From contig CAZLXA010000003.1 of assembly GCA_964563715.1 (NCBI GenBank), forward strand, positions 1-59,150: DNA of 59,150 bases, given 5' to 3'. A program made the translations under genes and the position numbers. The stretch is from an uncultured Candidatus Saccharibacteria bacterium (lineage in GTDB: Bacteria > Patescibacteriota > Minisyncoccia > Phycocordibacterales > UBA9973). The first letter of the stretch is position 1. Each line of letters begins with the position of its first letter. Below, in pieces: positions 1-59,150 of this stretch. A model generated the notes under the pieces. That model ran no database searches and was not told where the DNA came from. It saw only the letters and a list, made by a program, of their open reading frames with translations.

Positions 1-1297
1 TTATTTCTTTGCCTAAATATTTTTGCAAAACTTCTGGAATTTTAATTGTCCCATCTTCTTGCTGGTAGTTTTCTAGAATTGCAATTAATGTTCTTTGCGC
101 AACGACAGTTGCATCATTCATATGCACTGGTTCTATTTTGCCATCACTTCTTCTGACTCTCGTGTTTAAACGACGAGCCTGAAACCCTCCAGTTGAATCC
201 GCACTATGTGTTTCCCGATATTTATTTTGCCCAGGCATCCATGTCTCAATATCGATTTGTCTTGTATCCGGAAAACCCATATCACCAGTACAAACAGCCA
301 CAGCCTGATACGGTAATTCTAATTTTTGTAATATATATTCCTGAATTGCTACGAGAAAATTTTGTTCTTGCATTGAATTTTCTGGCAAAGAAAAAACTTC
401 CATTTCTAATTTATCAAATTGGTGTAAACGAAAAATTCCACTAGTATCTTTCCCTGCCGTACCGGCTTCTCTACGAAATGCTGTTGAATACCCTGCATAA
501 CGAATTGGTAATTCACTTTCTTCAAAAATTTTATTCATGTGCATAGAACCAAGTGTATGCTCAGCGCTACCAATAAGCATTAAATCATCTTCGGGAAAAA
601 GGTAATGTTCTTCGGGTGTCATATATCGAGCCATTTTAACTTGGACAAGTGGTCGGACAAAAACTGGAGGTAAAATAGGCATGAACCTTGAAACATTTAT
701 TGATAAATTTGCTCCTTCGGCAATTTTTTTTAGTGTTTCTTCGTTCGTTAAAATATCCCAACACATTTGAATCAAAGCAAAATGCAAAAGAACTAAATCT
801 CCTTTCAGATAAGCAAATCGTGACGAAGCAACTTCACCGGCAGTTTCTGTATCAATAATTCCTAAAGCTTTTCCTAATTCAAAATGTTCCTTTGGGGTAA
901 AAGAAAAATCCTTCTTTTGGCCCCATTGACGAATGACCATATTTCCAGAATCATCCGGACCAACAGGTGTATCAACCGAAGGAATATTTGGTATTTTTAA
1001 CATTATTGCTTGCCAATTGGAAACAACATTTCTCAATTCTTCTTCTTGTTCTTTTAATTCCTCTTTAACCAAACGCATTTCTTCGATCAATTGACCTCGA
1101 GCTGCCTCAGTTAAGGTTCCACCCATTGAAACACTGACTTTATTTTGTTCAGCTCGCAAAGATTCAACTCGAGATAGAATTTCTAGTCTTTTTTCATCAA
1201 TTGCCAACAATTCATCAATATCAACAGTGGAAAACTTTTTTTGTATTCCCTCCTTAATTATCTCTTTATTTTCACGTATAAATTTAATATCTAACAT
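1..1297 (-). CDS. serS: seryl-tRNA synthetase; C-terminal end runs off the left window edge
   Basis: The minus-strand frame is open to position 2, so it has no stop in the window and is absent from the ORF track. My translation starts MLDIKFIRENKEIIKEG (ATG at 1297..1295). It contains the class II motif-2-like AFRREAGTAGKDTSGIFRLHQFDKLE. It ends TLIAILENYQQEDGTIKIPEVLQKYLGKEI. Confidence 0.9.
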   Translation of the reverse strand, partial: MLDIKFIRENKEIIKEGIQKKFSTVDIDELLAIDEKRLEILSRVESLRAEQNKVSVSMGGTLTEAARGQLIEEMRLVKEELKEQEEELRNVVSNWQAIMLKIPNIPSVDTPVGPDDSGNMVIRQWGQKKDFSFTPKEHFELGKALGIIDTETAGEVASSRFAYLKGDLVLLHFALIQMCWDILTNEETLKKIAEGANLSINVSRFMPILPPVFVRPLVQVKMARYMTPEEHYLFPEDDLMLIGSAEHTLGSMHMNKIFEESELPIRYAGYSTAFRREAGTAGKDTSGIFRLHQFDKLEMEVFSLPENSMQEQNFLVAIQEYILQKLELPYQAVAVCTGDMGFPDTRQIDIETWMPGQNKYRETHSADSTGGFQARRLNTRVRRSDGKIEPVHMNDATVVAQRTLIAILENYQQEDGTIKIPEVLQKYLGKEI

Positions 1298-1303
1298 TTT
1301 TGT

Positions 1304-1331
1304 ATTATACCGCGATATTAAGTTTTCTCAA
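1304..1331 (-). promoter_or_regulatory. candidate sigma70-type promoter of serS, only 6 nt from the ATG (leaderless or near-leaderless mRNA)
   Basis: On the minus strand: TTGAGA (1331..1326), 16 nt, TATAAT (1309..1304), ACAAAA, then ATG. No Shine-Dalgarno sequence can fit in that gap. Confidence 0.4.
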
Positions 1332-1365
1332 AACTATTACTTGCTAAATAAAAAGTGGTATAATT

Positions 1366-1374
1366 TAAAATATA
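1366..1374 (+). promoter_or_regulatory. extended -10 element TGGTATAAT upstream of the structured leader and dprA
   Basis: Exact TGnTATAAT match. TTACTT lies 16 nt upstream as a possible -35. Confidence 0.4.
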
Positions 1375-1395
1375 ATTATGTGTTTGAAATAAGTA

Positions 1396-1482
1396 GTCTT
1401 ATCAGAGGGGGGCGCGCAAGACTGACGAGTCGAGCCAGAGCAAATTTTCAACAGAAAATTATGCGGTCCCTCTGGAAAGAGC
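1396..1482 (+). ncRNA. candidate structured leader RNA (three-way junction) upstream of dprA; class unknown
   Basis: A GC-rich island in an AT-rich spacer. The closing helix pairs CAGAGGG (1403-1409) with CCCTCTG (1468-1474). One internal hairpin is GACU-GACG-AGUC (1420-1431). The other is AAUUUUC-AACA-GAAAAUU (1443-1460). Confidence 0.35.
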
Positions 1483-1512
1483 TATTTATTTCAATAACTT
1501 ATACAAAATTTT

Positions 1513-2376
1513 ATGGAAGATGTTTGCAAATTAAAATTTGAACAATTTCCGAAAGCCCTACTCGAAATTCCCCAACCACCAAAAACTCTATATATTAGAG
1601 GAAAACTTCCTGATCCTGATTTTATATATTTAGCCGTCGTTGGATCGAGAAGATACACTTCCTATGGCAAAGATATCTGTCAAAAATTAATCCGTGGATT
1701 AAAAAATTATCCTATCGTTATTGTTTCGGGTTTGGCTATTGGAATAGATAGTATTGCTCATAAGACAGCTTTGGAAGTCGGACTTCCAACAATTTCATTC
1801 CCAGGCTCGGGACTTGATAATAATGTTTTATTTCCAAAAACAAATATAAAACTAGCGCAAGAGATTGTGGATAGTGGTGGATGTCTTATTTCAGAATTCG
1901 AACCAAATTTCGTTGCTACAACTTATTCTTTCCCCCAAAGAAATAGATTAATGGCGGGAATCTCCAAAGCTGTCCTTATCATCGAAGCTGAAGAAAAATC
2001 TGGCTCATTAATAACAGCTCGAATGGCTCTTGATTATAATCGTGATGTATTGGCCGTCCCCGGCTCAGCTTTTTCATCAAATTCAAATGGAACAAATGCT
2101 CTTATTAAGCAAGGAGCAATACCAGTGACTAGTAGTGATGATGTACTTGAAGCATTAGGTTTTGAAGTCGAAAAAATAATTCAATCAGATAAAGAAAAAT
2201 ATGCCGATTGTTCTAAAGATGAATTAAAAATAATTGAATTACTTCGAGAACCAATGGAACGCGATGACTTAATAAGAGAATTAAAAATAGATACAGCCAC
2301 AGCCAATGCTCTACTTTCGATGATGGAATTGAAAGAATTAATCAAACAAGAACTCGGACAAATCAGAAAAATTTAA
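1513..2376 (+). CDS. dprA: DNA processing protein DprA/Smf
   Basis: 287 aa. DprA Rossmann-core motifs are present: VSGLAIGIDSIAHKTAL, FPQRNRLMAGIS and VPGSAFS. A C-terminal winged-helix-like tail follows. The gene sits next to topA, the common synteny. Confidence 0.9.
   Translation: MEDVCKLKFEQFPKALLEIPQPPKTLYIRGKLPDPDFIYLAVVGSRRYTSYGKDICQKLIRGLKNYPIVIVSGLAIGIDSIAHKTALEVGLPTISFPGSGLDNNVLFPKTNIKLAQEIVDSGGCLISEFEPNFVATTYSFPQRNRLMAGISKAVLIIEAEEKSGSLITARMALDYNRDVLAVPGSAFSSNSNGTNALIKQGAIPVTSSDDVLEALGFEVEKIIQSDKEKYADCSKDELKIIELLREPMERDDLIRELKIDTATANALLSMMELKELIKQELGQIRKI
1771..1789 (+). repeat. 19-nt perfect palindrome TTGGAAGTCGGACTTCCAA inside dprA (family A coding-region palindrome)
   Basis: The same 19-mer on the coding strand occurs in tatD (34673-34691) and argS (52079-52097). 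In all three genes it is translated as LEVGLP. Confidence 0.75.
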
Positions 2377-2420
2377 GATAAATAAGTTATCCACATACTA
2401 TTTACGATATTAATAAAATA

Positions 2421-2429
2421 TGGTATTAT
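2421..2429 (+). promoter_or_regulatory. extended -10 element TGGTATTAT in front of a small structured RNA
   Basis: TGnTATTAT match placed 6-7 nt before the first helix of the 2436-2493 structure. Confidence 0.35.
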
Positions 2430-2435
2430 CTAAAT

Positions 2436-2493
2436 GTGCCTGTGGGCGAAAGCCCCTTCTCGGCTAAGGATTTCCTAAGCTGAAAACAGGTAC
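2436..2493 (+). ncRNA. candidate small structured RNA (three-way junction) downstream of dprA; class unknown
   Basis: P1 pairs GUGCCUGU (2436-2443) with ACAGGUAC (2486-2493), including one G-U pair. Inside are a GNRA hairpin, GGGC-GAAA-GCCC (2444-2455), and the hairpin GCUAAGG-AUUU-CCUAAGC (2463-2480), which has one mismatch. An intrinsic terminator follows. Confidence 0.35.
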
Positions 2494-2502
2494 ATAAAAG
2501 AA

Positions 2503-2527
2503 CCCCAGATTCCTGGGATTTTTTTAT
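2503..2527. terminator. intrinsic terminator hairpin, usable in both directions
   Basis: Stem CCCAG-ATTC-CTGGG followed by ATTTTTTTAT on the plus strand. The complement also has a T-rich tail. The hairpin sits between the dprA-side transcript and the convergent ORF 2536..3003. Confidence 0.6.
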
Positions 2528-2535
2528 ATAAAATT

Positions 2536-3003
2536 TTAATCTTCATCAATTCCATCTGAATACAACCTTTTCCTATTGTCTGACATAACACTCCAAAAAA
2601 TTATTTTGCCATCACCAATTTGTCTTAAAACTACAATAACTTTACTTTTCTTTTCTGGAAAAATCGCATGAAAGCCCCAATATTGAACTTGTTTTGTTTT
2701 ATAAAAATTGTCTCTTCCTTTATTCCCAATTTTTTCAGATACTATCCTATATTCTTGTAATGTTCCCATTTTGGGAATTATTTCAATTACTTTCTTTAAT
2801 AATGTTAATTTTCTAATTTGAGCGTTCACATTTCTAGGCATACGATTAGGTTTATACTGTAGGTGATTAAATCCATCAGAATTTAATGTAATTTTTTGTT
2901 GAAAATATGGACAGTAAATTTCATTATTTTTAGAATAAATAATTTTGGCTTTTTCTAGACACTCTTTTAATTTTAAATTATCATCTAAAGTATATTCTTC
3001 CAT
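2536..3003 (-). CDS. hypothetical protein, 155 aa; no family recognised
   Basis: A long ORF with coding-like composition, in opposite orientation between dprA and topA. I recognise no motif. Confidence 0.55.
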   Translation of the reverse strand: MEEYTLDDNLKLKECLEKAKIIYSKNNEIYCPYFQQKITLNSDGFNHLQYKPNRMPRNVNAQIRKLTLLKKVIEIIPKMGTLQEYRIVSEKIGNKGRDNFYKTKQVQYWGFHAIFPEKKSKVIVVLRQIGDGKIIFWSVMSDNRKRLYSDGIDED

Positions 3004-3186
3004 CCATATATTATCTCAAATAGATTATCAAAATACAAACACATCTCAATGCCCTACTTTCAAAGATGTAATTAATGAAGAATAAGGCCAAATAAGAAAA
3101 AATTAAATAATATTTGCAAAAAAAATGATTTCATGTAATTCTTGTCTTAAGGAGCTAGCAACTAATACTAGAACCTAAAAATATTT

Positions 3187-5436
3187 ATGAAATTATTAAT
3201 TGTTGAGTCACCATCAAAAGCTAAAACTATCGAAAAATACCTGTCCGCCGACAAGGCGGGTTTAGATTCATCTTGGACTGTCCGCGCCTCTGTTGGACAC
3301 ATTCGTGATTTACCGAAATCAAATAAAGATGCTATTGATATTTTGGCTGGTTTTGTTCCTCGTTACGAAATTTCAAAAGGTAAAGAAAAAGTTGTTAATG
3401 AACTTAGGTTGCTCTCAGTTAAGGCCACAGAAATAATGTTGGCGACTGACCCGGACCGCGAAGGAGAAGCGATTTCATGGCATTTGAAAGAATTGCTCGA
3501 TGCAGATAAAAAAATTAAAGCTCCAATCAAGAGAGTTACTTTTCACGAAATAACAAAAGAAGCAGTTTTGGAGGCTCTCGATAAACCTCGAGATATTGAT
3601 AACAATTTAGTAAAAGCCCAGGAAGCCCGTCGTGTTCTCGATCGACTTGTGGGTTATGATTTATCGGGAATAATTTGGAAGAAAGTTCGCTATGGTCTCT
3701 CGGCTGGACGAGTTCAATCCCCTGCCCTTCGAATTATAATGGAACGCGAAAGAGAAATCAGGGCTTTTATTCCTGAACAATATTGGACGCTCGAAGGAAT
3801 TTTTGATACTCAAAAAAAGACCAGGCTAACGCTTTCTTGCACCGAAGAGCCTCGAGATGAAAAAGTTGTTGAAAATATATTGAAATTAGGAAAAAGTGAA
3901 AAATGGCATGTAACAGATATTAAAGAAAGTGAACAAAAAAGATCCCCTCGAGCCCCTTTTACAACTTCGACACTCCAACAAACCGCCAGTTCACGCTTGG
4001 GCTTTTCCCCATCAAGAACAATGCAAACAGCTCAAAAACTTTACGAGGCGGGACACATTACGTATATGCGTACAGATAGTACAAATTTATCGGTCGCGGC
4101 CCAAAATCAAATTCTTAAACTTGTAGAAAGTAAATACGGCAAAGAATATACAGAATTACACATTTATAAAACTAAGTCTAAAAATGCTCAAGAAGCCCAT
4201 GAAGCAATTCGTCCAACCCATATAGAACAAATTTCAGTCGGAACAACTGAAGACCAGAAAAAACTTTATAAGCTTATCTGGGAAAGAACTGTCTCATCTC
4301 AAATGTCTGATGCCAAGTTATTAAAAACAAAAATTGTCGCCAATATACAAGATGGTCAAATTCCTGATTTCACAGCCAATGGCTCTCAAGTCTTATTCTT
4401 AGGATGGCTAAAATGTGATACCGGGGCTCGGGGTGAAGATGTTGAGCTGCCTAAAATAGAAATTGGCGAAGAATTAAAATTAATCGAACTTACAAGTACA
4501 GAAAAATTTACTGAGCCACCAAATCGCTATTCTGAAGCAGGACTCATTAAAGAGCTCGAAGCCCGAGGAATTGGTCGTCCTTCAACTTATGCTTCAATAA
4601 TGAAAACTATAGAAGACAGAGGCTATGTCCGAAAAGAAGGCCGAACACTCTTCCCAACTGATACTGGTGATGTCGTCTCTTCATTCTTGGAAAATAATTT
4701 TGCTAATTATATTAGTGATACATTCACCGCTGAAATGGAAGATGAGCTTGATGATATTTCAAATGGTAAACGTGAATATGTAAAAACTTTAAGTGATTTT
4801 TATACACCCTTCCAAAAAGAGGTAAAAGAAAAAGACAAATTAGCCAAAGCGACTAATATGGGTGAAGCCCCAAGTGATATGCTTTGTCCAAAATGTCAGA
4901 GTTCGATGATAATTAAACTTTCCCGCGGTGGAAAATTTTATTCATGTTCAAAATACCCTGATTGTGACGGAGCCAGAAATATGGAAGGTAATGTTTTGGA
5001 AGGTCCTAAAGAAACTGGTGAGATGTGCCCGCTTTGTGGAGAGAAGAAGGGTAAATCAGGAGGTGGTAAATTAGTCATTAGAGAAAGACGCGATGGAACT
5101 GGAACTTTTATTTCATGTTCGCGTTATCCAAAATGTAAATTTGTAAAACAAGACGAAGAAGAAATGAAAAGAAAAATGACCGATGTCACTTGTCCTATGT
5201 GCCAAAAAGGTAAAATGATGGAGCGTCGAGGACGTTTTGGAATTTTTTATTCATGTTCTGATTACCCAGATTGTAAAAATGCCATTAAAACCAAACCAAC
5301 CGGCAATATCTGCGACCTCTGTGGTTCCCTCATGATGGAAGGTACAAAAACTATCCCAGAGCGATGTTCAAACAAAATGTGTAAAAACCACAATCCTCAT
5401 AAACATGGTGACAATATAAAGAATAATAAGATATAA
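3187..5436 (+). CDS. topA: DNA topoisomerase I with four C-terminal Cys4 zinc ribbons
   Basis: 749 aa. TOPRIM N-terminus MKLLIVESPSKAKTIEKYL and DPDREGEAISWH. Active-site Tyr region GHITYMRTDS. Four CxxC...CxxxxC zinc-ribbon modules. Confidence 0.95.
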   Translation: MKLLIVESPSKAKTIEKYLSADKAGLDSSWTVRASVGHIRDLPKSNKDAIDILAGFVPRYEISKGKEKVVNELRLLSVKATEIMLATDPDREGEAISWHLKELLDADKKIKAPIKRVTFHEITKEAVLEALDKPRDIDNNLVKAQEARRVLDRLVGYDLSGIIWKKVRYGLSAGRVQSPALRIIMEREREIRAFIPEQYWTLEGIFDTQKKTRLTLSCTEEPRDEKVVENILKLGKSEKWHVTDIKESEQKRSPRAPFTTSTLQQTASSRLGFSPSRTMQTAQKLYEAGHITYMRTDSTNLSVAAQNQILKLVESKYGKEYTELHIYKTKSKNAQEAHEAIRPTHIEQISVGTTEDQKKLYKLIWERTVSSQMSDAKLLKTKIVANIQDGQIPDFTANGSQVLFLGWLKCDTGARGEDVELPKIEIGEELKLIELTSTEKFTEPPNRYSEAGLIKELEARGIGRPSTYASIMKTIEDRGYVRKEGRTLFPTDTGDVVSSFLENNFANYISDTFTAEMEDELDDISNGKREYVKTLSDFYTPFQKEVKEKDKLAKATNMGEAPSDMLCPKCQSSMIIKLSRGGKFYSCSKYPDCDGARNMEGNVLEGPKETGEMCPLCGEKKGKSGGGKLVIRERRDGTGTFISCSRYPKCKFVKQDEEEMKRKMTDVTCPMCQKGKMMERRGRFGIFYSCSDYPDCKNAIKTKPTGNICDLCGSLMMEGTKTIPERCSNKMCKNHNPHKHGDNIKNNKI

Positions 5437-5443
5437 TATAATT

Positions 5444-6910
5444 ATGATTCCAACAGCAGAAGAAATCATATCTTTAACTTACGGCCTTAAAGAAAGAGAT
5501 AAAGCTTTAATAGAAAAAGCTTATAATTTTGCTAAACAGGCTCATGAGGGACAACTACGAAAAAGTGGTGAACCATATTTTTTACATGTGGCAACTACAG
5601 CCAAAAATCTAGCCGACCTTGATATGAGTTCTGTTGTTATTGCCGCTGGTTTACTTCACGATGTTTTAGAAGATGCAGGCGTGACAGAAGAGGAATTAAA
5701 AAAAGAATTCGGAGACGAAATAGTTGGATTAGTCGAAGGAGTAACAAAACTTGGTAAGGTTAAATATAAAGGTGTAGAAAGGAATGTTGAGAATTTAAGA
5801 AAATTTTTCATTTCAGTTGCAAAAGATTTGCGGGTTTTGGTCATCAAATTAGCCGATCGCTTACACAATATTGAAACCTTAGAGCATGTTCGGCCAGATA
5901 AACAAAAACGAATCGCCCTTGAAACTCTTGAAATTTATGCCCCCCTGGCTAATCGTTTATCGATGGGTCGATTAAAAGGTAAACTCGAGGACGCTGCATT
6001 CCGATTTGCTTTTCCGAAAGAATACGCTCAAGTTAAAGAATTACTTTTATCTAAAAAAGATGCTGAAGAAAAATATTTAATTGAAGTTAAAGATAAAATT
6101 GATCAAAAAATAAAAGAATCAAGAATTAAAGACACTAAAATAGACTACCGACAAAAACATTTATATTCTTTGTGGCGGAAACTTCAAAAATATAATATGG
6201 ATATCGGTAAAATCTATGATATTATTGCTCTCCGTATCATGGTTGATAGTGTGGCTGATTGTTATCATATCTTAGGTTTAATTCACGGTGAATGGACTCC
6301 GGTTCCTAATCGAATTAAAGATTATATTGCTTCGCCAAAAACAAACGGTTATCAAAGTTTACATACCACTATCTTTACTGGTACTGGTGGAATTGTCGAG
6401 ATTCAAATCAGGACTCATGAAATGCATGAAAAAGCCGAAAATGGTATTGCTGCTCATTTTTTCTATAAAGAGGAACATCATACCGATAAAACCATTCCAA
6501 AAGAATTCGAATGGGTTCATCAACTTCATGATTTAAACCAAAATAATGAAAACCCGGAAAAATTTTTAAAATCAATTAAAATGGATTTTTTTAGCGACCG
6601 ACTTTTCGTCTTCACTCCCAAGGGCGACATCATAGATTTACCAGAAGAATCGAGTGTTATTGACTTTGCTTATGCTATTCACACTGATGTTGGTGACCAC
6701 GCTCAAGGGGCCAAGGTTAATGGTAAAAATTCTTCACTCGGCACAAAATTAAAATCAAACGATATCGTTGAAATCCAAATAAATAAAAATGCTAAACCAT
6801 CATCAAAGTGGTTAGATTATGCGAAAACATCCTTGGCTAGAAAAAGAATTAACCTGCACTTAAAATCAAACAGTCTTTTATCAAAATTCTTATCTTTCGG
6901 TAAAAACTAA
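5444..6910 (+). CDS. rel: RelA/SpoT-homolog (p)ppGpp synthetase/hydrolase, truncated after the TGS domain
   Basis: 488 aa. HD hydrolase motif LLHDVLED. Synthetase motifs GYQSLHTTI and VEIQIRTHEMH. TGS domain FVFTPKGDIIDLPEESSVIDFAYAIHTDVG. There is no ACT/RRM tail. Confidence 0.9.
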   Translation: MIPTAEEIISLTYGLKERDKALIEKAYNFAKQAHEGQLRKSGEPYFLHVATTAKNLADLDMSSVVIAAGLLHDVLEDAGVTEEELKKEFGDEIVGLVEGVTKLGKVKYKGVERNVENLRKFFISVAKDLRVLVIKLADRLHNIETLEHVRPDKQKRIALETLEIYAPLANRLSMGRLKGKLEDAAFRFAFPKEYAQVKELLLSKKDAEEKYLIEVKDKIDQKIKESRIKDTKIDYRQKHLYSLWRKLQKYNMDIGKIYDIIALRIMVDSVADCYHILGLIHGEWTPVPNRIKDYIASPKTNGYQSLHTTIFTGTGGIVEIQIRTHEMHEKAENGIAAHFFYKEEHHTDKTIPKEFEWVHQLHDLNQNNENPEKFLKSIKMDFFSDRLFVFTPKGDIIDLPEESSVIDFAYAIHTDVGDHAQGAKVNGKNSSLGTKLKSNDIVEIQINKNAKPSSKWLDYAKTSLARKRINLHLKSNSLLSKFLSFGKN

Positions 6911-6939
6911 AAAATCACAGGTCTGACCTGTGATTTTTT
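6910..6939. terminator. bidirectional intrinsic terminator between convergent rel and parB
   Basis: AAAAA-TCACAGG-TCTGA-CCTGTGA-TTTTTT. Confidence 0.75.
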
Positions 6940-6942
6940 AGT

Positions 6943-7968
6943 TTAAAGTGAGAAATTTTTAATATTGTATAAATCAATATCCTCTTCAGCTTTTTTAACT
7001 TCTTCTTTTGTTCTATCATCAACAAGATGTGAATCACCTTCTTCAATTAGAGTTATTTCATTTGGCATCTCTGTCGTTGTTGAAATTACAACTTCTGGTT
7101 CTTGACTAGCTACATATTTATCAAGCATGGCATTTGGGTTTCCATTTTCAGTTGATTTAATTAAATTAAGAATTGTGTGAAGATCGTCATTCGTAAAGAA
7201 ATCTATCGTAATATATCCCCCATTTTCTTTTTTCTCAATGTGAACTCGTGTTCCAAGTGATTCCTGAAGTTTCTCTTCCATTTCAGCGATTTCAGGATCG
7301 GGCATATACTCTTTTTTGCGAACTTTATCAAAAGCAATTTTACGAGCGGCTTTTTCAGCATCACGAACTGTCATTTTCTTAAACATTATTTCTTTAAACA
7401 AAACCATTTGCTCTTCTGGTCGATCAATCAACATTAATATTGGCCTGGTATGACCTTCACTAATTTTACGAGTAGATAAAGCGTCTAGTATTTCTTGAGG
7501 TAAAGCAAGTAGTCTTAGAGTGTTTGAAACATATTCCCGACTTTTACCAACTTTTTTTCCAATTTGAGTATGATTAAATTTAAATTCTTCAACGAGTCGC
7601 ATAAAGGCTCGAGCTCGCTCAACAGCATTTAAATCTTCGCGTTGTAAATTTTCAATAATAGCTAATTCCAGTTTAGCCATATTGTCATCACCGACTCGAA
7701 TGATGACTGGGATTTGTTCCAAACCAGCTATTTTTGAAGCTCTCAACCGACGCTCACCCGCAATCAATTCATACTCAACTGCCACTCCATCTTCCTTTTG
7801 AATTTCTTCACGGGATACAACAAGCGGTTGAAGAACCCCATACTGACGAATTGAATCAGCTAAATCACGAAGTCGATCTTCATCAAACTCGCGACGAGGC
7901 TGAAAAGGGTTTGGTTTAATTTTTTCAATATCTACCCAAAAAATTGAATTATTATAAAGCTGTGACAT
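6943..7968 (-). CDS. parB: ParB/Spo0J-family partition protein with a long acidic C-terminal extension
   Basis: 341 aa. N-terminus NPFQPRREFDEDRLRDLADSIRQYGVLQPLVV. ParB box LIAGERRLRASKIAG. An HTH region follows. Confidence 0.9.
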   Translation of the reverse strand: MSQLYNNSIFWVDIEKIKPNPFQPRREFDEDRLRDLADSIRQYGVLQPLVVSREEIQKEDGVAVEYELIAGERRLRASKIAGLEQIPVIIRVGDDNMAKLELAIIENLQREDLNAVERARAFMRLVEEFKFNHTQIGKKVGKSREYVSNTLRLLALPQEILDALSTRKISEGHTRPILMLIDRPEEQMVLFKEIMFKKMTVRDAEKAARKIAFDKVRKKEYMPDPEIAEMEEKLQESLGTRVHIEKKENGGYITIDFFTNDDLHTILNLIKSTENGNPNAMLDKYVASQEPEVVISTTTEMPNEITLIEEGDSHLVDDRTKEEVKKAEEDIDLYNIKNFSL

Positions 7969-7985
7969 ATGTTTATTATACCTCT

Positions 7986-8012
7986 TAGTAGAATTTTCTC
8001 AAAATTCTACTA
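7986..8012. promoter_or_regulatory. perfect 12-bp inverted repeat in the parB / LAGLIDADG divergent spacer (possible operator)
   Basis: TAGTAGAATTTT-CTC-AAAATTCTACTA, starting 18 nt upstream of the parB start codon. Confidence 0.3.
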
Positions 8013-8103
8013 TAAAATAAAATTATTATTTATAATAACAATTTAATATCAGATAGTAAAGTGGTCAATTGTAATTTTTGTTTAAAATTGCTATTATTAA
8101 ATA

Positions 8104-8922
8104 ATGGCTAATCGTTGGACAAAAGAAGAAGAGTATAAATATCGGTCAGAGCTTTTAGATTATTATGTTAAACAAAATAAAAGTTTACGTGACATTTCAG
8201 AAATTCTAAATATTCCAGAATCAACAATTTTCAAAAGAATGGAACGTTTACAAATAAAAACAAAGCCTCATTTAAAAGAGAATTATTTAAAGAAAAGAAA
8301 GGGCATAAAAATTCCTAATAAATATTCTGTGGATTTGGCCGAATTTTTTGGAATAATGCTAGGAGATGGACATATAAGTCACTTTCAAATTGTTGTCAGT
8401 TTGGGAAATAAAGAAGAAGAATATGCAAAATATGTTAGTTTGCTTATAAAAAAGATATTCGAAACAGATGCAAAAATTTCTATTCGTAAGACCGGATATA
8501 GAGACGTTTATCTTGGTTCAGTTGATATAACTTCATGGTTATTTAAAAAAGGGCTAGTTTCAAATAAAGTTAAATCCCAAGTAAATGTTCCTTCGTGGAT
8601 TTTTAGTAAAGATAAATATATGAAAAGTTTTTTAAGAGGATTCTTTGATACAGATGGATCAGTGTATAAATTAAAATACGGTATCCAGATATCTTTTTGT
8701 AATAGATCATTACCTATTCTTAAATCTTTACAATTAATGTTAAAAAGGTTAAGATATAATCCATCGAGTGTTAGTTTATATAATCTATACCTTACCAGAA
8801 GGAAAGATGTAAAAAGATTTTTTGAAGAAATAAAACCTTCAAACCATAAGCATACAAGTCGATATTTAAAAATTGAAAACGATTTGCGCCGATCGGATAG
8901 CGGCTATTCCAGGAGACTGTAA
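8104..8922 (+). CDS. free-standing LAGLIDADG homing-endonuclease-like protein with an N-terminal HTH
   Basis: 272 aa. Two LAGLIDADG motifs are present: LAEFFGIMLGDGHIS and FLRGFFDTDGSV. The N-terminal SLRDISEILNIPESTIFKRMERL looks HTH-like. The 3' end overlaps tRNA-Tyr by 37 nt. Confidence 0.85.
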   Translation: MANRWTKEEEYKYRSELLDYYVKQNKSLRDISEILNIPESTIFKRMERLQIKTKPHLKENYLKKRKGIKIPNKYSVDLAEFFGIMLGDGHISHFQIVVSLGNKEEEYAKYVSLLIKKIFETDAKISIRKTGYRDVYLGSVDITSWLFKKGLVSNKVKSQVNVPSWIFSKDKYMKSFLRGFFDTDGSVYKLKYGIQISFCNRSLPILKSLQLMLKRLRYNPSSVSLYNLYLTRRKDVKRFFEEIKPSNHKHTSRYLKIENDLRRSDSGYSRRL

Positions 8923-8968
8923 ATCTCCCACCCTTTGGGTATCGTTGGTTCGAGTCCAACTCGGCGCA
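8886..8968 (+). tRNA. tRNA-Tyr (anticodon GTA), long variable arm, no encoded CCA
   Basis: Acceptor stem GCGCCGA/TCGGCGC with discriminator A. Anticodon stem GGAGA/TCTCC with loop CTGTAAA. Long variable arm. T arm GTTGG-TTCGAGT-CCAAC. Confidence 0.9.
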
Positions 8969-8992
8969 CAAAACAAACAAACCCTGAAAAGT

Positions 8993-9021
8993 AAAAAACA
9001 CAGGCCTTGCCTGTGCTATTT
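8993..9021. terminator. intrinsic terminator, best on the minus strand for clpB
   Basis: AAAAAA-CACAGGC-CTT-GCCTGTG. On the minus strand the hairpin is followed by TTTTTT. Confidence 0.7.
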
Positions 9022-9025
9022 AATA

Positions 9026-11719
9026 TTATTTACTACTTTTAATTCCTGTTTTTGAAATTCGTATATTTGACTTAACTTTTAGTTTTTTCATTTCAATCAC
9101 TAATTCGTTGTTTTTGAAAGTTACATAAACTGTATCCCCTTTTTTGACTCCTCCCGAAATTATAAACATCGCTACCGGATTAAGAATTTTATCTTGAATC
9201 AGTCTGCCCAGAGGTCGAGCTCCATAATGTGGGTCATATCCCTCTTTAGCAAGATAGGTAAGAGCTTCATCTGAAATATCGAGAATAATATTTTTACCTA
9301 ATAAACGCTCACGAATAACTTTAATTTTTATATCAACAATATTCCTAATTACTTCTGGAGAAAGAATATCGAAGACAATGATATCATCGAGTCGATTCAA
9401 AAATTCTGGACGAAAATGTTCTTTTAAAGAATCCAAAACTTTTTCTTTAGTTTGAGCATATTCATCTTTTTTAGTTTTATTAGTAAAACCAAGCGATTCC
9501 ATTTTTTCAATATAATTTGAACCCAAATTTGATGTCAAAATTATAATCGTATTTTTAAAGTTAACGATTCTGCCTTTGGCATCAGTTAAGCGCCCTTCAT
9601 CGAGTACTTGGAGTAAAACATTAAAAACTTCTGGGTGGGCTTTCTCTATTTCATCAAATAAGACAACTGAATATGGACGATGCCGAACAGCTTCAGTTAA
9701 ATTACCCGATTCATCGTAACCAACATATCCAGGGGGTGAACCAATAAGTTTTGAAATACTATGGCGTTCGGTATATTCACTCATATCAACTCGCACTAGA
9801 GCCTTATCATCATTAAATAAAAACTGGGCCAGAGCTTTAGTTAATTCAGTTTTCCCAACCCCTGTTGGCCCCAAGAAAATAAATGAACCCATCGGTTTAT
9901 TGGGGTCTGAAATTCCCGCTCGACTTCTTCGAACAACATCAGCAATTTTTTTAATTGCTAAATCTTGTCCGACAACTCGCTCTCTCAATTCATTTTCAAT
10001 TTGAGCTAACTTTTTTAATTCTTCTTCAAGCATCTTTTCAAGTGGCACTCCAGTCCAACGCGAAACGACAGAAGCTATATCTTCAGTCGTAATTTCTTCT
10101 TTCAAAATTCGACGCGATTTTTGTAATTTCTTTAAGCGAGTAAGCTTAACCTGTAACTTATTTTTTAAATCAGGAATTTCTCCATAGCGTATTTCAGCTG
10201 CTCTGCCTAAGTCGGCTTTCATTTCAGAATTCTCAGCTTCAATTCGTAAAGATTCCAATTCTTTTTTAATTTCTCGAATTTCTAGCACTGTCTCTTTTTC
10301 ATTTTTCCATTTAAGTTCAAGCTCGTGAGTTTTTTCTTTTAAATTAGCAATTTCTTTTTCAATTTCTTTCATTCGAGCTCTTGTCTCTTTGCCTTCCGCT
10401 TGATTAACTCTTGCCATTTCATTATTAAGTGCTTGTTTTTCAACTTCAAAACGCATTATCTTACGATCTGCTTCTTCTAAAATTTGTGGCTTATTTTCAA
10501 GAGCCAAACGAAGTGATGAGGAAGCCTCGTCAATTAAATCGACAGCCTTATCAGGTAAATATCGATTTGTAATATATCTGGAACTTAAATTAACCGCTGA
10601 AATAATTGCCTCATCAGTAATTCTTACTCCGTGGAATAATTCGTATTTTTCTTTCAACCCTCGCAAAATTGCAATTGCATCATCTATATTTGGTTCATCA
10701 ATATAAACCGGTTGAAAACGTCGAGCCAAAGCAGGATCTTTTTCAATATGTTTTTGATATTCTTTTAAGGTGGTGGCCCCTATCGCTCGAAGCTCACCAC
10801 GCGCCAAAGCTGGCTTTAGCATATTTGAAGCATCAAGTGAACCTTCAGACGAACCAGCCCCAACAATGGTATGGATCTCATCAATAAAAAGAATTATTTT
10901 GCCATCTGATTTTTCTATTTCTTTCATAATGCCTCGCAATCTTTCTTCAAATTCTCCGCGGTATTTTGTTCCCGATAAAAGCAAGCCCAAATCAAGAGCA
11001 ACAACTTCTTTATCTTTCAAACTCTCGGGCACATCGTTCTTGGCAATTCGAATAGCTAGGGCTTCTGCTACGGCAGTTTTTCCTGTTCCGGCCTCCCCTA
11101 TTAAAATTGGGTTATTTTTTGTTCGGCGAGATAAAATCTGCATCATTCTCATAATTTCTATATCTCGACCTATAACAGGATCGAGTTTATCTTCTTTTGC
11201 TAAGTCAGTTAGATTACGAGTGAATTTAACCAATAATTTTGGTTTTCGAGAAGAAGTATTTTCCGAAATATTTTCACTGCGTAATAATTTCAAAACATTT
11301 AAAACTTTTTCTTTGTTTATTTTAAAGCGCCCCAACAATTCGCGAGCCTCACCTGGAACTTCCAAAAGTGAAACAAATAAATGTTCAGTTGAAACAAATT
11401 CATCTTTTAAAGCCAATGCCACCTTACTAGAATTCTCAATCACTTGGGCTAAATCTGGAGTTAAATAAATTTGATATGATGGCGATAAAGTATTTCTATT
11501 TTCTGGTGATTCAGTCATTTCTATTAAATTATCAGTCAGAAGCATAGTATCTACTTCCATTTTATCTAGTATTGATATTACTAATGAATCCTCTTGAATA
11601 AGAAGAGCTGTTAATAAATGCAAAGAATTAACATGGTTTTGGCCACGTTCAATAGCTAGCTCGTGAGCTTTTCTTATTACTTCTTTTGCTTTAGTTGTAA
11701 AATTGTTAAATGGTGGCAT
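9026..11719 (-). CDS. clpB: ClpB disaggregase (AAA+ chaperone)
   Basis: 897 aa. Clp_N repeats. Walker A sites GEAGTGKTA and GPTGVGKTE. A long coiled-coil middle domain lies between the two AAA modules. Confidence 0.95.
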   Translation of the reverse strand: MPPFNNFTTKAKEVIRKAHELAIERGQNHVNSLHLLTALLIQEDSLVISILDKMEVDTMLLTDNLIEMTESPENRNTLSPSYQIYLTPDLAQVIENSSKVALALKDEFVSTEHLFVSLLEVPGEARELLGRFKINKEKVLNVLKLLRSENISENTSSRKPKLLVKFTRNLTDLAKEDKLDPVIGRDIEIMRMMQILSRRTKNNPILIGEAGTGKTAVAEALAIRIAKNDVPESLKDKEVVALDLGLLLSGTKYRGEFEERLRGIMKEIEKSDGKIILFIDEIHTIVGAGSSEGSLDASNMLKPALARGELRAIGATTLKEYQKHIEKDPALARRFQPVYIDEPNIDDAIAILRGLKEKYELFHGVRITDEAIISAVNLSSRYITNRYLPDKAVDLIDEASSSLRLALENKPQILEEADRKIMRFEVEKQALNNEMARVNQAEGKETRARMKEIEKEIANLKEKTHELELKWKNEKETVLEIREIKKELESLRIEAENSEMKADLGRAAEIRYGEIPDLKNKLQVKLTRLKKLQKSRRILKEEITTEDIASVVSRWTGVPLEKMLEEELKKLAQIENELRERVVGQDLAIKKIADVVRRSRAGISDPNKPMGSFIFLGPTGVGKTELTKALAQFLFNDDKALVRVDMSEYTERHSISKLIGSPPGYVGYDESGNLTEAVRHRPYSVVLFDEIEKAHPEVFNVLLQVLDEGRLTDAKGRIVNFKNTIIILTSNLGSNYIEKMESLGFTNKTKKDEYAQTKEKVLDSLKEHFRPEFLNRLDDIIVFDILSPEVIRNIVDIKIKVIRERLLGKNIILDISDEALTYLAKEGYDPHYGARPLGRLIQDKILNPVAMFIISGGVKKGDTVYVTFKNNELVIEMKKLKVKSNIRISKTGIKSSK

Positions 11720-11734
11720 AAATATATAATTAAA

Positions 11735-11760
11735 AATTACGAATTAATAATTACGAATTA
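11735..11760. repeat. two copies of AATTACGAATTA (14-nt period) just upstream of the clpB start
   Basis: Copies at 11735-11746 and 11749-11760. This is the same heptad family as the arrays at 13388-13415 and 42728-42755. Confidence 0.7.
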
Positions 11761-11783
11761 AAATACAAAAATTTTATAATTGT

Positions 11784-12365
11784 TTACTGTGTTTTAATTG
11801 TAGAGTCAGTATTTTCTGTGTTTTCAGTTGTCTCTGTGGTGGTAGGTTCTATTGGAGAAATTTTAAGAATAGTAAAACCATTATTAAACTTTTTTAAAAC
11901 TTCTACACTAAAGTCGGTTTTATTTAAAATTACTTTATATTTATCTGTCTCATTAACTAAGCTTGAATCAATTAAAATTAAACCAACTTCCGAAATAATA
12001 ATCCCTTGACCAATTGGCTCAATTGCTGAACTCTCACTTATCTGATCAGAATTTTGGATTGTTTCAATTTTATTATTTAAATAAATAGAAACAAGAGCAT
12101 TACTATCACCTAATGTCACAATAGAGTTTGAGACGGAATTATTTGAATTACCATTTGAATATATCCCACCATTATTTGCCGGAACTTCAACTGTTGTAAC
12201 TTTTTCTATCGTCCGTTCGATAACATTGTTTATAGCTTGAGGTACACTAGCGGGCATTTGCTTCATAAGTGAAACCGTAACAATACCAGTGGCAATCGAA
12301 ACCACAAAAGTTATCAATAAAACCAATAAAATAAGCTGTTTTTTGTCTAATTCTTTAATATCCAT
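11784..12365 (-). CDS. membrane-anchored hypothetical protein; possible degenerate N-terminal half of a trypsin-like (HtrA-type) fold
   Basis: 193 aa with an N-terminal TM helix LILLVLLITFVVSIATGIVTV. GQGIIISEVGLILID and FTILKI faintly resemble S1C protease strands. No catalytic His or Ser is seen. Confidence 0.5.
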   Translation of the reverse strand: MDIKELDKKQLILLVLLITFVVSIATGIVTVSLMKQMPASVPQAINNVIERTIEKVTTVEVPANNGGIYSNGNSNNSVSNSIVTLGDSNALVSIYLNNKIETIQNSDQISESSAIEPIGQGIIISEVGLILIDSSLVNETDKYKVILNKTDFSVEVLKKFNNGFTILKISPIEPTTTETTENTENTDSTIKTQ

Positions 12366-12391
12366 GTCAGAATTATATCATATACTCACCC

Positions 12392-13696
12392 TTATTTCCA
12401 CTTTTTATATTTCTCTAAAATCTTTTTTAATTCCTTATATAATACATCGATGTCTTCTTTTTTATTACCCCTTCCCAAGGAAATTCGAAGTGAACCTTCT
12501 TCTATTCCATCTTTGGGACAAATTTTTCGAATAGCCTTAATAACATATGAACCTTGATCGTCGTCACTTTTGCACGCACTTTTTTCCGAAACATAAATAC
12601 CTCGAGCAGAAAGTTCAATAACTAAAAGTTCGCTTGATATCCCTCTGATTGAAATATTTATATTATTGGGTAATCTTTTTTCCTTATCGCCATTTAAAAT
12701 TATTTTGTAACCTGAAGTATCAGAGAGTGATAGTAATTTTTCGATTCCATAATCTCTAATTTTTGTCAGCCTCTCTGTTTCTTTTTGTTTAATTTTATTT
12801 GTTATTTCAAAAGCAGAAGTTACTCCGGCAATTAAAGAAACACTTTCCGTGCCAGAATGTAAACCAAATTCTTGACCTCCCCCACTATATAATGGAGACA
12901 AATCTATATTTCTTTTTTTATATAAAATACCAATTCCTTTCGGTCCATAAATTTTTGAGCTATTGAAGGTCATTAAATCAACACCCAATTTCTCAATATT
13001 TTCAGTCGGTAAATAATTCATTGCCTGACATGCATCCGTATGGAAAACAGGAAGAAGAGCGGGAAAAGGCCTTGCCTCAATAGAGCCCGAGGCAAGGCCT
13101 TGAGGAGCTCTTTTTATTTTCCTAAACCTTCTAATTATTTTTGCGATTTCTTCTATTGGTTCTATTGTTCCAATTTCATTATTAGCGTACATAACTGAAA
13201 CTAAAACTGTATTTTCTTTTAGTGATTCTTCCAACTCAGAAAGATCTACAATTCCATTTTTATCAACCGAAACATATGTCACTTCGGCCTGCCCTCTTTC
13301 TTCGAGCATTTTACAATTTTCAAGTACGGCAGGGTGTTCTATTTTCGTCGTCACAATATGTGGAATTTTGTATTCTGTATTTTCATTCTTAATTCTTAAT
13401 TCGTAATTCGTAATTATCCCTATTATTGCAAGAGCATCGCTTTCTGTTCCGCTTCCGGTAAATATTATTTCATCACTATGCGCATTTATTAATTTAGCAA
13501 CTTTTTTTCTTGACTCTTCTATAATATTTCTTGCTTTTACACCCCTATCATAAATAGCGCTTGGGTTTGCAAAAAATTCTCGCTCATAAAAAGCGACTTG
13601 TCTGCCAACCTTTTTATCAATGGGTGTAGACCCTGCATGATCTAAATATATTATTTTCTTTCTAAACATATTATTACTATACCATATTTCCATCAC
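12392..13696 (-). CDS. class V aminotransferase / cysteine desulfurase (NifS/IscS-like)
   Basis: 434 aa. Motifs: YLDHAGSTP, FTGSGTESD, FHTDACQ, PLP-lysine region FNSSKIYGPKGIG and Cys loop SEKSACKSD. The likely true start is the MFRKKIIYLD ATG at 13669. Confidence 0.9.
   Translation of the reverse strand: MMEIWYSNNMFRKKIIYLDHAGSTPIDKKVGRQVAFYEREFFANPSAIYDRGVKARNIIEESRKKVAKLINAHSDEIIFTGSGTESDALAIIGIITNYELRIKNENTEYKIPHIVTTKIEHPAVLENCKMLEERGQAEVTYVSVDKNGIVDLSELEESLKENTVLVSVMYANNEIGTIEPIEEIAKIIRRFRKIKRAPQGLASGSIEARPFPALLPVFHTDACQAMNYLPTENIEKLGVDLMTFNSSKIYGPKGIGILYKKRNIDLSPLYSGGGQEFGLHSGTESVSLIAGVTSAFEITNKIKQKETERLTKIRDYGIEKLLSLSDTSGYKIILNGDKEKRLPNNINISIRGISSELLVIELSARGIYVSEKSACKSDDDQGSYVIKAIRKICPKDGIEEGSLRISLGRGNKKEDIDVLYKELKKILEKYKKWK
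13066..13101. repeat. GC-rich 13-bp perfect inverted repeat inserted in-frame in the cysteine desulfurase gene
   Basis: AAGGCCTTGCCTC-(10 nt)-GAGGCAAGGCCTT. It encodes part of the extra loop RAPQGLASGSIEARPFP just before the conserved FHTDACQ. Confidence 0.75.
13388..13415. repeat. four tandem heptamers C[T/G]TAATT inside the cysteine desulfurase CDS
   Basis: cttaatt cttaatt cgtaatt cgtaatt, read on the coding strand as ITNYELRIKN. Confidence 0.75.
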
Positions 13697-13770
13697 TACC
13701 CAACCTCAAATGACAAGAAATTATTTTCTTATTGTAAAAAAAGCCTTATTGGTATATACTCTTTTAGTAT

Positions 13771-14217
13771 ATGAATACTATTATCTTATTTTATATAATT
13801 TCAGCGGTTGTTATTATCATTTTACTATGGATTTTAATGATTGAGATTCGATTAAAAAAAATCTTTGCAGGTACGAAGGCTCGTAATTTAGAAGAAATGA
13901 TTGTGATCGTTGGTAAAAAAATAAATCAACTTGAAGAAAAAGAAGAAAAAATAGATAATCACTTAAAAACAATTGACGACAGATTAAATAAGTCAATTCG
14001 AAGTATAGAAACAGTTCGTTTTAATCCATTCGTTGATGCTGGAAGTAATCAAAGTTTTGCAATTTCTTTTATGAACGATGAGGGCAATGGAGTGGTCATG
14101 TCGTCATTATATGCACGCGACCGAATGAGTATTTTTGCTAAACCAATCGTCAAAGGGAAATCAGAATTTGAATTATCAAGTGAAGAAAAAGAAGTATTAG
14201 ATCGATCAATAAAATAA
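13771..14217 (+). CDS. DUF4446-like small membrane-anchored protein
   Basis: 148 aa. N-terminal TM helix, then a coiled segment, then VRFNPFVDAGSNQSFAISFMNDEGNGVVMSSLYARD. Confidence 0.65.
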   Translation: MNTIILFYIISAVVIIILLWILMIEIRLKKIFAGTKARNLEEMIVIVGKKINQLEEKEEKIDNHLKTIDDRLNKSIRSIETVRFNPFVDAGSNQSFAISFMNDEGNGVVMSSLYARDRMSIFAKPIVKGKSEFELSSEEKEVLDRSIK

Positions 14218-14251
14218 ATAAATTTATATTTTCAAAAATAAATACAAGCTA

Positions 14252-14336
14252 CACAAATTATATTCCGAAAAAAGTCCTCGGATGAGGGAGGACGAGGAGC
14301 CAGACATTTTTTCGTAAAATAATTTGTTCCGCTTTA
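14252..14336 (+). repeat. hairpin-forming leader element, copy A, ending 7 nt before the infB ATG
   Basis: The 22-nt left arm CACAAATTATATTCCGAAAAAA and the 35-nt right arm AGACATTTTTTCGTAAAATAATTTGTTCCGCTTTA are identical to copy B. ACAAATTAT pairs with ATAATTTGT, and CGAAAAAA pairs with TTTTTTCG. Confidence 0.8.
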
Positions 14337-14343
14337 AACTTTT

Positions 14344-15852
14344 ATGCCAGAAAAAACACAAACAATTGAAAAAGTTCGCCCACCCGTCGTTGTTGTTATG
14401 GGGCATGTTGATCATGGTAAATCAACTCTTTTAGACTATATTCGTAAATCAAACATAGTTGAAGGTGAAGCCGGTGGAATTACCCAACATATCAGCGCTT
14501 ATGAAGTGATGAGTATAGATGATAATGGAGAAAATAGATTAATTACTTTTTTAGACACTCCTGGCCATGAAGCTTTTTCAAAAATGAGAACCAGAGGGGC
14601 CGCAGTAGCCGATATTGCTATCCTTGTCGTTTCAGCCGAAGACAGCGTCAAAGCTCAAACACTCGAAGCTTATAATACAATCATTGAAAGTAAAACTCCT
14701 TATATTGTGGCTATTAATAAAATCGATCGCCCAAATGCCAATATCGAAAAAACGAAAATGGATTTAGTCGAAAAAGGCATATATTTAGAAGGTTTAGGTG
14801 GAGACATTCCTTTTGTCTTAATCTCTGCTAAAGCCGGTACTGGTATTGATGACCTTTTAAGTATGATTATTCTGGTGGCTGATTTAAATGAATTTAAGGC
14901 TAATCCTCAATTAAATGCCTCCGGTGTTATTATTGAAGCCAAGCGTGAACCAAAACGTGGAATTTCTGCTACGGGCGTCATAAAAAATGGAACTTTAAAA
15001 TCTGGAATGTTTGTGGCTTGCGGTGAAGCTATCGTCACAACTCGAATACTAGAAAATTTTAAAGGTTTACCTATTAAAGAAGCAACTTTCTCTTCACCTA
15101 TTAAACTTATTGGTTTTGAATCAATGCCAGAAGTTGGTAATATTTTTCAATCATTTAAAACAAAAAAGGAAGCTGAAAATTATGTTGAAAAAATAAAAGA
15201 AGAAAATTTAAATAATAAAAGTAACGAAAAACAAGAAACAACGACTGGGAAAATTATTCCGATAATTATAAAAACTGATGTTTCAGGAACAATTGAGGCA
15301 ATTGAAAAAGAAATTAGTAAATTAAATACTTTAGAATTATCATTTAAAATAATTACTAAAGGAGTTGGAGCCATAAATGAGTCTGATCTTAAGATGGGTA
15401 ATGTTAATAAAGAAAGTGTTATTGTTGGATTCAATACAAAATTAGATAATGGAGCTCGTGATTTAAATGAAACACTAAAAGTTAGAGTTGAAACATTTAA
15501 CATTATTTATAAATTGATAGATTGGCTAAAAGAAATCGTTGAGGAACGCCGTCCTCGCCAGGAAACAATTGAGGTTATTGGATCACTTAAAATTTTAAAA
15601 ACTTTTGGAGGAAGTAAAGGGAAACATATAGTTGGAGGTAAGGTTACAATTGGAAAAATTACTTATGGAAGTAATATTCGTATCATTCGTCGTGATTTTG
15701 AAATCGGCACAGGGAAAATTGTTGAATTACAAGTTAATAAAATAAAATCAAAGGAAGTTCAGGAAGGGTCAGATTGTGGACTCCAAGTTGAAACCAAAAT
15801 GGATATTGCCGCCGGTGATGTGCTTGAAGCGTTTGAAATTAAAATCGTTTAA
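14344..15852 (+). CDS. infB: translation initiation factor IF-2 (short form, no N-terminal extension)
   Basis: 502 aa. G1 GHVDHGKSTLLD, G3 DTPGHEAF, G4 NKIDR. Confidence 0.95.
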   Translation: MPEKTQTIEKVRPPVVVVMGHVDHGKSTLLDYIRKSNIVEGEAGGITQHISAYEVMSIDDNGENRLITFLDTPGHEAFSKMRTRGAAVADIAILVVSAEDSVKAQTLEAYNTIIESKTPYIVAINKIDRPNANIEKTKMDLVEKGIYLEGLGGDIPFVLISAKAGTGIDDLLSMIILVADLNEFKANPQLNASGVIIEAKREPKRGISATGVIKNGTLKSGMFVACGEAIVTTRILENFKGLPIKEATFSSPIKLIGFESMPEVGNIFQSFKTKKEAENYVEKIKEENLNNKSNEKQETTTGKIIPIIIKTDVSGTIEAIEKEISKLNTLELSFKIITKGVGAINESDLKMGNVNKESVIVGFNTKLDNGARDLNETLKVRVETFNIIYKLIDWLKEIVEERRPRQETIEVIGSLKILKTFGGSKGKHIVGGKVTIGKITYGSNIRIIRRDFEIGTGKIVELQVNKIKSKEVQEGSDCGLQVETKMDIAAGDVLEAFEIKIV

Positions 15853-15861
15853 CAAAAGCTT

Positions 15862-15936
15862 CACAAATTATATTCCGAAAAAACTGTAAGAGGAAAAGGG
15901 TAGACATTTTTTCGTAAAATAATTTGTTCCGCTTTA
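15862..15936 (+). repeat. hairpin-forming leader element, copy B, ending 9 nt before the rbfA ATG
   Basis: Same arms as copy A, with a different and shorter central segment (CTGTAAGAGGAAAAGGGT). Confidence 0.8.
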
Positions 15937-15945
15937 TTTATATGT

Positions 15946-16272
15946 ATGTCAGAATATAGAAATGAAAAAATAAAAAATAATATCAAAGAACTGGCCGCTT
16001 TATATATTGAGCGTGAAGCTGGCCCGACTTCGATGATTACTGTCACTCGAGTTTTGATGTCCCCTGACGGAAAAAGAGCCAGTATTATGATTAGTGTCTT
16101 GCCGACAGAAAAAGAAAAAGCTGCCTACGGTTTTATCAAAAGAAACTTAGGTGAGTTACGGAAACACATCACTAAAAATTTACGGATAAATCCTATCCCC
16201 TTCCTAGATGTAGAAATTGATGAAGGTGAAAAAAATCGCCAAAAGATTGACGATTTGTTAATGAACGGTTAG
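15946..16272 (+). CDS. rbfA: ribosome-binding factor A
   Basis: 108 aa. KH-like core ITVTRVLMSPDGKRASIMISV. Located directly after infB, the conserved order. Confidence 0.85.
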   Translation: MSEYRNEKIKNNIKELAALYIEREAGPTSMITVTRVLMSPDGKRASIMISVLPTEKEKAAYGFIKRNLGELRKHITKNLRINPIPFLDVEIDEGEKNRQKIDDLLMNG

Positions 16273-16283
16273 GATAAAAATAA

Positions 16284-16355
16284 GGCGTGGTAGCCAAGTG
16301 GTAAGGCATTCCTCTGCAAAAGGAATATACGGCGGTTCGATTCCGCCTCACGCCT
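16284..16355 (+). tRNA. tRNA-Cys (anticodon GCA)
   Basis: Acceptor stem GGCGTGG/TCACGCC. Anticodon stem TTCCT/AGGAA with loop CTGCAAA. T arm GGCGG-TTCGATT-CCGCC. Confidence 0.9.
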
Positions 16356-16401
16356 CAAAGAGCTTTCAAAAGTTCTTAAAATGTAATAAGATGAAAAATA
16401 C

Positions 16402-16485
16402 GCCGGGGTGGCGAAATTGGTAGACGCACTGCTCTTAGGAAGCAGCGAGAGTAATCTCATGGAAGTTCAAGTCTTCTCCCCGGCA
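16402..16485 (+). tRNA. tRNA-Leu (anticodon TAG), long variable arm
   Basis: Acceptor stem GCCGGGG/CCCCGGC. Anticodon stem CTGCT/AGCAG with loop CTTAGGA. Long variable arm. T loop TTCAAGT. Confidence 0.9.
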
Positions 16486-16493
16486 CAAAATTT

Positions 16494-17363
16494 ATGTCTC
16501 ACCAAAAAACAGCGGTTAAAACTATCTATTTCAGTATTTTAAGTAATGCTGTACTGGCAGCCATAAAATGGACTGCTGGATTTTTTGGCAATTCATATGC
16601 CCTAATTGCTGACGCTATTGAATCAACTACTGATATTGTCTCTTCAATTTTAGTATTATTTGGTATTAAATATTCAGGTAAACCAGCTGACAAAAATCAC
16701 CCTTATGGCCACGGCCGAATCGAGCCATTAGTTACATTTTTAGTTGTCGGATTTTTAATTGTCTCGGCCATCATCATTGCCATCCATGCAATAGAAAATA
16801 TTCAAATTCCTCACCACATGCCAAAATTTTATACTTTATTTATTTTGGCTGGGATAATTGCCTGGAAAGAAATTTCATATAGGCTAGTTGTCAAAAAAAG
16901 TAAGGAGACAAAAAGTACATCGCTTAAAGCCGATGCTTGGCATCATCGAAGTGATGCTATTACTTCAGTCGCTGCATTTATTGGTATTAGTATTGCTTTA
17001 ATATTAGGACCTGGTTATGAGGCAGCCGACGACTGGGCGGCTTTATTTGCAGCTTTATTTATTCTATACAATTGCTATTTAATTTTCAGGCCGGCCCTAG
17101 GTGAAATCATGGATGAACATACTCACGATGAGATCGTTCTCCAAATCAGAGAAATTTCAAAAAAAGTTGATGGAGTTATCGACACTGAGAAATGTTGGGT
17201 GCGTAAAACTGGTATGAAATTTTATGTTGACCTACATATCACTGTAAATTCTGAATTATCAGTCCGACATGGTCATAAAATTTCACATGAACTTAAAAAA
17301 TCTCTCTTGCGTGAAATACCAGAATTATCGAATGTTTTAATTCATGTTGAACCAAATGAATAA
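16494..17363 (+). CDS. cation diffusion facilitator (CDF) family metal efflux transporter
   Basis: 289 aa with six predicted TM helices. Metal-site motifs LIADAIESTTD and HHRSDAITS. A C-terminal cytoplasmic domain follows. Confidence 0.85.
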   Translation: MSHQKTAVKTIYFSILSNAVLAAIKWTAGFFGNSYALIADAIESTTDIVSSILVLFGIKYSGKPADKNHPYGHGRIEPLVTFLVVGFLIVSAIIIAIHAIENIQIPHHMPKFYTLFILAGIIAWKEISYRLVVKKSKETKSTSLKADAWHHRSDAITSVAAFIGISIALILGPGYEAADDWAALFAALFILYNCYLIFRPALGEIMDEHTHDEIVLQIREISKKVDGVIDTEKCWVRKTGMKFYVDLHITVNSELSVRHGHKISHELKKSLLREIPELSNVLIHVEPNE

Positions 17364-17416
17364 TATTTTAGCTTTACGTATTGCTTCTTGGCTTAAAATA
17401 TAGTATACTCAAAAAT

Positions 17417-17650
17417 ATGACGATTATAGTTAATATCTTACCTTATTTACAGATTATTCTATCAATTATTTTAATAGCTGCAATTTTACTCCAAAAATCT
17501 AGTGCTGGAGTCGGAGGAGCATTAGGAGGAGGTGATGGGGGTGGTCTTTATAATACCCGTCGTGGTTTTGAAAAATTTCTATTTGTCTTAACGATTGTTA
17601 TCAGTCTATTTTTTGTTATATCCTCATTTATCGCAATTTTCGTTAAATAA
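17417..17650 (+). CDS. secG: preprotein translocase subunit SecG
   Basis: Two TM helices flank the Gly-rich loop LLQKSSAGVGGALGGGDGGG. I prefer the ATG at 17417 over the ORF-track start at 17381. Confidence 0.75.
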   Translation: MTIIVNILPYLQIILSIILIAAILLQKSSAGVGGALGGGDGGGLYNTRRGFEKFLFVLTIVISLFFVISSFIAIFVK

Positions 17651-17691
17651 TTAATGGGTTACACCAAAAAGTTGTTTTGATTCTGTGTCTT

Positions 17692-19491
17692 ATGCATAAA
17701 TTTATTCTATTTATTAAAGAATTTCGTATTTATAAAAAGAAAGAACTCTTAGGTGCCGTGGCATCTTTTTCAAGGAAACAACTTCTGATTTTTTATATGA
17801 TCATGGCAGTAGCTATTGGTTCTACAATAGTTTTACTTAGTAAAATAAATAATATGTTTTTGGTTGATGTCCCTATAAGCGGCGGAACAATCACGGAAGG
17901 GATTATTGGTGTTCCAACTTTAATTAATCCTATTATTGCTATATCTGATGCTGATAAAGATTTAACCGCTCTTGTATATTCAGGTTTAATGAGAAAAAAT
18001 TCTCTCGGTGAACTGATTCCTGATTTAGCTGAATCTTATACTATTTCACCCGATGGAATAAATTATACTTTTATAATAAAAAAAGATGCTAGATTTCATA
18101 ATGGTGATAAGGTTACTGCCGATGATATAATTTTTACCATCGAAAAAATTAAAGACCCCTTAATAAAAAGTCCTCGAAAAAATGGTTGGGGTGGAGTCAA
18201 TGTCAGTAAGGTTGACGATAGTACTGTGGTCTTTACTTTAATTCAACCTTATATTTCATTTTTAGATAATACAACAATTGGAATATTGCCTTTTAATGTT
18301 TGGAAAAATGTTAAGACCGAAGAATTTAATTTATCCCCTCTTAATATTAAAGCAGTTGGTTCGGGCCCATATAAAATTAAGTCCGTAACCAAAAACAATG
18401 AAGATATTCCTGAGCGTTACAAACTTGAGAGTTTTAATAATTTTACTCTTGGAAAGCCATTAATAAAAAATATAAATATTATATCTTATGCCAACGAAAA
18501 AGATTTACTAAAAGCCTTAAATAATAATGATATTGATCAAGCGGGAGGAATTAGTTCTGAAAATATCTCGGGGGTGAAAGAAGGAAAATATTTAATTTAT
18601 ACTGCAACATTACCTAGAGTTTTTGGAATATTTTTTAATGCCAATAATAATAAAATTTTTACCGATCAATCTGTTGTTAAAGCTATAGATTTAGCTTTAA
18701 ACCGACAAGAAATTATTGATCAGGTTTTAAATGGCTATGGAAAGATAGTCCACAATCCAATTCCAAATGAAATGACTGAAGATAAATTATTGGAGAAATA
18801 TAGTCAGTCTCAAATTGATGAAGCCAATGCTATTTTAGAAAAAGCTGGATGGGTTATGGGAGAAGATGGAATCAGGTCTAAGGGCGGAACTACCACAACT
18901 AAGGTCACAAAAAAAGTTAATGGTAAAACTGTAACCCAAACAGTTAAAAGTACTGCACCACAAACTAGACTAACTTTTTCTTTAATGACCGGTGATACTC
19001 CTGAACTAAAACAAACAACAGTTCTATTGGCAGAACAGTTCAAGAAAGTTGGGATAGAAGTAGATATTAAAAAAGTTTATGAATCAGGCCAATTAAATCA
19101 ATTAATTAGAGCACGAGAATACGAGGCTCTTCTCTTTGGACAACTCGTAAATTATGAATCTGATTTATATTCGTATTGGCATTCTTCACAAAGAACCGAC
19201 CCAGGCCGAAATATTTCTATGTATAACAATAAAAAAGTTGATAATCTTTTAGAAATAATTCAAAAAATTTTAAAAAGTGAAGATAGGCAAGATAAATATA
19301 AAGATCTTTGGACAGAATTTAATATAAACATTCCAGCTGTTTTAATTTATTCTCCCGAATATTTATATTTAACAAATCATAATCTAAATAATATTAAGAT
19401 TGAAAATATAACTATCCCCTCAGATCGATTCTCATCAGTCTATCTCTGGGCCGCAGATACCGATAAAGTCTGGAAAATTTTTACTAAATAA
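17692..19491 (+). CDS. ABC transporter substrate-binding protein, family 5 (peptide/nickel type), membrane-anchored
   Basis: About 600 aa with an N-terminal TM anchor. Overall OppA/DppA-like layout, for example LVYSGLMRKN...LAESYTISPDGINYTF.IKKDARFHNGDKVTADD. The first ATG is at 17692, because the ORF-track start at 17677 is TTG. There is no adjacent permease or ATPase. Confidence 0.75.
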   Translation: MHKFILFIKEFRIYKKKELLGAVASFSRKQLLIFYMIMAVAIGSTIVLLSKINNMFLVDVPISGGTITEGIIGVPTLINPIIAISDADKDLTALVYSGLMRKNSLGELIPDLAESYTISPDGINYTFIIKKDARFHNGDKVTADDIIFTIEKIKDPLIKSPRKNGWGGVNVSKVDDSTVVFTLIQPYISFLDNTTIGILPFNVWKNVKTEEFNLSPLNIKAVGSGPYKIKSVTKNNEDIPERYKLESFNNFTLGKPLIKNINIISYANEKDLLKALNNNDIDQAGGISSENISGVKEGKYLIYTATLPRVFGIFFNANNNKIFTDQSVVKAIDLALNRQEIIDQVLNGYGKIVHNPIPNEMTEDKLLEKYSQSQIDEANAILEKAGWVMGEDGIRSKGGTTTTKVTKKVNGKTVTQTVKSTAPQTRLTFSLMTGDTPELKQTTVLLAEQFKKVGIEVDIKKVYESGQLNQLIRAREYEALLFGQLVNYESDLYSYWHSSQRTDPGRNISMYNNKKVDNLLEIIQKILKSEDRQDKYKDLWTEFNINIPAVLIYSPEYLYLTNHNLNNIKIENITIPSDRFSSVYLWAADTDKVWKIFTK

Positions 19492-19522
19492 CAATATACC
19501 GGCTTAATAAGCCAATAAAAAT

Positions 19523-21496
19523 ATGAATGAATCACCCAAAAAAAATGTAAGCCCTAAAATAAAAGCCGGGCAAAAATTTAATTATCATAAACACGGAAAT
19601 ATTCGTGTCTTGCATAAAACAGAAGTGCCTACAACTAAAGTTGTAGCTAAACACACAGCCTATACAAGTAAAACACCTCAAAATAATAAAAAGATAAGCC
19701 GAGGGAGTTTTCAATATAATAATACAAAAGGAAATCGTCGCCCAAAGCAAGAAAATTCTAATCAACAAAACAAATCTACTTATACAAAAAATAAACCCTT
19801 ACCTATTCCCCCACCTGAAAAAGGTGTCATCAGAATAATCCCTCTAGGTGGAGTTGAAGAAATTGGAAAAAATATGACTGCGATTGAAATTGGCGATGAT
19901 ATTATTGTCGTTGACGCAGGAATGCAATTCAAAACTGAAAACACCCCCGGCATCGATTATATTATTCCCAATACTACCTACTTAGAAGAAAGAAAAGATA
20001 AGGTCAGAGCAATGCTTGTTACCCATGGACACTTAGACCACATTGGTGGTATTCCTCTTGTTATGAGTCGAATTGGTAACCCTCCTCTTTATTCTCGTAA
20101 TCTTTCTATTTTGGTTATGAAGAAACGCCAAGAAGAATTTCCTCACCTACCGGCACTTAATACTCATGTTGTTGAAACAAATTCAGTTATCACTGTCGGT
20201 AATATTCGTGTTCGTTTTTTTGGTGTGACTCATACAATGCCAGACTCTATGGGAATTATAATTGAAACTCCTTATGGTTCAATAATTACACCTGGAGATT
20301 ACAAACTAGACCAAATAGATGGCGTTGTGTCACCTGAAGAAGAAAAAGAATATGCTTTTTTTGACAAAGAAAAAGTTCTTTTGCTTTTAACTGATTCCAC
20401 CAATATTGAAAATGAAGGATTTTCGCTACCCGAAGTTCGTGTTCATGAAGGTTTAGATAAAGTCATCCGCCAAGGAACTGGCCGAATTATTATTTCAGCT
20501 TTTGCTTCTTCTATTACTCGCTTAATGAAAATTGTTGAAATTGCTGAATCGCTAGGCAAAAAAGTTGTTCTTGATGGTCGGTCACTAAAAACAAACATGG
20601 AAGTCTGTGAACAAGCTGGAATCTTTACTCCCAAAAAAGGTACTATTATTCCAGTTGAAGAAGTTGATAATTATCCACCAAATAAAGTTTTAATAATGAT
20701 GACCGGTGCTCAAGGTGAAGAATTTGCTGCTCTTGGTCGAGCTGCAAATAAAACTCACAAAAAATTTACCATTCGTCCCGGAGATACCATTATTCTTTCT
20801 TCTTCAATTGTTCCTGGTAATGAAATCGCAGTCCAACACTTAAAAGACAATTTATCTCGTCATGGTGTTCGAATTATAAGTTACCGAACAAGTGAAGAAT
20901 ATATTCACGCTACAGGCCACGGAAATCAAGAAGATATAAAATGGTTGCATCGTAAAACCCACCCTAAATTCTTTATTCCAATTCATGGCTGGCACTCAAT
21001 GCTAGTTAAACACAAAGAAGTAGCTATGTCGCTCGGAATGTCGAGCGATAATATTATTGTCCCTGATAATGGCTCAATTATTGAAATAATTGATAATGGA
21101 GAGAAAATGGTTTTAAGGAAAGAAAAGGCTCCATCTGGTCCAATGATGGTAGACGGTTTTTCTGTCGGAGACGAACAAGATGTCGTTATCCGTGACAGAG
21201 TTATGCTTGCTCAAGATGGAATGTTTGTTTTAATTGCTACAATTGATTCTACTACTGGTAAGTTAAGAAAATCGCCAGATATTATTTCTCGAGGTTTTAT
21301 TTATTTAAAAGAAAACCAAGAACTATTACACCAAGTTCGTTTAATAATTAAAAAAACAATCGAAGATGAAGCAAGTGGAATGAATCCAATTGATTTCGAT
21401 GTTGTCAAAAGTGCTCTAGGAGACAATATTTCAAAATTTCTTTTTCAAAAAACTGCCAAGCGTCCAATCGTTATACCAGTATTATTAAGTATATAA
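19523..21496 (+). CDS. rnj: ribonuclease J with a basic ~100-aa N-terminal extension
   Basis: 657 aa. Metallo-beta-lactamase motif VTHGHLDHIGG. Beta-CASP layout with HATGHG near the end. Confidence 0.9.
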   Translation: MNESPKKNVSPKIKAGQKFNYHKHGNIRVLHKTEVPTTKVVAKHTAYTSKTPQNNKKISRGSFQYNNTKGNRRPKQENSNQQNKSTYTKNKPLPIPPPEKGVIRIIPLGGVEEIGKNMTAIEIGDDIIVVDAGMQFKTENTPGIDYIIPNTTYLEERKDKVRAMLVTHGHLDHIGGIPLVMSRIGNPPLYSRNLSILVMKKRQEEFPHLPALNTHVVETNSVITVGNIRVRFFGVTHTMPDSMGIIIETPYGSIITPGDYKLDQIDGVVSPEEEKEYAFFDKEKVLLLLTDSTNIENEGFSLPEVRVHEGLDKVIRQGTGRIIISAFASSITRLMKIVEIAESLGKKVVLDGRSLKTNMEVCEQAGIFTPKKGTIIPVEEVDNYPPNKVLIMMTGAQGEEFAALGRAANKTHKKFTIRPGDTIILSSSIVPGNEIAVQHLKDNLSRHGVRIISYRTSEEYIHATGHGNQEDIKWLHRKTHPKFFIPIHGWHSMLVKHKEVAMSLGMSSDNIIVPDNGSIIEIIDNGEKMVLRKEKAPSGPMMVDGFSVGDEQDVVIRDRVMLAQDGMFVLIATIDSTTGKLRKSPDIISRGFIYLKENQELLHQVRLIIKKTIEDEASGMNPIDFDVVKSALGDNISKFLFQKTAKRPIVIPVLLSI

Positions 21497-21502
21497 ACAT
21501 AG

Positions 21503-22672
21503 ATGATAAAAATTGCTAAAATAAAAAAAATGTATGTATTGTCATTTATCTTCGCTTTACATATTTCTATTTCGGCCTATATCAGTTCTGTTTTTTTAAC
21601 TCAATTTATTAGCGAAAAATATGTTGGTATATTATATACCCTAGCCTCACTATTAACATTAATACTTCTAATTAAAAGTTCCGGGATCTTAAAAAATCTT
21701 GGGAATCGTAGGCTTACTCTAATTTTTCTATTAATAAATATGTTTTCTCTGGTAGGGCTAATAACCTCCCAAAATCCATATATTATTGGAACTTCGTTTA
21801 TATTATTTATGACGACCAATACATTGGTATATTTTTGTATCGATATTTTTATCGAACATTTTGGTAATCCTGCGACAATTGGTAAAACTAGAGGTCTATA
21901 CTTAACAATTATAAATATTGCTTGGATGGTATCTCCAATTATTTCGGTTTTTCTAATTACGAAAGAAGGAGGTTATAAGGCTATATATATACTTGCTTTT
22001 GTTATGGTTATGTTAATGGCTATCGGCCTATTCTTTTCGGTTAAAACATTTAAAGACAAGGTATATAAAAAAACTCCTTTCCTTGAGACATTTAAATACT
22101 TAAGAACAAATCCTCATATGTTTGCGATAGTAATTATTAATTTTATATTACAGTTCTTTTTTGCTTGGATGGTTGTTTATACTCCTATTTATTTATTTAG
22201 TCATTTAAATTTTACCTGGAATCAAATTGGCATTATTTTTACGATAATGTTAACACCGTTTGTTATATTAGGATTACCAACAGGTATACTAATAGATAAA
22301 TATCATGTTAACAAAAGAACATTACTTTATATTGGATTTATAATTATAATTATTTCGACTTTTATAATTTCATTTATTACCACAAAAAATATAGCTATAT
22401 GGGCAATTATTTTATTTATGACTCGTGTTGGTGCTAGTTTTATCGAAACAACTTCAGAAACTTATTTCTTTACCCACATACAAGAAGAAGATGCTTACCT
22501 CTTAGGAATCTTTCGTGATATGAATCCGATCGCTTACATCATTGCTCCCCTAATTGCCACAAGTATATTTTTAGTATTACCATTTAATTATCTTTTTATT
22601 GTTTTAAGTCTTATTTTATTAATCGGTCTATACTATATACCAAAATTAAAACATAACCATGGATCCCGTTAG
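21503..22672 (+). CDS. MFS-type transporter
   Basis: 389 aa with about 12 hydrophobic helices. Confidence 0.7.
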   Translation: MIKIAKIKKMYVLSFIFALHISISAYISSVFLTQFISEKYVGILYTLASLLTLILLIKSSGILKNLGNRRLTLIFLLINMFSLVGLITSQNPYIIGTSFILFMTTNTLVYFCIDIFIEHFGNPATIGKTRGLYLTIINIAWMVSPIISVFLITKEGGYKAIYILAFVMVMLMAIGLFFSVKTFKDKVYKKTPFLETFKYLRTNPHMFAIVIINFILQFFFAWMVVYTPIYLFSHLNFTWNQIGIIFTIMLTPFVILGLPTGILIDKYHVNKRTLLYIGFIIIIISTFIISFITTKNIAIWAIILFMTRVGASFIETTSETYFFTHIQEEDAYLLGIFRDMNPIAYIIAPLIATSIFLVLPFNYLFIVLSLILLIGLYYIPKLKHNHGSR

Positions 22673-22787
22673 AAGTCATACATGTTAGCTTAATAAAAAA
22701 GATTATGCTAAGCTATAAACTATATATTTTGATATTATTATTTAATCAAAGTACGGGAATCTAAAGATTCCCTACTTCTAACGGGAT
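22663..22787 (+). repeat. inverted-repeat leader element E1 (14-bp arms, ~97-nt spacer); the 3' arm ends on the ATG of the pseudouridine synthase
   Basis: ATCCCGTTAGAAGT (22663-22676, overlapping the MFS stop codon) pairs with ACTTCTAACGGGAT (22774-22787). Hairpin GGGAATC-TAAA-GATTCCC (22755-22772) sits 1 nt before the 3' arm. Confidence 0.8.
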
Positions 22788-23487
22788 GGAACCAATTAGA
22801 ATAAATAAATATTTAGCCCAAAAAAATTATTCCACCCGTGTTGGTGGTGATGAACTTATTAAAAAAGGTTTAGTTTTTATTAATGGTAAAAAGGCTGTCT
22901 TAGGTGATAAGGTGTACGAAAATGATGAGGTGGTAGTTAAATCAAAAGGATCAAAAAAAGAATATGTTTACTATGCTTACAATAAAAATGTAAATGTTTC
23001 AACTAATCCCGATACAACAAGTAAAGACATCCTTCAGGTCACAAAATTTCCCGTCCGAGTATTCCCCGTCGGAAGGCTCGACAAAGATTCACACGGACTA
23101 ATATTAATGACAAACGATGGTCGTGTTACCGACCGATTACTTTCTCCACGTTTTGTTCATGAAAAAGAATATACAGTTAAAGTCGATAAGCCATTTTCTG
23201 ACACTTTCATAGAATTAATGCAAAATGGTGTCCATTTTGACGGTTTCATCAGTAAAAAGTGTAAAGTCTGGAGAATGGGTAAATCCAAAGATATCTTCCA
23301 TATAGTGCTAACAGAGGGCAAAAAACGCCAAATAAGGCGTATGTGTGAGGCTTTACACCATAATGTCATTGACCTTAAAAGAATCCGAATCTTAAATATT
23401 GAGCTCGATAAAATCCCTCTTGGAGAATTTAGAGAAATAAAAGGCAAAGAATTAAATGAACTTCTCAAGCAATTAAATCTACTATAA
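22786..23487 (+). CDS. pseudouridine synthase, RsuA/RluB family
   Basis: 233 aa. N-terminal S4 domain IRINKYLAQ. Catalytic-Asp motif GRLDKDSHGLILMTNDG. Confidence 0.9.
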   Translation: MEPIRINKYLAQKNYSTRVGGDELIKKGLVFINGKKAVLGDKVYENDEVVVKSKGSKKEYVYYAYNKNVNVSTNPDTTSKDILQVTKFPVRVFPVGRLDKDSHGLILMTNDGRVTDRLLSPRFVHEKEYTVKVDKPFSDTFIELMQNGVHFDGFISKKCKVWRMGKSKDIFHIVLTEGKKRQIRRMCEALHHNVIDLKRIRILNIELDKIPLGEFREIKGKELNELLKQLNLL

Positions 23488-23490
23488 AAC

Positions 23491-23524
23491 AAAAAATCTC
23501 CACAGAACCTGTGGAGATTTTTTG
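23491..23524. terminator. bidirectional intrinsic terminator
   Basis: AAAAA-ATCTCCACAG-AAC-CTGTGGAGAT-TTTTTT, between convergent genes. Confidence 0.8.
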
Positions 23525-23533
23525 TTATCTCTA

Positions 23534-24838
23534 TTATTGTACTAATCCGGCTTTTACGCGACTTGCTGGACCGAATACTCCATCTGGGTTTAACCCATTT
23601 ATTGCTTGCCATTCTCTTACCTTCGCAGCAGTTAATCTTCCATAAAATCCATCTGTCTTAATACCAAAGAAAGACTGAAGAATTCTAACATCTTCTCCTT
23701 TTACTCCGATTCTAAGAGTTCTTTCAAATGCCCTTGGTGTGAAATATGTATTCCCGACGTTAACACTTAAACTTGTTTCTGCACTTAATCCACTTTCATT
23801 TGTGACCCTAAAAACAGGACTATAAACTCCAGCTCTCGAGTAAGTGTGTGTAAATGTTGCTTGCTGGTCTATTTTTTCAAATGGAGGTAAGGAAGCAGTT
23901 GCTGAATTACGAAAATATTCATCTCCCCAATTAACAGAGTAAGAAAGATTTTCTTCTTTTGAGCCAGAGACTAATACTTTCCATGTCCCCATTTGGTTGA
24001 CACTTAAGTTTTGTGGCCCACTAATTCCACTGATAACTGGTGTATTTGTTGTATTTTTAATTAACTTAAAATGATCATCGCTTTCATCGCATATGTTTGA
24101 CCTTGCTGAACAAACTTTTATTCTATAGTTTGCGCCCGCAATGACAGTGTAACTATTTGGCCCCCCAGGACCAAACAAATTTTTATTTGTATCCCATAAA
24201 TAACTTCCATCATTATTGGTAGGTCCAGTAATAGCAACAGCGTTCCAACAACCAGTTATACCAGGTCGACAATAAACACTATCATTTTTCAAATAAATGT
24301 TTACATTCTGATCATTTAAGTTATTCGATTTCCATTTGATGTTATACTTTTGTCCAATTATTATTTTCTCACCTCCATTTGGAGAAATAACTTTTATCAT
24401 TTGATTATTTGTCTCAAGTGGAATTACCTCTGTGGCAACGATTCCCCAAAAACCAGCCCCAAGTGGAATCCACTCCAATGTCCCAATAATTTTAACTCTA
24501 CTATTTTCATATTTAATTAAATCCGCTAAAACTGAATCCGAACCACCTGGGTTTACTAAATATGAAAGATTAGCCGACGGGCAAGGAGCCATAATGCAAA
24601 CAGCATAACCATCATTGGTAATTACGTGAGTTCCCCACATAGTATTTGAAGGGCCACTCTCTGTTAGAAAACCGGTAAATTGTTGTTCTCTTTGGCACAA
24701 AGCTCCTGTTGTAGAACTGTAGTTTTGATTATTAGAACATCCATCTTCGTAGGTCGATGCAAAAACAGAACTTTTTAATAACAAAAATCCTCCAATAATA
24801 AAAACAAACGCAAAAATACTACCTAATATTTTTTTCAT
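23534..24838 (-). CDS. secreted protein with a PKD-like domain and a C-terminal peptidoglycan-binding domain
   Basis: 434 aa. Signal/anchor MKKILGSIFAFVFIIGGFLLL. PKD-like YSVNWGDE...FTHTYSRAGVYSPVFRVTNESG. PG_binding_1-like GEDVRILQSFFGIKTDGFYGRLTAAKVREWQAINGLNPDGVFG. Confidence 0.75.
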   Translation of the reverse strand: MKKILGSIFAFVFIIGGFLLLKSSVFASTYEDGCSNNQNYSSTTGALCQREQQFTGFLTESGPSNTMWGTHVITNDGYAVCIMAPCPSANLSYLVNPGGSDSVLADLIKYENSRVKIIGTLEWIPLGAGFWGIVATEVIPLETNNQMIKVISPNGGEKIIIGQKYNIKWKSNNLNDQNVNIYLKNDSVYCRPGITGCWNAVAITGPTNNDGSYLWDTNKNLFGPGGPNSYTVIAGANYRIKVCSARSNICDESDDHFKLIKNTTNTPVISGISGPQNLSVNQMGTWKVLVSGSKEENLSYSVNWGDEYFRNSATASLPPFEKIDQQATFTHTYSRAGVYSPVFRVTNESGLSAETSLSVNVGNTYFTPRAFERTLRIGVKGEDVRILQSFFGIKTDGFYGRLTAAKVREWQAINGLNPDGVFGPASRVKAGLVQ

Positions 24839-24991
24839 ACAACTTATAATAAATGTAAATTATTAATATCGACATAAAACTATCTATAAGTGGAGTTTTT
24901 ATAGCTCCAACATGTATAATGACGTCTGATATTTCGTTTTCTTACATTAATATTTTCCACAGATCTAACCTATGAAAAACATGGCTATAAC

Positions 24992-25022
24992 AAAAATCCC
25001 CACTATTTGGTGGGAATTTTTG
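24992..25022. terminator. intrinsic terminator downstream of rpsR
   Basis: AAAAATCCCCAC-TATT-TGGTGGGAATTTTT, a stem with one bulge and A/T runs on both sides. Confidence 0.6.
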
Positions 25023-25052
25023 TTATTTTGCAATGTATGGCTACCTGATTAC

Positions 25053-25253
25053 CTATTTGGCAATGTAGGGTAGTAATCCCATAAACCGTGCTCTTTTGAT
25101 AGCTTCAGCCAACTTTCTTTGATTTTTAGCTGTCACATCTGTTCGTTTACGCGCAAGCATTCGAGCGCTAGGTGAAAGAAATCTTTTTAGAACTTCTACA
25201 TCTTTGTAATCAATATGTTTTATATTGTTTGATGAAAAATAATCTTGTTTCAT
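25053..25253 (-). CDS. rpsR: 30S ribosomal protein S18
   Basis: 66 aa, with IDYKDVEVLKRFLS and RKRTDVTAKNQRKLAEAIKRARFMGLLPY. Confidence 0.95.
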   Translation of the reverse strand: MKQDYFSSNNIKHIDYKDVEVLKRFLSPSARMLARKRTDVTAKNQRKLAEAIKRARFMGLLPYIAK

Positions 25254-25298
25254 GTTTTTAATTCTTAATTTTAACTTTATAAACTTTATAACTTTTTA

Positions 25299-25766
25299 CT
25301 AAAAAGGAATATCTTCTGCGTTGATTTGTTCATCTGGATAATCAATAGTATCTAATCCACTTTGATCATCTGCTTGTGGGGCATTGCCCTTAGGAGCAGA
25401 TTGGTCGGAATTTCCTCCGGTCTTAGGTCCTCCATTACCACTTGAACCAAATTGAACACGGTCGGCGATAACTTCTGTGCGATATTTTTTAGTATTGGTT
25501 GCAGCATCATCCCATGACCTTGTCTGCATCCGACCCTCAACCATAACCTGGCTACCTTTTTTCATATATTGAGCTACTGTCTCAGCCTGGCGACCGAAAA
25601 CTACAATATTATGATAATCAGTTGCTTCTTGTCGAGCTCCATTTTTGTCTTTCCAAACTCGATTAGTAGCAACAGAAAAACTACAAACTTTGATACCTGA
25701 AGGAATTGCTTTCAACTCTGGATCTCGGGTTAAATTCCCTATTATAAATACTTTGTTTAAATACAT
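25299..25766 (-). CDS. ssb: single-stranded DNA-binding protein
   Basis: OB fold beginning MYLNKVFIIGNLTRDPE (ATG at 25766, internal to the ORF-track call). Acidic tail ending DIPF. Confidence 0.9.
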   Translation of the reverse strand: MYLNKVFIIGNLTRDPELKAIPSGIKVCSFSVATNRVWKDKNGARQEATDYHNIVVFGRQAETVAQYMKKGSQVMVEGRMQTRSWDDAATNTKKYRTEVIADRVQFGSSGNGGPKTGGNSDQSAPKGNAPQADDQSGLDTIDYPDEQINAEDIPF

Positions 25767-25776
25767 ATATAGATAT

Positions 25777-25858
25777 GTAGAAAGTAGAATGTAGAATGTA
25801 GAAAGGAAAACAATTTGCATTTAACCTTACTACTTGCTACCTACTACCTACTACTTAT
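25777..25858. repeat. two opposed blocks of four tandem heptamers in the rpsF-ssb spacer
   Basis: GTAGAA[A/T] x4 at 25777-25804 and TAC[C/T]T[A/G][C/T] x4 at 25831-25858. The two blocks are imperfectly complementary and could form a long mismatched hairpin. Confidence 0.7.
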
Positions 25859-25876
25859 TATTTATTAATAATAATA

Positions 25877-26377
25877 TTATACCACCAAAGCATCAATTTC
25901 TTTATCAATTGTCTCTTCGTTTATTGGAGTAGACTCTTCGTGCTTTTGAAGAGGACGACGTTTCGCTCCGTCTTGCTTATTATATGAACGCTTAACTGAC
26001 ATGGTATTTTCACGAACGGTTTTAATCATTAAATAACGAACAAGCTTTTCATTCTTGTCCAAAATATCTTTTATAATCTTGGCCGCGCTAGTTGTACATT
26101 CAAACTTTACCCATCCAAAATAACCATAAGTAAACTTTTGTTTCTTATTGTTAATTGAACGAGTCATTTCATACGCAAGTTCTATTAGTTTAGGATACTC
26201 ATCAGAAATGAAAACTGCTCCATTTTCGATAAACATGTCCTTAAATAATGTGACTTCCCCTCCCAAATTTTCTTCTGCAATAGTTGGTAACATCAAGTAA
26301 CCAACTTCATAAACACTAAGACGAATTTCTTTTTCTTCGCCGTCATTTTCCTCAACAACTTTTTTTGTTTTTGCCAT
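25877..26377 (-). CDS. rpsF: 30S ribosomal protein S6 with N- and C-terminal extensions
   Basis: 166 aa. Core YEVGYLMLP...GYFGWVKFE. Heads the conserved rpsF-ssb-rpsR arrangement. Confidence 0.85.
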   Translation of the reverse strand: MAKTKKVVEENDGEEKEIRLSVYEVGYLMLPTIAEENLGGEVTLFKDMFIENGAVFISDEYPKLIELAYEMTRSINNKKQKFTYGYFGWVKFECTTSAAKIIKDILDKNEKLVRYLMIKTVRENTMSVKRSYNKQDGAKRRPLQKHEESTPINEETIDKEIDALVV

Positions 26378-26418
26378 TAAATAGTGCGTAAAATACGCGT
26401 TAATTGTTATTTTTAATA

Positions 26419-26471
26419 TATCTCGCTATGGACCAGTGTGTACCGACTTCAGGGTCGGGACAAACGAGATA
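26419..26471 (-). promoter_or_regulatory. candidate rpsF leader hairpin (possible S6:S18 autoregulatory site)
   Basis: The minus strand reads UAUCUCG ... CCGAC-CCUGAA-GUCGG ... CGAGAUA. It is a GC-rich island about 40 nt upstream of the rpsF ATG. Confidence 0.4.
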
Positions 26472-26520
26472 GGACATATATTAACAAATATAAGTCATTT
26501 TGTCTACTTTCCTTATTTTA

Positions 26521-29500
26521 CTAATTCTCTGACGGTATTGTGTTTGAGTCATCTGAAACAGGGCTTTCAGGAAGAGATACTACCACTGTTGTGTCATTAA
26601 TAGGTTCCGTTACTGTTTCAATAGATGGAGTAATAACCGGCTCTGTATCGATAAGAGGAAGTGGATTTGTAACGATTTCATTTTCAACTACTGGGGGATT
26701 TTCTGTTTCAATAGGAGGAGTAGCGACAGGTGGAGGCACCACAGTCGGTGTAACTTCAATTTCAGGGGTAGTGACATCTGTATTTGCTGTTCCCTTTGCA
26801 TTTATCAACATTTGTTTAAATTCTTCTTTTGTAATGCAGACATCATCAACACAAACATCACCGTTGACATGAAAAATATTGGCGGTAAATTCTTTGGCGA
26901 AAGTAGCTTGCTCTGCTAAAAATCGAGTAATAAGAGAACCGAGAGAATTATCCTTACTTGTATCTAAAGATGAAAGTTCTTTCACTATAAGGTCCATCTC
27001 TTGTATGGCCTTCACAGTGTAAGGTATTAAATTTGTATAAGAAATAGATTTCAAATTTGTATTCGGATCTGTAAAAACAATATCAGGGAATATTTGTTCT
27101 ACCTCTTGAGCAATAAATCCGACATGCTTATTTGTATTATCATTTTCATTATTCCAGTTATACATTACAGGTGTCAAAGCAAGTATTTTTTCTAGAGATT
27201 TCGAAGATGTATCAATATTTTCTTTTAAAATAAATTCAGAATTTTCGAGTGTTGTTATATTTTTCTTTAAATTTATATCTGAAGAACAAGCAAGTGATGC
27301 GGTTGTCGGATTTATATCGCAAGTCCCAGTACTGTTTTCAAATCTTACAACGATTCCAGAAACTGTATTATTACCAACTTGGAGTTGATATGAAGGACTG
27401 GTATTTCCAATTCCGACATTGCCTAAATTATCAACAGACATCAAATCAATTAAAGAATTTTTAAACCTAATACCACCAATTGATTGATTTAAAATCTCGA
27501 CATAACTAGTTATCCCTGAACCTGCATGATTGAGTCTACCATTTCCTCCAAACGCGATTGTTGATGATGATTTAATGTTACCCAATACATCTAAATTTGC
27601 AGCCGGAGTAGCTGTCCCAATTCCGACATTGCCGCCAAAATAACTTATAGCAGTACCTGCACCATAATATCCATACCTTCCTGTACCACTTGCAACATTA
27701 GTTTCTATCGCTCTAAAATCTGGAGCCGAGGTGAGAGTTGGATTAACATAAATCCCTCTTGTAATTCCATTTGCTGTTCCAGTTTGATTTACCGTAGGTG
27801 CGATATTTAATACATTAAATGTTGTACTATTTGACGCTGTAGCAATAGTTGGAGTTGAAGTAATTATATTTTGAGTTATACCATTAGTAGCCCCAGTTGC
27901 CATCGTACCATTCCCTAATCTTATAAAATTGGTAATTGTAGCACTTGCGTTTATGTCATAATCAATTATTGGACCAATGGAATTCGAGGTAACATTATTT
28001 ACAAAAAATGTTCCTGATCCTGCTGACAATTTTATAATATCTGTAGCAACAGTTGAAGTACCAACTACATGTAATTTACCCGTTGGTGTCGTCGTACCAA
28101 TACCTACATTACCGGATCCTGTTATCCTCATATTCTCCCTGAGAGTAGCTCCTCCTGTATCATAATTTTTAAATGCAAGGTCATAAGTTGCATTTGTTAT
28201 GGCAGCATTACCAGACCAGTTTAAAGTAAGCCCACCTCCAGAGAAAGCTATATCTCCAACTACTGTTAATTTACTACTCGGACTCGTCGTCCCAATTCCG
28301 ACATTACCAGAACTATTAATTCTCATCATTGTTGAACCAATTGTATTATTATTATTCCAAGAACCAACCTTAAAATCTAAATAATTTGTAGTTCCAATAT
28401 CAGTATGACCAGCAACAATTTGAGCCATCGATGTATTGGTATTACCCCCACCTGCTGTATTGCCATTAAATTTTATTATCCCTCTATCTCCATATGCCGT
28501 AGTATTATTATATAAACGTAACGAGGTACCAGCGGTAGATATTCCTGTTATATCAAGTAATTCACTTGGACTCGTCGTCCCGATGCCGACATTGCCGTTA
28601 GTATTATCTATCGCCATCCTTGTAGTAGCACCAGTTGAAACAGTACCTCCTGCTCCAAAGAAAAACTTTCCATTGAAAGTACCTATGTTAACGTCACCAT
28701 TGTTCCAACCAAAATAAGCTAAACCAGGAACTGTGGTACTTTTTGTATCATTAAAAAATCCAGCCATATAAGGTGATTCACTTGGGGCATGAACGGCTAA
28801 AGCAAAAGGGGTAACATTATATAAATCTACACTCTTAACTTCCAATTTTCCTAAAGTCGGTGTCGTCGTCCCAATCCCGACATTGCCGCTTGCCAAAACA
28901 TTAAGTAGATTATCATTATTGTACATTCCGATTGAAAAACGATTACTTGTTGAACCATCAGAAACATGCACATAATCAAAATGAGCTGAGTTATTTGTTG
29001 ACTTCGCTTTTCCAAGAAGGAACAATGATCCACTATTATTCACAATGTTTGGAGTCAATCCTTCGTATACCCATGAGAATACTCCACTTGAACCAGCAGA
29101 CGTATTTGATGTAATGAATGGAGCAACTTGAGTCGAAGCTGATGTTGCTCTGACAACACCATTTACGTCAAGAGGGTACGCAGGAGTTGTCGTCCCAATG
29201 CCGACATTGCCATTACCCATTACAGCAAATCTATTACCACCTATTAAAGTATAAGATAATCCTGAAGCTGTATTTGAGAAAGCAACTGAAACAGTAAGAA
29301 CTGTATCACTTGCAATTGTTGAAATTATTCTAGCTGTTTCTCCTGATACTGTAACTGTATCTCCGACCTTAAAAGTGCTCAAGAATGATGTGTTGGTTCC
29401 AGTCAGTGTCGTTGTTCCTGTAGTTGCGACTGTTCCGTTACCTGTTGTACTTTGTATAACATTATATAGGCCACTTAATCCAGTGCTTGATCCCGTCGCA

Positions 29501-32500
29501 AATCTACCTGCGGTATCAGAATAAAACATATAATTACCACCAGCGGTACGAAAACCACCACTAAGATTAGATAAATAATATTCATTACCTTTAATAGGCC
29601 CACTCGTTCTAACTCCATAACTACCATTAGTTGTTGTATTAAATTCTGTCAAGAAAGTACTATTTACTTCAAGTTTTGCAGCTGGATTAGTAATTCCAAT
29701 ACCTACGTTGCCTGCACTTGTAATTCTCATTTTTTCTGAGGTCACAGAATCTAAAGCAGAGCCGAAAGAAATAAAACTATCGTTAGTTGTATTTGTAGTA
29801 GTCCACTCCTGTTCTTTACCGAACCTCAAATACCCAGCAGAAATAGGAGCTGAAGAAGTTGTTCTAGCAAAATATGCATCTTGAGTAATAGAATGCGATA
29901 TGCCCGACGATTGGTCCATATTTCGTAGGGTAATAGGGATAGCATCTCCGTTATTATTATAATTCACGAGCAACTGACCATTTGAATTTATTTGAGTATA
30001 TCTTATTGTAGAATTCGTACTTCCTACATGCAAAAGGGCTCCCGGTGCCGTCGTCCCGATGCCAACATTACCAGAAGGATTTATAACAAATTCACTTGTT
30101 CCTCTAACATTTTCACCAGAAAAAATTTTAAAATTATTATCTGAATTATCAAGACCAATACTGTATTCAACTGCAGCATTAGTATTTGCAGAAAATTGCA
30201 CTTGAGAATCATAAGCAGAGCTACTAAAAGCATATAATTTCAAATTAGCATTTTCTCCCGCTTTGTATATTTCCAAATTTGCCCCTGGCGTTGTTGTTCC
30301 AATACCGACGTTGCCTGTACTTCTATTTATTGTCAATCTATCAACAAAGCCAGCACCTTCCATACTTTGTACATTAAAAGTATTTGCAGAAGCCCCATTA
30401 TAAAATAATTTGAAACCATAACTTGTTCCAGTTATTAAAGAACCAGCACCTTCTGCCATTACAAAACCGCTATCCTGATTTGCCCCAGACACTAACCCAA
30501 CTAAGGCATTATTAGCAAAAGCACTATCTCCAATTTGCAACGGAACTGTTGGCGTTGTCGTTCCAATACCAATATTACTAACCCCAATCGACATAATAGT
30601 CGTCGCTGCTCGAGAAATTTCTAAATTTCCAGTTAATGCGCTTAACGCAATTGTCGCTCTACTAGCACCGACTCTTTCTATTCTTATACCATCATTCGCT
30701 GTATCCCCTGACTGTAATATACTTAGTAACCCTGTAGGAGTATTTGTCCCAATCCCGACATTACCACCATCAATAACAGATAAAGCCGAGTTTGCTCCAT
30801 CTAAAAATTCTACAATCTTTCCTGTTCCATTTTGATTCACAGTCAAACCAGTAAGAGTAGAATTTCTTGTTATATCAATACCACCAGAACTTACCGTCAT
30901 ATTGCCGTTCGGTAGAAAAATGCTACCATTTTCAATTCTAAAATTACCCGTTCCAAGATTTAATAATGTTGTTGGACTCGTCGTCCCAATGCCGACGTTA
31001 TTTCCAGATGGATTTAAAGCAAGATTACTATTATACGATTGTATTGAAGAATATGTATTAGTTGCACCGAGATTAAAAGAAAGAGTCGTATCACTTCCTC
31101 CTGGTCCTATTTGCAATTTTGCAATCGGACTCGTCGTCCCAATCCCAACGTTACCATTCAATAACGTCTTTGTGATATTTGTATTTCCAAGAGTCACAGT
31201 ATTACTCCCTTGCCCTATTGCATTATATCCAATAACAATTTCATTATCAGTTCCATTGTCACTAGCCTTAGAATTACCACCTAAATATAATCCATTATTA
31301 CCAGTTGTTCTTTCTGTTATCCCATCTGAAATATACCTGGCTGACTGATAGCCATAAGCTGTATTTAAAGAACCGGTTGTATTTGAAACCATAGAGGCGT
31401 AACCACTCGCAGTATTGTTTCCAGCAGTAGTTGAAGAGAGTGCGTAAGCGCCATTTGCCGTATTATTACTACTAGTAACATTAGCAAACAAAGACTCTCT
31501 ACCTATTGCAGTATTGTTTGTTCCTGTTGTATTAGAATATAATGCAAGTATTCCAATAGCCATATTATTATTACCTGTCGTGTTTGAAGTTAATGTTCTA
31601 TAACCTAAAGAAGTATTATTAAATCCGGTAGTATTTGAGGTAAATGACTCACTACCAATAACTGTATTCAGTGAAGATTGTGAAGCCATAGTAGCAGTTG
31701 AACCAGTTGTAAGATTGCCAGCCCCGATTCCAATAAAAATATTATTACCAGTTGGAGTTATTGAATTACTATTTAATCCATAACTAAAATCAGAAATAAA
31801 AGGCGATGATCCTTTATAAATTATTCCATACGGAGTACTCCCTGTTGTTGTTGGTAGTCTAAAGTTTTTTGTAATTTCTAATTGCTGATTTGGTGTTGTT
31901 GTTCCAATGCCGACGTTACCATCTTTATCAATCCTCATTTTTTCTGAATTAACAGAACCATTGTTTGTTTGGAAAATCAAATACCCTTCAAGATTTGTAG
32001 TATAGTTTGCATATATACCTGCAATATTACCCCAAGATGGTCGTCGAAAATTTATCGATTGACCATTTTCTATTATTAGATTACCTGCTGAAATATGTAA
32101 TTTTTCTAATGGATTTGTCGTTCCAATGCCGACGTTTCCATTATTTAAAATAGTAACTTTATCAGAACCGCCAATCATAAAATGAAGTGGGTAAAGTCCA
32201 ATATTATTTATATATCCATCTCCTGTATTGGTATTAGAATATAACTCCATATAATTTCCACCACCACTTCCATCATATCCAAAAATAAGTTTTGGTGTGT
32301 TCCCAATCGTTGTTGCTCCTATTCTTATTCCTTTATCGGTAAGATGTAATCCTGCGGTCGGTGCCGTCGTTCCGATACCCACATTACCTGTGTTGTCAAT
32401 CAACATCCTAGTAAGAGAATCAGAACCGAAACCACCTGTTCTGAATGCTAATGTTCTTCCAGATGCGCTACCTAGAATCATTCTAGAAGACCCATCAAAA

Positions 32501-34215
32501 AACAAAGCTCCTTGTGAATTTGAAAATAAAAATTGATGACTATCTGTGGAATCATTTCCAATTAAAACATTTCCCTCAACTTCTAATTTTTGAGTTGGGT
32601 TTGTTGTTCCGATTCCAATATTTCCATTACCATTCATTCTCATATATTCTGTACTTCCAACCATAAATTTAACTGCGTAAGAAGAAGAATATGGTTTTAT
32701 AAAAAAATCTGTAGAACCAATAACCCCTGCAATACTACTAATTTGCCCCGATCCCATATTTAAACCAGCGATATAACTTGTAGTCCAATATTTACTAGGA
32801 ATTCCGAGTGAACCACCAGATGATACTGTTGGAACAATATTCCCAGTCACAGTTAATGCATCAGTTGGTGATGTCGTTCCCATTCCAACTCGGTGATTCA
32901 CACTATCAACAAATAAAGTATTCGTATCAACAGTTAAATTATGTAGACCCAAATCAACATTGGTATTTCCACCTGTATAAGGAATTAATCCTGACAAATT
33001 AGAAGGGGTTAAATAATTTCCCGCTGGTTGTTTATTATTAAAAGTTAACCAATCTGTTGATGCTAGATATCCATCAACCAAATTTGTGGCCACTCCTAAT
33101 TTTGTTTTTATAGAAGAATTTGTTTCATCTCCTGTATTTGTCCCAGAAAGATTTGAGCCAATAATATTTCCTGTGGCTAAAATATTCCCGTCTACACTTA
33201 TTTTCTCTGAAGGAGTACTTGTCCCTATTCCCAACCTAGAATTCGTACTATCCCAAAATAAATTTGTATTATCCTCTGTAAGTCCAGATGCTCCCTGGAA
33301 TGGAATTGAACCGAAAGTAAATGCGGGGTTAATAGTCCCAACTACATTTCCCGTGAGGTTACCGGTGATAGTTAGATCTCCGTTGATATTTGCATCACCT
33401 GAAACAATAAGAGATTTTGTCTCTACTTCATCTGCTAGTGAATTAGATAACCCTTTGATGCTGTCTGATATAGAATCAAATATTTTACTGACTTGTCGAG
33501 AAAAAAATACTTCTGAGACAAAATTAGAAACATCGATACTGTTTCCGTTTTCACCTTTCGGTCCTTGAGGGCCAACTGGCCCAATCAAACCTTGTGAACC
33601 TTGAATTATTTTTGTATCTGTTTTAGTTATTTGGATTGCTGGTGGAATAATTTCGTTTTTTGTTGTTTTTGGATTTTCTTTATTTGATGAGGGAATACTA
33701 GGAACAGTTTTCTTTGAAGTATTATTATCAGAAATAATTGTATCAGTATTTTTATTGTCGATTCCTATAACTGCTTGATTAAGAGCAATTCTTGTTTCAA
33801 CAAAATTGTTTATTAGTCCTTTTATAAAATAGTTCCAACCATAAGCTAGGTCGCCAGCGACTGAGACTAGAGACGATCCGAGTGAGGTATTATTTGTATA
33901 TTCTTTATTAGAAAGTGGGATAGAAATATCGATAGCAGTTGCAGTAAGATTTGTTTTCTTATTTACAGAAAATTCTGTTGTTTTGATTTCAAATTGATTA
34001 TCTAAATTAGAAAAATCTGGAATATTTTTCTTAAACAATGAAAGTGAATCATTTATTAAACATGCAACATCTGTATCATTGCATACGATTCTTTCTGTTA
34101 TCTTTTCGTTATTATAAGCAAGTAATATTTTAATGGGAAAAGTCACAAAAATAACAAAAATCAGTATAATGAAAAATGTATACTTATAATTTTTTATTTT
34201 TTTATTTTTTTCCAT
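26521..34215 (-). CDS. giant membrane-anchored fibre protein: collagen-like stretch, ~20 GNVGIGTT repeats, C-terminal tail-fibre-type intramolecular chaperone (Peptidase S74-like) domain, Pro-rich tail
   Basis: 2564 aa. TM anchor FFIILIFVIFVTFPIKILLAY. Collagen-like run GSQGLIGPVGPQGPKGENG. The motif GNVGIGTTxPxxxLxV recurs about 18-20 times by my count. The C-terminal module reads CSSDINLKKNITTLEN...LTPVMYNWNN...HVGFIAQEVEQIFPDIV...YTNLIPYTVKAIQEM. Confidence 0.9.
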   Translation of the reverse strand: MEKNKKIKNYKYTFFIILIFVIFVTFPIKILLAYNNEKITERIVCNDTDVACLINDSLSLFKKNIPDFSNLDNQFEIKTTEFSVNKKTNLTATAIDISIPLSNKEYTNNTSLGSSLVSVAGDLAYGWNYFIKGLINNFVETRIALNQAVIGIDNKNTDTIISDNNTSKKTVPSIPSSNKENPKTTKNEIIPPAIQITKTDTKIIQGSQGLIGPVGPQGPKGENGNSIDVSNFVSEVFFSRQVSKIFDSISDSIKGLSNSLADEVETKSLIVSGDANINGDLTITGNLTGNVVGTINPAFTFGSIPFQGASGLTEDNTNLFWDSTNSRLGIGTSTPSEKISVDGNILATGNIIGSNLSGTNTGDETNSSIKTKLGVATNLVDGYLASTDWLTFNNKQPAGNYLTPSNLSGLIPYTGGNTNVDLGLHNLTVDTNTLFVDSVNHRVGMGTTSPTDALTVTGNIVPTVSSGGSLGIPSKYWTTSYIAGLNMGSGQISSIAGVIGSTDFFIKPYSSSYAVKFMVGSTEYMRMNGNGNIGIGTTNPTQKLEVEGNVLIGNDSTDSHQFLFSNSQGALFFDGSSRMILGSASGRTLAFRTGGFGSDSLTRMLIDNTGNVGIGTTAPTAGLHLTDKGIRIGATTIGNTPKLIFGYDGSGGGNYMELYSNTNTGDGYINNIGLYPLHFMIGGSDKVTILNNGNVGIGTTNPLEKLHISAGNLIIENGQSINFRRPSWGNIAGIYANYTTNLEGYLIFQTNNGSVNSEKMRIDKDGNVGIGTTTPNQQLEITKNFRLPTTTGSTPYGIIYKGSSPFISDFSYGLNSNSITPTGNNIFIGIGAGNLTTGSTATMASQSSLNTVIGSESFTSNTTGFNNTSLGYRTLTSNTTGNNNMAIGILALYSNTTGTNNTAIGRESLFANVTSSNNTANGAYALSSTTAGNNTASGYASMVSNTTGSLNTAYGYQSARYISDGITERTTGNNGLYLGGNSKASDNGTDNEIVIGYNAIGQGSNTVTLGNTNITKTLLNGNVGIGTTSPIAKLQIGPGGSDTTLSFNLGATNTYSSIQSYNSNLALNPSGNNVGIGTTSPTTLLNLGTGNFRIENGSIFLPNGNMTVSSGGIDITRNSTLTGLTVNQNGTGKIVEFLDGANSALSVIDGGNVGIGTNTPTGLLSILQSGDTANDGIRIERVGASRATIALSALTGNLEISRAATTIMSIGVSNIGIGTTTPTVPLQIGDSAFANNALVGLVSGANQDSGFVMAEGAGSLITGTSYGFKLFYNGASANTFNVQSMEGAGFVDRLTINRSTGNVGIGTTTPGANLEIYKAGENANLKLYAFSSSAYDSQVQFSANTNAAVEYSIGLDNSDNNFKIFSGENVRGTSEFVINPSGNVGIGTTAPGALLHVGSTNSTIRYTQINSNGQLLVNYNNNGDAIPITLRNMDQSSGISHSITQDAYFARTTSSAPISAGYLRFGKEQEWTTTNTTNDSFISFGSALDSVTSEKMRITSAGNVGIGITNPAAKLEVNSTFLTEFNTTTNGSYGVRTSGPIKGNEYYLSNLSGGFRTAGGNYMFYSDTAGRFATGSSTGLSGLYNVIQSTTGNGTVATTGTTTLTGTNTSFLSTFKVGDTVTVSGETARIISTIASDTVLTVSVAFSNTASGLSYTLIGGNRFAVMGNGNVGIGTTTPAYPLDVNGVVRATSASTQVAPFITSNTSAGSSGVFSWVYEGLTPNIVNNSGSLFLLGKAKSTNNSAHFDYVHVSDGSTSNRFSIGMYNNDNLLNVLASGNVGIGTTTPTLGKLEVKSVDLYNVTPFALAVHAPSESPYMAGFFNDTKSTTVPGLAYFGWNNGDVNIGTFNGKFFFGAGGTVSTGATTRMAIDNTNGNVGIGTTSPSELLDITGISTAGTSLRLYNNTTAYGDRGIIKFNGNTAGGGNTNTSMAQIVAGHTDIGTTNYLDFKVGSWNNNNTIGSTMMRINSSGNVGIGTTSPSSKLTVVGDIAFSGGGLTLNWSGNAAITNATYDLAFKNYDTGGATLRENMRITGSGNVGIGTTTPTGKLHVVGTSTVATDIIKLSAGSGTFFVNNVTSNSIGPIIDYDINASATITNFIRLGNGTMATGATNGITQNIITSTPTIATASNSTTFNVLNIAPTVNQTGTANGITRGIYVNPTLTSAPDFRAIETNVASGTGRYGYYGAGTAISYFGGNVGIGTATPAANLDVLGNIKSSSTIAFGGNGRLNHAGSGITSYVEILNQSIGGIRFKNSLIDLMSVDNLGNVGIGNTSPSYQLQVGNNTVSGIVVRFENSTGTCDINPTTASLACSSDINLKKNITTLENSEFILKENIDTSSKSLEKILALTPVMYNWNNENDNTNKHVGFIAQEVEQIFPDIVFTDPNTNLKSISYTNLIPYTVKAIQEMDLIVKELSSLDTSKDNSLGSLITRFLAEQATFAKEFTANIFHVNGDVCVDDVCITKEEFKQMLINAKGTANTDVTTPEIEVTPTVVPPPVATPPIETENPPVVENEIVTNPLPLIDTEPVITPSIETVTEPINDTTVVVSLPESPVSDDSNTIPSEN

Positions 34216-34340
34216 TTATATGTATAAAATACAAGTATATTATACAATATTTTGAGTAAAAAAGGATTAAATTTATGTGGATAAGTAAAAGAAAAAACCC
34301 ATATCTCGTGGTTTAATTTTAACTTCAAAAATTTGTAATA

Positions 34341-35246
34341 TTAAAGATTAAAAATTCTCTTCGCATTAGCGAAAATCGCTTCCGAAACTTCATTTTCAGG
34401 TAAGTTTTTTATCTCTGCGATTTTTTTAACTATTTCTTTTACATACACTGGCTCGTTTCTCTTGCCTCTATGAGGGACTGGAGCTACATATGGGCTATCT
34501 GTATCAGTTAGAATCATATCAAGTGGTGTTTCTTTAATAACCCGTAAATAATCACAAATTTCTGGTTTAGGCTTATAGGTTATCGGTCCTGCAAAAGAAA
34601 TATATACTCCTATCTCTACAAATCTTTCCATATCCTCTACACTGCCAGCAAAAAAATGCGACACTCCAATCTTTGGAAGTCCGACTTCCAAAGATTTTGA
34701 ATATTTCTTAAGTAATTCATAAACATCAAAATAAGCATTGCGAGTTTTATCAGTCGGCCCGCCTTGACCCGCGTCAGTCGAGGCAGGATTGTTTCGAACA
34801 TGAAGCATGAGGGGAAGACCAAGTTCATTGGCAAGTTCGATTTGAGCAATAAAAGCAATTTTTTGTTTCTCAATACTCTCTTCATCCATGTGATAATAAT
34901 CAAGACCACATTCCCCTATACCAACAACTTTGCCGAGCTTTATTAATTCTCTGTATTTTTCTTTATCGAAAACTTCACCACGTGAGACAAACTCTTTTCC
35001 TTCCTCTCCGAGCTCATTCACATCATGATATGAAGCTCCCGTATGAATTGGATGAAGTCCAATCGTTGAATAAACTCCTTCGGGATAATCATTCGTCATC
35101 TCAACTGCTTTTTTCGAAGTGTCATATTGAGTACCGATATTTATGACCCAAGTATCATTATCCAAAGCCCGACGAATAACCATATCCCTATCATCATCGT
35201 ATGCTTTAAAATTTGTATGCGCATGTATGTCTATGTATTTAGGCAT
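34341..35246 (-). CDS. tatD: TatD-family metal-dependent hydrolase/DNase
   Basis: 301 aa. Motifs IDIHAHTNF, GECGLDYY, LMLHVRN, VSHFFAGS and TDSPY. Confidence 0.9.
   Translation of the reverse strand: MPKYIDIHAHTNFKAYDDDRDMVIRRALDNDTWVINIGTQYDTSKKAVEMTNDYPEGVYSTIGLHPIHTGASYHDVNELGEEGKEFVSRGEVFDKEKYRELIKLGKVVGIGECGLDYYHMDEESIEKQKIAFIAQIELANELGLPLMLHVRNNPASTDAGQGGPTDKTRNAYFDVYELLKKYSKSLEVGLPKIGVSHFFAGSVEDMERFVEIGVYISFAGPITYKPKPEICDYLRVIKETPLDMILTDTDSPYVAPVPHRGKRNEPVYVKEIVKKIAEIKNLPENEVSEAIFANAKRIFNL
34669..34695. repeat. 27-nt perfect palindrome ATCTTTGGAAGTCCGACTTCCAAAGAT in-frame in tatD (family A)
   Basis: Identical 27-mer at 52075-52101 in argS. On the coding strand it is translated SLEVGLPKI in both proteins. 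Confidence 0.9.
34758..34787. repeat. second GC-rich imperfect palindrome in-frame in tatD
   Basis: CCCGCCTTGAC-(8 nt)-GTCGAGGCAGG. It encodes part of the extra loop NPASTDAGQGGPTDKT immediately after the conserved LHVRN. Confidence 0.55.
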
Positions 35247-35283
35247 AAAGTAAATATATCACTTCTTTTAATAAATTAGAAAT

Positions 35284-35322
35284 AAAAAAACCTGTTAAAA
35301 CTTTCGTCGAAACAGATTTTTT
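35284..35322. terminator. probable intrinsic terminator after tatD
   Basis: AAAAAAA-CCTGTT...AACAG-ATTTTTT. Confidence 0.4.
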
Positions 35323-35326
35323 AATT

Positions 35327-36172
35327 TTATCCAAAAATGAAATAAAATGGAGTAATTATTAATCCAACTAAAAAGGAAAGAGCAAATATAGATAATATAG
35401 TTCGTGCATCTTCATATTCAGCTGGCATCAGATATTTATTCAACCATGTCCAATCATTATAATAAATGAAATTATTTTTCATGAATAATATGATTAATCT
35501 ATAAAATCTTTGGGTTATTAAGAATAATCCAATTGCAATTAGCCCCAAAATAATGACGATCAACTTTTCTGTGAAGTTATATTGTGTCAACCCTAAAGTT
35601 AGTCCAACTAAGGTTAATACAATAACTCTTATTTTAAGAAGATAAGCAATGGACCTAGATACTCTGAATTTTAAAGGATAACAATGATCCTCCCATGTCT
35701 CTTTTTCCGACATCTCCCAAAAAAATTTTATTGACCCAAAAATATAGGCAATAATTGGAATAAATATTATTGGTAATTCTTTAAACACGATAACCATAAT
35801 AAAAAATCCCAACATGAACCATAAAATAGAGTCTAAAATTGATCCCATCAATAATCTTATATTTGAAACTCGTGGATAGTAGTACCAGTGATTTTCATAA
35901 CTTATCCGAATTAGTTTTTTTTCATTTATCTTAATGATAAAAAAATTTGTGAAAAAAAATAAGATAGCAGTTCCAAAAATCAGAGTAAAAATTACGGACC
36001 ATAAAATATTATTTCCGATGGGGATATTTACAACAATTGGTGAATTTCCAATTAATTCTGTTTCTTCCAACAGAACTAGGAAAATCAAACTTTTTGCTTG
36101 AGTTATTAAATAAATAACTCCGATAGCAACCACTAAAAATAGTGTCCCGTACCAAATTTTTATGTTTTTCAT
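35327..36172 (-). CDS. polytopic membrane protein, function unknown
   Basis: 281 aa, with multiple hydrophobic helices throughout. Confidence 0.6.
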   Translation of the reverse strand: MKNIKIWYGTLFLVVAIGVIYLITQAKSLIFLVLLEETELIGNSPIVVNIPIGNNILWSVIFTLIFGTAILFFFTNFFIIKINEKKLIRISYENHWYYYPRVSNIRLLMGSILDSILWFMLGFFIMVIVFKELPIIFIPIIAYIFGSIKFFWEMSEKETWEDHCYPLKFRVSRSIAYLLKIRVIVLTLVGLTLGLTQYNFTEKLIVIILGLIAIGLFLITQRFYRLIILFMKNNFIYYNDWTWLNKYLMPAEYEDARTILSIFALSFLVGLIITPFYFIFG

Positions 36173-36214
36173 TTTTTCTGCCCATTTTATTGAGCGTGTT
36201 TGATTGTTAGTATA

Positions 36215-36267
36215 TTTTTGTTAGCTATTCTAAAAGCTCTTAATACCCTTAGAATAGCCAGCAAAAA
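36215..36267 (-). promoter_or_regulatory. 19-bp hairpin in the probable 5' leader of the membrane-protein gene
   Basis: TTTTTGTTAGCTATTCTAA-(15 nt)-TTAGAATAGCCAGCAAAAA, 17 of 19 complementary. A TTGACA-16-TAATAT promoter lies upstream on the minus strand at about 36340-36313. Confidence 0.4.
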
Positions 36268-36347
36268 CTAACCCAAAAATCTTATTTCAAGGTACTTAGT
36301 AAAATCTGTTTTTATATTACAACTACAATAATATTTGTCAATGACTA

Positions 36348-37853
36348 TTATTTCCTTAAAAACAAAGGAGTTTCTGGTTTTTTATTTTGTTTTATTAATT
36401 CTTGAATTTTTAGAGATGTCGCGGGGAGCATTGGCTCTATGGCAAGAGAAGCTTTATATAAATGGAACAATAAGTAATGCACATCTTTCTCGGCTTCTTC
36501 TTTGTTTATTTTAATTTTTTTAAATGGCTCATTTGTTTGAATATATTTATCGAGAGCTCCTAAGCATTCCCAAATCCAATTTATAAATTTATTGATATCA
36601 TAATTTTCTAAATCATCTTTTGGCTCACTAAAATATTTTATATTCATTTCTTCTTCCGATAATTTGACGTCATAATTTACAGCCATGGTCATAATACGAC
36701 TAACTAAATTTCCTAAACCATTTGCGAGTCCTGAATTGTAAGCATCTTTGAATCGCTCAATAGTAAATGGACTATCTTCAAAACTTCCTACTTCACGAAG
36801 AAGAAAATACCTGAGTGCGTCTGTACCATATTCAGAAACTACATCACGAGGGTCAACAACATTGCCGAGTGTTTTCGACATTCTTATTCCACCCTCACCT
36901 GTTATAAAACCATTCACAATTATTTGATGAGAATTGGGTACTCCTGCTGCCATAAGCATGGCTTGCCACATAGCACTTTGGAAGCGAGTATTGTCTTTAC
37001 CGCAATACTGAGTGGGGGTACCATTAACCCAATATTTTTCAAATAAATTTTCAGTATTTGGCCTAAAACCTTCATCAGTAGATGAAGGTTCGGCCGAACT
37101 TGTGCCATTTGCACAAGTTTTAGGCCATCCAAGAGTTGAAATATAATTTACAAGTGCATCAAACCATACATACATAACTTGATTCTCATCACCAGGGACG
37201 GTTATACCCCAAGGCATTTTTTCTTTCAATCGAGAAATTGAAAAATCCTGTAAGCCATTTTTAACAAAATTTTTAATTTCATTTAAGCGAAATTCAGGAA
37301 TAACAAAATTTGGATGCTCGTCGTAGAATCTTAATAATCGATCCCCAAATTCTGAATATTTGAAAAAATAATTCTCTTCATTTATTATTTTAAGCGATAT
37401 TCCGGGATGCTCAGGACAAAAACCATCTACAAGCTCACTATCTGTTTTTTCACTCTCACATCCTACGCAATATTTAGCTTCATAAGTTTTTTTATAAATA
37501 TAACCGTTATCGTTTACCCTCTTCCAAAACTCTTGTGCTGCTTTCTCATGATTCTCATCAGTCGTTCGAATAAAATGTATTATACTTTCATCAACGCCAA
37601 ACATTTTTAATTGTTCTTTAAAAGTTTCAAAACCAAGATCCACAAATTTTTGGGGAGAAAGACCTTGTTCTTTGGCTTTTTCAAATATTTTCATACCATG
37701 CTCATCAGTCCCTGTATTAAAATAAACATCGTACCCAATAAGCTTTTTATATCGAGCAATAGTATCTGCCCGGACAAATTCAAGAGCATGCCCCATGTGA
37801 AGCGGTGCATTTACATAAGGAAGTGTAGTTGTAAGGAAAAAAGGTTTTTTCAT
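36348..37853 (-). CDS. metG: methionyl-tRNA synthetase
   Basis: HIGH-type PLHMGHA and KMSKS-type RMSKTLGN. I prefer the ATG at 37853 (MKKPFFLTT), which abuts the upstream stop codon, over the ORF-track start at 37895. Confidence 0.95.
   Translation of the reverse strand: MKKPFFLTTTLPYVNAPLHMGHALEFVRADTIARYKKLIGYDVYFNTGTDEHGMKIFEKAKEQGLSPQKFVDLGFETFKEQLKMFGVDESIIHFIRTTDENHEKAAQEFWKRVNDNGYIYKKTYEAKYCVGCESEKTDSELVDGFCPEHPGISLKIINEENYFFKYSEFGDRLLRFYDEHPNFVIPEFRLNEIKNFVKNGLQDFSISRLKEKMPWGITVPGDENQVMYVWFDALVNYISTLGWPKTCANGTSSAEPSSTDEGFRPNTENLFEKYWVNGTPTQYCGKDNTRFQSAMWQAMLMAAGVPNSHQIIVNGFITGEGGIRMSKTLGNVVDPRDVVSEYGTDALRYFLLREVGSFEDSPFTIERFKDAYNSGLANGLGNLVSRIMTMAVNYDVKLSEEEMNIKYFSEPKDDLENYDINKFINWIWECLGALDKYIQTNEPFKKIKINKEEAEKDVHYLLFHLYKASLAIEPMLPATSLKIQELIKQNKKPETPLFLRK
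37097..37119. repeat. 9-bp palindrome within an extra loop of metG
   Basis: AACTTGTGC-CATTT-GCACAAGTT flanked by GGCC...GGCC. It encodes part of WPKTCANGTSSAEPSSTDEG. Confidence 0.4.
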
Positions 37854-37854
37854 A

Positions 37855-38922
37855 TTAATCAGTTTTAGAAAGAATCTTTTTCTTTTCCAAATCATCTAAA
37901 AATTCTAATAAACAAACTGCTACTGGAATAGCAAGTATGACTCCCATAAAACCAGCAAGTTCTGCTCCAATAATAATCGACAATATAACAACAAGTGGAG
38001 ATATTCCTATAACTTTTTTAATAATTAATGGGTATATTAAATAATTTTCAAATTGATGAAGAATAAAATATAACCCAAAAGATAATAGTGCCATCGTCAC
38101 TCCACCATCAAGATATCCAAATAAGGTTACAGGCACCATGGCCAAGAAAATACCAAATGGTACAAGCTCACAAAAGGCCGTCAAAATAGCAAGAACAAGT
38201 GAATACTTCACCCCTAAAATCGTAAGCCCCAAATAAGCAAGAATTCCAATAATAAGACCGAGTAACATTTGCCCTTGAACCCAGCGACCAATCTTGTGCT
38301 CTGTGCGTTGCCAAAGATCAATAATATATTCTTCACTTTTTCTTGGAGTAATAATTCTCAAGAAATTTTCTATACCCTTCTCAGTAATAGAAAGATAAAA
38401 TGAAATAATGATGATAAAGAAAAAATTCAAAATTCCACCAAAGGCCCCACTAAAGACATCCATAAATCCACCAGAAAATCCATTGATTAACACTTGGGTA
38501 CTTTTTATAACTTCCCCAATTGAAGCATTGCGAGAAATATCGGAAACTACATCTTTAGCCCCAGTAATAGCATCAGGTTGAAATGAATTTAAAATACTAC
38601 TATTTGGAATATATTGGGAAAGTGATGAAACTAAAGCCGACATTTCTTCAATAAAAATCGGCATGAAAACAGAGAGAAGTCCAATGATAATACTAATTGT
38701 TGTAACATAAATTAAAAATACAGCTAATGATCTATTTTTAATATATGGTTTAATCCTTTTGTAAGCTGATTCAACAAAAGAAGCGATAACAATAGCAATA
38801 AGGATAACGAGCACAACATTATACAATTTTATAATAGCTATAACTAAAACCCCCAAAAGGAGGATTTTTATTAAAGTATTTGTCGAAATACTTATGTGCA
38901 TATTATTTTGTTTGTTTTCCAT
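37855..38922 (-). CDS. AI-2E family (PerM-like) transporter
   Basis: Polytopic membrane protein with the typical AI-2E layout. I prefer the ATG at 38922 (MENKQNN), because the ORF-track start at 38958 is a TTG lying inside a repeat. Confidence 0.75.
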   Translation of the reverse strand: MENKQNNMHISISTNTLIKILLLGVLVIAIIKLYNVVLVILIAIVIASFVESAYKRIKPYIKNRSLAVFLIYVTTISIIIGLLSVFMPIFIEEMSALVSSLSQYIPNSSILNSFQPDAITGAKDVVSDISRNASIGEVIKSTQVLINGFSGGFMDVFSGAFGGILNFFFIIIISFYLSITEKGIENFLRIITPRKSEEYIIDLWQRTEHKIGRWVQGQMLLGLIIGILAYLGLTILGVKYSLVLAILTAFCELVPFGIFLAMVPVTLFGYLDGGVTMALLSFGLYFILHQFENYLIYPLIIKKVIGISPLVVILSIIIGAELAGFMGVILAIPVAVCLLEFLDDLEKKKILSKTD

Positions 38923-38937
38923 TTCTTTATAATAACA

Positions 38938-39038
38938 CCCTGTAGTGAATTTTGCCAATGCATATATAATGCGTAAATTTTCTTAAAATTTACTTTGGCA
39001 AAATCTACTACCGGGAACACCCGGTAGTGAATTTTGCC
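38938..39038. repeat. long GC-cored hairpin (38993-39038) plus an orphan half-copy of one arm (38938-38959)
   Basis: TTGGCAAAATCTACTACCGGG-AACA-CCCGGTAGTGAATTTTGCCAA. The arm GTAGTGAATTTTGCCAA recurs at 38942-38958. Confidence 0.7.
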
Positions 39039-39043
39039 AATAA

Positions 39044-40315
39044 TTAGAATTTTAATATTTTTTTGAATTCTATTTCACTCTTATATGGACCGATAATTGC
39101 GAGATTTAATTTTTCTGTCTGAAAAATAACTTTTGCCATTTTCTGTATATCACTTGAAGTAACACTATTAATTTCTTTTATTTTTTCATCTAAAGTTTTT
39201 ATCTCATTTTTCATCAATTCTTGACCACCATAGAAATTTGCCACATCGTCGGTTGATTCAAGAGACATTTTCATATTTCCAATTAAAAAAGACTTTACTT
39301 TATTTAATTCTCGATCCTCTACTTTATGAATTTTTAAATCATTGCATTCCTTCAAAATCTCCTTCACCACCTCAGCTGTTCTTGTATTATTTACCCCGGC
39401 TGATATTTGAAAACTTCCATAATCAAGTGATGGATCATTGTATGCTCTAACATAATAAGCCACACCCATTTCCTCACGAAGTTTATTAAACAACCGTGAA
39501 CTCATCCCCGCCCCAAGCACAGCCCCCAGTAATGAAATAGTCGTATTTCTTTTATCCATTAAAGGGAAAGTTCTAACTCCTAATACAAAGTGAGTTTGGT
39601 CTGTTTCTTTATACAAAATTTTGACTTTTGGTTTATTTTCGGTGTTTTTAGTTTTTTCTTTCTTTAGACTTTTATTTGAAGGTATATTTTTAAAATATTT
39701 ATCGACTTCTTTATAGACATCATTATTTTTTATATTCCCCGCGACTATAATTACAGTATTTGAAGAAACATAGTGACCAGCTTTATAATTCACAAAATTA
39801 TCTCGAATCATTTTACTGATATTTTCTTTTGGTCCTAAAGTACTACGTCCTGCTGGTTGGTCGCCATAAAGAACTTCACTCCATAAATCTTGAACATGGG
39901 CTTGTGGCATATCTTCATACATATTTATTTCTTCTATAATGACACCTTTTTCTTTTTCCATTTCAGCTTCTGGAAAAGTCGAATTTAAATAAACATCAGA
40001 AACAATATCAAAAATCTGGGCAAAATTTTTAGCATCCCCTTTAGCATAATAACCCGTCATTTGATTCCCGGTAAAAGCATTATATTGACAACCAAGTGCA
40101 TCAAGTTCGTGAGAAATCAATTGAGCATTTGGCCTTTTTTTTGTGCCCTTGAAACACATATGCTCCAAAAAGTGTGATATACCGTTTATTTCTTTCGGCT
40201 CATAATCACTACCAGTACCAACTAAGACAAGGACGGTAACAGTTGGATTGTCTTTCATTGGTATCGTCACGACGCGTAAACCATTTTTATATGTCTTTTT
40301 TTTAGCTTTTATCAT
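39044..40315 (-). CDS. M16-family (pitrilysin-like) zinc peptidase
   Basis: 423 aa, with the inverted zinc motif HFLEHMCFKGT. Confidence 0.9.
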   Translation of the reverse strand: MIKAKKKTYKNGLRVVTIPMKDNPTVTVLVLVGTGSDYEPKEINGISHFLEHMCFKGTKKRPNAQLISHELDALGCQYNAFTGNQMTGYYAKGDAKNFAQIFDIVSDVYLNSTFPEAEMEKEKGVIIEEINMYEDMPQAHVQDLWSEVLYGDQPAGRSTLGPKENISKMIRDNFVNYKAGHYVSSNTVIIVAGNIKNNDVYKEVDKYFKNIPSNKSLKKEKTKNTENKPKVKILYKETDQTHFVLGVRTFPLMDKRNTTISLLGAVLGAGMSSRLFNKLREEMGVAYYVRAYNDPSLDYGSFQISAGVNNTRTAEVVKEILKECNDLKIHKVEDRELNKVKSFLIGNMKMSLESTDDVANFYGGQELMKNEIKTLDEKIKEINSVTSSDIQKMAKVIFQTEKLNLAIIGPYKSEIEFKKILKF

Positions 40316-40409
40316 ATGGTGATATTACCATATTAAATGGTATAAAAAAACTTTGACATTGTATCAGATATGAGATAATCTTGTATTTAAATAACCTAAA
40401 ATAATAATC

Positions 40410-40775
40410 ATGGCTGAAATTCAAGACGAAAAACAGGACGAAATAGTATTGTCCATATCAGAATTACTTGATATGTTAGCATTTGATCCAACGAATCAAG
40501 GAACCAGGGAATCTATCGAGAAAATTATCTCGAAAAATTACGAGCTAAAACCTTTAGTTAGGTTTAATAAATCATTGAAAAATTTGGAAAAGGAATTATC
40601 TTCTCAGGAGTCGATAGATACAGTTGAGTCTGCTAGGACTTGTGCTCTGCAAATTATCGAGAATTTTGGTGATTTTAACCCTATTCTTACAATTCGTGAT
40701 GTTGAGATTATCGTCAACCATCAAATTGGAACAGCAAAAAAATTAATGACAATTAATGCTTTTAAAAAAAGTTAG
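40410..40775 (+). CDS. hypothetical protein, 121 aa
   Basis: ORF with a plausible TTGACA-17-TAATCT promoter upstream and a terminator downstream. No recognised motif. Confidence 0.5.
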   Translation: MAEIQDEKQDEIVLSISELLDMLAFDPTNQGTRESIEKIISKNYELKPLVRFNKSLKNLEKELSSQESIDTVESARTCALQIIENFGDFNPILTIRDVEIIVNHQIGTAKKLMTINAFKKS

Positions 40776-40777
40776 TA

Positions 40778-40806
40778 AAACAGCAGGCTTGTCCTGCTTT
40801 TTTTAT
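40778..40806. terminator. intrinsic terminator between convergent genes
   Basis: AGCAGG-CTTGT-CCTGCT-TTTTTTT. Confidence 0.75.
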
Positions 40807-41060
40807 TTATATATATCATGTGTCCCGATAGCATGAAAATGTACCAAATCCCCATCTATAAATGTAAAACCGATACGATAATTATAAGAAATAGAGAATG
40901 CCCAATATTCTTTCATTGTGCCGTGAAGTTTGTGAGTTTTTAATTTTGGGTCAAATGGATTTTTACGAAATAATTTCTCACACAATAAAGCATTTTCTTT
41001 TACATCTTTCGGTAATTTCTTAAACTGCTTTTGAAACTTAGGAGAATATTCTATTTCCAT
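40803..41060 (-). CDS. RelE/YafQ-family type II toxin (mRNA interferase)
   Basis: 85 aa. Motifs FKKLPKDVKE, LKTHKLHGTMKEYWAFSISYNYRIGF and HAIGTHD. Sits 3 nt downstream of a ribbon-helix-helix gene. Confidence 0.8.
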   Translation of the reverse strand: MEIEYSPKFQKQFKKLPKDVKENALLCEKLFRKNPFDPKLKTHKLHGTMKEYWAFSISYNYRIGFTFIDGDLVHFHAIGTHDIYK

Positions 41061-41063
41061 ATA

Positions 41064-41279
41064 TTACATTAAATCTTTTAGAGAGTGTAGCTTCTTTCCT
41101 TTTCCAAGGGAAAACTCTCTTTCACTTTCCATAATATTCTTTATTAAAATATCTTCTTCAAGTGAGCGCATAGCATCACGAAAAAGTTCACTCGTTGAAG
41201 CATAATTACTCTCTTTCATAATATTATCCATCCTCTTCTTCAAAGAAGGTGGAATTGATATTGACATAATATTTCTCAT
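41064..41279 (-). CDS. ribbon-helix-helix antitoxin
   Basis: 71 aa. SISIPPSLKKRMDNIMKESNYASTSELFRDAMRSL fits an RHH fold. Confidence 0.75.
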   Translation of the reverse strand: MRNIMSISIPPSLKKRMDNIMKESNYASTSELFRDAMRSLEEDILIKNIMESEREFSLGKGKKLHSLKDLM

Positions 41280-41286
41280 ATTTAAA

Positions 41287-41307
41287 GTGTATTACATTGT
41301 AATACAC
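41287..41307. promoter_or_regulatory. palindromic operator candidate of the TA operon
   Basis: GTGTATTAC-ATT-GTAATACAC, 8 nt upstream of the antitoxin start codon. Confidence 0.5.
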
Positions 41308-41322
41308 AAGTCAATCCCCTTT

Positions 41323-42702
41323 TTAATTCATTCTTTCTTTTATATAATCGGCTATTTCTTCTTTTTTGATACGGACTTGTTCACCAGTGTCGCGGTCACG
41401 AATAGTAACAGAGTCGTCAGTTAGAGTATCAAAATCGATAACTATACACCAAGGTGTACCAATTTCATCTTGCCTACGGTAACGTTTACCAATATTACCA
41501 TTGTCATCCCATGCTACCCAGCCAAATTCTTTTTTTAATTCTCCAAAAACATTCCTTGCATAAGAAACAAGCTCAGGTTTATTTTTCAAAAGTGGTGAGA
41601 CACACACTTTATATGGAGCGATAGCTGGCGGAATTTTTAAATAAACACGGACATTATCTCCTTCCCCACTTTCTCGATACACGGAGCACAAAAGTGCTAG
41701 TATGGCTCTATCAACACTTATAGTAGGTTCAATAACATGTGGAATAAATTTTTCAGCAGTTTGCTCATTTAGCATTTCCATCGATTCACCAGAAAATTCC
41801 TGGTGTCTCTTTAAATCATAATCACCCCGATGTGAAAGCCCCGTTAATTCTTTTGTGCCAAAAGGATATTCAAATTCTAAGTCAACTGTCTTTCGACTAT
41901 AATGCGCTCGAGCCGTATCTGGATGCTCTAGTGGATGAAGTTTGGAAACATCAACACCTATTTTAGAAAGCCAATCTTTTTGTTCTAATAAAAAATTATC
42001 AAAAAAAGCTTCCCATGGATCGTTGGGGTGAATAAAATATTCAAATTCCATTATTTCGAATTCTCTTAATCGATAAATAAAATCTCGAGGTGTAATCTCA
42101 TTTCGAAAAGCTTTACCAATCTGAGCAATCCCAAAAGGAATTTTAGGAGACAACGATTGTAAAACATTTTTAAAACAAACAAACATACTTTGAGCTTCTT
42201 CGGGTCGGAGATAAGTTTTTATTGAAGATTCTTCAACTGCCCCCATTTTCGTCTCGAGCATTAAATTAAAAGTGCGAACCTCAGAAAGTGGATTGCCATC
42301 AGGACTTTTAAGCTTTAACTCTTTAATTTTAATGTCCATTTCATCAATCGTTAATTTCTCAGAATTTACTCCGGCCTCTTCCAGTAAATGGTCTGCTCGA
42401 TAACGCTTTTTTGTCACAAGATCATCAACAAGTGGGTCAATAAATTCGCTAGTATGACCCGAGGCATCCCAAACCCTTGGGTGCATTAAAATAGGTGTAT
42501 CGATTAAATAAATATTCTCTCGACTTCGGACAAAATAATTAATCCAAGATTCCTCGATATTTTTTTTCAACAATGACCCTAATGGCCCGTAATCATATGT
42601 TCCAGCTAAACCACCATAAATTTCTGAACCCGGATATATAAAACCTCTTCTTTTACAAAGTGAAATAATTTTATCCATCAATTTTTCGTCTTTTTCAGGC
42701 AT
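41323..42702 (-). CDS. glyQS: glycyl-tRNA synthetase (dimeric class II GlyQS type)
   Basis: 459 aa, with N-terminus MDKIISLCKRRGFIYPGSEIYGGLAGTYDYGPLGSLLKKNI. Confidence 0.95.
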   Translation of the reverse strand: MPEKDEKLMDKIISLCKRRGFIYPGSEIYGGLAGTYDYGPLGSLLKKNIEESWINYFVRSRENIYLIDTPILMHPRVWDASGHTSEFIDPLVDDLVTKKRYRADHLLEEAGVNSEKLTIDEMDIKIKELKLKSPDGNPLSEVRTFNLMLETKMGAVEESSIKTYLRPEEAQSMFVCFKNVLQSLSPKIPFGIAQIGKAFRNEITPRDFIYRLREFEIMEFEYFIHPNDPWEAFFDNFLLEQKDWLSKIGVDVSKLHPLEHPDTARAHYSRKTVDLEFEYPFGTKELTGLSHRGDYDLKRHQEFSGESMEMLNEQTAEKFIPHVIEPTISVDRAILALLCSVYRESGEGDNVRVYLKIPPAIAPYKVCVSPLLKNKPELVSYARNVFGELKKEFGWVAWDDNGNIGKRYRRQDEIGTPWCIVIDFDTLTDDSVTIRDRDTGEQVRIKKEEIADYIKERMN

Positions 42703-42727
42703 TTTATTTTAATTTTTATTTATAATT

Positions 42728-42755
42728 GGTAATTCGTAATTCGTAATTCGTAATT
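42728..42755. repeat. four tandem heptamers [G/C]GTAATT in the spacer upstream of glyQS
   Basis: ggtaatt cgtaatt cgtaatt cgtaatt. Confidence 0.8.
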
Positions 42756-44655
42756 ATTTTATCACTTGTCCATTCCCTGGTGTAAAATTTGGGTCATTAT
42801 ATAATGTAGTTGTAATCGAATTATGTTTACTATTTATCGTCGTATTTGTAAATGAATCAACCCCTGTAAGAAAAACATCTTTCATTAATTGTGGGACACT
42901 TCCAACTTGAGAAAGTGATGGTTTGAGAGCTATAACAAAAGAAATTTCTCGGTTTGAACTAATTCCAGTATTGGGTACTACCTGGCCAATATTCCAAACA
43001 ACTTCGCGAGTCACATCGTTATAAGATAGATTATCATTTGTTCCAACTGCTAACCCTACCCATTTAACATATACAGGTAATGCTGAACGAGCAGTTGCCC
43101 CGGTTATACTATTGGCAGAATTTGATAGTGTCCAGGTCACAATGTATTTTGTTTCAGTTTCGGCTTTAGGTGGCATATTACCAGTCAAATACACGGCTGA
43201 TGAGGCAATTTGGAAATCTGAAACAACCTTAACTACTTTTTCTGAAAAATTATTTATATCGTTATATGTCGAACCAAAAAGTGGCTCACGACCCTTGATG
43301 CTAACCTTAATTGAAACTTGGGGATTTTTAATAGTTGATAAACCAATGAGAGAAGTAGGCACAAAACTAAATGAGACTGTCCCATCTTCACCAGGATTAA
43401 TTTCCGATAATTCAGACATAGAATTTCTGTCCCAAATTATTTGATTATTCGCAGAATCATAAAAACCGTTCGTAGCTTTGACGGTATTTTTATCAAAAAC
43501 ATTTCCAGACAAATTAACGATTATTTGTCCATCTGTCACTCGAGTGGTTAAATTATTAGCCCAAGCGATTTCCACATTAACGGTTTTCCCTCCTGAGACT
43601 GCATACTCTTTCTGGTCACGACTATCAACTAAGATTTTTGCTTCTAAAAATGGTTTAGTAATTAATATTTTATGTAAAACCGAACTATAGACAACTCCAA
43701 CTTGTGATTGATTTGTTCCATTTGTTGTTCCGGCATAAGCATGAAATACTTGTTCTTCATTATCCTCCCCAACTAAACGCCCCCGTACTTCAATCATGAT
43801 TGGATTCTCTTCCGTTATCGTCGACAAATCCCAAATTGAATTTCCAACAATAGGAGCTGGTAATGCTTCATCAAAGACGAAATTATTTGGATAAGTCATT
43901 TGTAAAATCGGATTTTCTTCAGGTAATGAGGTATTTAATGTGGTGGTAACTTTAAATACAACAGGCTGATTTGAAGTAGTAGTATTTGGAGCTTCAAGAT
44001 TAATCGAAAGTGGTGCAATACTTATCGTAACTGGATAAAATTTATCTTTCGTAAAAATAGCATTAGACCCTTCAGGGTGATACTCTAAACTAACCTTAAT
44101 GTTACGGATTGACTTCTCTTGACCATAAAGTTTAACTTTAACATTACGCATCACCGTTTCTCCAGATTTAATGGTGCCGATTGGATCTTTTGGCAAGCGA
44201 ACAACTTCCAGGGTATTATCTTCAGCTCCCTTTGGATACTCAACAATTAAATTTGTAAACTCTAAACTAGCCGTATTATTATTTGTTATTTCAATTTGGA
44301 GTGGCAATTCTTCTCCCCCTTTGGTAAAAGCACTACCAATAACTTCTATATTTATTTTCTGACCCGAGACTGAAGTATCATTATAATAAAATTTATAAAA
44401 AGCAAAACCTACTGCGGCCAAGAAAAAAATAACCGAGATAAGAAAAAATTTTTTAAAGACTGAAACTGGTGGTTTTTTAAATTTATGATTCATATCAGTA
44501 TTTTCTTTTAGCTGACTATCTTCTTTCCATTTATCATTAAAATCGTGGTCTACTCTATGTAATATACCTTCTCTTTGATGACTTATATCCTTTTCGTTCG
44601 GGTCATAAAGATTCATTTTAACATCTTCGATTTTATTTTTTTCACCTTCTTTCAT
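42754..44655 (-). CDS. membrane-anchored extracytoplasmic protein, function unknown (beta-rich)
   Basis: 633 aa. Charged N-terminus, then one TM helix FFLISVIFFLAAVGFAFY, then a long beta-strand-like sequence. Confidence 0.65.
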   Translation of the reverse strand: MKEGEKNKIEDVKMNLYDPNEKDISHQREGILHRVDHDFNDKWKEDSQLKENTDMNHKFKKPPVSVFKKFFLISVIFFLAAVGFAFYKFYYNDTSVSGQKINIEVIGSAFTKGGEELPLQIEITNNNTASLEFTNLIVEYPKGAEDNTLEVVRLPKDPIGTIKSGETVMRNVKVKLYGQEKSIRNIKVSLEYHPEGSNAIFTKDKFYPVTISIAPLSINLEAPNTTTSNQPVVFKVTTTLNTSLPEENPILQMTYPNNFVFDEALPAPIVGNSIWDLSTITEENPIMIEVRGRLVGEDNEEQVFHAYAGTTNGTNQSQVGVVYSSVLHKILITKPFLEAKILVDSRDQKEYAVSGGKTVNVEIAWANNLTTRVTDGQIIVNLSGNVFDKNTVKATNGFYDSANNQIIWDRNSMSELSEINPGEDGTVSFSFVPTSLIGLSTIKNPQVSIKVSIKGREPLFGSTYNDINNFSEKVVKVVSDFQIASSAVYLTGNMPPKAETETKYIVTWTLSNSANSITGATARSALPVYVKWVGLAVGTNDNLSYNDVTREVVWNIGQVVPNTGISSNREISFVIALKPSLSQVGSVPQLMKDVFLTGVDSFTNTTINSKHNSITTTLYNDPNFTPGNGQVIK

Positions 44656-44677
44656 TTATATAGTATAACACAAAAAA

Positions 44678-45277
44678 TTATAATTGACTCTCAGTTAGGG
44701 CTTTATTTATATGGGCAACTATAGACTGTCGTTCACTTAAAAGAAGCTCTGTTTTGTCTTCATTAAATGAGGACCCCAAATATTTCGCCAATATATCTGA
44801 ATCGCCAATATATCCAAGACTATTCATTATACGAAGTACTAAGTGTAACTCAAGAGCTTCGCGAGATTTTGATTCTAGGCTTTCAATATCAAGTATATAC
44901 AGAGCCTGAATAAAATCATCAAAAATATCTTCACTTGGACCCTCCCCATTACAAAGTCTTTCAAGTAAACTACTCACTCTAGTCATCAGTAAAAGTGATT
45001 GCGAACTTGCTCGTGCCAACGGAAATGATGTTATATGTTTAGCTGATGTTACTCGCCACATTTCTTTACCACGAACAAGATCGACATTCACATACGAAAA
45101 ATCCTGAAGTGTAAAACGGAGTTTTGATTTATGTAACCGAATCCCCTGCGCCGCTGCTCGAACCAGCCCCATCTCTCTGGTATAAATCGTCAACATCTTA
45201 TTCGCCTCACCTCGATTGCGAGATGAAAGTATAAATCCATGTGTGTGGTGAATGTGGTGCATATTATTAATCTTCAC
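44678..45277 (-). CDS. recO: DNA repair protein RecO (short)
   Basis: 199 aa, with OB-fold region GFILSSRNRGEANKMLTIYTREMGLVRAAAQGIR. Confidence 0.8.
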   Translation of the reverse strand: MKINNMHHIHHTHGFILSSRNRGEANKMLTIYTREMGLVRAAAQGIRLHKSKLRFTLQDFSYVNVDLVRGKEMWRVTSAKHITSFPLARASSQSLLLMTRVSSLLERLCNGEGPSEDIFDDFIQALYILDIESLESKSREALELHLVLRIMNSLGYIGDSDILAKYLGSSFNEDKTELLLSERQSIVAHINKALTESQL

Positions 45278-45833
45278 TAGATAGTCTATTTAATAACTCG
45301 TTAATTAATTTATATTGACTACTTAATTCATTTTTTGAAACCTCAAGACTTAATGCATTCCATTTTTCTTCAACTTTATTATTTAACAACTTTATCAAAT
45401 CCTCAAATGGCATGTCTCTCAAATATCTCATAGCATATGAAAAGCCTTTAATAGAAATAAACCTATAACAATCCGCATTACAACAAATCTCAGATTCTAT
45501 AGAATAGAATTTCGTTACTCCATGATGTTCTAATATACAATTTCTTATGTTTTCCTTATCATTCTCCGAAAGAGTAGATTTATTCAATAACTCATTTACT
45601 TTTTCTAAAGACATCTCAATATGCTCACTAGAACGGTTTTCTTTTAAGGCTTGCCCTATTAAACAATCCATAAGTAGTGTCCCTGCTTCAACAATCTCTA
45701 TACTAGCTCCCAATTATTTAGCTAACTTCTTTGCTGTTTCTACCGCTAAATCAACATGTAATTTAACTGGCATTCCTGTTTTTTTCACCTCACTATATGC
45801 TAATTTTCTTGCTTCAATTAAAAAATTTTTCAT
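45267..45833 (-). pseudogene. HD-domain-like gene interrupted by one in-frame TAA
   Basis: The ATG at 45833 opens MKNFLIEARKLAYSEVKKTGMPVKLHVDLAVETAKKLAK. A TAA at 45716..45714 follows. The same frame then continues as LGASIEIVEAGTLLMDCLIG...ILEHHG to 45267. Confidence 0.55.
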
Positions 45834-45836
45834 AAT

Positions 45837-46421
45837 TTATTCTGTAATTTTCAAAACAATATCTAATAATTCTGGAAGTTGATAACAAATCGGTTCTGCT
45901 AAAATGAAAAAGTGTCCACCTTTTTCAACTTTAACAAGTTCACAATCAAGACTATTTGAAATTATTTCTGCATGAGAAAATGGTACGGCCGGATCATCAG
46001 TACTATGTAGAACAATAAATTTTTGTGTTTTATTTTTTACTTCATTAAAATTTATTGTTGGTACAACAAAAGAATCAATTAGACGGTAATTACTATTTAT
46101 ATTATCGGGTTCTAATGGACTAACTAATCCGGAAACCAAAACAGCACCAGATATTTTTTTATTTTCTTTTATAAATTCAAGATATTTCAATACTGCTGTA
46201 GCTCCAAGACTGTGCCCAACTAGAAATATCTCATCTTCTGGTGAATTATCCAAAGCAAAAGAAATTTCTTCTATCCATTTTGAGACAACTGGTTTTTTTG
46301 ATTCTGGCATAGGTAAAGCACAAGCATAAATTTTCTTTTTTGCTAACTCTTCCATCAACCAAGGAATCCATCCTCCATTAGGTATTCCGCCAAATCCATG
46401 AACAATAAATACTTTTTTCAT
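45837..46421 (-). CDS. alpha/beta-fold serine hydrolase (YdeN/RBBP9-like)
   Basis: 194 aa, with nucleophile elbow VGHSLG and a late HS.DD/GGH. Confidence 0.8.
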   Translation of the reverse strand: MKKVFIVHGFGGIPNGGWIPWLMEELAKKKIYACALPMPESKKPVVSKWIEEISFALDNSPEDEIFLVGHSLGATAVLKYLEFIKENKKISGAVLVSGLVSPLEPDNINSNYRLIDSFVVPTINFNEVKNKTQKFIVLHSTDDPAVPFSHAEIISNSLDCELVKVEKGGHFFILAEPICYQLPELLDIVLKITE

Positions 46422-46447
46422 AATCCTATTTTATCACATTTTTTATA

Positions 46448-49400
46448 CTATTTCTCAATTAGTATCTTAAACACAAATTCATCGATTTTTATTTCTTGAC
46501 CATCGTTTTCTTTAATAAATATATCTTTTGCTCCGATAGATTTCATAAATTCTTTCTCATCGAAAGTATTTATTAATTCTTGGCCATCTACACCTGTCTC
46601 AATAAGTAAATTAATTATATCATTTGGATTCAACCCATTCTTTTTTCTCATATCCTGTATAGCTCGTAGAAGTTCTCGGTATTGACCCTCTTGTTTTAGC
46701 TCAGGTGTGATATCAGGATTCAACTCAATTTTTTCTGAAATAAAATTATCAGTGATGATCATTTTAATATTCAACTCGTCTTTTATAATTTTTGTATATT
46801 CTTTATCTAAATCATAATCTCTAACTTTTATACCAATAAGGGGCTGACGAACGGCAATACCAGCTTTTTGCCTTTCTTTTAATCCGAGTGATACAATCTC
46901 GCGGGCTTGTTTCATTTCATCAATAACTTTCACATCAATATTATCTATTTTGATATCTAAAAAGAAATCGGTCAGATGAACACTGATAGGGTCAGATGGA
47001 AATCTTATTTTATTCCAAATTTCTTCTGCCACAAATGGCATAAATGGGGCAAAAAGCTGAGCAGTTACTTTTATAACAAAATATAATGTATGTTTTGCTT
47101 CTTCATCCCCTTCTTTTAATCGATCACGAGAACGACGTAAATACCATGTGGAAAGATCTTCAATAAATAAATCAAAGGGCTTTGTTGCTTGAGCTAAATC
47201 ATAAGATTCCATTCCGTTTTTAACATCGAGCACAAATTGCGAGATCCGAGCAAGTATCCATCGGTCTAGAATATTTTTGCTTAATACTTGTTGCTCACTA
47301 CTTTCTACTTCCTTGTCTCTATATAATTCATAAAAAGAAACAACATTATCAAATCTATTAATTATTTTACTTGATACTTCTTGAACAAGTTTTTCTGAAA
47401 AATTTACATCTTCACCCTTCATCAAAGTACTTGAAATTAAATAAAAACGAAGAGCATCAACACCATATTTATCAAATAAAACCCATGGATCTGGATAATT
47501 ATTTTTAGATTTAGACATTTTACTTCCATCTTCAGCTAAAACTGTCCCTGTTGTAACTACGTTTTCAAAAGGGGCTTTACCAAAAAGAATTGTCGAAATA
47601 GCATGAGTATAGTAAAACCAAGTTCTGGTTTGAGCTATATATTCAGCAACAAAGCCAGCAGGAAAATTATTCTTTTGCCAATTCAAGTTTTCAAAAGGAA
47701 AATGATCTTGAGCAAAAGGCATCGAGCCTGATTCAAACCAACAGTCTATAACTTCTGGAATTCTCTTGTATTCTTCTTTATTTTCATCTAAAAGAATAAT
47801 TGAATCAATATAGGGCCGGTGCAAATCGAACTTATAATCTCCAGTATGTGGTAATGGGACGAAAGGTAATTCAATAAAATCCCCATTACTAACATAATTG
47901 AAATTTTTCTCGTTTTTTACTATTCCAAGAGATTCTTCTGTACTTAACATATTTACATCTGAAAACATTTGCCAAACAGGACTACCATGAGTAACCACAA
48001 GAATATTTTTATCTTCGTATTTTTTTTCTATATCATATAAAAAACTCATTGACCTGCGTCTAACATCTTCATAGGATTCATTCCCGTCTGGTGCGTAATA
48101 AAAATTCTCAACCGTCTTAGCGAATGCGTCATGATATTCTTTCCATTTTTTCCCTTCATACATTGGGACAGACATTTCATGAAGCCTATCATCAAAAACA
48201 ATTTTTTCTTTCTCATAACCTATTTTTTCAGCAATCAATTCTGCTGTTTCTCGTGTTCTTATAAAAGGAGAAGATATTATGTAATCAATTTTTTTATTTA
48301 TTAATTCTCGTGCAGATTTTTCAACTTGTTCTATCCCCTTCGCAGTTAGGTGATCATCATTGTTTACAGTCGAACTCACTTCACCACGCACATTACACTC
48401 TGTCTCGCCATGGCGCATGACAAAATATTTATTCCCAGATTTTTTAGTTTTTGATTTTAAATCTTCAACCGAATTTACCATCATTACCTTTCCATTTTTA
48501 TTCTTCCAAATTGGAAGAGGGCTGGCCCAATAGCGATTTCTAGAAATAGTCCAATCAGGAGCATTCTCCATTGTATGTTTAAACCGTCCTTCTTTTAAAT
48601 GGCTAGGAATCCAATTCATATCTTCACCTTTTGCAAGTAAATCATTTTTAACTTTCTGAATATTCACAAACCACGAAGGGAGAGCATAGTATAGAAGTGG
48701 TGTCTCACAACGGTAACAATGTGGGTAGGAGTGAATAATTTTTTCTTTAGCAAAAAGACTCCCAGCATGAGCAAGATACTTAATAATTAAAATATCGGTT
48801 GACTGATGATCTTCTTTTGATTTTGCTTTAACGTTTGGAAAATCTACTACCTCTTTAGAAAAATCACCATTAGGCTCCACGTGTCGAATAAAAGGGATAT
48901 TATGCTCTTTAGCTAAATTCATATCATCTTCTCCAAAAGCTGGAGCTTCATGAGCAATCCCTGTTCCTTTATCTAGAGTCACGAATGGAGCATGCCAAAC
49001 TTTCCAAATATTTTCTTTATTAGGCATGTCGATATTTTTATAATAATTAAATACTGGCTCATATGAAAGGCCCACAAGCTCATTTCCAGATACTTCTTTT
49101 AATATTTTTCCATCATTAAATTTATCTTTTAATGTTTCAAATAAATCATTTACAACAATAAGTATTTCTTTCCCGGCATCTGTTTTATTTTCAACAAAAA
49201 GATATTTTAATTCTTTATTAATTGCAATCGCTGTATTACCCGGGAGAGTCCATGGTGTTGTTGTCCACGCAAGCAAATAGGTATCTTTATATTGTTCATT
49301 TATAATTTTAAATTTTACATAAACAGAAATATCGGTAATATCCTTATAAGAATTATCCATGGCAATTTCAGAATTTGCTATTGGGGTTTCGCATCGAGGG

Positions 49401-49942
49401 CAATAAGCAAGAACTCTAACACCTTCATAAAGTAAACCTTTTTTATTCATCTCCCCGAGCGCCCACCAAACACTTTCAATAAAAGTGTTATCCATTGTCA
49501 TATAAGAATTATCAAAATCAACCCAACGTCCCATACGATCAATAGTTTTTTTCCACTCTCCGACATATTTAAGAACCTTGCTTCGAGCATGTTCAGTAAA
49601 TTTATCAATTCCTAATTCTTCAATTGCTTTTTTTCCGGAAATACCCAATTCTTTCTCAACAATATTTTCAATCGGCAAACCATGGCAATCCCAACCCCAA
49701 CGTCGTGGGACATTATATCCACTCATAGTTTTATATCTACCAATTACATCCTTAACAGTACTTCCAAGAATATGCCCATAATGTGGTAATCCTGTCGCAA
49801 AAGGAGGACCATCATAAAAAACATACTCCCCTTTGGGTGAATCCTTTTCTAAACTCTTTTTGAAAATGTCGTTTTCTTTCCAAAATTTTAAAACCTCTTC
49901 TTCTCGAAGTGCACTATTTGTTTTTTGGGTTTTTTCTTCCAT
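46448..49942 (-). CDS. ileS: isoleucyl-tRNA synthetase carrying an inserted histidine-phosphatase (PGAM-like) domain
   Basis: 1164 aa. HIGH-type PHYGHILG. CP1 editing motif TTPWTLPGNTAIA. KMSKS is present. The insert at about aa 505-700 contains FVMRHGETECN, SSPFIRTRETAE and VVTHGSPV. Confidence 0.95.
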   Translation of the reverse strand: MEEKTQKTNSALREEEVLKFWKENDIFKKSLEKDSPKGEYVFYDGPPFATGLPHYGHILGSTVKDVIGRYKTMSGYNVPRRWGWDCHGLPIENIVEKELGISGKKAIEELGIDKFTEHARSKVLKYVGEWKKTIDRMGRWVDFDNSYMTMDNTFIESVWWALGEMNKKGLLYEGVRVLAYCPRCETPIANSEIAMDNSYKDITDISVYVKFKIINEQYKDTYLLAWTTTPWTLPGNTAIAINKELKYLFVENKTDAGKEILIVVNDLFETLKDKFNDGKILKEVSGNELVGLSYEPVFNYYKNIDMPNKENIWKVWHAPFVTLDKGTGIAHEAPAFGEDDMNLAKEHNIPFIRHVEPNGDFSKEVVDFPNVKAKSKEDHQSTDILIIKYLAHAGSLFAKEKIIHSYPHCYRCETPLLYYALPSWFVNIQKVKNDLLAKGEDMNWIPSHLKEGRFKHTMENAPDWTISRNRYWASPLPIWKNKNGKVMMVNSVEDLKSKTKKSGNKYFVMRHGETECNVRGEVSSTVNNDDHLTAKGIEQVEKSARELINKKIDYIISSPFIRTRETAELIAEKIGYEKEKIVFDDRLHEMSVPMYEGKKWKEYHDAFAKTVENFYYAPDGNESYEDVRRRSMSFLYDIEKKYEDKNILVVTHGSPVWQMFSDVNMLSTEESLGIVKNEKNFNYVSNGDFIELPFVPLPHTGDYKFDLHRPYIDSIILLDENKEEYKRIPEVIDCWFESGSMPFAQDHFPFENLNWQKNNFPAGFVAEYIAQTRTWFYYTHAISTILFGKAPFENVVTTGTVLAEDGSKMSKSKNNYPDPWVLFDKYGVDALRFYLISSTLMKGEDVNFSEKLVQEVSSKIINRFDNVVSFYELYRDKEVESSEQQVLSKNILDRWILARISQFVLDVKNGMESYDLAQATKPFDLFIEDLSTWYLRRSRDRLKEGDEEAKHTLYFVIKVTAQLFAPFMPFVAEEIWNKIRFPSDPISVHLTDFFLDIKIDNIDVKVIDEMKQAREIVSLGLKERQKAGIAVRQPLIGIKVRDYDLDKEYTKIIKDELNIKMIITDNFISEKIELNPDITPELKQEGQYRELLRAIQDMRKKNGLNPNDIINLLIETGVDGQELINTFDEKEFMKSIGAKDIFIKENDGQEIKIDEFVFKILIEK

Positions 49943-49959
49943 ATATTAATAAATTAAAT

Positions 49960-50095
49960 TTATAAAGTTAATGCTTGATAATAATTTCTCGAGTGAGCCA
50001 CCGCGGAAGCTGTCGAGCTGAGCAATGAGGAAATTTCTAGTAAGAAATTATCCGTTGGCGAATCCGAGAATATTTTTATAAAGCATTTTGCTTTA
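49960..50095 (-). other. unexplained structured, GC-enriched segment between the T-box terminator and the ileS start
   Basis: On the minus strand the closing helix is UUCUCG/CGAGAA. Internal hairpins are GGAUAAUUUCU-UACU-AGAAAUUUCC and AGCU-CGAC-AGCU. GCCA pairs with UGGC. Confidence 0.35.
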
Positions 50096-50330
50096 TAAAT
50101 AAAAAACTCGTCCCCGTACAACAATTAAAATAATTGCTATACAAGGACGAGTTTCTCTCGTGGTACCACCTTGATTACTTCTCATTTAATAGGGTTCTAC
50201 TCATTTATTTGGTCCGCCAACGGCGAGATAAACTTTCTTCCCAATGCCTGTCCGAAATAAATACCTGTATTTACGTCGGGCTCTAGGGTGATAACCCTTT
50301 CACTGCATATACTTTAAGAATACTATAAAA
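50095..50330 (-). promoter_or_regulatory. T-box riboswitch leader of ileS
   Basis: The minus strand carries AATCAAGGTGGTACCACGAG (50176..50156), matching the T-box consensus AAnnnGGGUGGUACCGCG. It is followed by the terminator ACTCGTCCTT...CGGGGACGAGT-TTTTT. Confidence 0.85.
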
Positions 50331-50373
50331 TCACAAAATTGCAAGAAATATTATTTTGTTGTAATATCTAATC

Positions 50374-50616
50374 GAATTGCACTTTTGTGACGTCCAAAAG
50401 GAAATCGCCTTCGAAGTCAACGCGAAACAGGCTTCATAGGAGGTCGTGAAAATTAGAATAGTGAAGAAGTTATTCTAATTTCATTTAGATTTCAGCAACT
50501 CAATGCTTTGGATTGATCGTCAGCGAAAGCAAGTCCTAATAGGGCGAAAAGATGGCGTTCATAAAACCAAAGCAGAAAGCCCTCTACAAAATCTTCGGAT
50601 GCGTGAGGGCTTTTTA
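50374..50616 (+). ncRNA. promoter- and terminator-delimited ~240-nt non-coding RNA candidate, class unknown (6S-like size for the paired core)
   Basis: Promoter TTGCAA (50339-50344)-17 nt-TAATAT (50362-50367). Terminator AGCCCUC...GAGGGCU-UUUUU (50578-50615) with an inner UUCG hairpin. A perfect 10-bp hairpin AATTAGAATA/TATTCTAATT sits at 50451-50482. UUUUGUGACGUCC (50384-96) pairs at long range with GGCGUUCAUAAAA (50554-66). Confidence 0.45.
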
Positions 50617-50643
50617 TTATGTTTCCTTACTAATTTCTACTTG

Positions 50644-50895
50644 CTACTTATTTTTAATCCAAGATTTTTTTATTATAGGGATTGATTGAGTAGATAAAAT
50701 AAATCCAAGTACTGGAATTATGGAACTTAAATATGGTTTATTGGCCCCAATACTATATAAAGCAAAAAATGCCGCCACATAAGTAATCACACTAATAGAC
50801 AAAATTCTAACAAAACTCGTCTCCCATGCCTTATCGAGTTCTACTCTTTTATTTCTTTCTTCAATTTTATTTAATCTTTCTTCTATTATTTCCAT
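50644..50895 (-). CDS. small two-TM membrane protein
   Basis: 83 aa. A charged N-terminal helix is followed by two hydrophobic segments. The gene is 5 nt downstream of argS. Confidence 0.6.
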   Translation of the reverse strand: MEIIEERLNKIEERNKRVELDKAWETSFVRILSISVITYVAAFFALYSIGANKPYLSSIIPVLGFILSTQSIPIIKKSWIKNK

Positions 50896-50900
50896 AAATC

Positions 50901-52637
50901 CTACATTTTTTCTGGTGTTTCAATACCAAGCAACCAAAGACCGTTTTTCATTGTTTGATAAAATGCTTTAATTAATTCAAGGTGATAACTCACATACTTA
51001 TTTTCATCATCAAGGATTTTTGTATTTCCATAAAAATTATTAAAAGAGCTTGCAAGTTGGGTTAGATAAGTTGCGATATGATGTGGTTGTAATGTCTCGT
51101 ATGAACGCTCTACAATTTCTGGAAATTGATAAATCAATTTTTCTAAATCTGTCGTCTCTAGATTAGTTTCTAGCGAAGAGGTTCTAGTTTCTAGTTTAAA
51201 TTCTTTGGATTTTTCTAAAATCGAATTGGCACGAACAGCAGTATATTGTAGATACGGACCTGAATCTCCATCAAAAGAAATTGATTTCTCAAAATCATAA
51301 ACTATATCACTTCCAAGTGATGAACGAAGTATAGAATATTTAAGTGCCGCCACACCAACAATTTCAGATATTTTCTTTTTTTCTTCATCCGAAAAATCTC
51401 TGTCTTTTACTTTCTCAAGGACAATATCCATTGAGTCACGTAATAATGACTCCCCTGTTATAACATTACCTTTTCGTGAGGACATCTTACCTGTGGCAAG
51501 ACGCATCATCCCATGAGTAATGTGCTTCATTCTACTTTCCAAATCTGGATGCATAAGTGAGATAGCTTTCTGAACAACTTTCATATACTCAGCTTGCTCA
51601 ATCGCTGTCGTAACAATAGAAATATCTGGATTTTCTTTTTCGAATTTCGTCATGGTTAGACCGATCTCTTTTGTCTCATAAGTTGGTAGTCCTTGAGAAT
51701 TTATAAATACACGAGTGTGAAGCTTTTTATCATAATTCTCCCCATGAAAAACTATTGCTCCGGCTGATTCTTCAAATACATTACCCGTATTCCCCCGGAC
51801 AACCTTCTCCCCCTTTACGGCCATTTCACTCTCAAAAAAATAGTGATCAAATTTTGTACCTAGAAGTTTGTATATTCCCTCAAATGCCTCTAGTGTTATC
51901 TTTCTTCCCCAATCATAAATTTTATTTATTTCATCATCAGACTTATCATAGATTTTTTTATTAATTTCATCTATTTTTTTCTTGGCATTTTCATCGTTAT
52001 CATACAAATTGCTTCCTTTGGAATAACACTCACCCATGTATTGAGCCAATTCATTATAGGAAGTCCGACTTCCTATCTTTGGAAGTCCGACTTCCAAAGA
52101 TTCTTTTGAATTTAAAATTGAATATATAGCTTTAGCAACATGAGGGCCAACGTCACCTTGGTAATTTGCCCGAACAGTTTTAGCACCAGAAAATTCAACA
52201 ATTCGAGAAATGGATTCCCCTATCGCATTACTCATTAAATGACCAATATGAAAAGGCTTAAATGGATTTGGCTGAGTATATTCAACCATCACTTTTTTAC
52301 CAGTTAGTATTTCATTTTTTCCCCAATTTTCTTTTTTATTTAAAATTTCATTTATACTTTTTGTAAAAAATTCTCGTGATAAATAAAAGTTTATAAACCC
52401 AGCACCGGCGACTTCAACCTTTTCAATTTCTTTTATTAAATTCTTTTCAATTTCTTTTTTAATAGTTTCTGCTAATTCTTTAGGATTTTTACCAAACTTT
52501 TTAGCACATACCATCGCTACATTCGTAGAGTAATCTCCATTCACAAAACTCTCAGGATGTTCAACAGAAAAAGAAACATCTTCCATCCCAAGATTTTTTA
52601 GAGCATTTTGTATTTGTTTCTTGATTTCTTCTTTCAT
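50901..52637 (-). CDS. argS: arginyl-tRNA synthetase
   Basis: 578 aa. HIGH-type NPFKPFHIGHL. MSSRKGN. C-terminal anticodon-binding (DALR-like) domain. Confidence 0.95.
   Translation of the reverse strand: MKEEIKKQIQNALKNLGMEDVSFSVEHPESFVNGDYSTNVAMVCAKKFGKNPKELAETIKKEIEKNLIKEIEKVEVAGAGFINFYLSREFFTKSINEILNKKENWGKNEILTGKKVMVEYTQPNPFKPFHIGHLMSNAIGESISRIVEFSGAKTVRANYQGDVGPHVAKAIYSILNSKESLEVGLPKIGSRTSYNELAQYMGECYSKGSNLYDNDENAKKKIDEINKKIYDKSDDEINKIYDWGRKITLEAFEGIYKLLGTKFDHYFFESEMAVKGEKVVRGNTGNVFEESAGAIVFHGENYDKKLHTRVFINSQGLPTYETKEIGLTMTKFEKENPDISIVTTAIEQAEYMKVVQKAISLMHPDLESRMKHITHGMMRLATGKMSSRKGNVITGESLLRDSMDIVLEKVKDRDFSDEEKKKISEIVGVAALKYSILRSSLGSDIVYDFEKSISFDGDSGPYLQYTAVRANSILEKSKEFKLETRTSSLETNLETTDLEKLIYQFPEIVERSYETLQPHHIATYLTQLASSFNNFYGNTKILDDENKYVSYHLELIKAFYQTMKNGLWLLGIETPEKM
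51160..51203. repeat. CTAGAAAC-type heptamer repeats inside the argS CDS
   Basis: The coding strand reads AAACTAGAAACTAGAACC...GCTAGAAACTAATCTAGAG, translated KLETRTSSLETNLETT. The same AAACTAGAAACTAGAA string lies in the spacer at 53418-53434. Confidence 0.65.
52059..52101. repeat. family A palindrome in argS: full 27-nt copy (52075-52101) plus a 15-nt core copy GGAAGTCCGACTTCC (52059-52073)
   Basis: The 27-mer is identical to tatD 34669-34695. The two units are read in different frames and give SLEVGLPKIGSRTSY. Confidence 0.9.
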
Positions 52638-52705
52638 ACGTATTTTGTAACCCGCCTACTCCCAAACTATCGTGAGGGTAGGCAGGTTATTAATTTTTAA
52701 TTGTC

Positions 52706-53131
52706 TTAATGTCCAGTTGTACCAAAACCTCCGCGTGCAACTTCCTTCATCTTATCTACCTCTTCCCACTCGGCCTTTTCAACTTTTACAAAAACACCTT
52801 GGCCGAGGCGTTCACCTTTTTCTATTTTAACATCATTATCTGTTAGATTATAGACCTGAAGCAATATTTCATCTTCTTCTCCATGAAAATCATTATCAAT
52901 ATAACCAGTGCTGACCAATAATCCCTTTCTCTTTAAAGTACTCGAGCGGTCCTTTATTTCAAGCATATATCCTTTAGGAATTTCAATAATAATATTTGTT
53001 GGCAGTCTTTCAAGTGTCTTTGGTTTTATTTCAACATCAACTCGCGAATACAAATCAAAAGCCACAGCACCAGAAGTCTGATATTCTGGCAACGGTAAAC
53101 TATTGTCGATTCTTTTAATATTAACTTTCAT
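52706..53131 (-). CDS. dut: dUTP diphosphatase
   Basis: 141 aa, with AVAFDLYS, RSS, GYIDNDFHGE and a C-terminal RGGFGTTG. Confidence 0.9.
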   Translation of the reverse strand: MKVNIKRIDNSLPLPEYQTSGAVAFDLYSRVDVEIKPKTLERLPTNIIIEIPKGYMLEIKDRSSTLKRKGLLVSTGYIDNDFHGEEDEILLQVYNLTDNDVKIEKGERLGQGVFVKVEKAEWEEVDKMKEVARGGFGTTGH

Positions 53132-53140
53132 AATTTTATA

Positions 53141-53392
53141 TTAACATTTATAACCACTGTCTAACATCTCTGCTAGTCCGCCGCCATTTTTAATATTTGT
53201 AAATCCAATCTGCTCCATCATTGATTTGGCAATAGTTGCTCTACTTCCAGATTCGCAATATAAAAGTATTTCTTCATCTTTTAAAAATTCTGGAAATTTT
53301 CCATACATCATATCCATAATATCAAAAAGTATGGCATCTTTTATATGCCCACAATCATATTCACCTTTCGTTCTGACATCTATAATTTTCAT
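53141..53392 (-). CDS. single-domain rhodanese-like sulfurtransferase
   Basis: 83 aa, with active-site loop LYCESGSRA. Confidence 0.8.
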   Translation of the reverse strand: MKIIDVRTKGEYDCGHIKDAILFDIMDMMYGKFPEFLKDEEILLYCESGSRATIAKSMMEQIGFTNIKNGGGLAEMLDSGYKC

Positions 53393-53406
53393 AATATTTT
53401 TTATTT

Positions 53407-53441
53407 CTAGAACCTAGCCACTAGAAACTAGAAACTAATTC
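53407..53441. repeat. five tandem CTAGnnn heptamers in the tmk-rhodanese spacer
   Basis: ctagaac ctagcca ctagaaa ctagaaa ctaattc. Confidence 0.7.
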
Positions 53442-54145
53442 TTTAATATTTTTTTAACTTCCTTATAAACCATTTCGTGGACATCTTCGCGCGATAAAAT
53501 TTTACCTTTTTCTGAACATTCAATTCTTCGGAAATTGGGAATTTCTTTTTCTAATTTAAGTGCACTTTTTCTTGAATTAATTAAAAAATTAACATCACTC
53601 TCGTGAACATCTTTTTTCTTTTTTAAATATTCTCTTTTCATTTTACTACTTTCGCGTTTTTCTAAAAGCTCCAAAACTATTTTAATTGGCAAACTCAAAT
53701 AAAAAGTTAAATCGGGTCGAGGAAGGCCAAAAACTTCATATTCCATATGATTAAGCCACTTAATGAAATCAGCTCTTTTTTTGGCGCTTTTAACTTTACC
53801 TCCTTGATGAATTTGATTGGCTGAAACATAACGATTGGCGATGACAATATACCCTTTCTCAAGCCATTCTCTCATTTCTTTGCTTGATTCCCATCTATCA
53901 GCGGCAAAAATTATCGAAACAATTTTTGGATGAACATTTAGAAAATTATAATATTGCTCAGAAAGACAATGGCCAATAAATTTACCAAAGAAATTTTTAT
54001 AATACTCAGGAAAATCGACAATTTTTACTTTATAACCATCTTTTTTTAAATGCTCCGTCAGATAAGACACCTGAGTAGCTTTCCCACTTCCATCTGTTCC
54101 ATCTATCACTATTAATTTCCCTTTATATTTTTGCTTTCTATTCAT
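53435..54145 (-). CDS. tmk: thymidylate kinase
   Basis: 236 aa, with P-loop IVIDGTDGSGKATQ and a DRW-type motif. Confidence 0.85.
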   Translation of the reverse strand: MNRKQKYKGKLIVIDGTDGSGKATQVSYLTEHLKKDGYKVKIVDFPEYYKNFFGKFIGHCLSEQYYNFLNVHPKIVSIIFAADRWESSKEMREWLEKGYIVIANRYVSANQIHQGGKVKSAKKRADFIKWLNHMEYEVFGLPRPDLTFYLSLPIKIVLELLEKRESSKMKREYLKKKKDVHESDVNFLINSRKSALKLEKEIPNFRRIECSEKGKILSREDVHEMVYKEVKKILKN

Positions 54146-54170
54146 ATAATAATTTTTTAATATTGTATAA

Positions 54171-54632
54171 TTAATTAGATAATTCCCTTAAAGCTTCTAA
54201 TGCGTAATATTTAATATTCGGCCTTAAGTCCATATTTTCTATTTCTTCTTTAGTAAACCATTTCATTTCAACTCCCCTCTCATGTTCCAAAAGAGATTCA
54301 TTCACAATATCTGTTTTAGATTTAGCAAAATAAACAAACACAACATGCTGGTGTATATTATTAACGTGATGTTTTCCAACATACCTTGGTGTTCTAATAG
54401 CCTTATATTCTAAATCATGATAATCAGGCTTTTCACCATAAAGTTCTACTTCAAGTCCGGTCTCTTCTTTTATCTCACGAATGATAGCTTGCTCAGGATC
54501 TTCATCAAGTTCAATGTGCCCTCCAACAGACATCCATATATGAAATTTATCATGCATTCTTAAAAGAATCTTATTTTTATAGACAATAAAAGCTTCAACT
54601 GTAAAATCAATTTTTTCATGTATATGTGCCAT
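54171..54632 (-). CDS. Nudix hydrolase
   Basis: 153 aa, with Nudix box GGHIELDEDPEQAIIREIKEETGL. Confidence 0.9.
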   Translation of the reverse strand: MAHIHEKIDFTVEAFIVYKNKILLRMHDKFHIWMSVGGHIELDEDPEQAIIREIKEETGLEVELYGEKPDYHDLEYKAIRTPRYVGKHHVNNIHQHVVFVYFAKSKTDIVNESLLEHERGVEMKWFTKEEIENMDLRPNIKYYALEALRELSN

Positions 54633-54633
54633 A

Positions 54634-55830
54634 TTATTTTCTTAAAATTTTATCCATTTTAACTGCAATCTTTATCATATCTTTTTCTTTTCTTCCTCTG
54701 GTTGTTTCGGCACAAGTACCAAGTCGAATCCCCGATGGGTCCATAACACTTCTGGTATCTCCTGGAATTGTATTCATATTCACAATGATTCCTGCTTTTT
54801 CAAGTTTTATACTTGCTTCTTTGCCTGAAATACCTTTCCCATTGAGCCATGTATCCATCAATATCAAATGTGAGTCCGTCCCACCTGAGATAATATGCCA
54901 GCCGAGTTTTTGTAATTCTTTGGCCAAAACTTTTGCATTTTTAATAACTTGCTTTGTATATTTTTTAAATTCTGGCTTCATAGCTTCAGCAAGTGCTACC
55001 GCGACTCCAGCAATATTATTTTCATGTGGTCCACCAAAAAGTCCAGGGATAACCATCTTGTCTAGTTTTTTGTCAAAACCTCGCTCGTCTTTTTTAACAA
55101 ATAAAATTGCTTGTCTTGGGCCACGAAGAGATTTATGAGTTGTAGTCATCACAGAATCCGCATATGGAAATGGAGATGGATAAGCACCACCCGCAATAAG
55201 CCCTGCAAAGTGTGAAATATCAGCGTGGAGAATAGCACCACAAGCATCTGCAATTTCTCTGAACTTTTTAAAATCAACTACTCTCGGATAAGCAGTAAAA
55301 CCACAAACAATGATGTCTGGTTTTTCAGCTATGGCAATTTTTTTCAAATCATCATAATCAATAACTTCAGTTTTAGGGTCAAGTTCAAATTGCAAAGGCT
55401 TCCAAAGTTTACCGGTCATAGAAAGTGGATGCCCATGAGTTAAATGTCCGCCGGAAGTTAATTTCATTCCCATTATCTTTCCTTGCCCGACACCAGTTTT
55501 AGGGTCCCCAATTGGAACAAGGGCTGAGTACAAAGCAAAGTTTGCAGGCGATCCTGAGAGAAGTTGAACATTCACATGCCAGTCTTCTTTTTTTAATTTA
55601 AAAAGTTTTAAAGCACGTTCCATACAAAGGACTTCAACTTTGTCTATAATTTCATTACCACCATAATATCGGCGTCCTGGATAGCCCTCAGCATATTTAT
55701 TTGTCAGTTTAGAACCGACAGCCTTAAGAACATCATCAGATACATAGTTCTCCGAAGCTATAAGGTTTATAACGCTTTTTTGCCTTTTTTCTTCACTCTT
55801 TATAAGTTTTTCTATTTGTTTATCTCGCAT
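54634..55830 (-). CDS. glyA: serine hydroxymethyltransferase
   Basis: Motifs LIASENYVS and TTTHKSLRGPR (PLP lysine). I prefer the second ATG at 55830 (MRDKQIEKL) over the ORF-track start at 55857. That upstream ATG lies inside the E2 leader hairpin. Confidence 0.95.
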   Translation of the reverse strand: MRDKQIEKLIKSEEKRQKSVINLIASENYVSDDVLKAVGSKLTNKYAEGYPGRRYYGGNEIIDKVEVLCMERALKLFKLKKEDWHVNVQLLSGSPANFALYSALVPIGDPKTGVGQGKIMGMKLTSGGHLTHGHPLSMTGKLWKPLQFELDPKTEVIDYDDLKKIAIAEKPDIIVCGFTAYPRVVDFKKFREIADACGAILHADISHFAGLIAGGAYPSPFPYADSVMTTTHKSLRGPRQAILFVKKDERGFDKKLDKMVIPGLFGGPHENNIAGVAVALAEAMKPEFKKYTKQVIKNAKVLAKELQKLGWHIISGGTDSHLILMDTWLNGKGISGKEASIKLEKAGIIVNMNTIPGDTRSVMDPSGIRLGTCAETTRGRKEKDMIKIAVKMDKILRK

Positions 55831-55947
55831 CCCATTAGAAGTAGTCCTTTCGGACATACATATATTTAGTTAATAAAAATCAAAATATGACTAACTTCTT
55901 GATACATTCCCGTTTTCTTAATATAACATATATGACTTCTAACGGGA
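55829..55947 (-). repeat. inverted-repeat leader element E2 (same family as E1, opposite orientation); its 3' arm ends on the glyA ATG
   Basis: On the minus strand CCCGUUAGAAGU (55946..55935) pairs with ACUUCUAAUGGG (55842..55831), with one G-U wobble. Hairpin GUCC-GAAA-GGAC (55855..55844) sits 1 nt before the 3' arm. Confidence 0.8.
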
Positions 55948-56004
55948 CAAGTTCCTTAATTTTATCACAGTTGGCAAAAAAGAAGAAAAGGTTATAATAG
56001 GCTT

Positions 56005-56877
56005 ATGAGAAGCTATTTAGATATTGTTGAAAAAATATTAAAAGAGGGCAAAAAAGTATCAACTAGACAAGGAACACCAGCATTTACAATTGCAGGGGCT
56101 ATATTTGAACACGATATGTCAAAAGGCTTTCCATTACTAACTACAAAAAAAGTTCCATTTCGTTTAATAGCAAGCGAGTTAGAATTTTTTATAAATGGTA
56201 TCACTGATAAAAAATGGCTACAAGATCGCAACAATCATATTTGGGACGAATGGGCCAAGCCACAACTTGCCCCATATGGTCACGATGAAGAATCTAAAAA
56301 AAAGATGCTAGAAGAAAGAGACCTTGGTCCTATTTATGGTTTTCAATGGAGACATTTTAATGCTCCATATGAAAAATTTGATTCTGACTACACAGGAAAA
56401 GGAATTGACCAACTTAAAAAAATAGTTGAAACATTAAAAACAAATCCACGAGACAGAAGAATGATTGTCAGCGCTTGGAATCCATTACAATTTGACGAGA
56501 TGGCTCTTCCCCCTTGCCACTATTCTTATCAAGTGACGGCAATAAACGGAAAATTAAATCTTTTGTGGAATCAAAGATCTGTCGACACAATGCTTGGTCT
56601 TCCTTTTAACATTGCCAGTTACGCATTATTATTACATCTACTTGCAAAAGAATCAGGACTTGAAGAAGGTAAACTTGTCGGATTTCTTGCTGATGTTCAT
56701 TTATTTGAAAATCATGTTGAAGGAGCTAAAGAACAATTATCTCGTGATCCAGAAAAATTTCCACTCTCAAAAATTGAAACAGAGAATTGGAATTCAATTT
56801 TTGATTGGAAGGCAGAAAATTCTAAAGTTTTAAATTATCAAAGTTACGATCGAATTCCTTTTGAAATAGCAATATGA
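56005..56877 (+). CDS. thyA: thymidylate synthase (ThyA type)
   Basis: 290 aa, with LGPIYGFQWRHF, MALPPCH (catalytic Cys) and DVHLFENH. Confidence 0.95.
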   Translation: MRSYLDIVEKILKEGKKVSTRQGTPAFTIAGAIFEHDMSKGFPLLTTKKVPFRLIASELEFFINGITDKKWLQDRNNHIWDEWAKPQLAPYGHDEESKKKMLEERDLGPIYGFQWRHFNAPYEKFDSDYTGKGIDQLKKIVETLKTNPRDRRMIVSAWNPLQFDEMALPPCHYSYQVTAINGKLNLLWNQRSVDTMLGLPFNIASYALLLHLLAKESGLEEGKLVGFLADVHLFENHVEGAKEQLSRDPEKFPLSKIETENWNSIFDWKAENSKVLNYQSYDRIPFEIAI

Positions 56878-57398
56878 TTCTATCTATAATCTCTGCCATT
56901 GGGAAAAATAATGAAATTGGCCAAAGTAATGCTTTACTTTGGGATTTACCAGCAGATATGAAGCACTTTAAAGAAACTACTTCTAGTCATACTGTAATAA
57001 TGGGCCAAAAAACCTATGAATCTTTAGGACAAAGTAAGACTGGTGAGCTTGGCCGACCACTTCCCAACCGAAGAAACATAGTTTTAACCAAAGATGTATC
57101 TTTCCGCCGTGAGGGAATTGAAGTTATCTTTTCTATTGAAGAACTTATTAAACTATTAAACGAAACTGAAGATAAAGATAGCGAATGTTTTATTATTGGT
57201 GGAGGACAAATTTATAAATTATTCATTGATATAGCTGACCGACTTTATATCACCCATGTTGATGAATCATTCCATTTAGCTGATACATTCTTCCCTGAAA
57301 TAGATATATCTAAATGGACAAAAACATCTGAAGAAGAATATCCCTCAGATGAAAAAAATAAATACAATCTTTCGTTTGTAACATATACTAAAAAATAA
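56874..57398 (+). CDS. folA: dihydrofolate reductase
   Basis: 174 aa, with AIGKNNEIG, VIMGQKTYESLG and IIGGGQIY. Overlaps the thyA stop by 4 nt. Confidence 0.9.
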   Translation: MILSIISAIGKNNEIGQSNALLWDLPADMKHFKETTSSHTVIMGQKTYESLGQSKTGELGRPLPNRRNIVLTKDVSFRREGIEVIFSIEELIKLLNETEDKDSECFIIGGGQIYKLFIDIADRLYITHVDESFHLADTFFPEIDISKWTKTSEEEYPSDEKNKYNLSFVTYTKK

Positions 57399-57426
57399 AA
57401 CCCTCATTTGAGGGTTTTATTTTTTA
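57397..57426. terminator. bidirectional intrinsic terminator
   Basis: AAAA-CCCTCA-TT-TGAGGG-TTTTATTTTTT. Confidence 0.8.
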
Positions 57427-57984
57427 TTTATTTTTTATATTTTTAATTAATTCATCAACTTGTCTATAGAGATCTTCGAAATTTCCACTATTTTCTATTG
57501 AATACTCGGCTGTTTTCATAACTTCAGGAATTTGTTTATCTGCTTCATTCTCTTGATCTGATAAAAAATCTTCGTAAGTTTTCTTATCATCACCTGTATT
57601 TTCATTTCTTTTTTTCATTCTTTCATACCTGATTTTTGAATCAGCATCAATTTTAACTAAAATAAAATTTGGCAATGCTCTTAGATGTTCAATATCTGTA
57701 AATCTCCTTACCCCGTCGATAACTACAATCTCAGACTCAAGTTTTGAAGCATCAACAGCAATAGCTTTAGCTAGCAAATTCTCTCCAAAGTTTACTCTCA
57801 AGACAGTCGATATTTTCTGTAAATTTTCACGGCTAACAGGAATAGTTATCCTTTCTAAAACATCTCGTAAAATAGATGAAAATTTACAATCTTTTGCTCC
57901 ATATTTTTCAACTAAATGTTTTTTAATCGTTTCTTTGCCACTAGCAATAGATCCAACAATTCCAACAATTATTTTATTCTCCAT
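57424..57984 (-). CDS. P-loop nucleotide kinase (CoaE/dNMP-kinase-like)
   Basis: 186 aa, with P-loop GIVGSIASGKE. The pyrimidine-deoxynucleotide neighbourhood suggests a dNMP kinase. That role is inference only. Confidence 0.55.
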   Translation of the reverse strand: MENKIIVGIVGSIASGKETIKKHLVEKYGAKDCKFSSILRDVLERITIPVSRENLQKISTVLRVNFGENLLAKAIAVDASKLESEIVVIDGVRRFTDIEHLRALPNFILVKIDADSKIRYERMKKRNENTGDDKKTYEDFLSDQENEADKQIPEVMKTAEYSIENSGNFEDLYRQVDELIKNIKNK

Positions 57985-57985
57985 A

Positions 57986-58510
57986 TTATTTCATATTGGA
58001 GTAAGTCTCCATTTCTGTATTTAATAAAACAAATTCAACCTTTGCCTCTTTAAAAATTTCTTTACTTCGTCCACCCCCATGATAATCTTTCATCGCCACC
58101 ACCTTCTCAATTCCAGCATTAATAATACTCTGAGCACATTTATAACAAGGAACCATTTTACAATATAATGTTCCACCCTCAACTGCTACCCCAATTCGAG
58201 CCGCATTGTTTATGGCATTTTGTTCAGCGTGACTAGTTCTAATACAATGTTTTGAAACAGTCCCGTCTTCTTGAGTCACTGTGTGCATTTCGTGACCAAC
58301 TTCATCACAACTAGGTAATCCAACAGGAGCTCCAACATAACCTGTTGCTAAGATTCTTTTATTTTTTGTAATAATACAACCTGCTCGTCCCCTATCACAA
58401 GTACCTCGAGTTCCAACCATCTCTGCTAGTTGGATAAAATATTCGTCCCATGATGGCCTTACAAAACTATTTTTTTCTTCCATAAATATATTATTTATAT
58501 TAAAACTCAC
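57986..58510 (-). CDS. dCMP deaminase (ComEB-type cytidine/deoxycytidylate deaminase)
   Basis: Zinc motifs HAEQNAI and PCYKCAQ. An alternative start MEEKNSF lies at 58483. Confidence 0.9.
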   Translation of the reverse strand: MSFNINNIFMEEKNSFVRPSWDEYFIQLAEMVGTRGTCDRGRAGCIITKNKRILATGYVGAPVGLPSCDEVGHEMHTVTQEDGTVSKHCIRTSHAEQNAINNAARIGVAVEGGTLYCKMVPCYKCAQSIINAGIEKVVAMKDYHGGGRSKEIFKEAKVEFVLLNTEMETYSNMK

Positions 58511-59121
58511 CTAATAATAAAAAACCCCAGTATCATCCCAACAAAATTTAAAATTGTGTGGGAAATTGAAATTAAAACCAAATTTTTATATCGGTAATAC
58601 ATCCAAGCAAAACCAATTCCAGCAATGAAAGTCATAGGAAGAACGAATGTTGAATTTAAGTAAATAACATGGATCAAAGTAAAGACTGAAGCATTTAAAA
58701 TAATAATAAATATGGGACTAGAAAAAGCTCTTCTTAGCATATTCATTAAAACTCCACGAAAAACAATTTCTTGTATTATACTTAGAGGAATAAAAAGTAA
58801 TAAAAATTTTAGATTTTTCCACCAGCCTAAAAACGGACTATGTGGAACGATTTCAGAGAGCCAAATTAGAAACAAAACTCCCGCCACAGTAAATACAGTG
58901 TAAGGTAAAATATCTTTCATAAAATCCCTAGTCAACCCCATATCAGCGTAAGACCATTTATTGTGTTTTACAATTCCAATCAAAAGCAGGGCCACACCAA
59001 AAAGCATTATTAATCTAAAGCTTTCCGGAATAACATTAAAATATAAAAGTAGAGTAGGAATTACATACAAATATAATATTTGAATCCAAACAAGTTCTCT
59101 TTCTTTTTTTATGTCTTCCAT
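58507..59121 (-). CDS. CPBP-family intramembrane glutamic protease (CAAX protease-like)
   Basis: 204 aa, polytopic. Motifs QEIVFRGV, FTLIHV and SISHTILN. Confidence 0.8.
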   Translation of the reverse strand: MEDIKKERELVWIQILYLYVIPTLLLYFNVIPESFRLIMLFGVALLLIGIVKHNKWSYADMGLTRDFMKDILPYTVFTVAGVLFLIWLSEIVPHSPFLGWWKNLKFLLLFIPLSIIQEIVFRGVLMNMLRRAFSSPIFIIILNASVFTLIHVIYLNSTFVLPMTFIAGIGFAWMYYRYKNLVLISISHTILNFVGMILGFFIIR

Positions 59122-59150
59122 CCCGTTAGAAGTAGATAATCTTTAGATTA
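59120..59150 (-). repeat. partial third copy of the E leader element (3' arm plus hairpin), cut by the window edge
   Basis: The minus strand reads AAUCUAAAGAUUAUCUACUUCUAACGGGAUG. This is 29 of 31 identical to the E1 segment AAUCUAAAGAUUCCCUACUUCUAACGGGAUG. The ATG is the CPBP start codon. Confidence 0.75.

Follow-up and report, generated by a model that had tools for sequence, protein, structure and literature searches.

A miniature inverted-repeat element at the glyA start codon, a probable member of a family of very small mobile elements in Patescibacteria

An inverted-repeat element at the start of glyA

The DNA analyzed here is a 59,150-nt stretch (hereafter, the window) of contig CAZLXA010000003.1 from an uncultured Candidatus Saccharibacteria bacterium, in which the SHMT gene glyA and thyA are divergently arranged. 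The spacer between them holds a short element, E2, whose terminal base, A55830, doubles as the A of the glyA ATG (Table 1). Both arms lie on the plus strand where a preliminary description of the locus had placed them and, as it stated, their sole difference reads as a G-U pair on the minus (glyA) strand and as a C-A mismatch on the plus strand. The 12-bp helix of that description is intact but was drawn too short: the pairs T55947-A55830 and G55948-U55829 extend it to 14 bp and take in the A and U of the glyA start codon. The RNA fold of E2 has a predicted energy of -33.6 kcal/mol (z = -3.9), and the element scores 91 bits against our covariance model R1. The small hairpin and the T55843 that follows it are typical of the T..A subfamily, and the E2 interior has homologues in other genomes, in copies at unrelated loci and genes (L059, L103, and L109). 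The internal AACGGGA is, by our reading of the alignments, a subterminal repeat that recurs in many family copies; it could be a pairing partner for the 5' arm or a protein-binding repeat.

Table 1. Positions of the elements and of the glyA and thyA features in the window
Feature	Position	Strand	Remarks
E1	22664-22786	+	TGGA duplication at 22660-22663 and 22787-22790
glyA ORF	55830..54634	-	398 aa
glyA start codon, as assigned from homologues	55828..55830	-	invariant Met in 20 homologues
E2, whole element	55830..55947	-	118 nt, T55947 to A55830; no ORF; miniature form
E2 arms, plus-strand reading	55831-55842; 55935-55946	+	CCCATTAGAAGT; ACTTCTAACGGG
E2 5' arm	55946-55935	-	CCCGTTAGAAGT; terminal inverted repeat
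E2 3' arm	55842-55831	-	ACTTCTAATGGG; C-to-T relative to family consensus, giving G-U on the minus strand
E2 small hairpin	55855-55844	-	GTCC-GAAA-GGAC, then a single T at 55843
E2 internal AACGGGA	55908..55914	-	subterminal repeat of the arm tip, from alignments
11-nt segment	55948..55958	-	TAAGGAACTTG; between the conserved promoter block and E2; missing in empty alleles
Extended -10-like block	55959..55969	-	TGTGATAAAAT; conserved upstream of glyA in relatives
thyA promoter (predicted)	55971..55998	+	TTGGCA-16-TATAAT; 11/12 match; 6 nt before the thyA ATG at 56005
E5	59121..59150	-	cut by the window end; 3' arm 59133-59122; hairpin GATAATC-TAAA-GATTATC

All 20 close SHMT homologues (84-96% identical) align an invariant Met at 55830, with N-termini of the form M[KRQHI]DK[QI][IV]EKLIK, and the nine extra residues that come with a start at 55857 (MSERTTSNG) are encoded by the E2 hairpin and arm. 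The homologues thus bear out the earlier proposal to move the start from 55857 to the ATG fused to the arm, and show, at the level of aligned sequences, that glyA starts at 55830. Upstream of E2, the extended -10-like block is a candidate glyA promoter, which would place E2 in the transcribed leader; the promoter scan made no call there. The scan of the minus strand also found no promoter within E2 that might drive a leaderless glyA (-12 to -7 read ACTTCT). Bridging of a Shine-Dalgarno sequence across the element was rejected too: an AAGGA lies 6 nt before the foot of the E2 helix, but the predicted transcription start is downstream of it, and AAGGA is missing in other copies. On the other strand, thyA is predicted to be leaderless. 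It had been suggested that E2 could also influence thyA-folA; we found no pointer to any influence, and thyA has its own promoter outside E2, which is identical in the empty allele L122.

Recent gain of E2

In two relatives (L122 and L123), gene order is the same and the flanks are identical, and a 77-nt glyA/thyA spacer has no element. In all, the element was not found upstream of glyA in L118, L121, L122, L123, L131, and L132. The SHMT of L122 is 94% identical to that of the window, and the comparison shows that E2 was gained in the glyA leader after divergence from relatives at this level of identity. The insertion is not clean: where L122 has 31 nt of leader, the window has 11 nt and the element instead. 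E2 also lacks the canonical 4-nt duplication, as its 5' flank (CTTG-T) and 3' flank (A-TGCG) share only TG. We considered whether a CTTG-Y 5' flank (E2, L113, L066, L079, and L052) might be part of the element, and rejected this because it occurs at 8 of ~280 ends, near chance.

Sister copies in the window

A covariance-model search with filters off recovered only E1, E2, and the cut-off E5 as family members in the window. The window contains no full-length copy of the kind described below. The 12-mer arm does not recur by chance: it has six near-exact occurrences in the window against 1.3 expected, a count reached in none of 100 shuffles. Copy density in the window is ~1 per 10-20 kb.

At E1, insertion can be seen directly. 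The filled site (the window and L124/L125, which are 97% identical) reads ...AACC-A-TGGA-T[element]A-TGGA-ACC, while the empty site (L126-L129) reads ...GATT-ATGGA-ATATCC, and there the MFS gene and rluB share a 17-nt overlap. Comparison of the filled site with the empty ones (L126 and L128) thus exposes both the insertion and the TGGA duplication. In the window, the upstream MFS ORF now ends at a TAG inside the 5' arm (22670-22672), and the RNA fold of E1 reaches -42.3 kcal/mol (z = -6.6). E5 abuts a CAAX-protease-like gene, whose ATG is at 59121.

A family across Patescibacteria

Paired arms 75-105 nt apart occur at more than 117 genome loci, all from Patescibacteria except one bin labelled Pirellulales; many of these loci belong to Saccharibacteria. 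The same 12-mer arm is present in all 117 loci that we fetched, which yielded ~115 copies; counts taken from the alignments, here and below, were made by reading and are approximate. The shared anatomy is a 13-bp terminal inverted repeat, YCCCGTTAGAAGT ... ACTTCTAACGGGR, flanked by a target duplication that is usually 4 nt long. The terminal pair covaries, with T:A in 39 and C:G in 38 copies of one alignment and 43 versus 34 in another. The interior, 75 to 105 nt, varies in both length and sequence, so that only the arm tips are invariant. The only match on a viral contig, which might have pointed to phage carriage, is a chance match without the CCCG end. We found no description of the element in the full-text literature that we searched, and the family is apparently undescribed.

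The copies show a preference for insertion on the start codons of host genes. In ~70% of the ~115 oriented copies, RTG directly follows the 3' arm and a matching 4-nt flank lies upstream. Target duplications are mostly TGAA or TGGA; the duplicated target begins with TG, and the last base of the element (A or G) rebuilds ATG or GTG, so the host reading frame survives. Non-ATG targets are duplicated as well (TAAG, CAAG, TATA, TAAA, TGCAA, and the TTGA of GTTGAC). At L037 and L133, where two genes overlap at ATGA, the upstream gene stops at the TGA of the upstream duplicate. The genes behind the copies are unrelated and include those for pseudouridine synthase, CAAX protease, and hisH, among others.

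Evidence for and against a regulatory RNA

The preliminary description proposed that E2 is a structured RNA on the glyA mRNA, and we therefore weighed a riboswitch or translational operator of one-carbon/thymidylate genes that senses folate, glycine, or nucleotides. Such a role would fit the stable fold that sequesters part of the AUG, the position in the glyA leader, the covarying hairpin, and the possible alternative pairing of the internal AACGGGA with the 5' arm. It does not fit the distribution of the element: the same spacer is empty in close relatives with identical flanks and in four others, copies elsewhere precede functionally unrelated genes instead of holding an orthologous position before related ones, copies carry target duplications, and an empty site exists. 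Nor does E2 have a curated RNA family match or a conserved unpaired core that could hold a ligand. Rfam searches of the whole window at the gathering threshold, and of 55700-56100 at E <= 10, returned only tRNAs and one noise hit, and only the arm tips are invariant. A hammerhead or other self-cleaving ribozyme was dismissed by eye, since the GAAA does not belong to a conserved core but to a loop that varies (UAAA in E1 and E5). Altogether, E2 is highly improbable as a ligand sensor or as a regulator dedicated to glyA/thyA, and we set this part of the preliminary description aside.

The covariation argument needs to be split. The G-U wobble in the arm had been taken as a pointer to an RNA on the glyA strand; however, a single transition in an inverted repeat always produces a wobble when one strand is read and a mismatch when its complement is, which amounts to a 50% prior, so it carries no strand information. 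In copies that can be oriented by the host start codon, that arm position shows a sense-strand G-U in ~4 (E2, L113, L066b, and L110) and a sense-strand A-C in ~4 (L074, L017, L052, and L060). The covariation noted in the small hairpin is, on the other hand, real and family-wide. Across 13 distinct hairpins, four of the seven pairs show compensatory changes and 98.9% of cells are paired; neither the covariation score nor the percentage paired was reached in 500 shuffles, four compensatory pairs arose in 4/500, and sliding the partners by 1-3 columns leaves at most 63% of cells paired. This signal is symmetric between strands and between RNA and DNA; G-U pairs are not confined to the sense strand, as hairpin wobbles occur on both (L059 versus L008).

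Full-length relatives encode a GIY-YIG nuclease

Longer relatives of the miniature copies, ~280 nt in length, share their arms, duplication length, and targets and contain one gene, which encodes a single-domain GIY-YIG nuclease of 93 aa (UPF0213/SLX1 type). In L038 (6216-6497), the ORF runs from arm to arm and matches Pfam PF01541 (E = 2e-17; 63.6 bits versus a cut-off of 22.6); L133, L135, and L115 share this architecture. The start codon of the ORF is the original host ATG, now the upstream copy; the 5' arm is translated as PVRS (Pro-Val-Arg-Ser), and the stop codon is a TAA within the 3' arm that precedes the rebuilt host start by 4 nt. Our search found 956 homologues; among the 25 aligned, 17 have PVR[SN] or PLE at the N-terminus and 23 end in [DG]F. 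A metagenome scan gave 46 arm pairs 245-270 nt apart, at least 20 of them with the coding motif KNRLKFFF, and in all 19 that were checked the flanks are duplicated fully or at 3/4 positions and the ORF ends with TAA inside the arm. The closest solved structures are UPF0213 (1zg2 and 1ywl) and SLX1 (4xlg), and the NCBIfam group I intron endonuclease model matches only below its cut-off (28 versus 56 bits). We rejected the idea that the miniature interior derives from the GIY-YIG ORF: MAFFT aligns only the termini of the two forms, and the internal AACGGG makes better sense as a repeat of the arm tip.

The link between the miniature and full-length forms is drawn from the ends, duplication length, and target preference that they have in common. 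E2 is very probably a non-autonomous miniature copy belonging to a Patescibacteria-only family of very small mobile DNA elements. It has several traits of a MITE, being short and non-coding with terminal inverted repeats (12+1 bp arms) and belonging to a family with many dispersed copies, a homologous interior, and a longer protein-coding form with the same ends.

To express its nuclease, a full-length element would borrow the host promoter, ribosome-binding context, and start codon, and ribosomes would be returned to the host gene by termination-reinitiation. What moves the element is a separate question. We infer that it is the nuclease, which would mobilize full-length and miniature copies alike. 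Known GIY-YIG nucleases, however, act in homing or repair and not in insertion with target duplication, which leaves room for an unseen transposase acting in trans. We therefore also considered that these are ordinary MITEs moved by an unsampled DDE transposase, with the GIY-YIG ORF as cargo. IS1380-, IS5-, and IS701-like families make 4-5 bp duplications and would be candidates; a terminal inverted repeat with a 4-nt target duplication is a DDE signature, and to our knowledge no GIY-YIG enzyme makes such insertions, nor did the literature that we searched hold one. Against this, the ~1.4 Mb of fetched loci contain no arm pair 1-2 kb apart and no transposase gene, the same ends recur across many CPR phyla, and the GIY-YIG ORF fits the arms and the duplicated ATG codon by codon across hundreds of homologues, which would be hard to achieve by cargo capture. 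We regard a DDE transposase as unlikely.

If the nuclease is indeed the mover, the ~280-bp GIY-YIG elements would be autonomous. They would then amount to a new class of transposable element in prokaryotes and to the smallest self-mobilizing DNA known, with a 93-aa SLX1/UPF0213-like nuclease as the only protein, acting on the inverted-repeat ends of the element. Such an element would live by capturing host start codons: the host ATG and translation signals would serve its ORF first, and the ribosome would be released to the host gene 4 nt past the stop codon of that ORF. The gene-less copies E1, E2, and E5 would be hitch-hikers. This is a tentative proposal, to which we give somewhat less than an even chance. 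Under this proposal, the fixed orientation and conserved helix of E1, E2, and E5 would reflect translational parasitism.

Is the helix a translation device?

All 29 T..A-type miniature copies carry the small hairpin on the gene-proximal side. Random insertion does not explain this orientation, and the transcribed element may therefore have a role that is under selection. One such role would be as a mobile element domesticated into a translation device, in which the 13-14-bp helix loops out the element and ribosomes from upstream open it and expose the rebuilt start. Translational coupling would then be preserved, the opening ribosomes would translate the upstream gene or a short ORF from the upstream ATG copy, and selection at the RNA level would act on the helix and on the hairpin nearest the gene. 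Besides the 29/29 orientation, several observations are consistent with this: many insertions split ATGA overlaps so that the helix has the upstream stop at its 5' foot and the start at its 3' foot, the full-length ORF stops just before the host start, the terminal pair covaries, and the arms of L008, L103b, L093, and L104 show compensatory double changes. However, a protein that recognizes both ends would explain arm complementarity equally well, and the wobble pairs have no strand bias (~4 versus ~4). The upstream short ORFs of miniature copies also stop early; in E1, the stop comes 9 codons in, ~100 nt before the host ATG, so termination-reinitiation does not apply there, and E2 has no upstream ATG copy at all. 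Thus, a domesticated translation device seems rather unlikely.

Returning to E2 as a miniature mobile copy, we suggest that it is transcribed with glyA and that its arms may form the 14-bp helix, burying the A and U of the AUG. The helix would then be a by-product of the inverted repeat that either dampens glyA translation or is neutral, with no metabolite sensing.

Significance

The element has practical consequences for annotation, as gene callers extend ORFs into it: glyA was called 9 codons too long, and hisH in L133 is called as MTSNGV.... Knowledge of the element corrects many start codons in Patescibacteria genomes. These streamlined genomes had been considered poor in mobile DNA, and here a family present in many CPR phyla sits exactly on gene starts and operon junctions. 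If it is true that a 93-aa GIY-YIG protein suffices for movement, the transposition system would be new, extremely compact, and directed at a short, defined target. The elements are also natural experiments on initiation behind a stable helix in SD-poor, leaderless-prone bacteria.

Comparison with known systems

Two known kinds of repeat were excluded. IS200/IS605 palindrome-associated elements and REP/REPIN have no terminal inverted repeats or target duplication; they are instead marked by a fixed tetranucleotide at one end, and by subterminal hairpins or paired REPs. The terminal inverted repeats and copy-specific, variable duplications found here rule them out. Integron attC sites have RYYYAAC ... 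GTTRRRY cores and form same-orientation cassette arrays next to an integrase. The arms TTCTAAC/GTTAGAA match this core at 6/7 positions, but the copies are dispersed on both strands before housekeeping genes, with target duplications.

In overall form, the family resembles bacterial MITEs that are co-transcribed with genes, such as the Correia elements of Neisseria and the RUP/BOX elements of pneumococcus: all are ~100-150 nt, with terminal inverted repeats, target duplication, and many copies per genome, and they lie next to genes, form a long hairpin when transcribed, and can alter expression. Unlike those, the elements described here target the start codon itself, which is rebuilt by their end base, keep a fixed orientation to the gene, form a superphylum-wide family with invariant ends, and have a candidate parent that encodes a GIY-YIG nuclease rather than a DDE transposase.

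The full-length relatives, in turn, share the GIY-YIG catalytic domain with homing genes (T4 seg and I-TevI type), UPF0213/YhbQ, and SLX1, a domain that E2 itself, having no ORF, lacks. Like free-standing GIY-YIG genes, they are small, selfish-looking, and wedged between host genes. They differ from homing genes in that the 93-aa protein has no DNA-binding domain and in that many host genes are targeted rather than one cognate site; moreover, homing makes neither the terminal inverted repeats nor the 4-nt target duplication seen here.

In being harmless to the gene entered, the elements recall Rickettsia palindromic elements (RPE) and IStrons, and each achieves this differently: RPE by in-frame reading, IStrons by splicing, and the present family by a start codon that is duplicated and rebuilt. 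Unlike IStrons, the elements contain no splicing ribozyme (no Rfam match), and unlike RPE they are not read through in frame, as the distance from ATG to ATG in E1 is 127 nt, not a multiple of 3. Finally, a stable helix directly 5' of the AUG that includes part of it is also known from the split ribosome-binding sites of T4 genes 38/25 and from MS2-type coupling and, by analogy with these leaders, upstream translation would open the helix. Those leaders, however, are fixed parts of their genes, whereas the element here is mobile.

E2 is a miniature member of a mobile-element family

E2, in the glyA/thyA spacer, is an ORF-less miniature member of a family of small inverted-repeat elements; the copy as such and the MITE family it belongs to are both new. 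Reading the coordinates bore out the sequence layout of the preliminary description (see table). The E2 arms are one transition apart, which gives a G-U pair on the glyA strand, and the predicted RNA helix has 14 pairs (fold -33.6 kcal/mol, z = -3.9). As T55947-A55830 and G55948-U55829 extend the pairing, the helix takes in two bases of the glyA start codon. The interior (CATATATGTTAT...ACGGGAAT...TATTTTGATTTTTATTA...TATGTAT, then hairpin, T and arm) is homologous over its full length to miniature copies at unrelated genes of other genomes (alignments with L059, L103 and L109), indicating that the E2-type miniature spreads as a unit. Searching the entire window with a covariance model, filters off, returned no family copies beyond E2 and its sister copies E1 and E5.

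Coordinates of E2, adjacent features and other repeats in the window
Feature	Position	Strand	Sequence or remark
Conserved -10-like block upstream of E2	55969-55959	-	TGTGATAAAAT
11 nt between -10-like block and E2	55958-55948	-	TAAGGAACTTG
E2 terminal base	55947	-	T
E2 5' arm	55946-55935	-	CCCGTTAGAAGT
E2 interior	between 5' arm and hairpin	-	79 nt, A+T-rich
E2 hairpin	55855-55844	-	GTCC-GAAA-GGAC; then T at 55843
E2 3' arm	55842-55831	-	ACTTCTAATGGG
glyA start	55830 onward	-	ATG CGA GAT AAA CAA...
thyA promoter	55971-55998	+	TTGGCA-16-TATAAT; 11/12 matches; 6 nt before thyA ATG
E1, sister copy	22664-22786	+
E5, sister copy	59121-59150	-	cut by window end
Separate inverted-repeat element	38938-39040		21-nt arms CCCTGTAGTGAATTTTGCCAAT ... 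TTGGCAAAATCTACTACCGGG, then AACA, then third arm CCCGGTAGTGAATTTTGCCAA
Hairpin-forming repeat, ~90 nt, two copies	14246-14334; 15850-15940		AAGCTACACAAATTATATTCCGAAAAAA / TTTTTTCGTAAAATAATTTGTTCCGCTT; upstream of tRNA-Cys and tRNA-Leu genes
Perfect 18-bp hairpin	57389-57426		TAAAAAATAAAACCCTCA / TGAGGGTTTTATTTTTTA; between convergent folA and next gene
Comparable perfect hairpins	6904-6944; 23488-23526

The table also lists other repeats. The element at 38938-39040 occupies the gap separating two minus-strand ORFs and may represent a further family of small mobile elements, and the 18-bp hairpin beside folA looks like a bidirectional terminator.

Distribution and target sites

A scan of 185,579 species genomes for both arms 75-105 nt apart returned at least 117 stretches. 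All matches listed are from Patescibacteria, except one contig binned as Pirellulales; they include Saccharibacteria, Kaiser-, Nomura-, Jorgensen-, Staskawicz-, Falkow- and Komeilibacteria, Kazan and others. A covariance model built from eight oriented copies recovered ~115 distinct copies in these loci. An extra pair outside the 12-nt arms covaries (T:A vs C:G in 39 vs 38 rows of one alignment and 43 vs 34 of another). Beyond this terminal pair comes a direct repeat, usually of 4 nt and sometimes of 3 or 5, with one copy on each side of the element. A small hairpin lies beside the gene-nearest arm in 29/29 aligned T..A-type miniature copies.

The duplicated targets are often start codons: ATGAA-T[..]A-TGAA, ATGGA-T[..]A-TGGA, ATGAG-T[..]A-TGAG and ATGAA-C[..]G-TGAA. 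Other duplicated targets are TAAG (L064), CAAG (L078), TATA (L010), TAAA (L020), TGCAA (L050, L105), TGGGT (L021) and, in about 8 cases, TTGA inside the -35-box-like GTTGAC; in L135, TTGACT-17-TATATT is rebuilt downstream of the element. RTG directly follows the 3' arm in ~70% of copies and opens an ORF. With TG as the first two bases of the duplicated target and A or G as the last base of the element, insertion rebuilds the start codon. Where the terminal pair is C..G, the upstream original is ATG whereas the rebuilt codon is GTG, so the first base of the rebuilt start comes from the element. In operons, insertion often splits an ATGA stop/start overlap, and the upstream gene's TGA is kept in the left duplicate (L037, 6205-6203; L133, 1202-1204).

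Filled and empty E1 sites are direct proof of insertion with duplication. The element is present in orthologous loci L124/L125 (RluB-like protein 97% identical) but absent from L126/L127 (94% identical) and L128/L129, where the MFS and pseudouridine-synthase genes overlap by 17 nt and 32 nt, respectively. ATGGA occurs once in L126/L127 (...GATT-ATGGA-ATATCC...) and on both sides of E1 in the window (...AACC-ATGGA-T[element]A-TGGA-ACC...). As a result of the insertion, the window MFS-transporter ORF (21503-22672) now ends at a TAG inside the 5' arm (22670-22672), rather than 17 nt inside the next gene as in L126/L127. The E1 arms supply a stop codon to the upstream gene and a start base to the downstream gene.

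The glyA start and the history of its spacer

The relocation of the glyA start from 55857 to 55830 was confirmed by SHMT homologues. Of thousands found by protein search, the 20 closest (84-96% identical) were aligned, and the Met corresponding to the ATG at 55830 is invariant in all 20, followed by [KRQHI]DK[QI][IV]EKLIK. The nine residues from the ORF-list start, MSERTTSNG, are translated hairpin and 3' arm. The host frame through the 3' arm (ACT TCT AAC GGG) has no stop, and gene callers extend host ORFs into it, as in hisH called as MTSNGV... (L133, 1472-1490) and SHMT as MSERTTSNGM... (window 55831-55857); start codons are probably miscalled systematically in this way in Patescibacteria annotations. 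The SHMT here has 398 aa vs 391 aa in most homologues, due largely to an internal 8-residue insertion and not to the N-terminus. This insertion, DPKTGVGQ at residues ~108-115 (gene at 54634-55830), is absent from most close homologues and shared with few (P0050, P0062); other homologues carry different small insertions at three further sites.

Comparison with relatives shows E2 to be a recent gain in the glyA spacer. L122 (SHMT 94% identical) has exactly the window's gene order (CAAX protease, dCMP deaminase, AAA_18 protein, folA and thyA on the other strand, glyA), yet its glyA/thyA spacer is 77 nt and element-free, with identical sequence on either side. The element is also absent upstream of glyA in the other orthologous loci compared (L123, L118-L120, L121, L131, L132). 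The sister copies precede a pseudouridine synthase gene (E1) and a CAAX-protease-like gene (E5), and Rfam gave no match at the gathering score or at E <= 10. E2 is therefore not a leader conserved at glyA. Close relatives differ in gene order around glyA. The glyA gene of L118 is preceded by a nucleoside deoxyribosyltransferase gene, and folA-thyA is found upstream of dCMP deaminase there, whereas folA-thyA adjoins glyA in the window (54634-59121) and L122; in the window, E2 and E5 flank the rearranged block.

The left junction of E2 is irregular, reading CTTG where a TGCG duplicate is expected. In place of 31 nt of the L122 leader (CAGATTATTACC...AATAAT), the window has the 11 nt TAAGGAACTTG and the element. 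L132 carries ATGCGAGA as a natural allele of the gene start, and a short leader allele, TGTGATAAGAT-TGGAGT-ATG, occurs in the group (L121). One possibility is that E2 entered a short-leader, probably leaderless allele whose upstream ATG copy was later lost or mutated. The CTTGT flank recurs in two other copies (L113, L066), with a frequency over all ends near chance.

Full-length relatives encode a GIY-YIG nuclease

Among the fetched loci, one arm pair (L038) is 256 nt apart and encloses a 93-codon ORF: ATG AAC / CCC GTT AGA AGT ... GAC TTC TAA / CGGG GTG.... Its first codon is the left, original host ATG, the 5' arm is read as PVRS, and the stop is a TAA supplied by the 3' arm, which leaves 4 nt before the rebuilt host start. 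The ORF encodes a GIY-YIG catalytic domain (PF01541, E = 2e-17), and a profile search placed UPF0213 (1zg2, 1ywl) and SLX1 (4xlg) as the nearest solved structures. A homologue search returned 956 proteins, mostly of 93 aa; those with a name are annotated as "GIY-YIG nuclease family protein" and come from Patescibacteria. Among 25 aligned N-termini, 15 have PVR[SN] directly or almost directly after the first Met, two have PLE at the same position, seven are called from an internal Met and one has SVRS; 23 of the 25 end in [DG]F. These termini indicate that the arms are coding sequence throughout the family.

The same architecture occurs in L133 (between hisF and hisH), L135 and L115. In L115 (6880-7340), a T..A-type miniature is nested exactly on the start codon of a full-length element with variant arms (CCCCGTTAGAAAC / GTTCTAACGGGG), followed by a tiny arm-loop-arm foldback. 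Metagenomes scanned for exact arms at a distance of 245-270 nt yielded 46 stretches, at least 20 with a KNRLKFFF coding motif beside one arm. In 19/19 stretches with aligned junctions, the 4-nt flank recurs on the other side, either complete or with 3 of 4 positions matching, and the ORF ends ..DF-TAA in the arm; the left flank is ATG in 12. Both C..G and T..A terminal pairs are present (L143, L145). Full-length elements occupy the same host gene start (...TGAAATACTTCGAC) in L142/L150 and L143/L145, with C:G in one contig pair and T:A in the other; either the terminal pair underwent a compensatory change in situ, or the site was hit more than once.

Only the termini align between miniature and full-length forms, so their relationship rests on the ends, duplication length and target preference. 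Such interior mismatch between a MITE and its parent is usual.

RNA or DNA, and effects on glyA and thyA

Given its place downstream of the conserved -10-like block, E2 is probably transcribed on the glyA strand. If so, its arms would pair and bury part of the glyA AUG, and E2 would be neutral at best for glyA. The arguments first advanced for an RNA structure do not tell RNA from DNA. The G-U wobble has a 50% prior, and the family as a whole is without strand bias at that arm position, with ~4 sense G-U vs ~4 sense A-C. Hairpin covariation is real; together with compensatory double changes in the arms (L008, L093, L103b, L104), it is equally expected from a protein recognising both ends, hairpin/cruciform DNA or variant master copies. 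The fixed orientation of full-length copies is explained by the need to capture the host ATG. For ORF-less copies, either insertion itself would have to be directional or the transcript would have to be under selection. Altogether, we consider a selected RNA role of the transcribed element rather unlikely. Metabolite sensing is highly improbable given close relatives without the element, unrelated downstream genes and the empty Rfam search.

The suggested influence on thyA is also unlikely, because the thyA promoter lies outside E2 and is unchanged in the empty allele L122. The thyA mRNA is predicted to be leaderless. In L121, glyA has the same spacing as this promoter (TAAGAT-TGGAGT-ATG), and leaderless or SD-less initiation seems common in the lineage.

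Proposed mechanism and comparison with known systems

The alignments establish insertion with a 4-nt duplication, preferred targeting of start codons and of ATGA junctions, a start codon rebuilt from the terminal base, and a GIY-YIG ORF nested in the long-form arms. We propose that the nuclease would be expressed from the host's own initiation signals, that the host gene would be translated by reinitiation 4 nt after the TAA, and that the nuclease may act on the inverted-repeat ends, moving both full-length and miniature forms. UPF0213 and SLX1 belong to the structure-specific branch of the GIY-YIG superfamily, which makes hairpin or cruciform element ends a plausible substrate.

Full-text literature searching turned up no account of the arms, no MITE reported from CPR bacteria and no prokaryotic GIY-YIG gene described as lying between inverted repeats and target duplications. 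In CPR rRNA genes, GIY-YIG ORFs are reported within insertions that are not introns and that lie at scattered, poorly conserved positions (PMC11270868); these may belong to the same family. If the 93-aa nuclease proves sufficient for movement, the family is possibly more than a variation on known MITEs.
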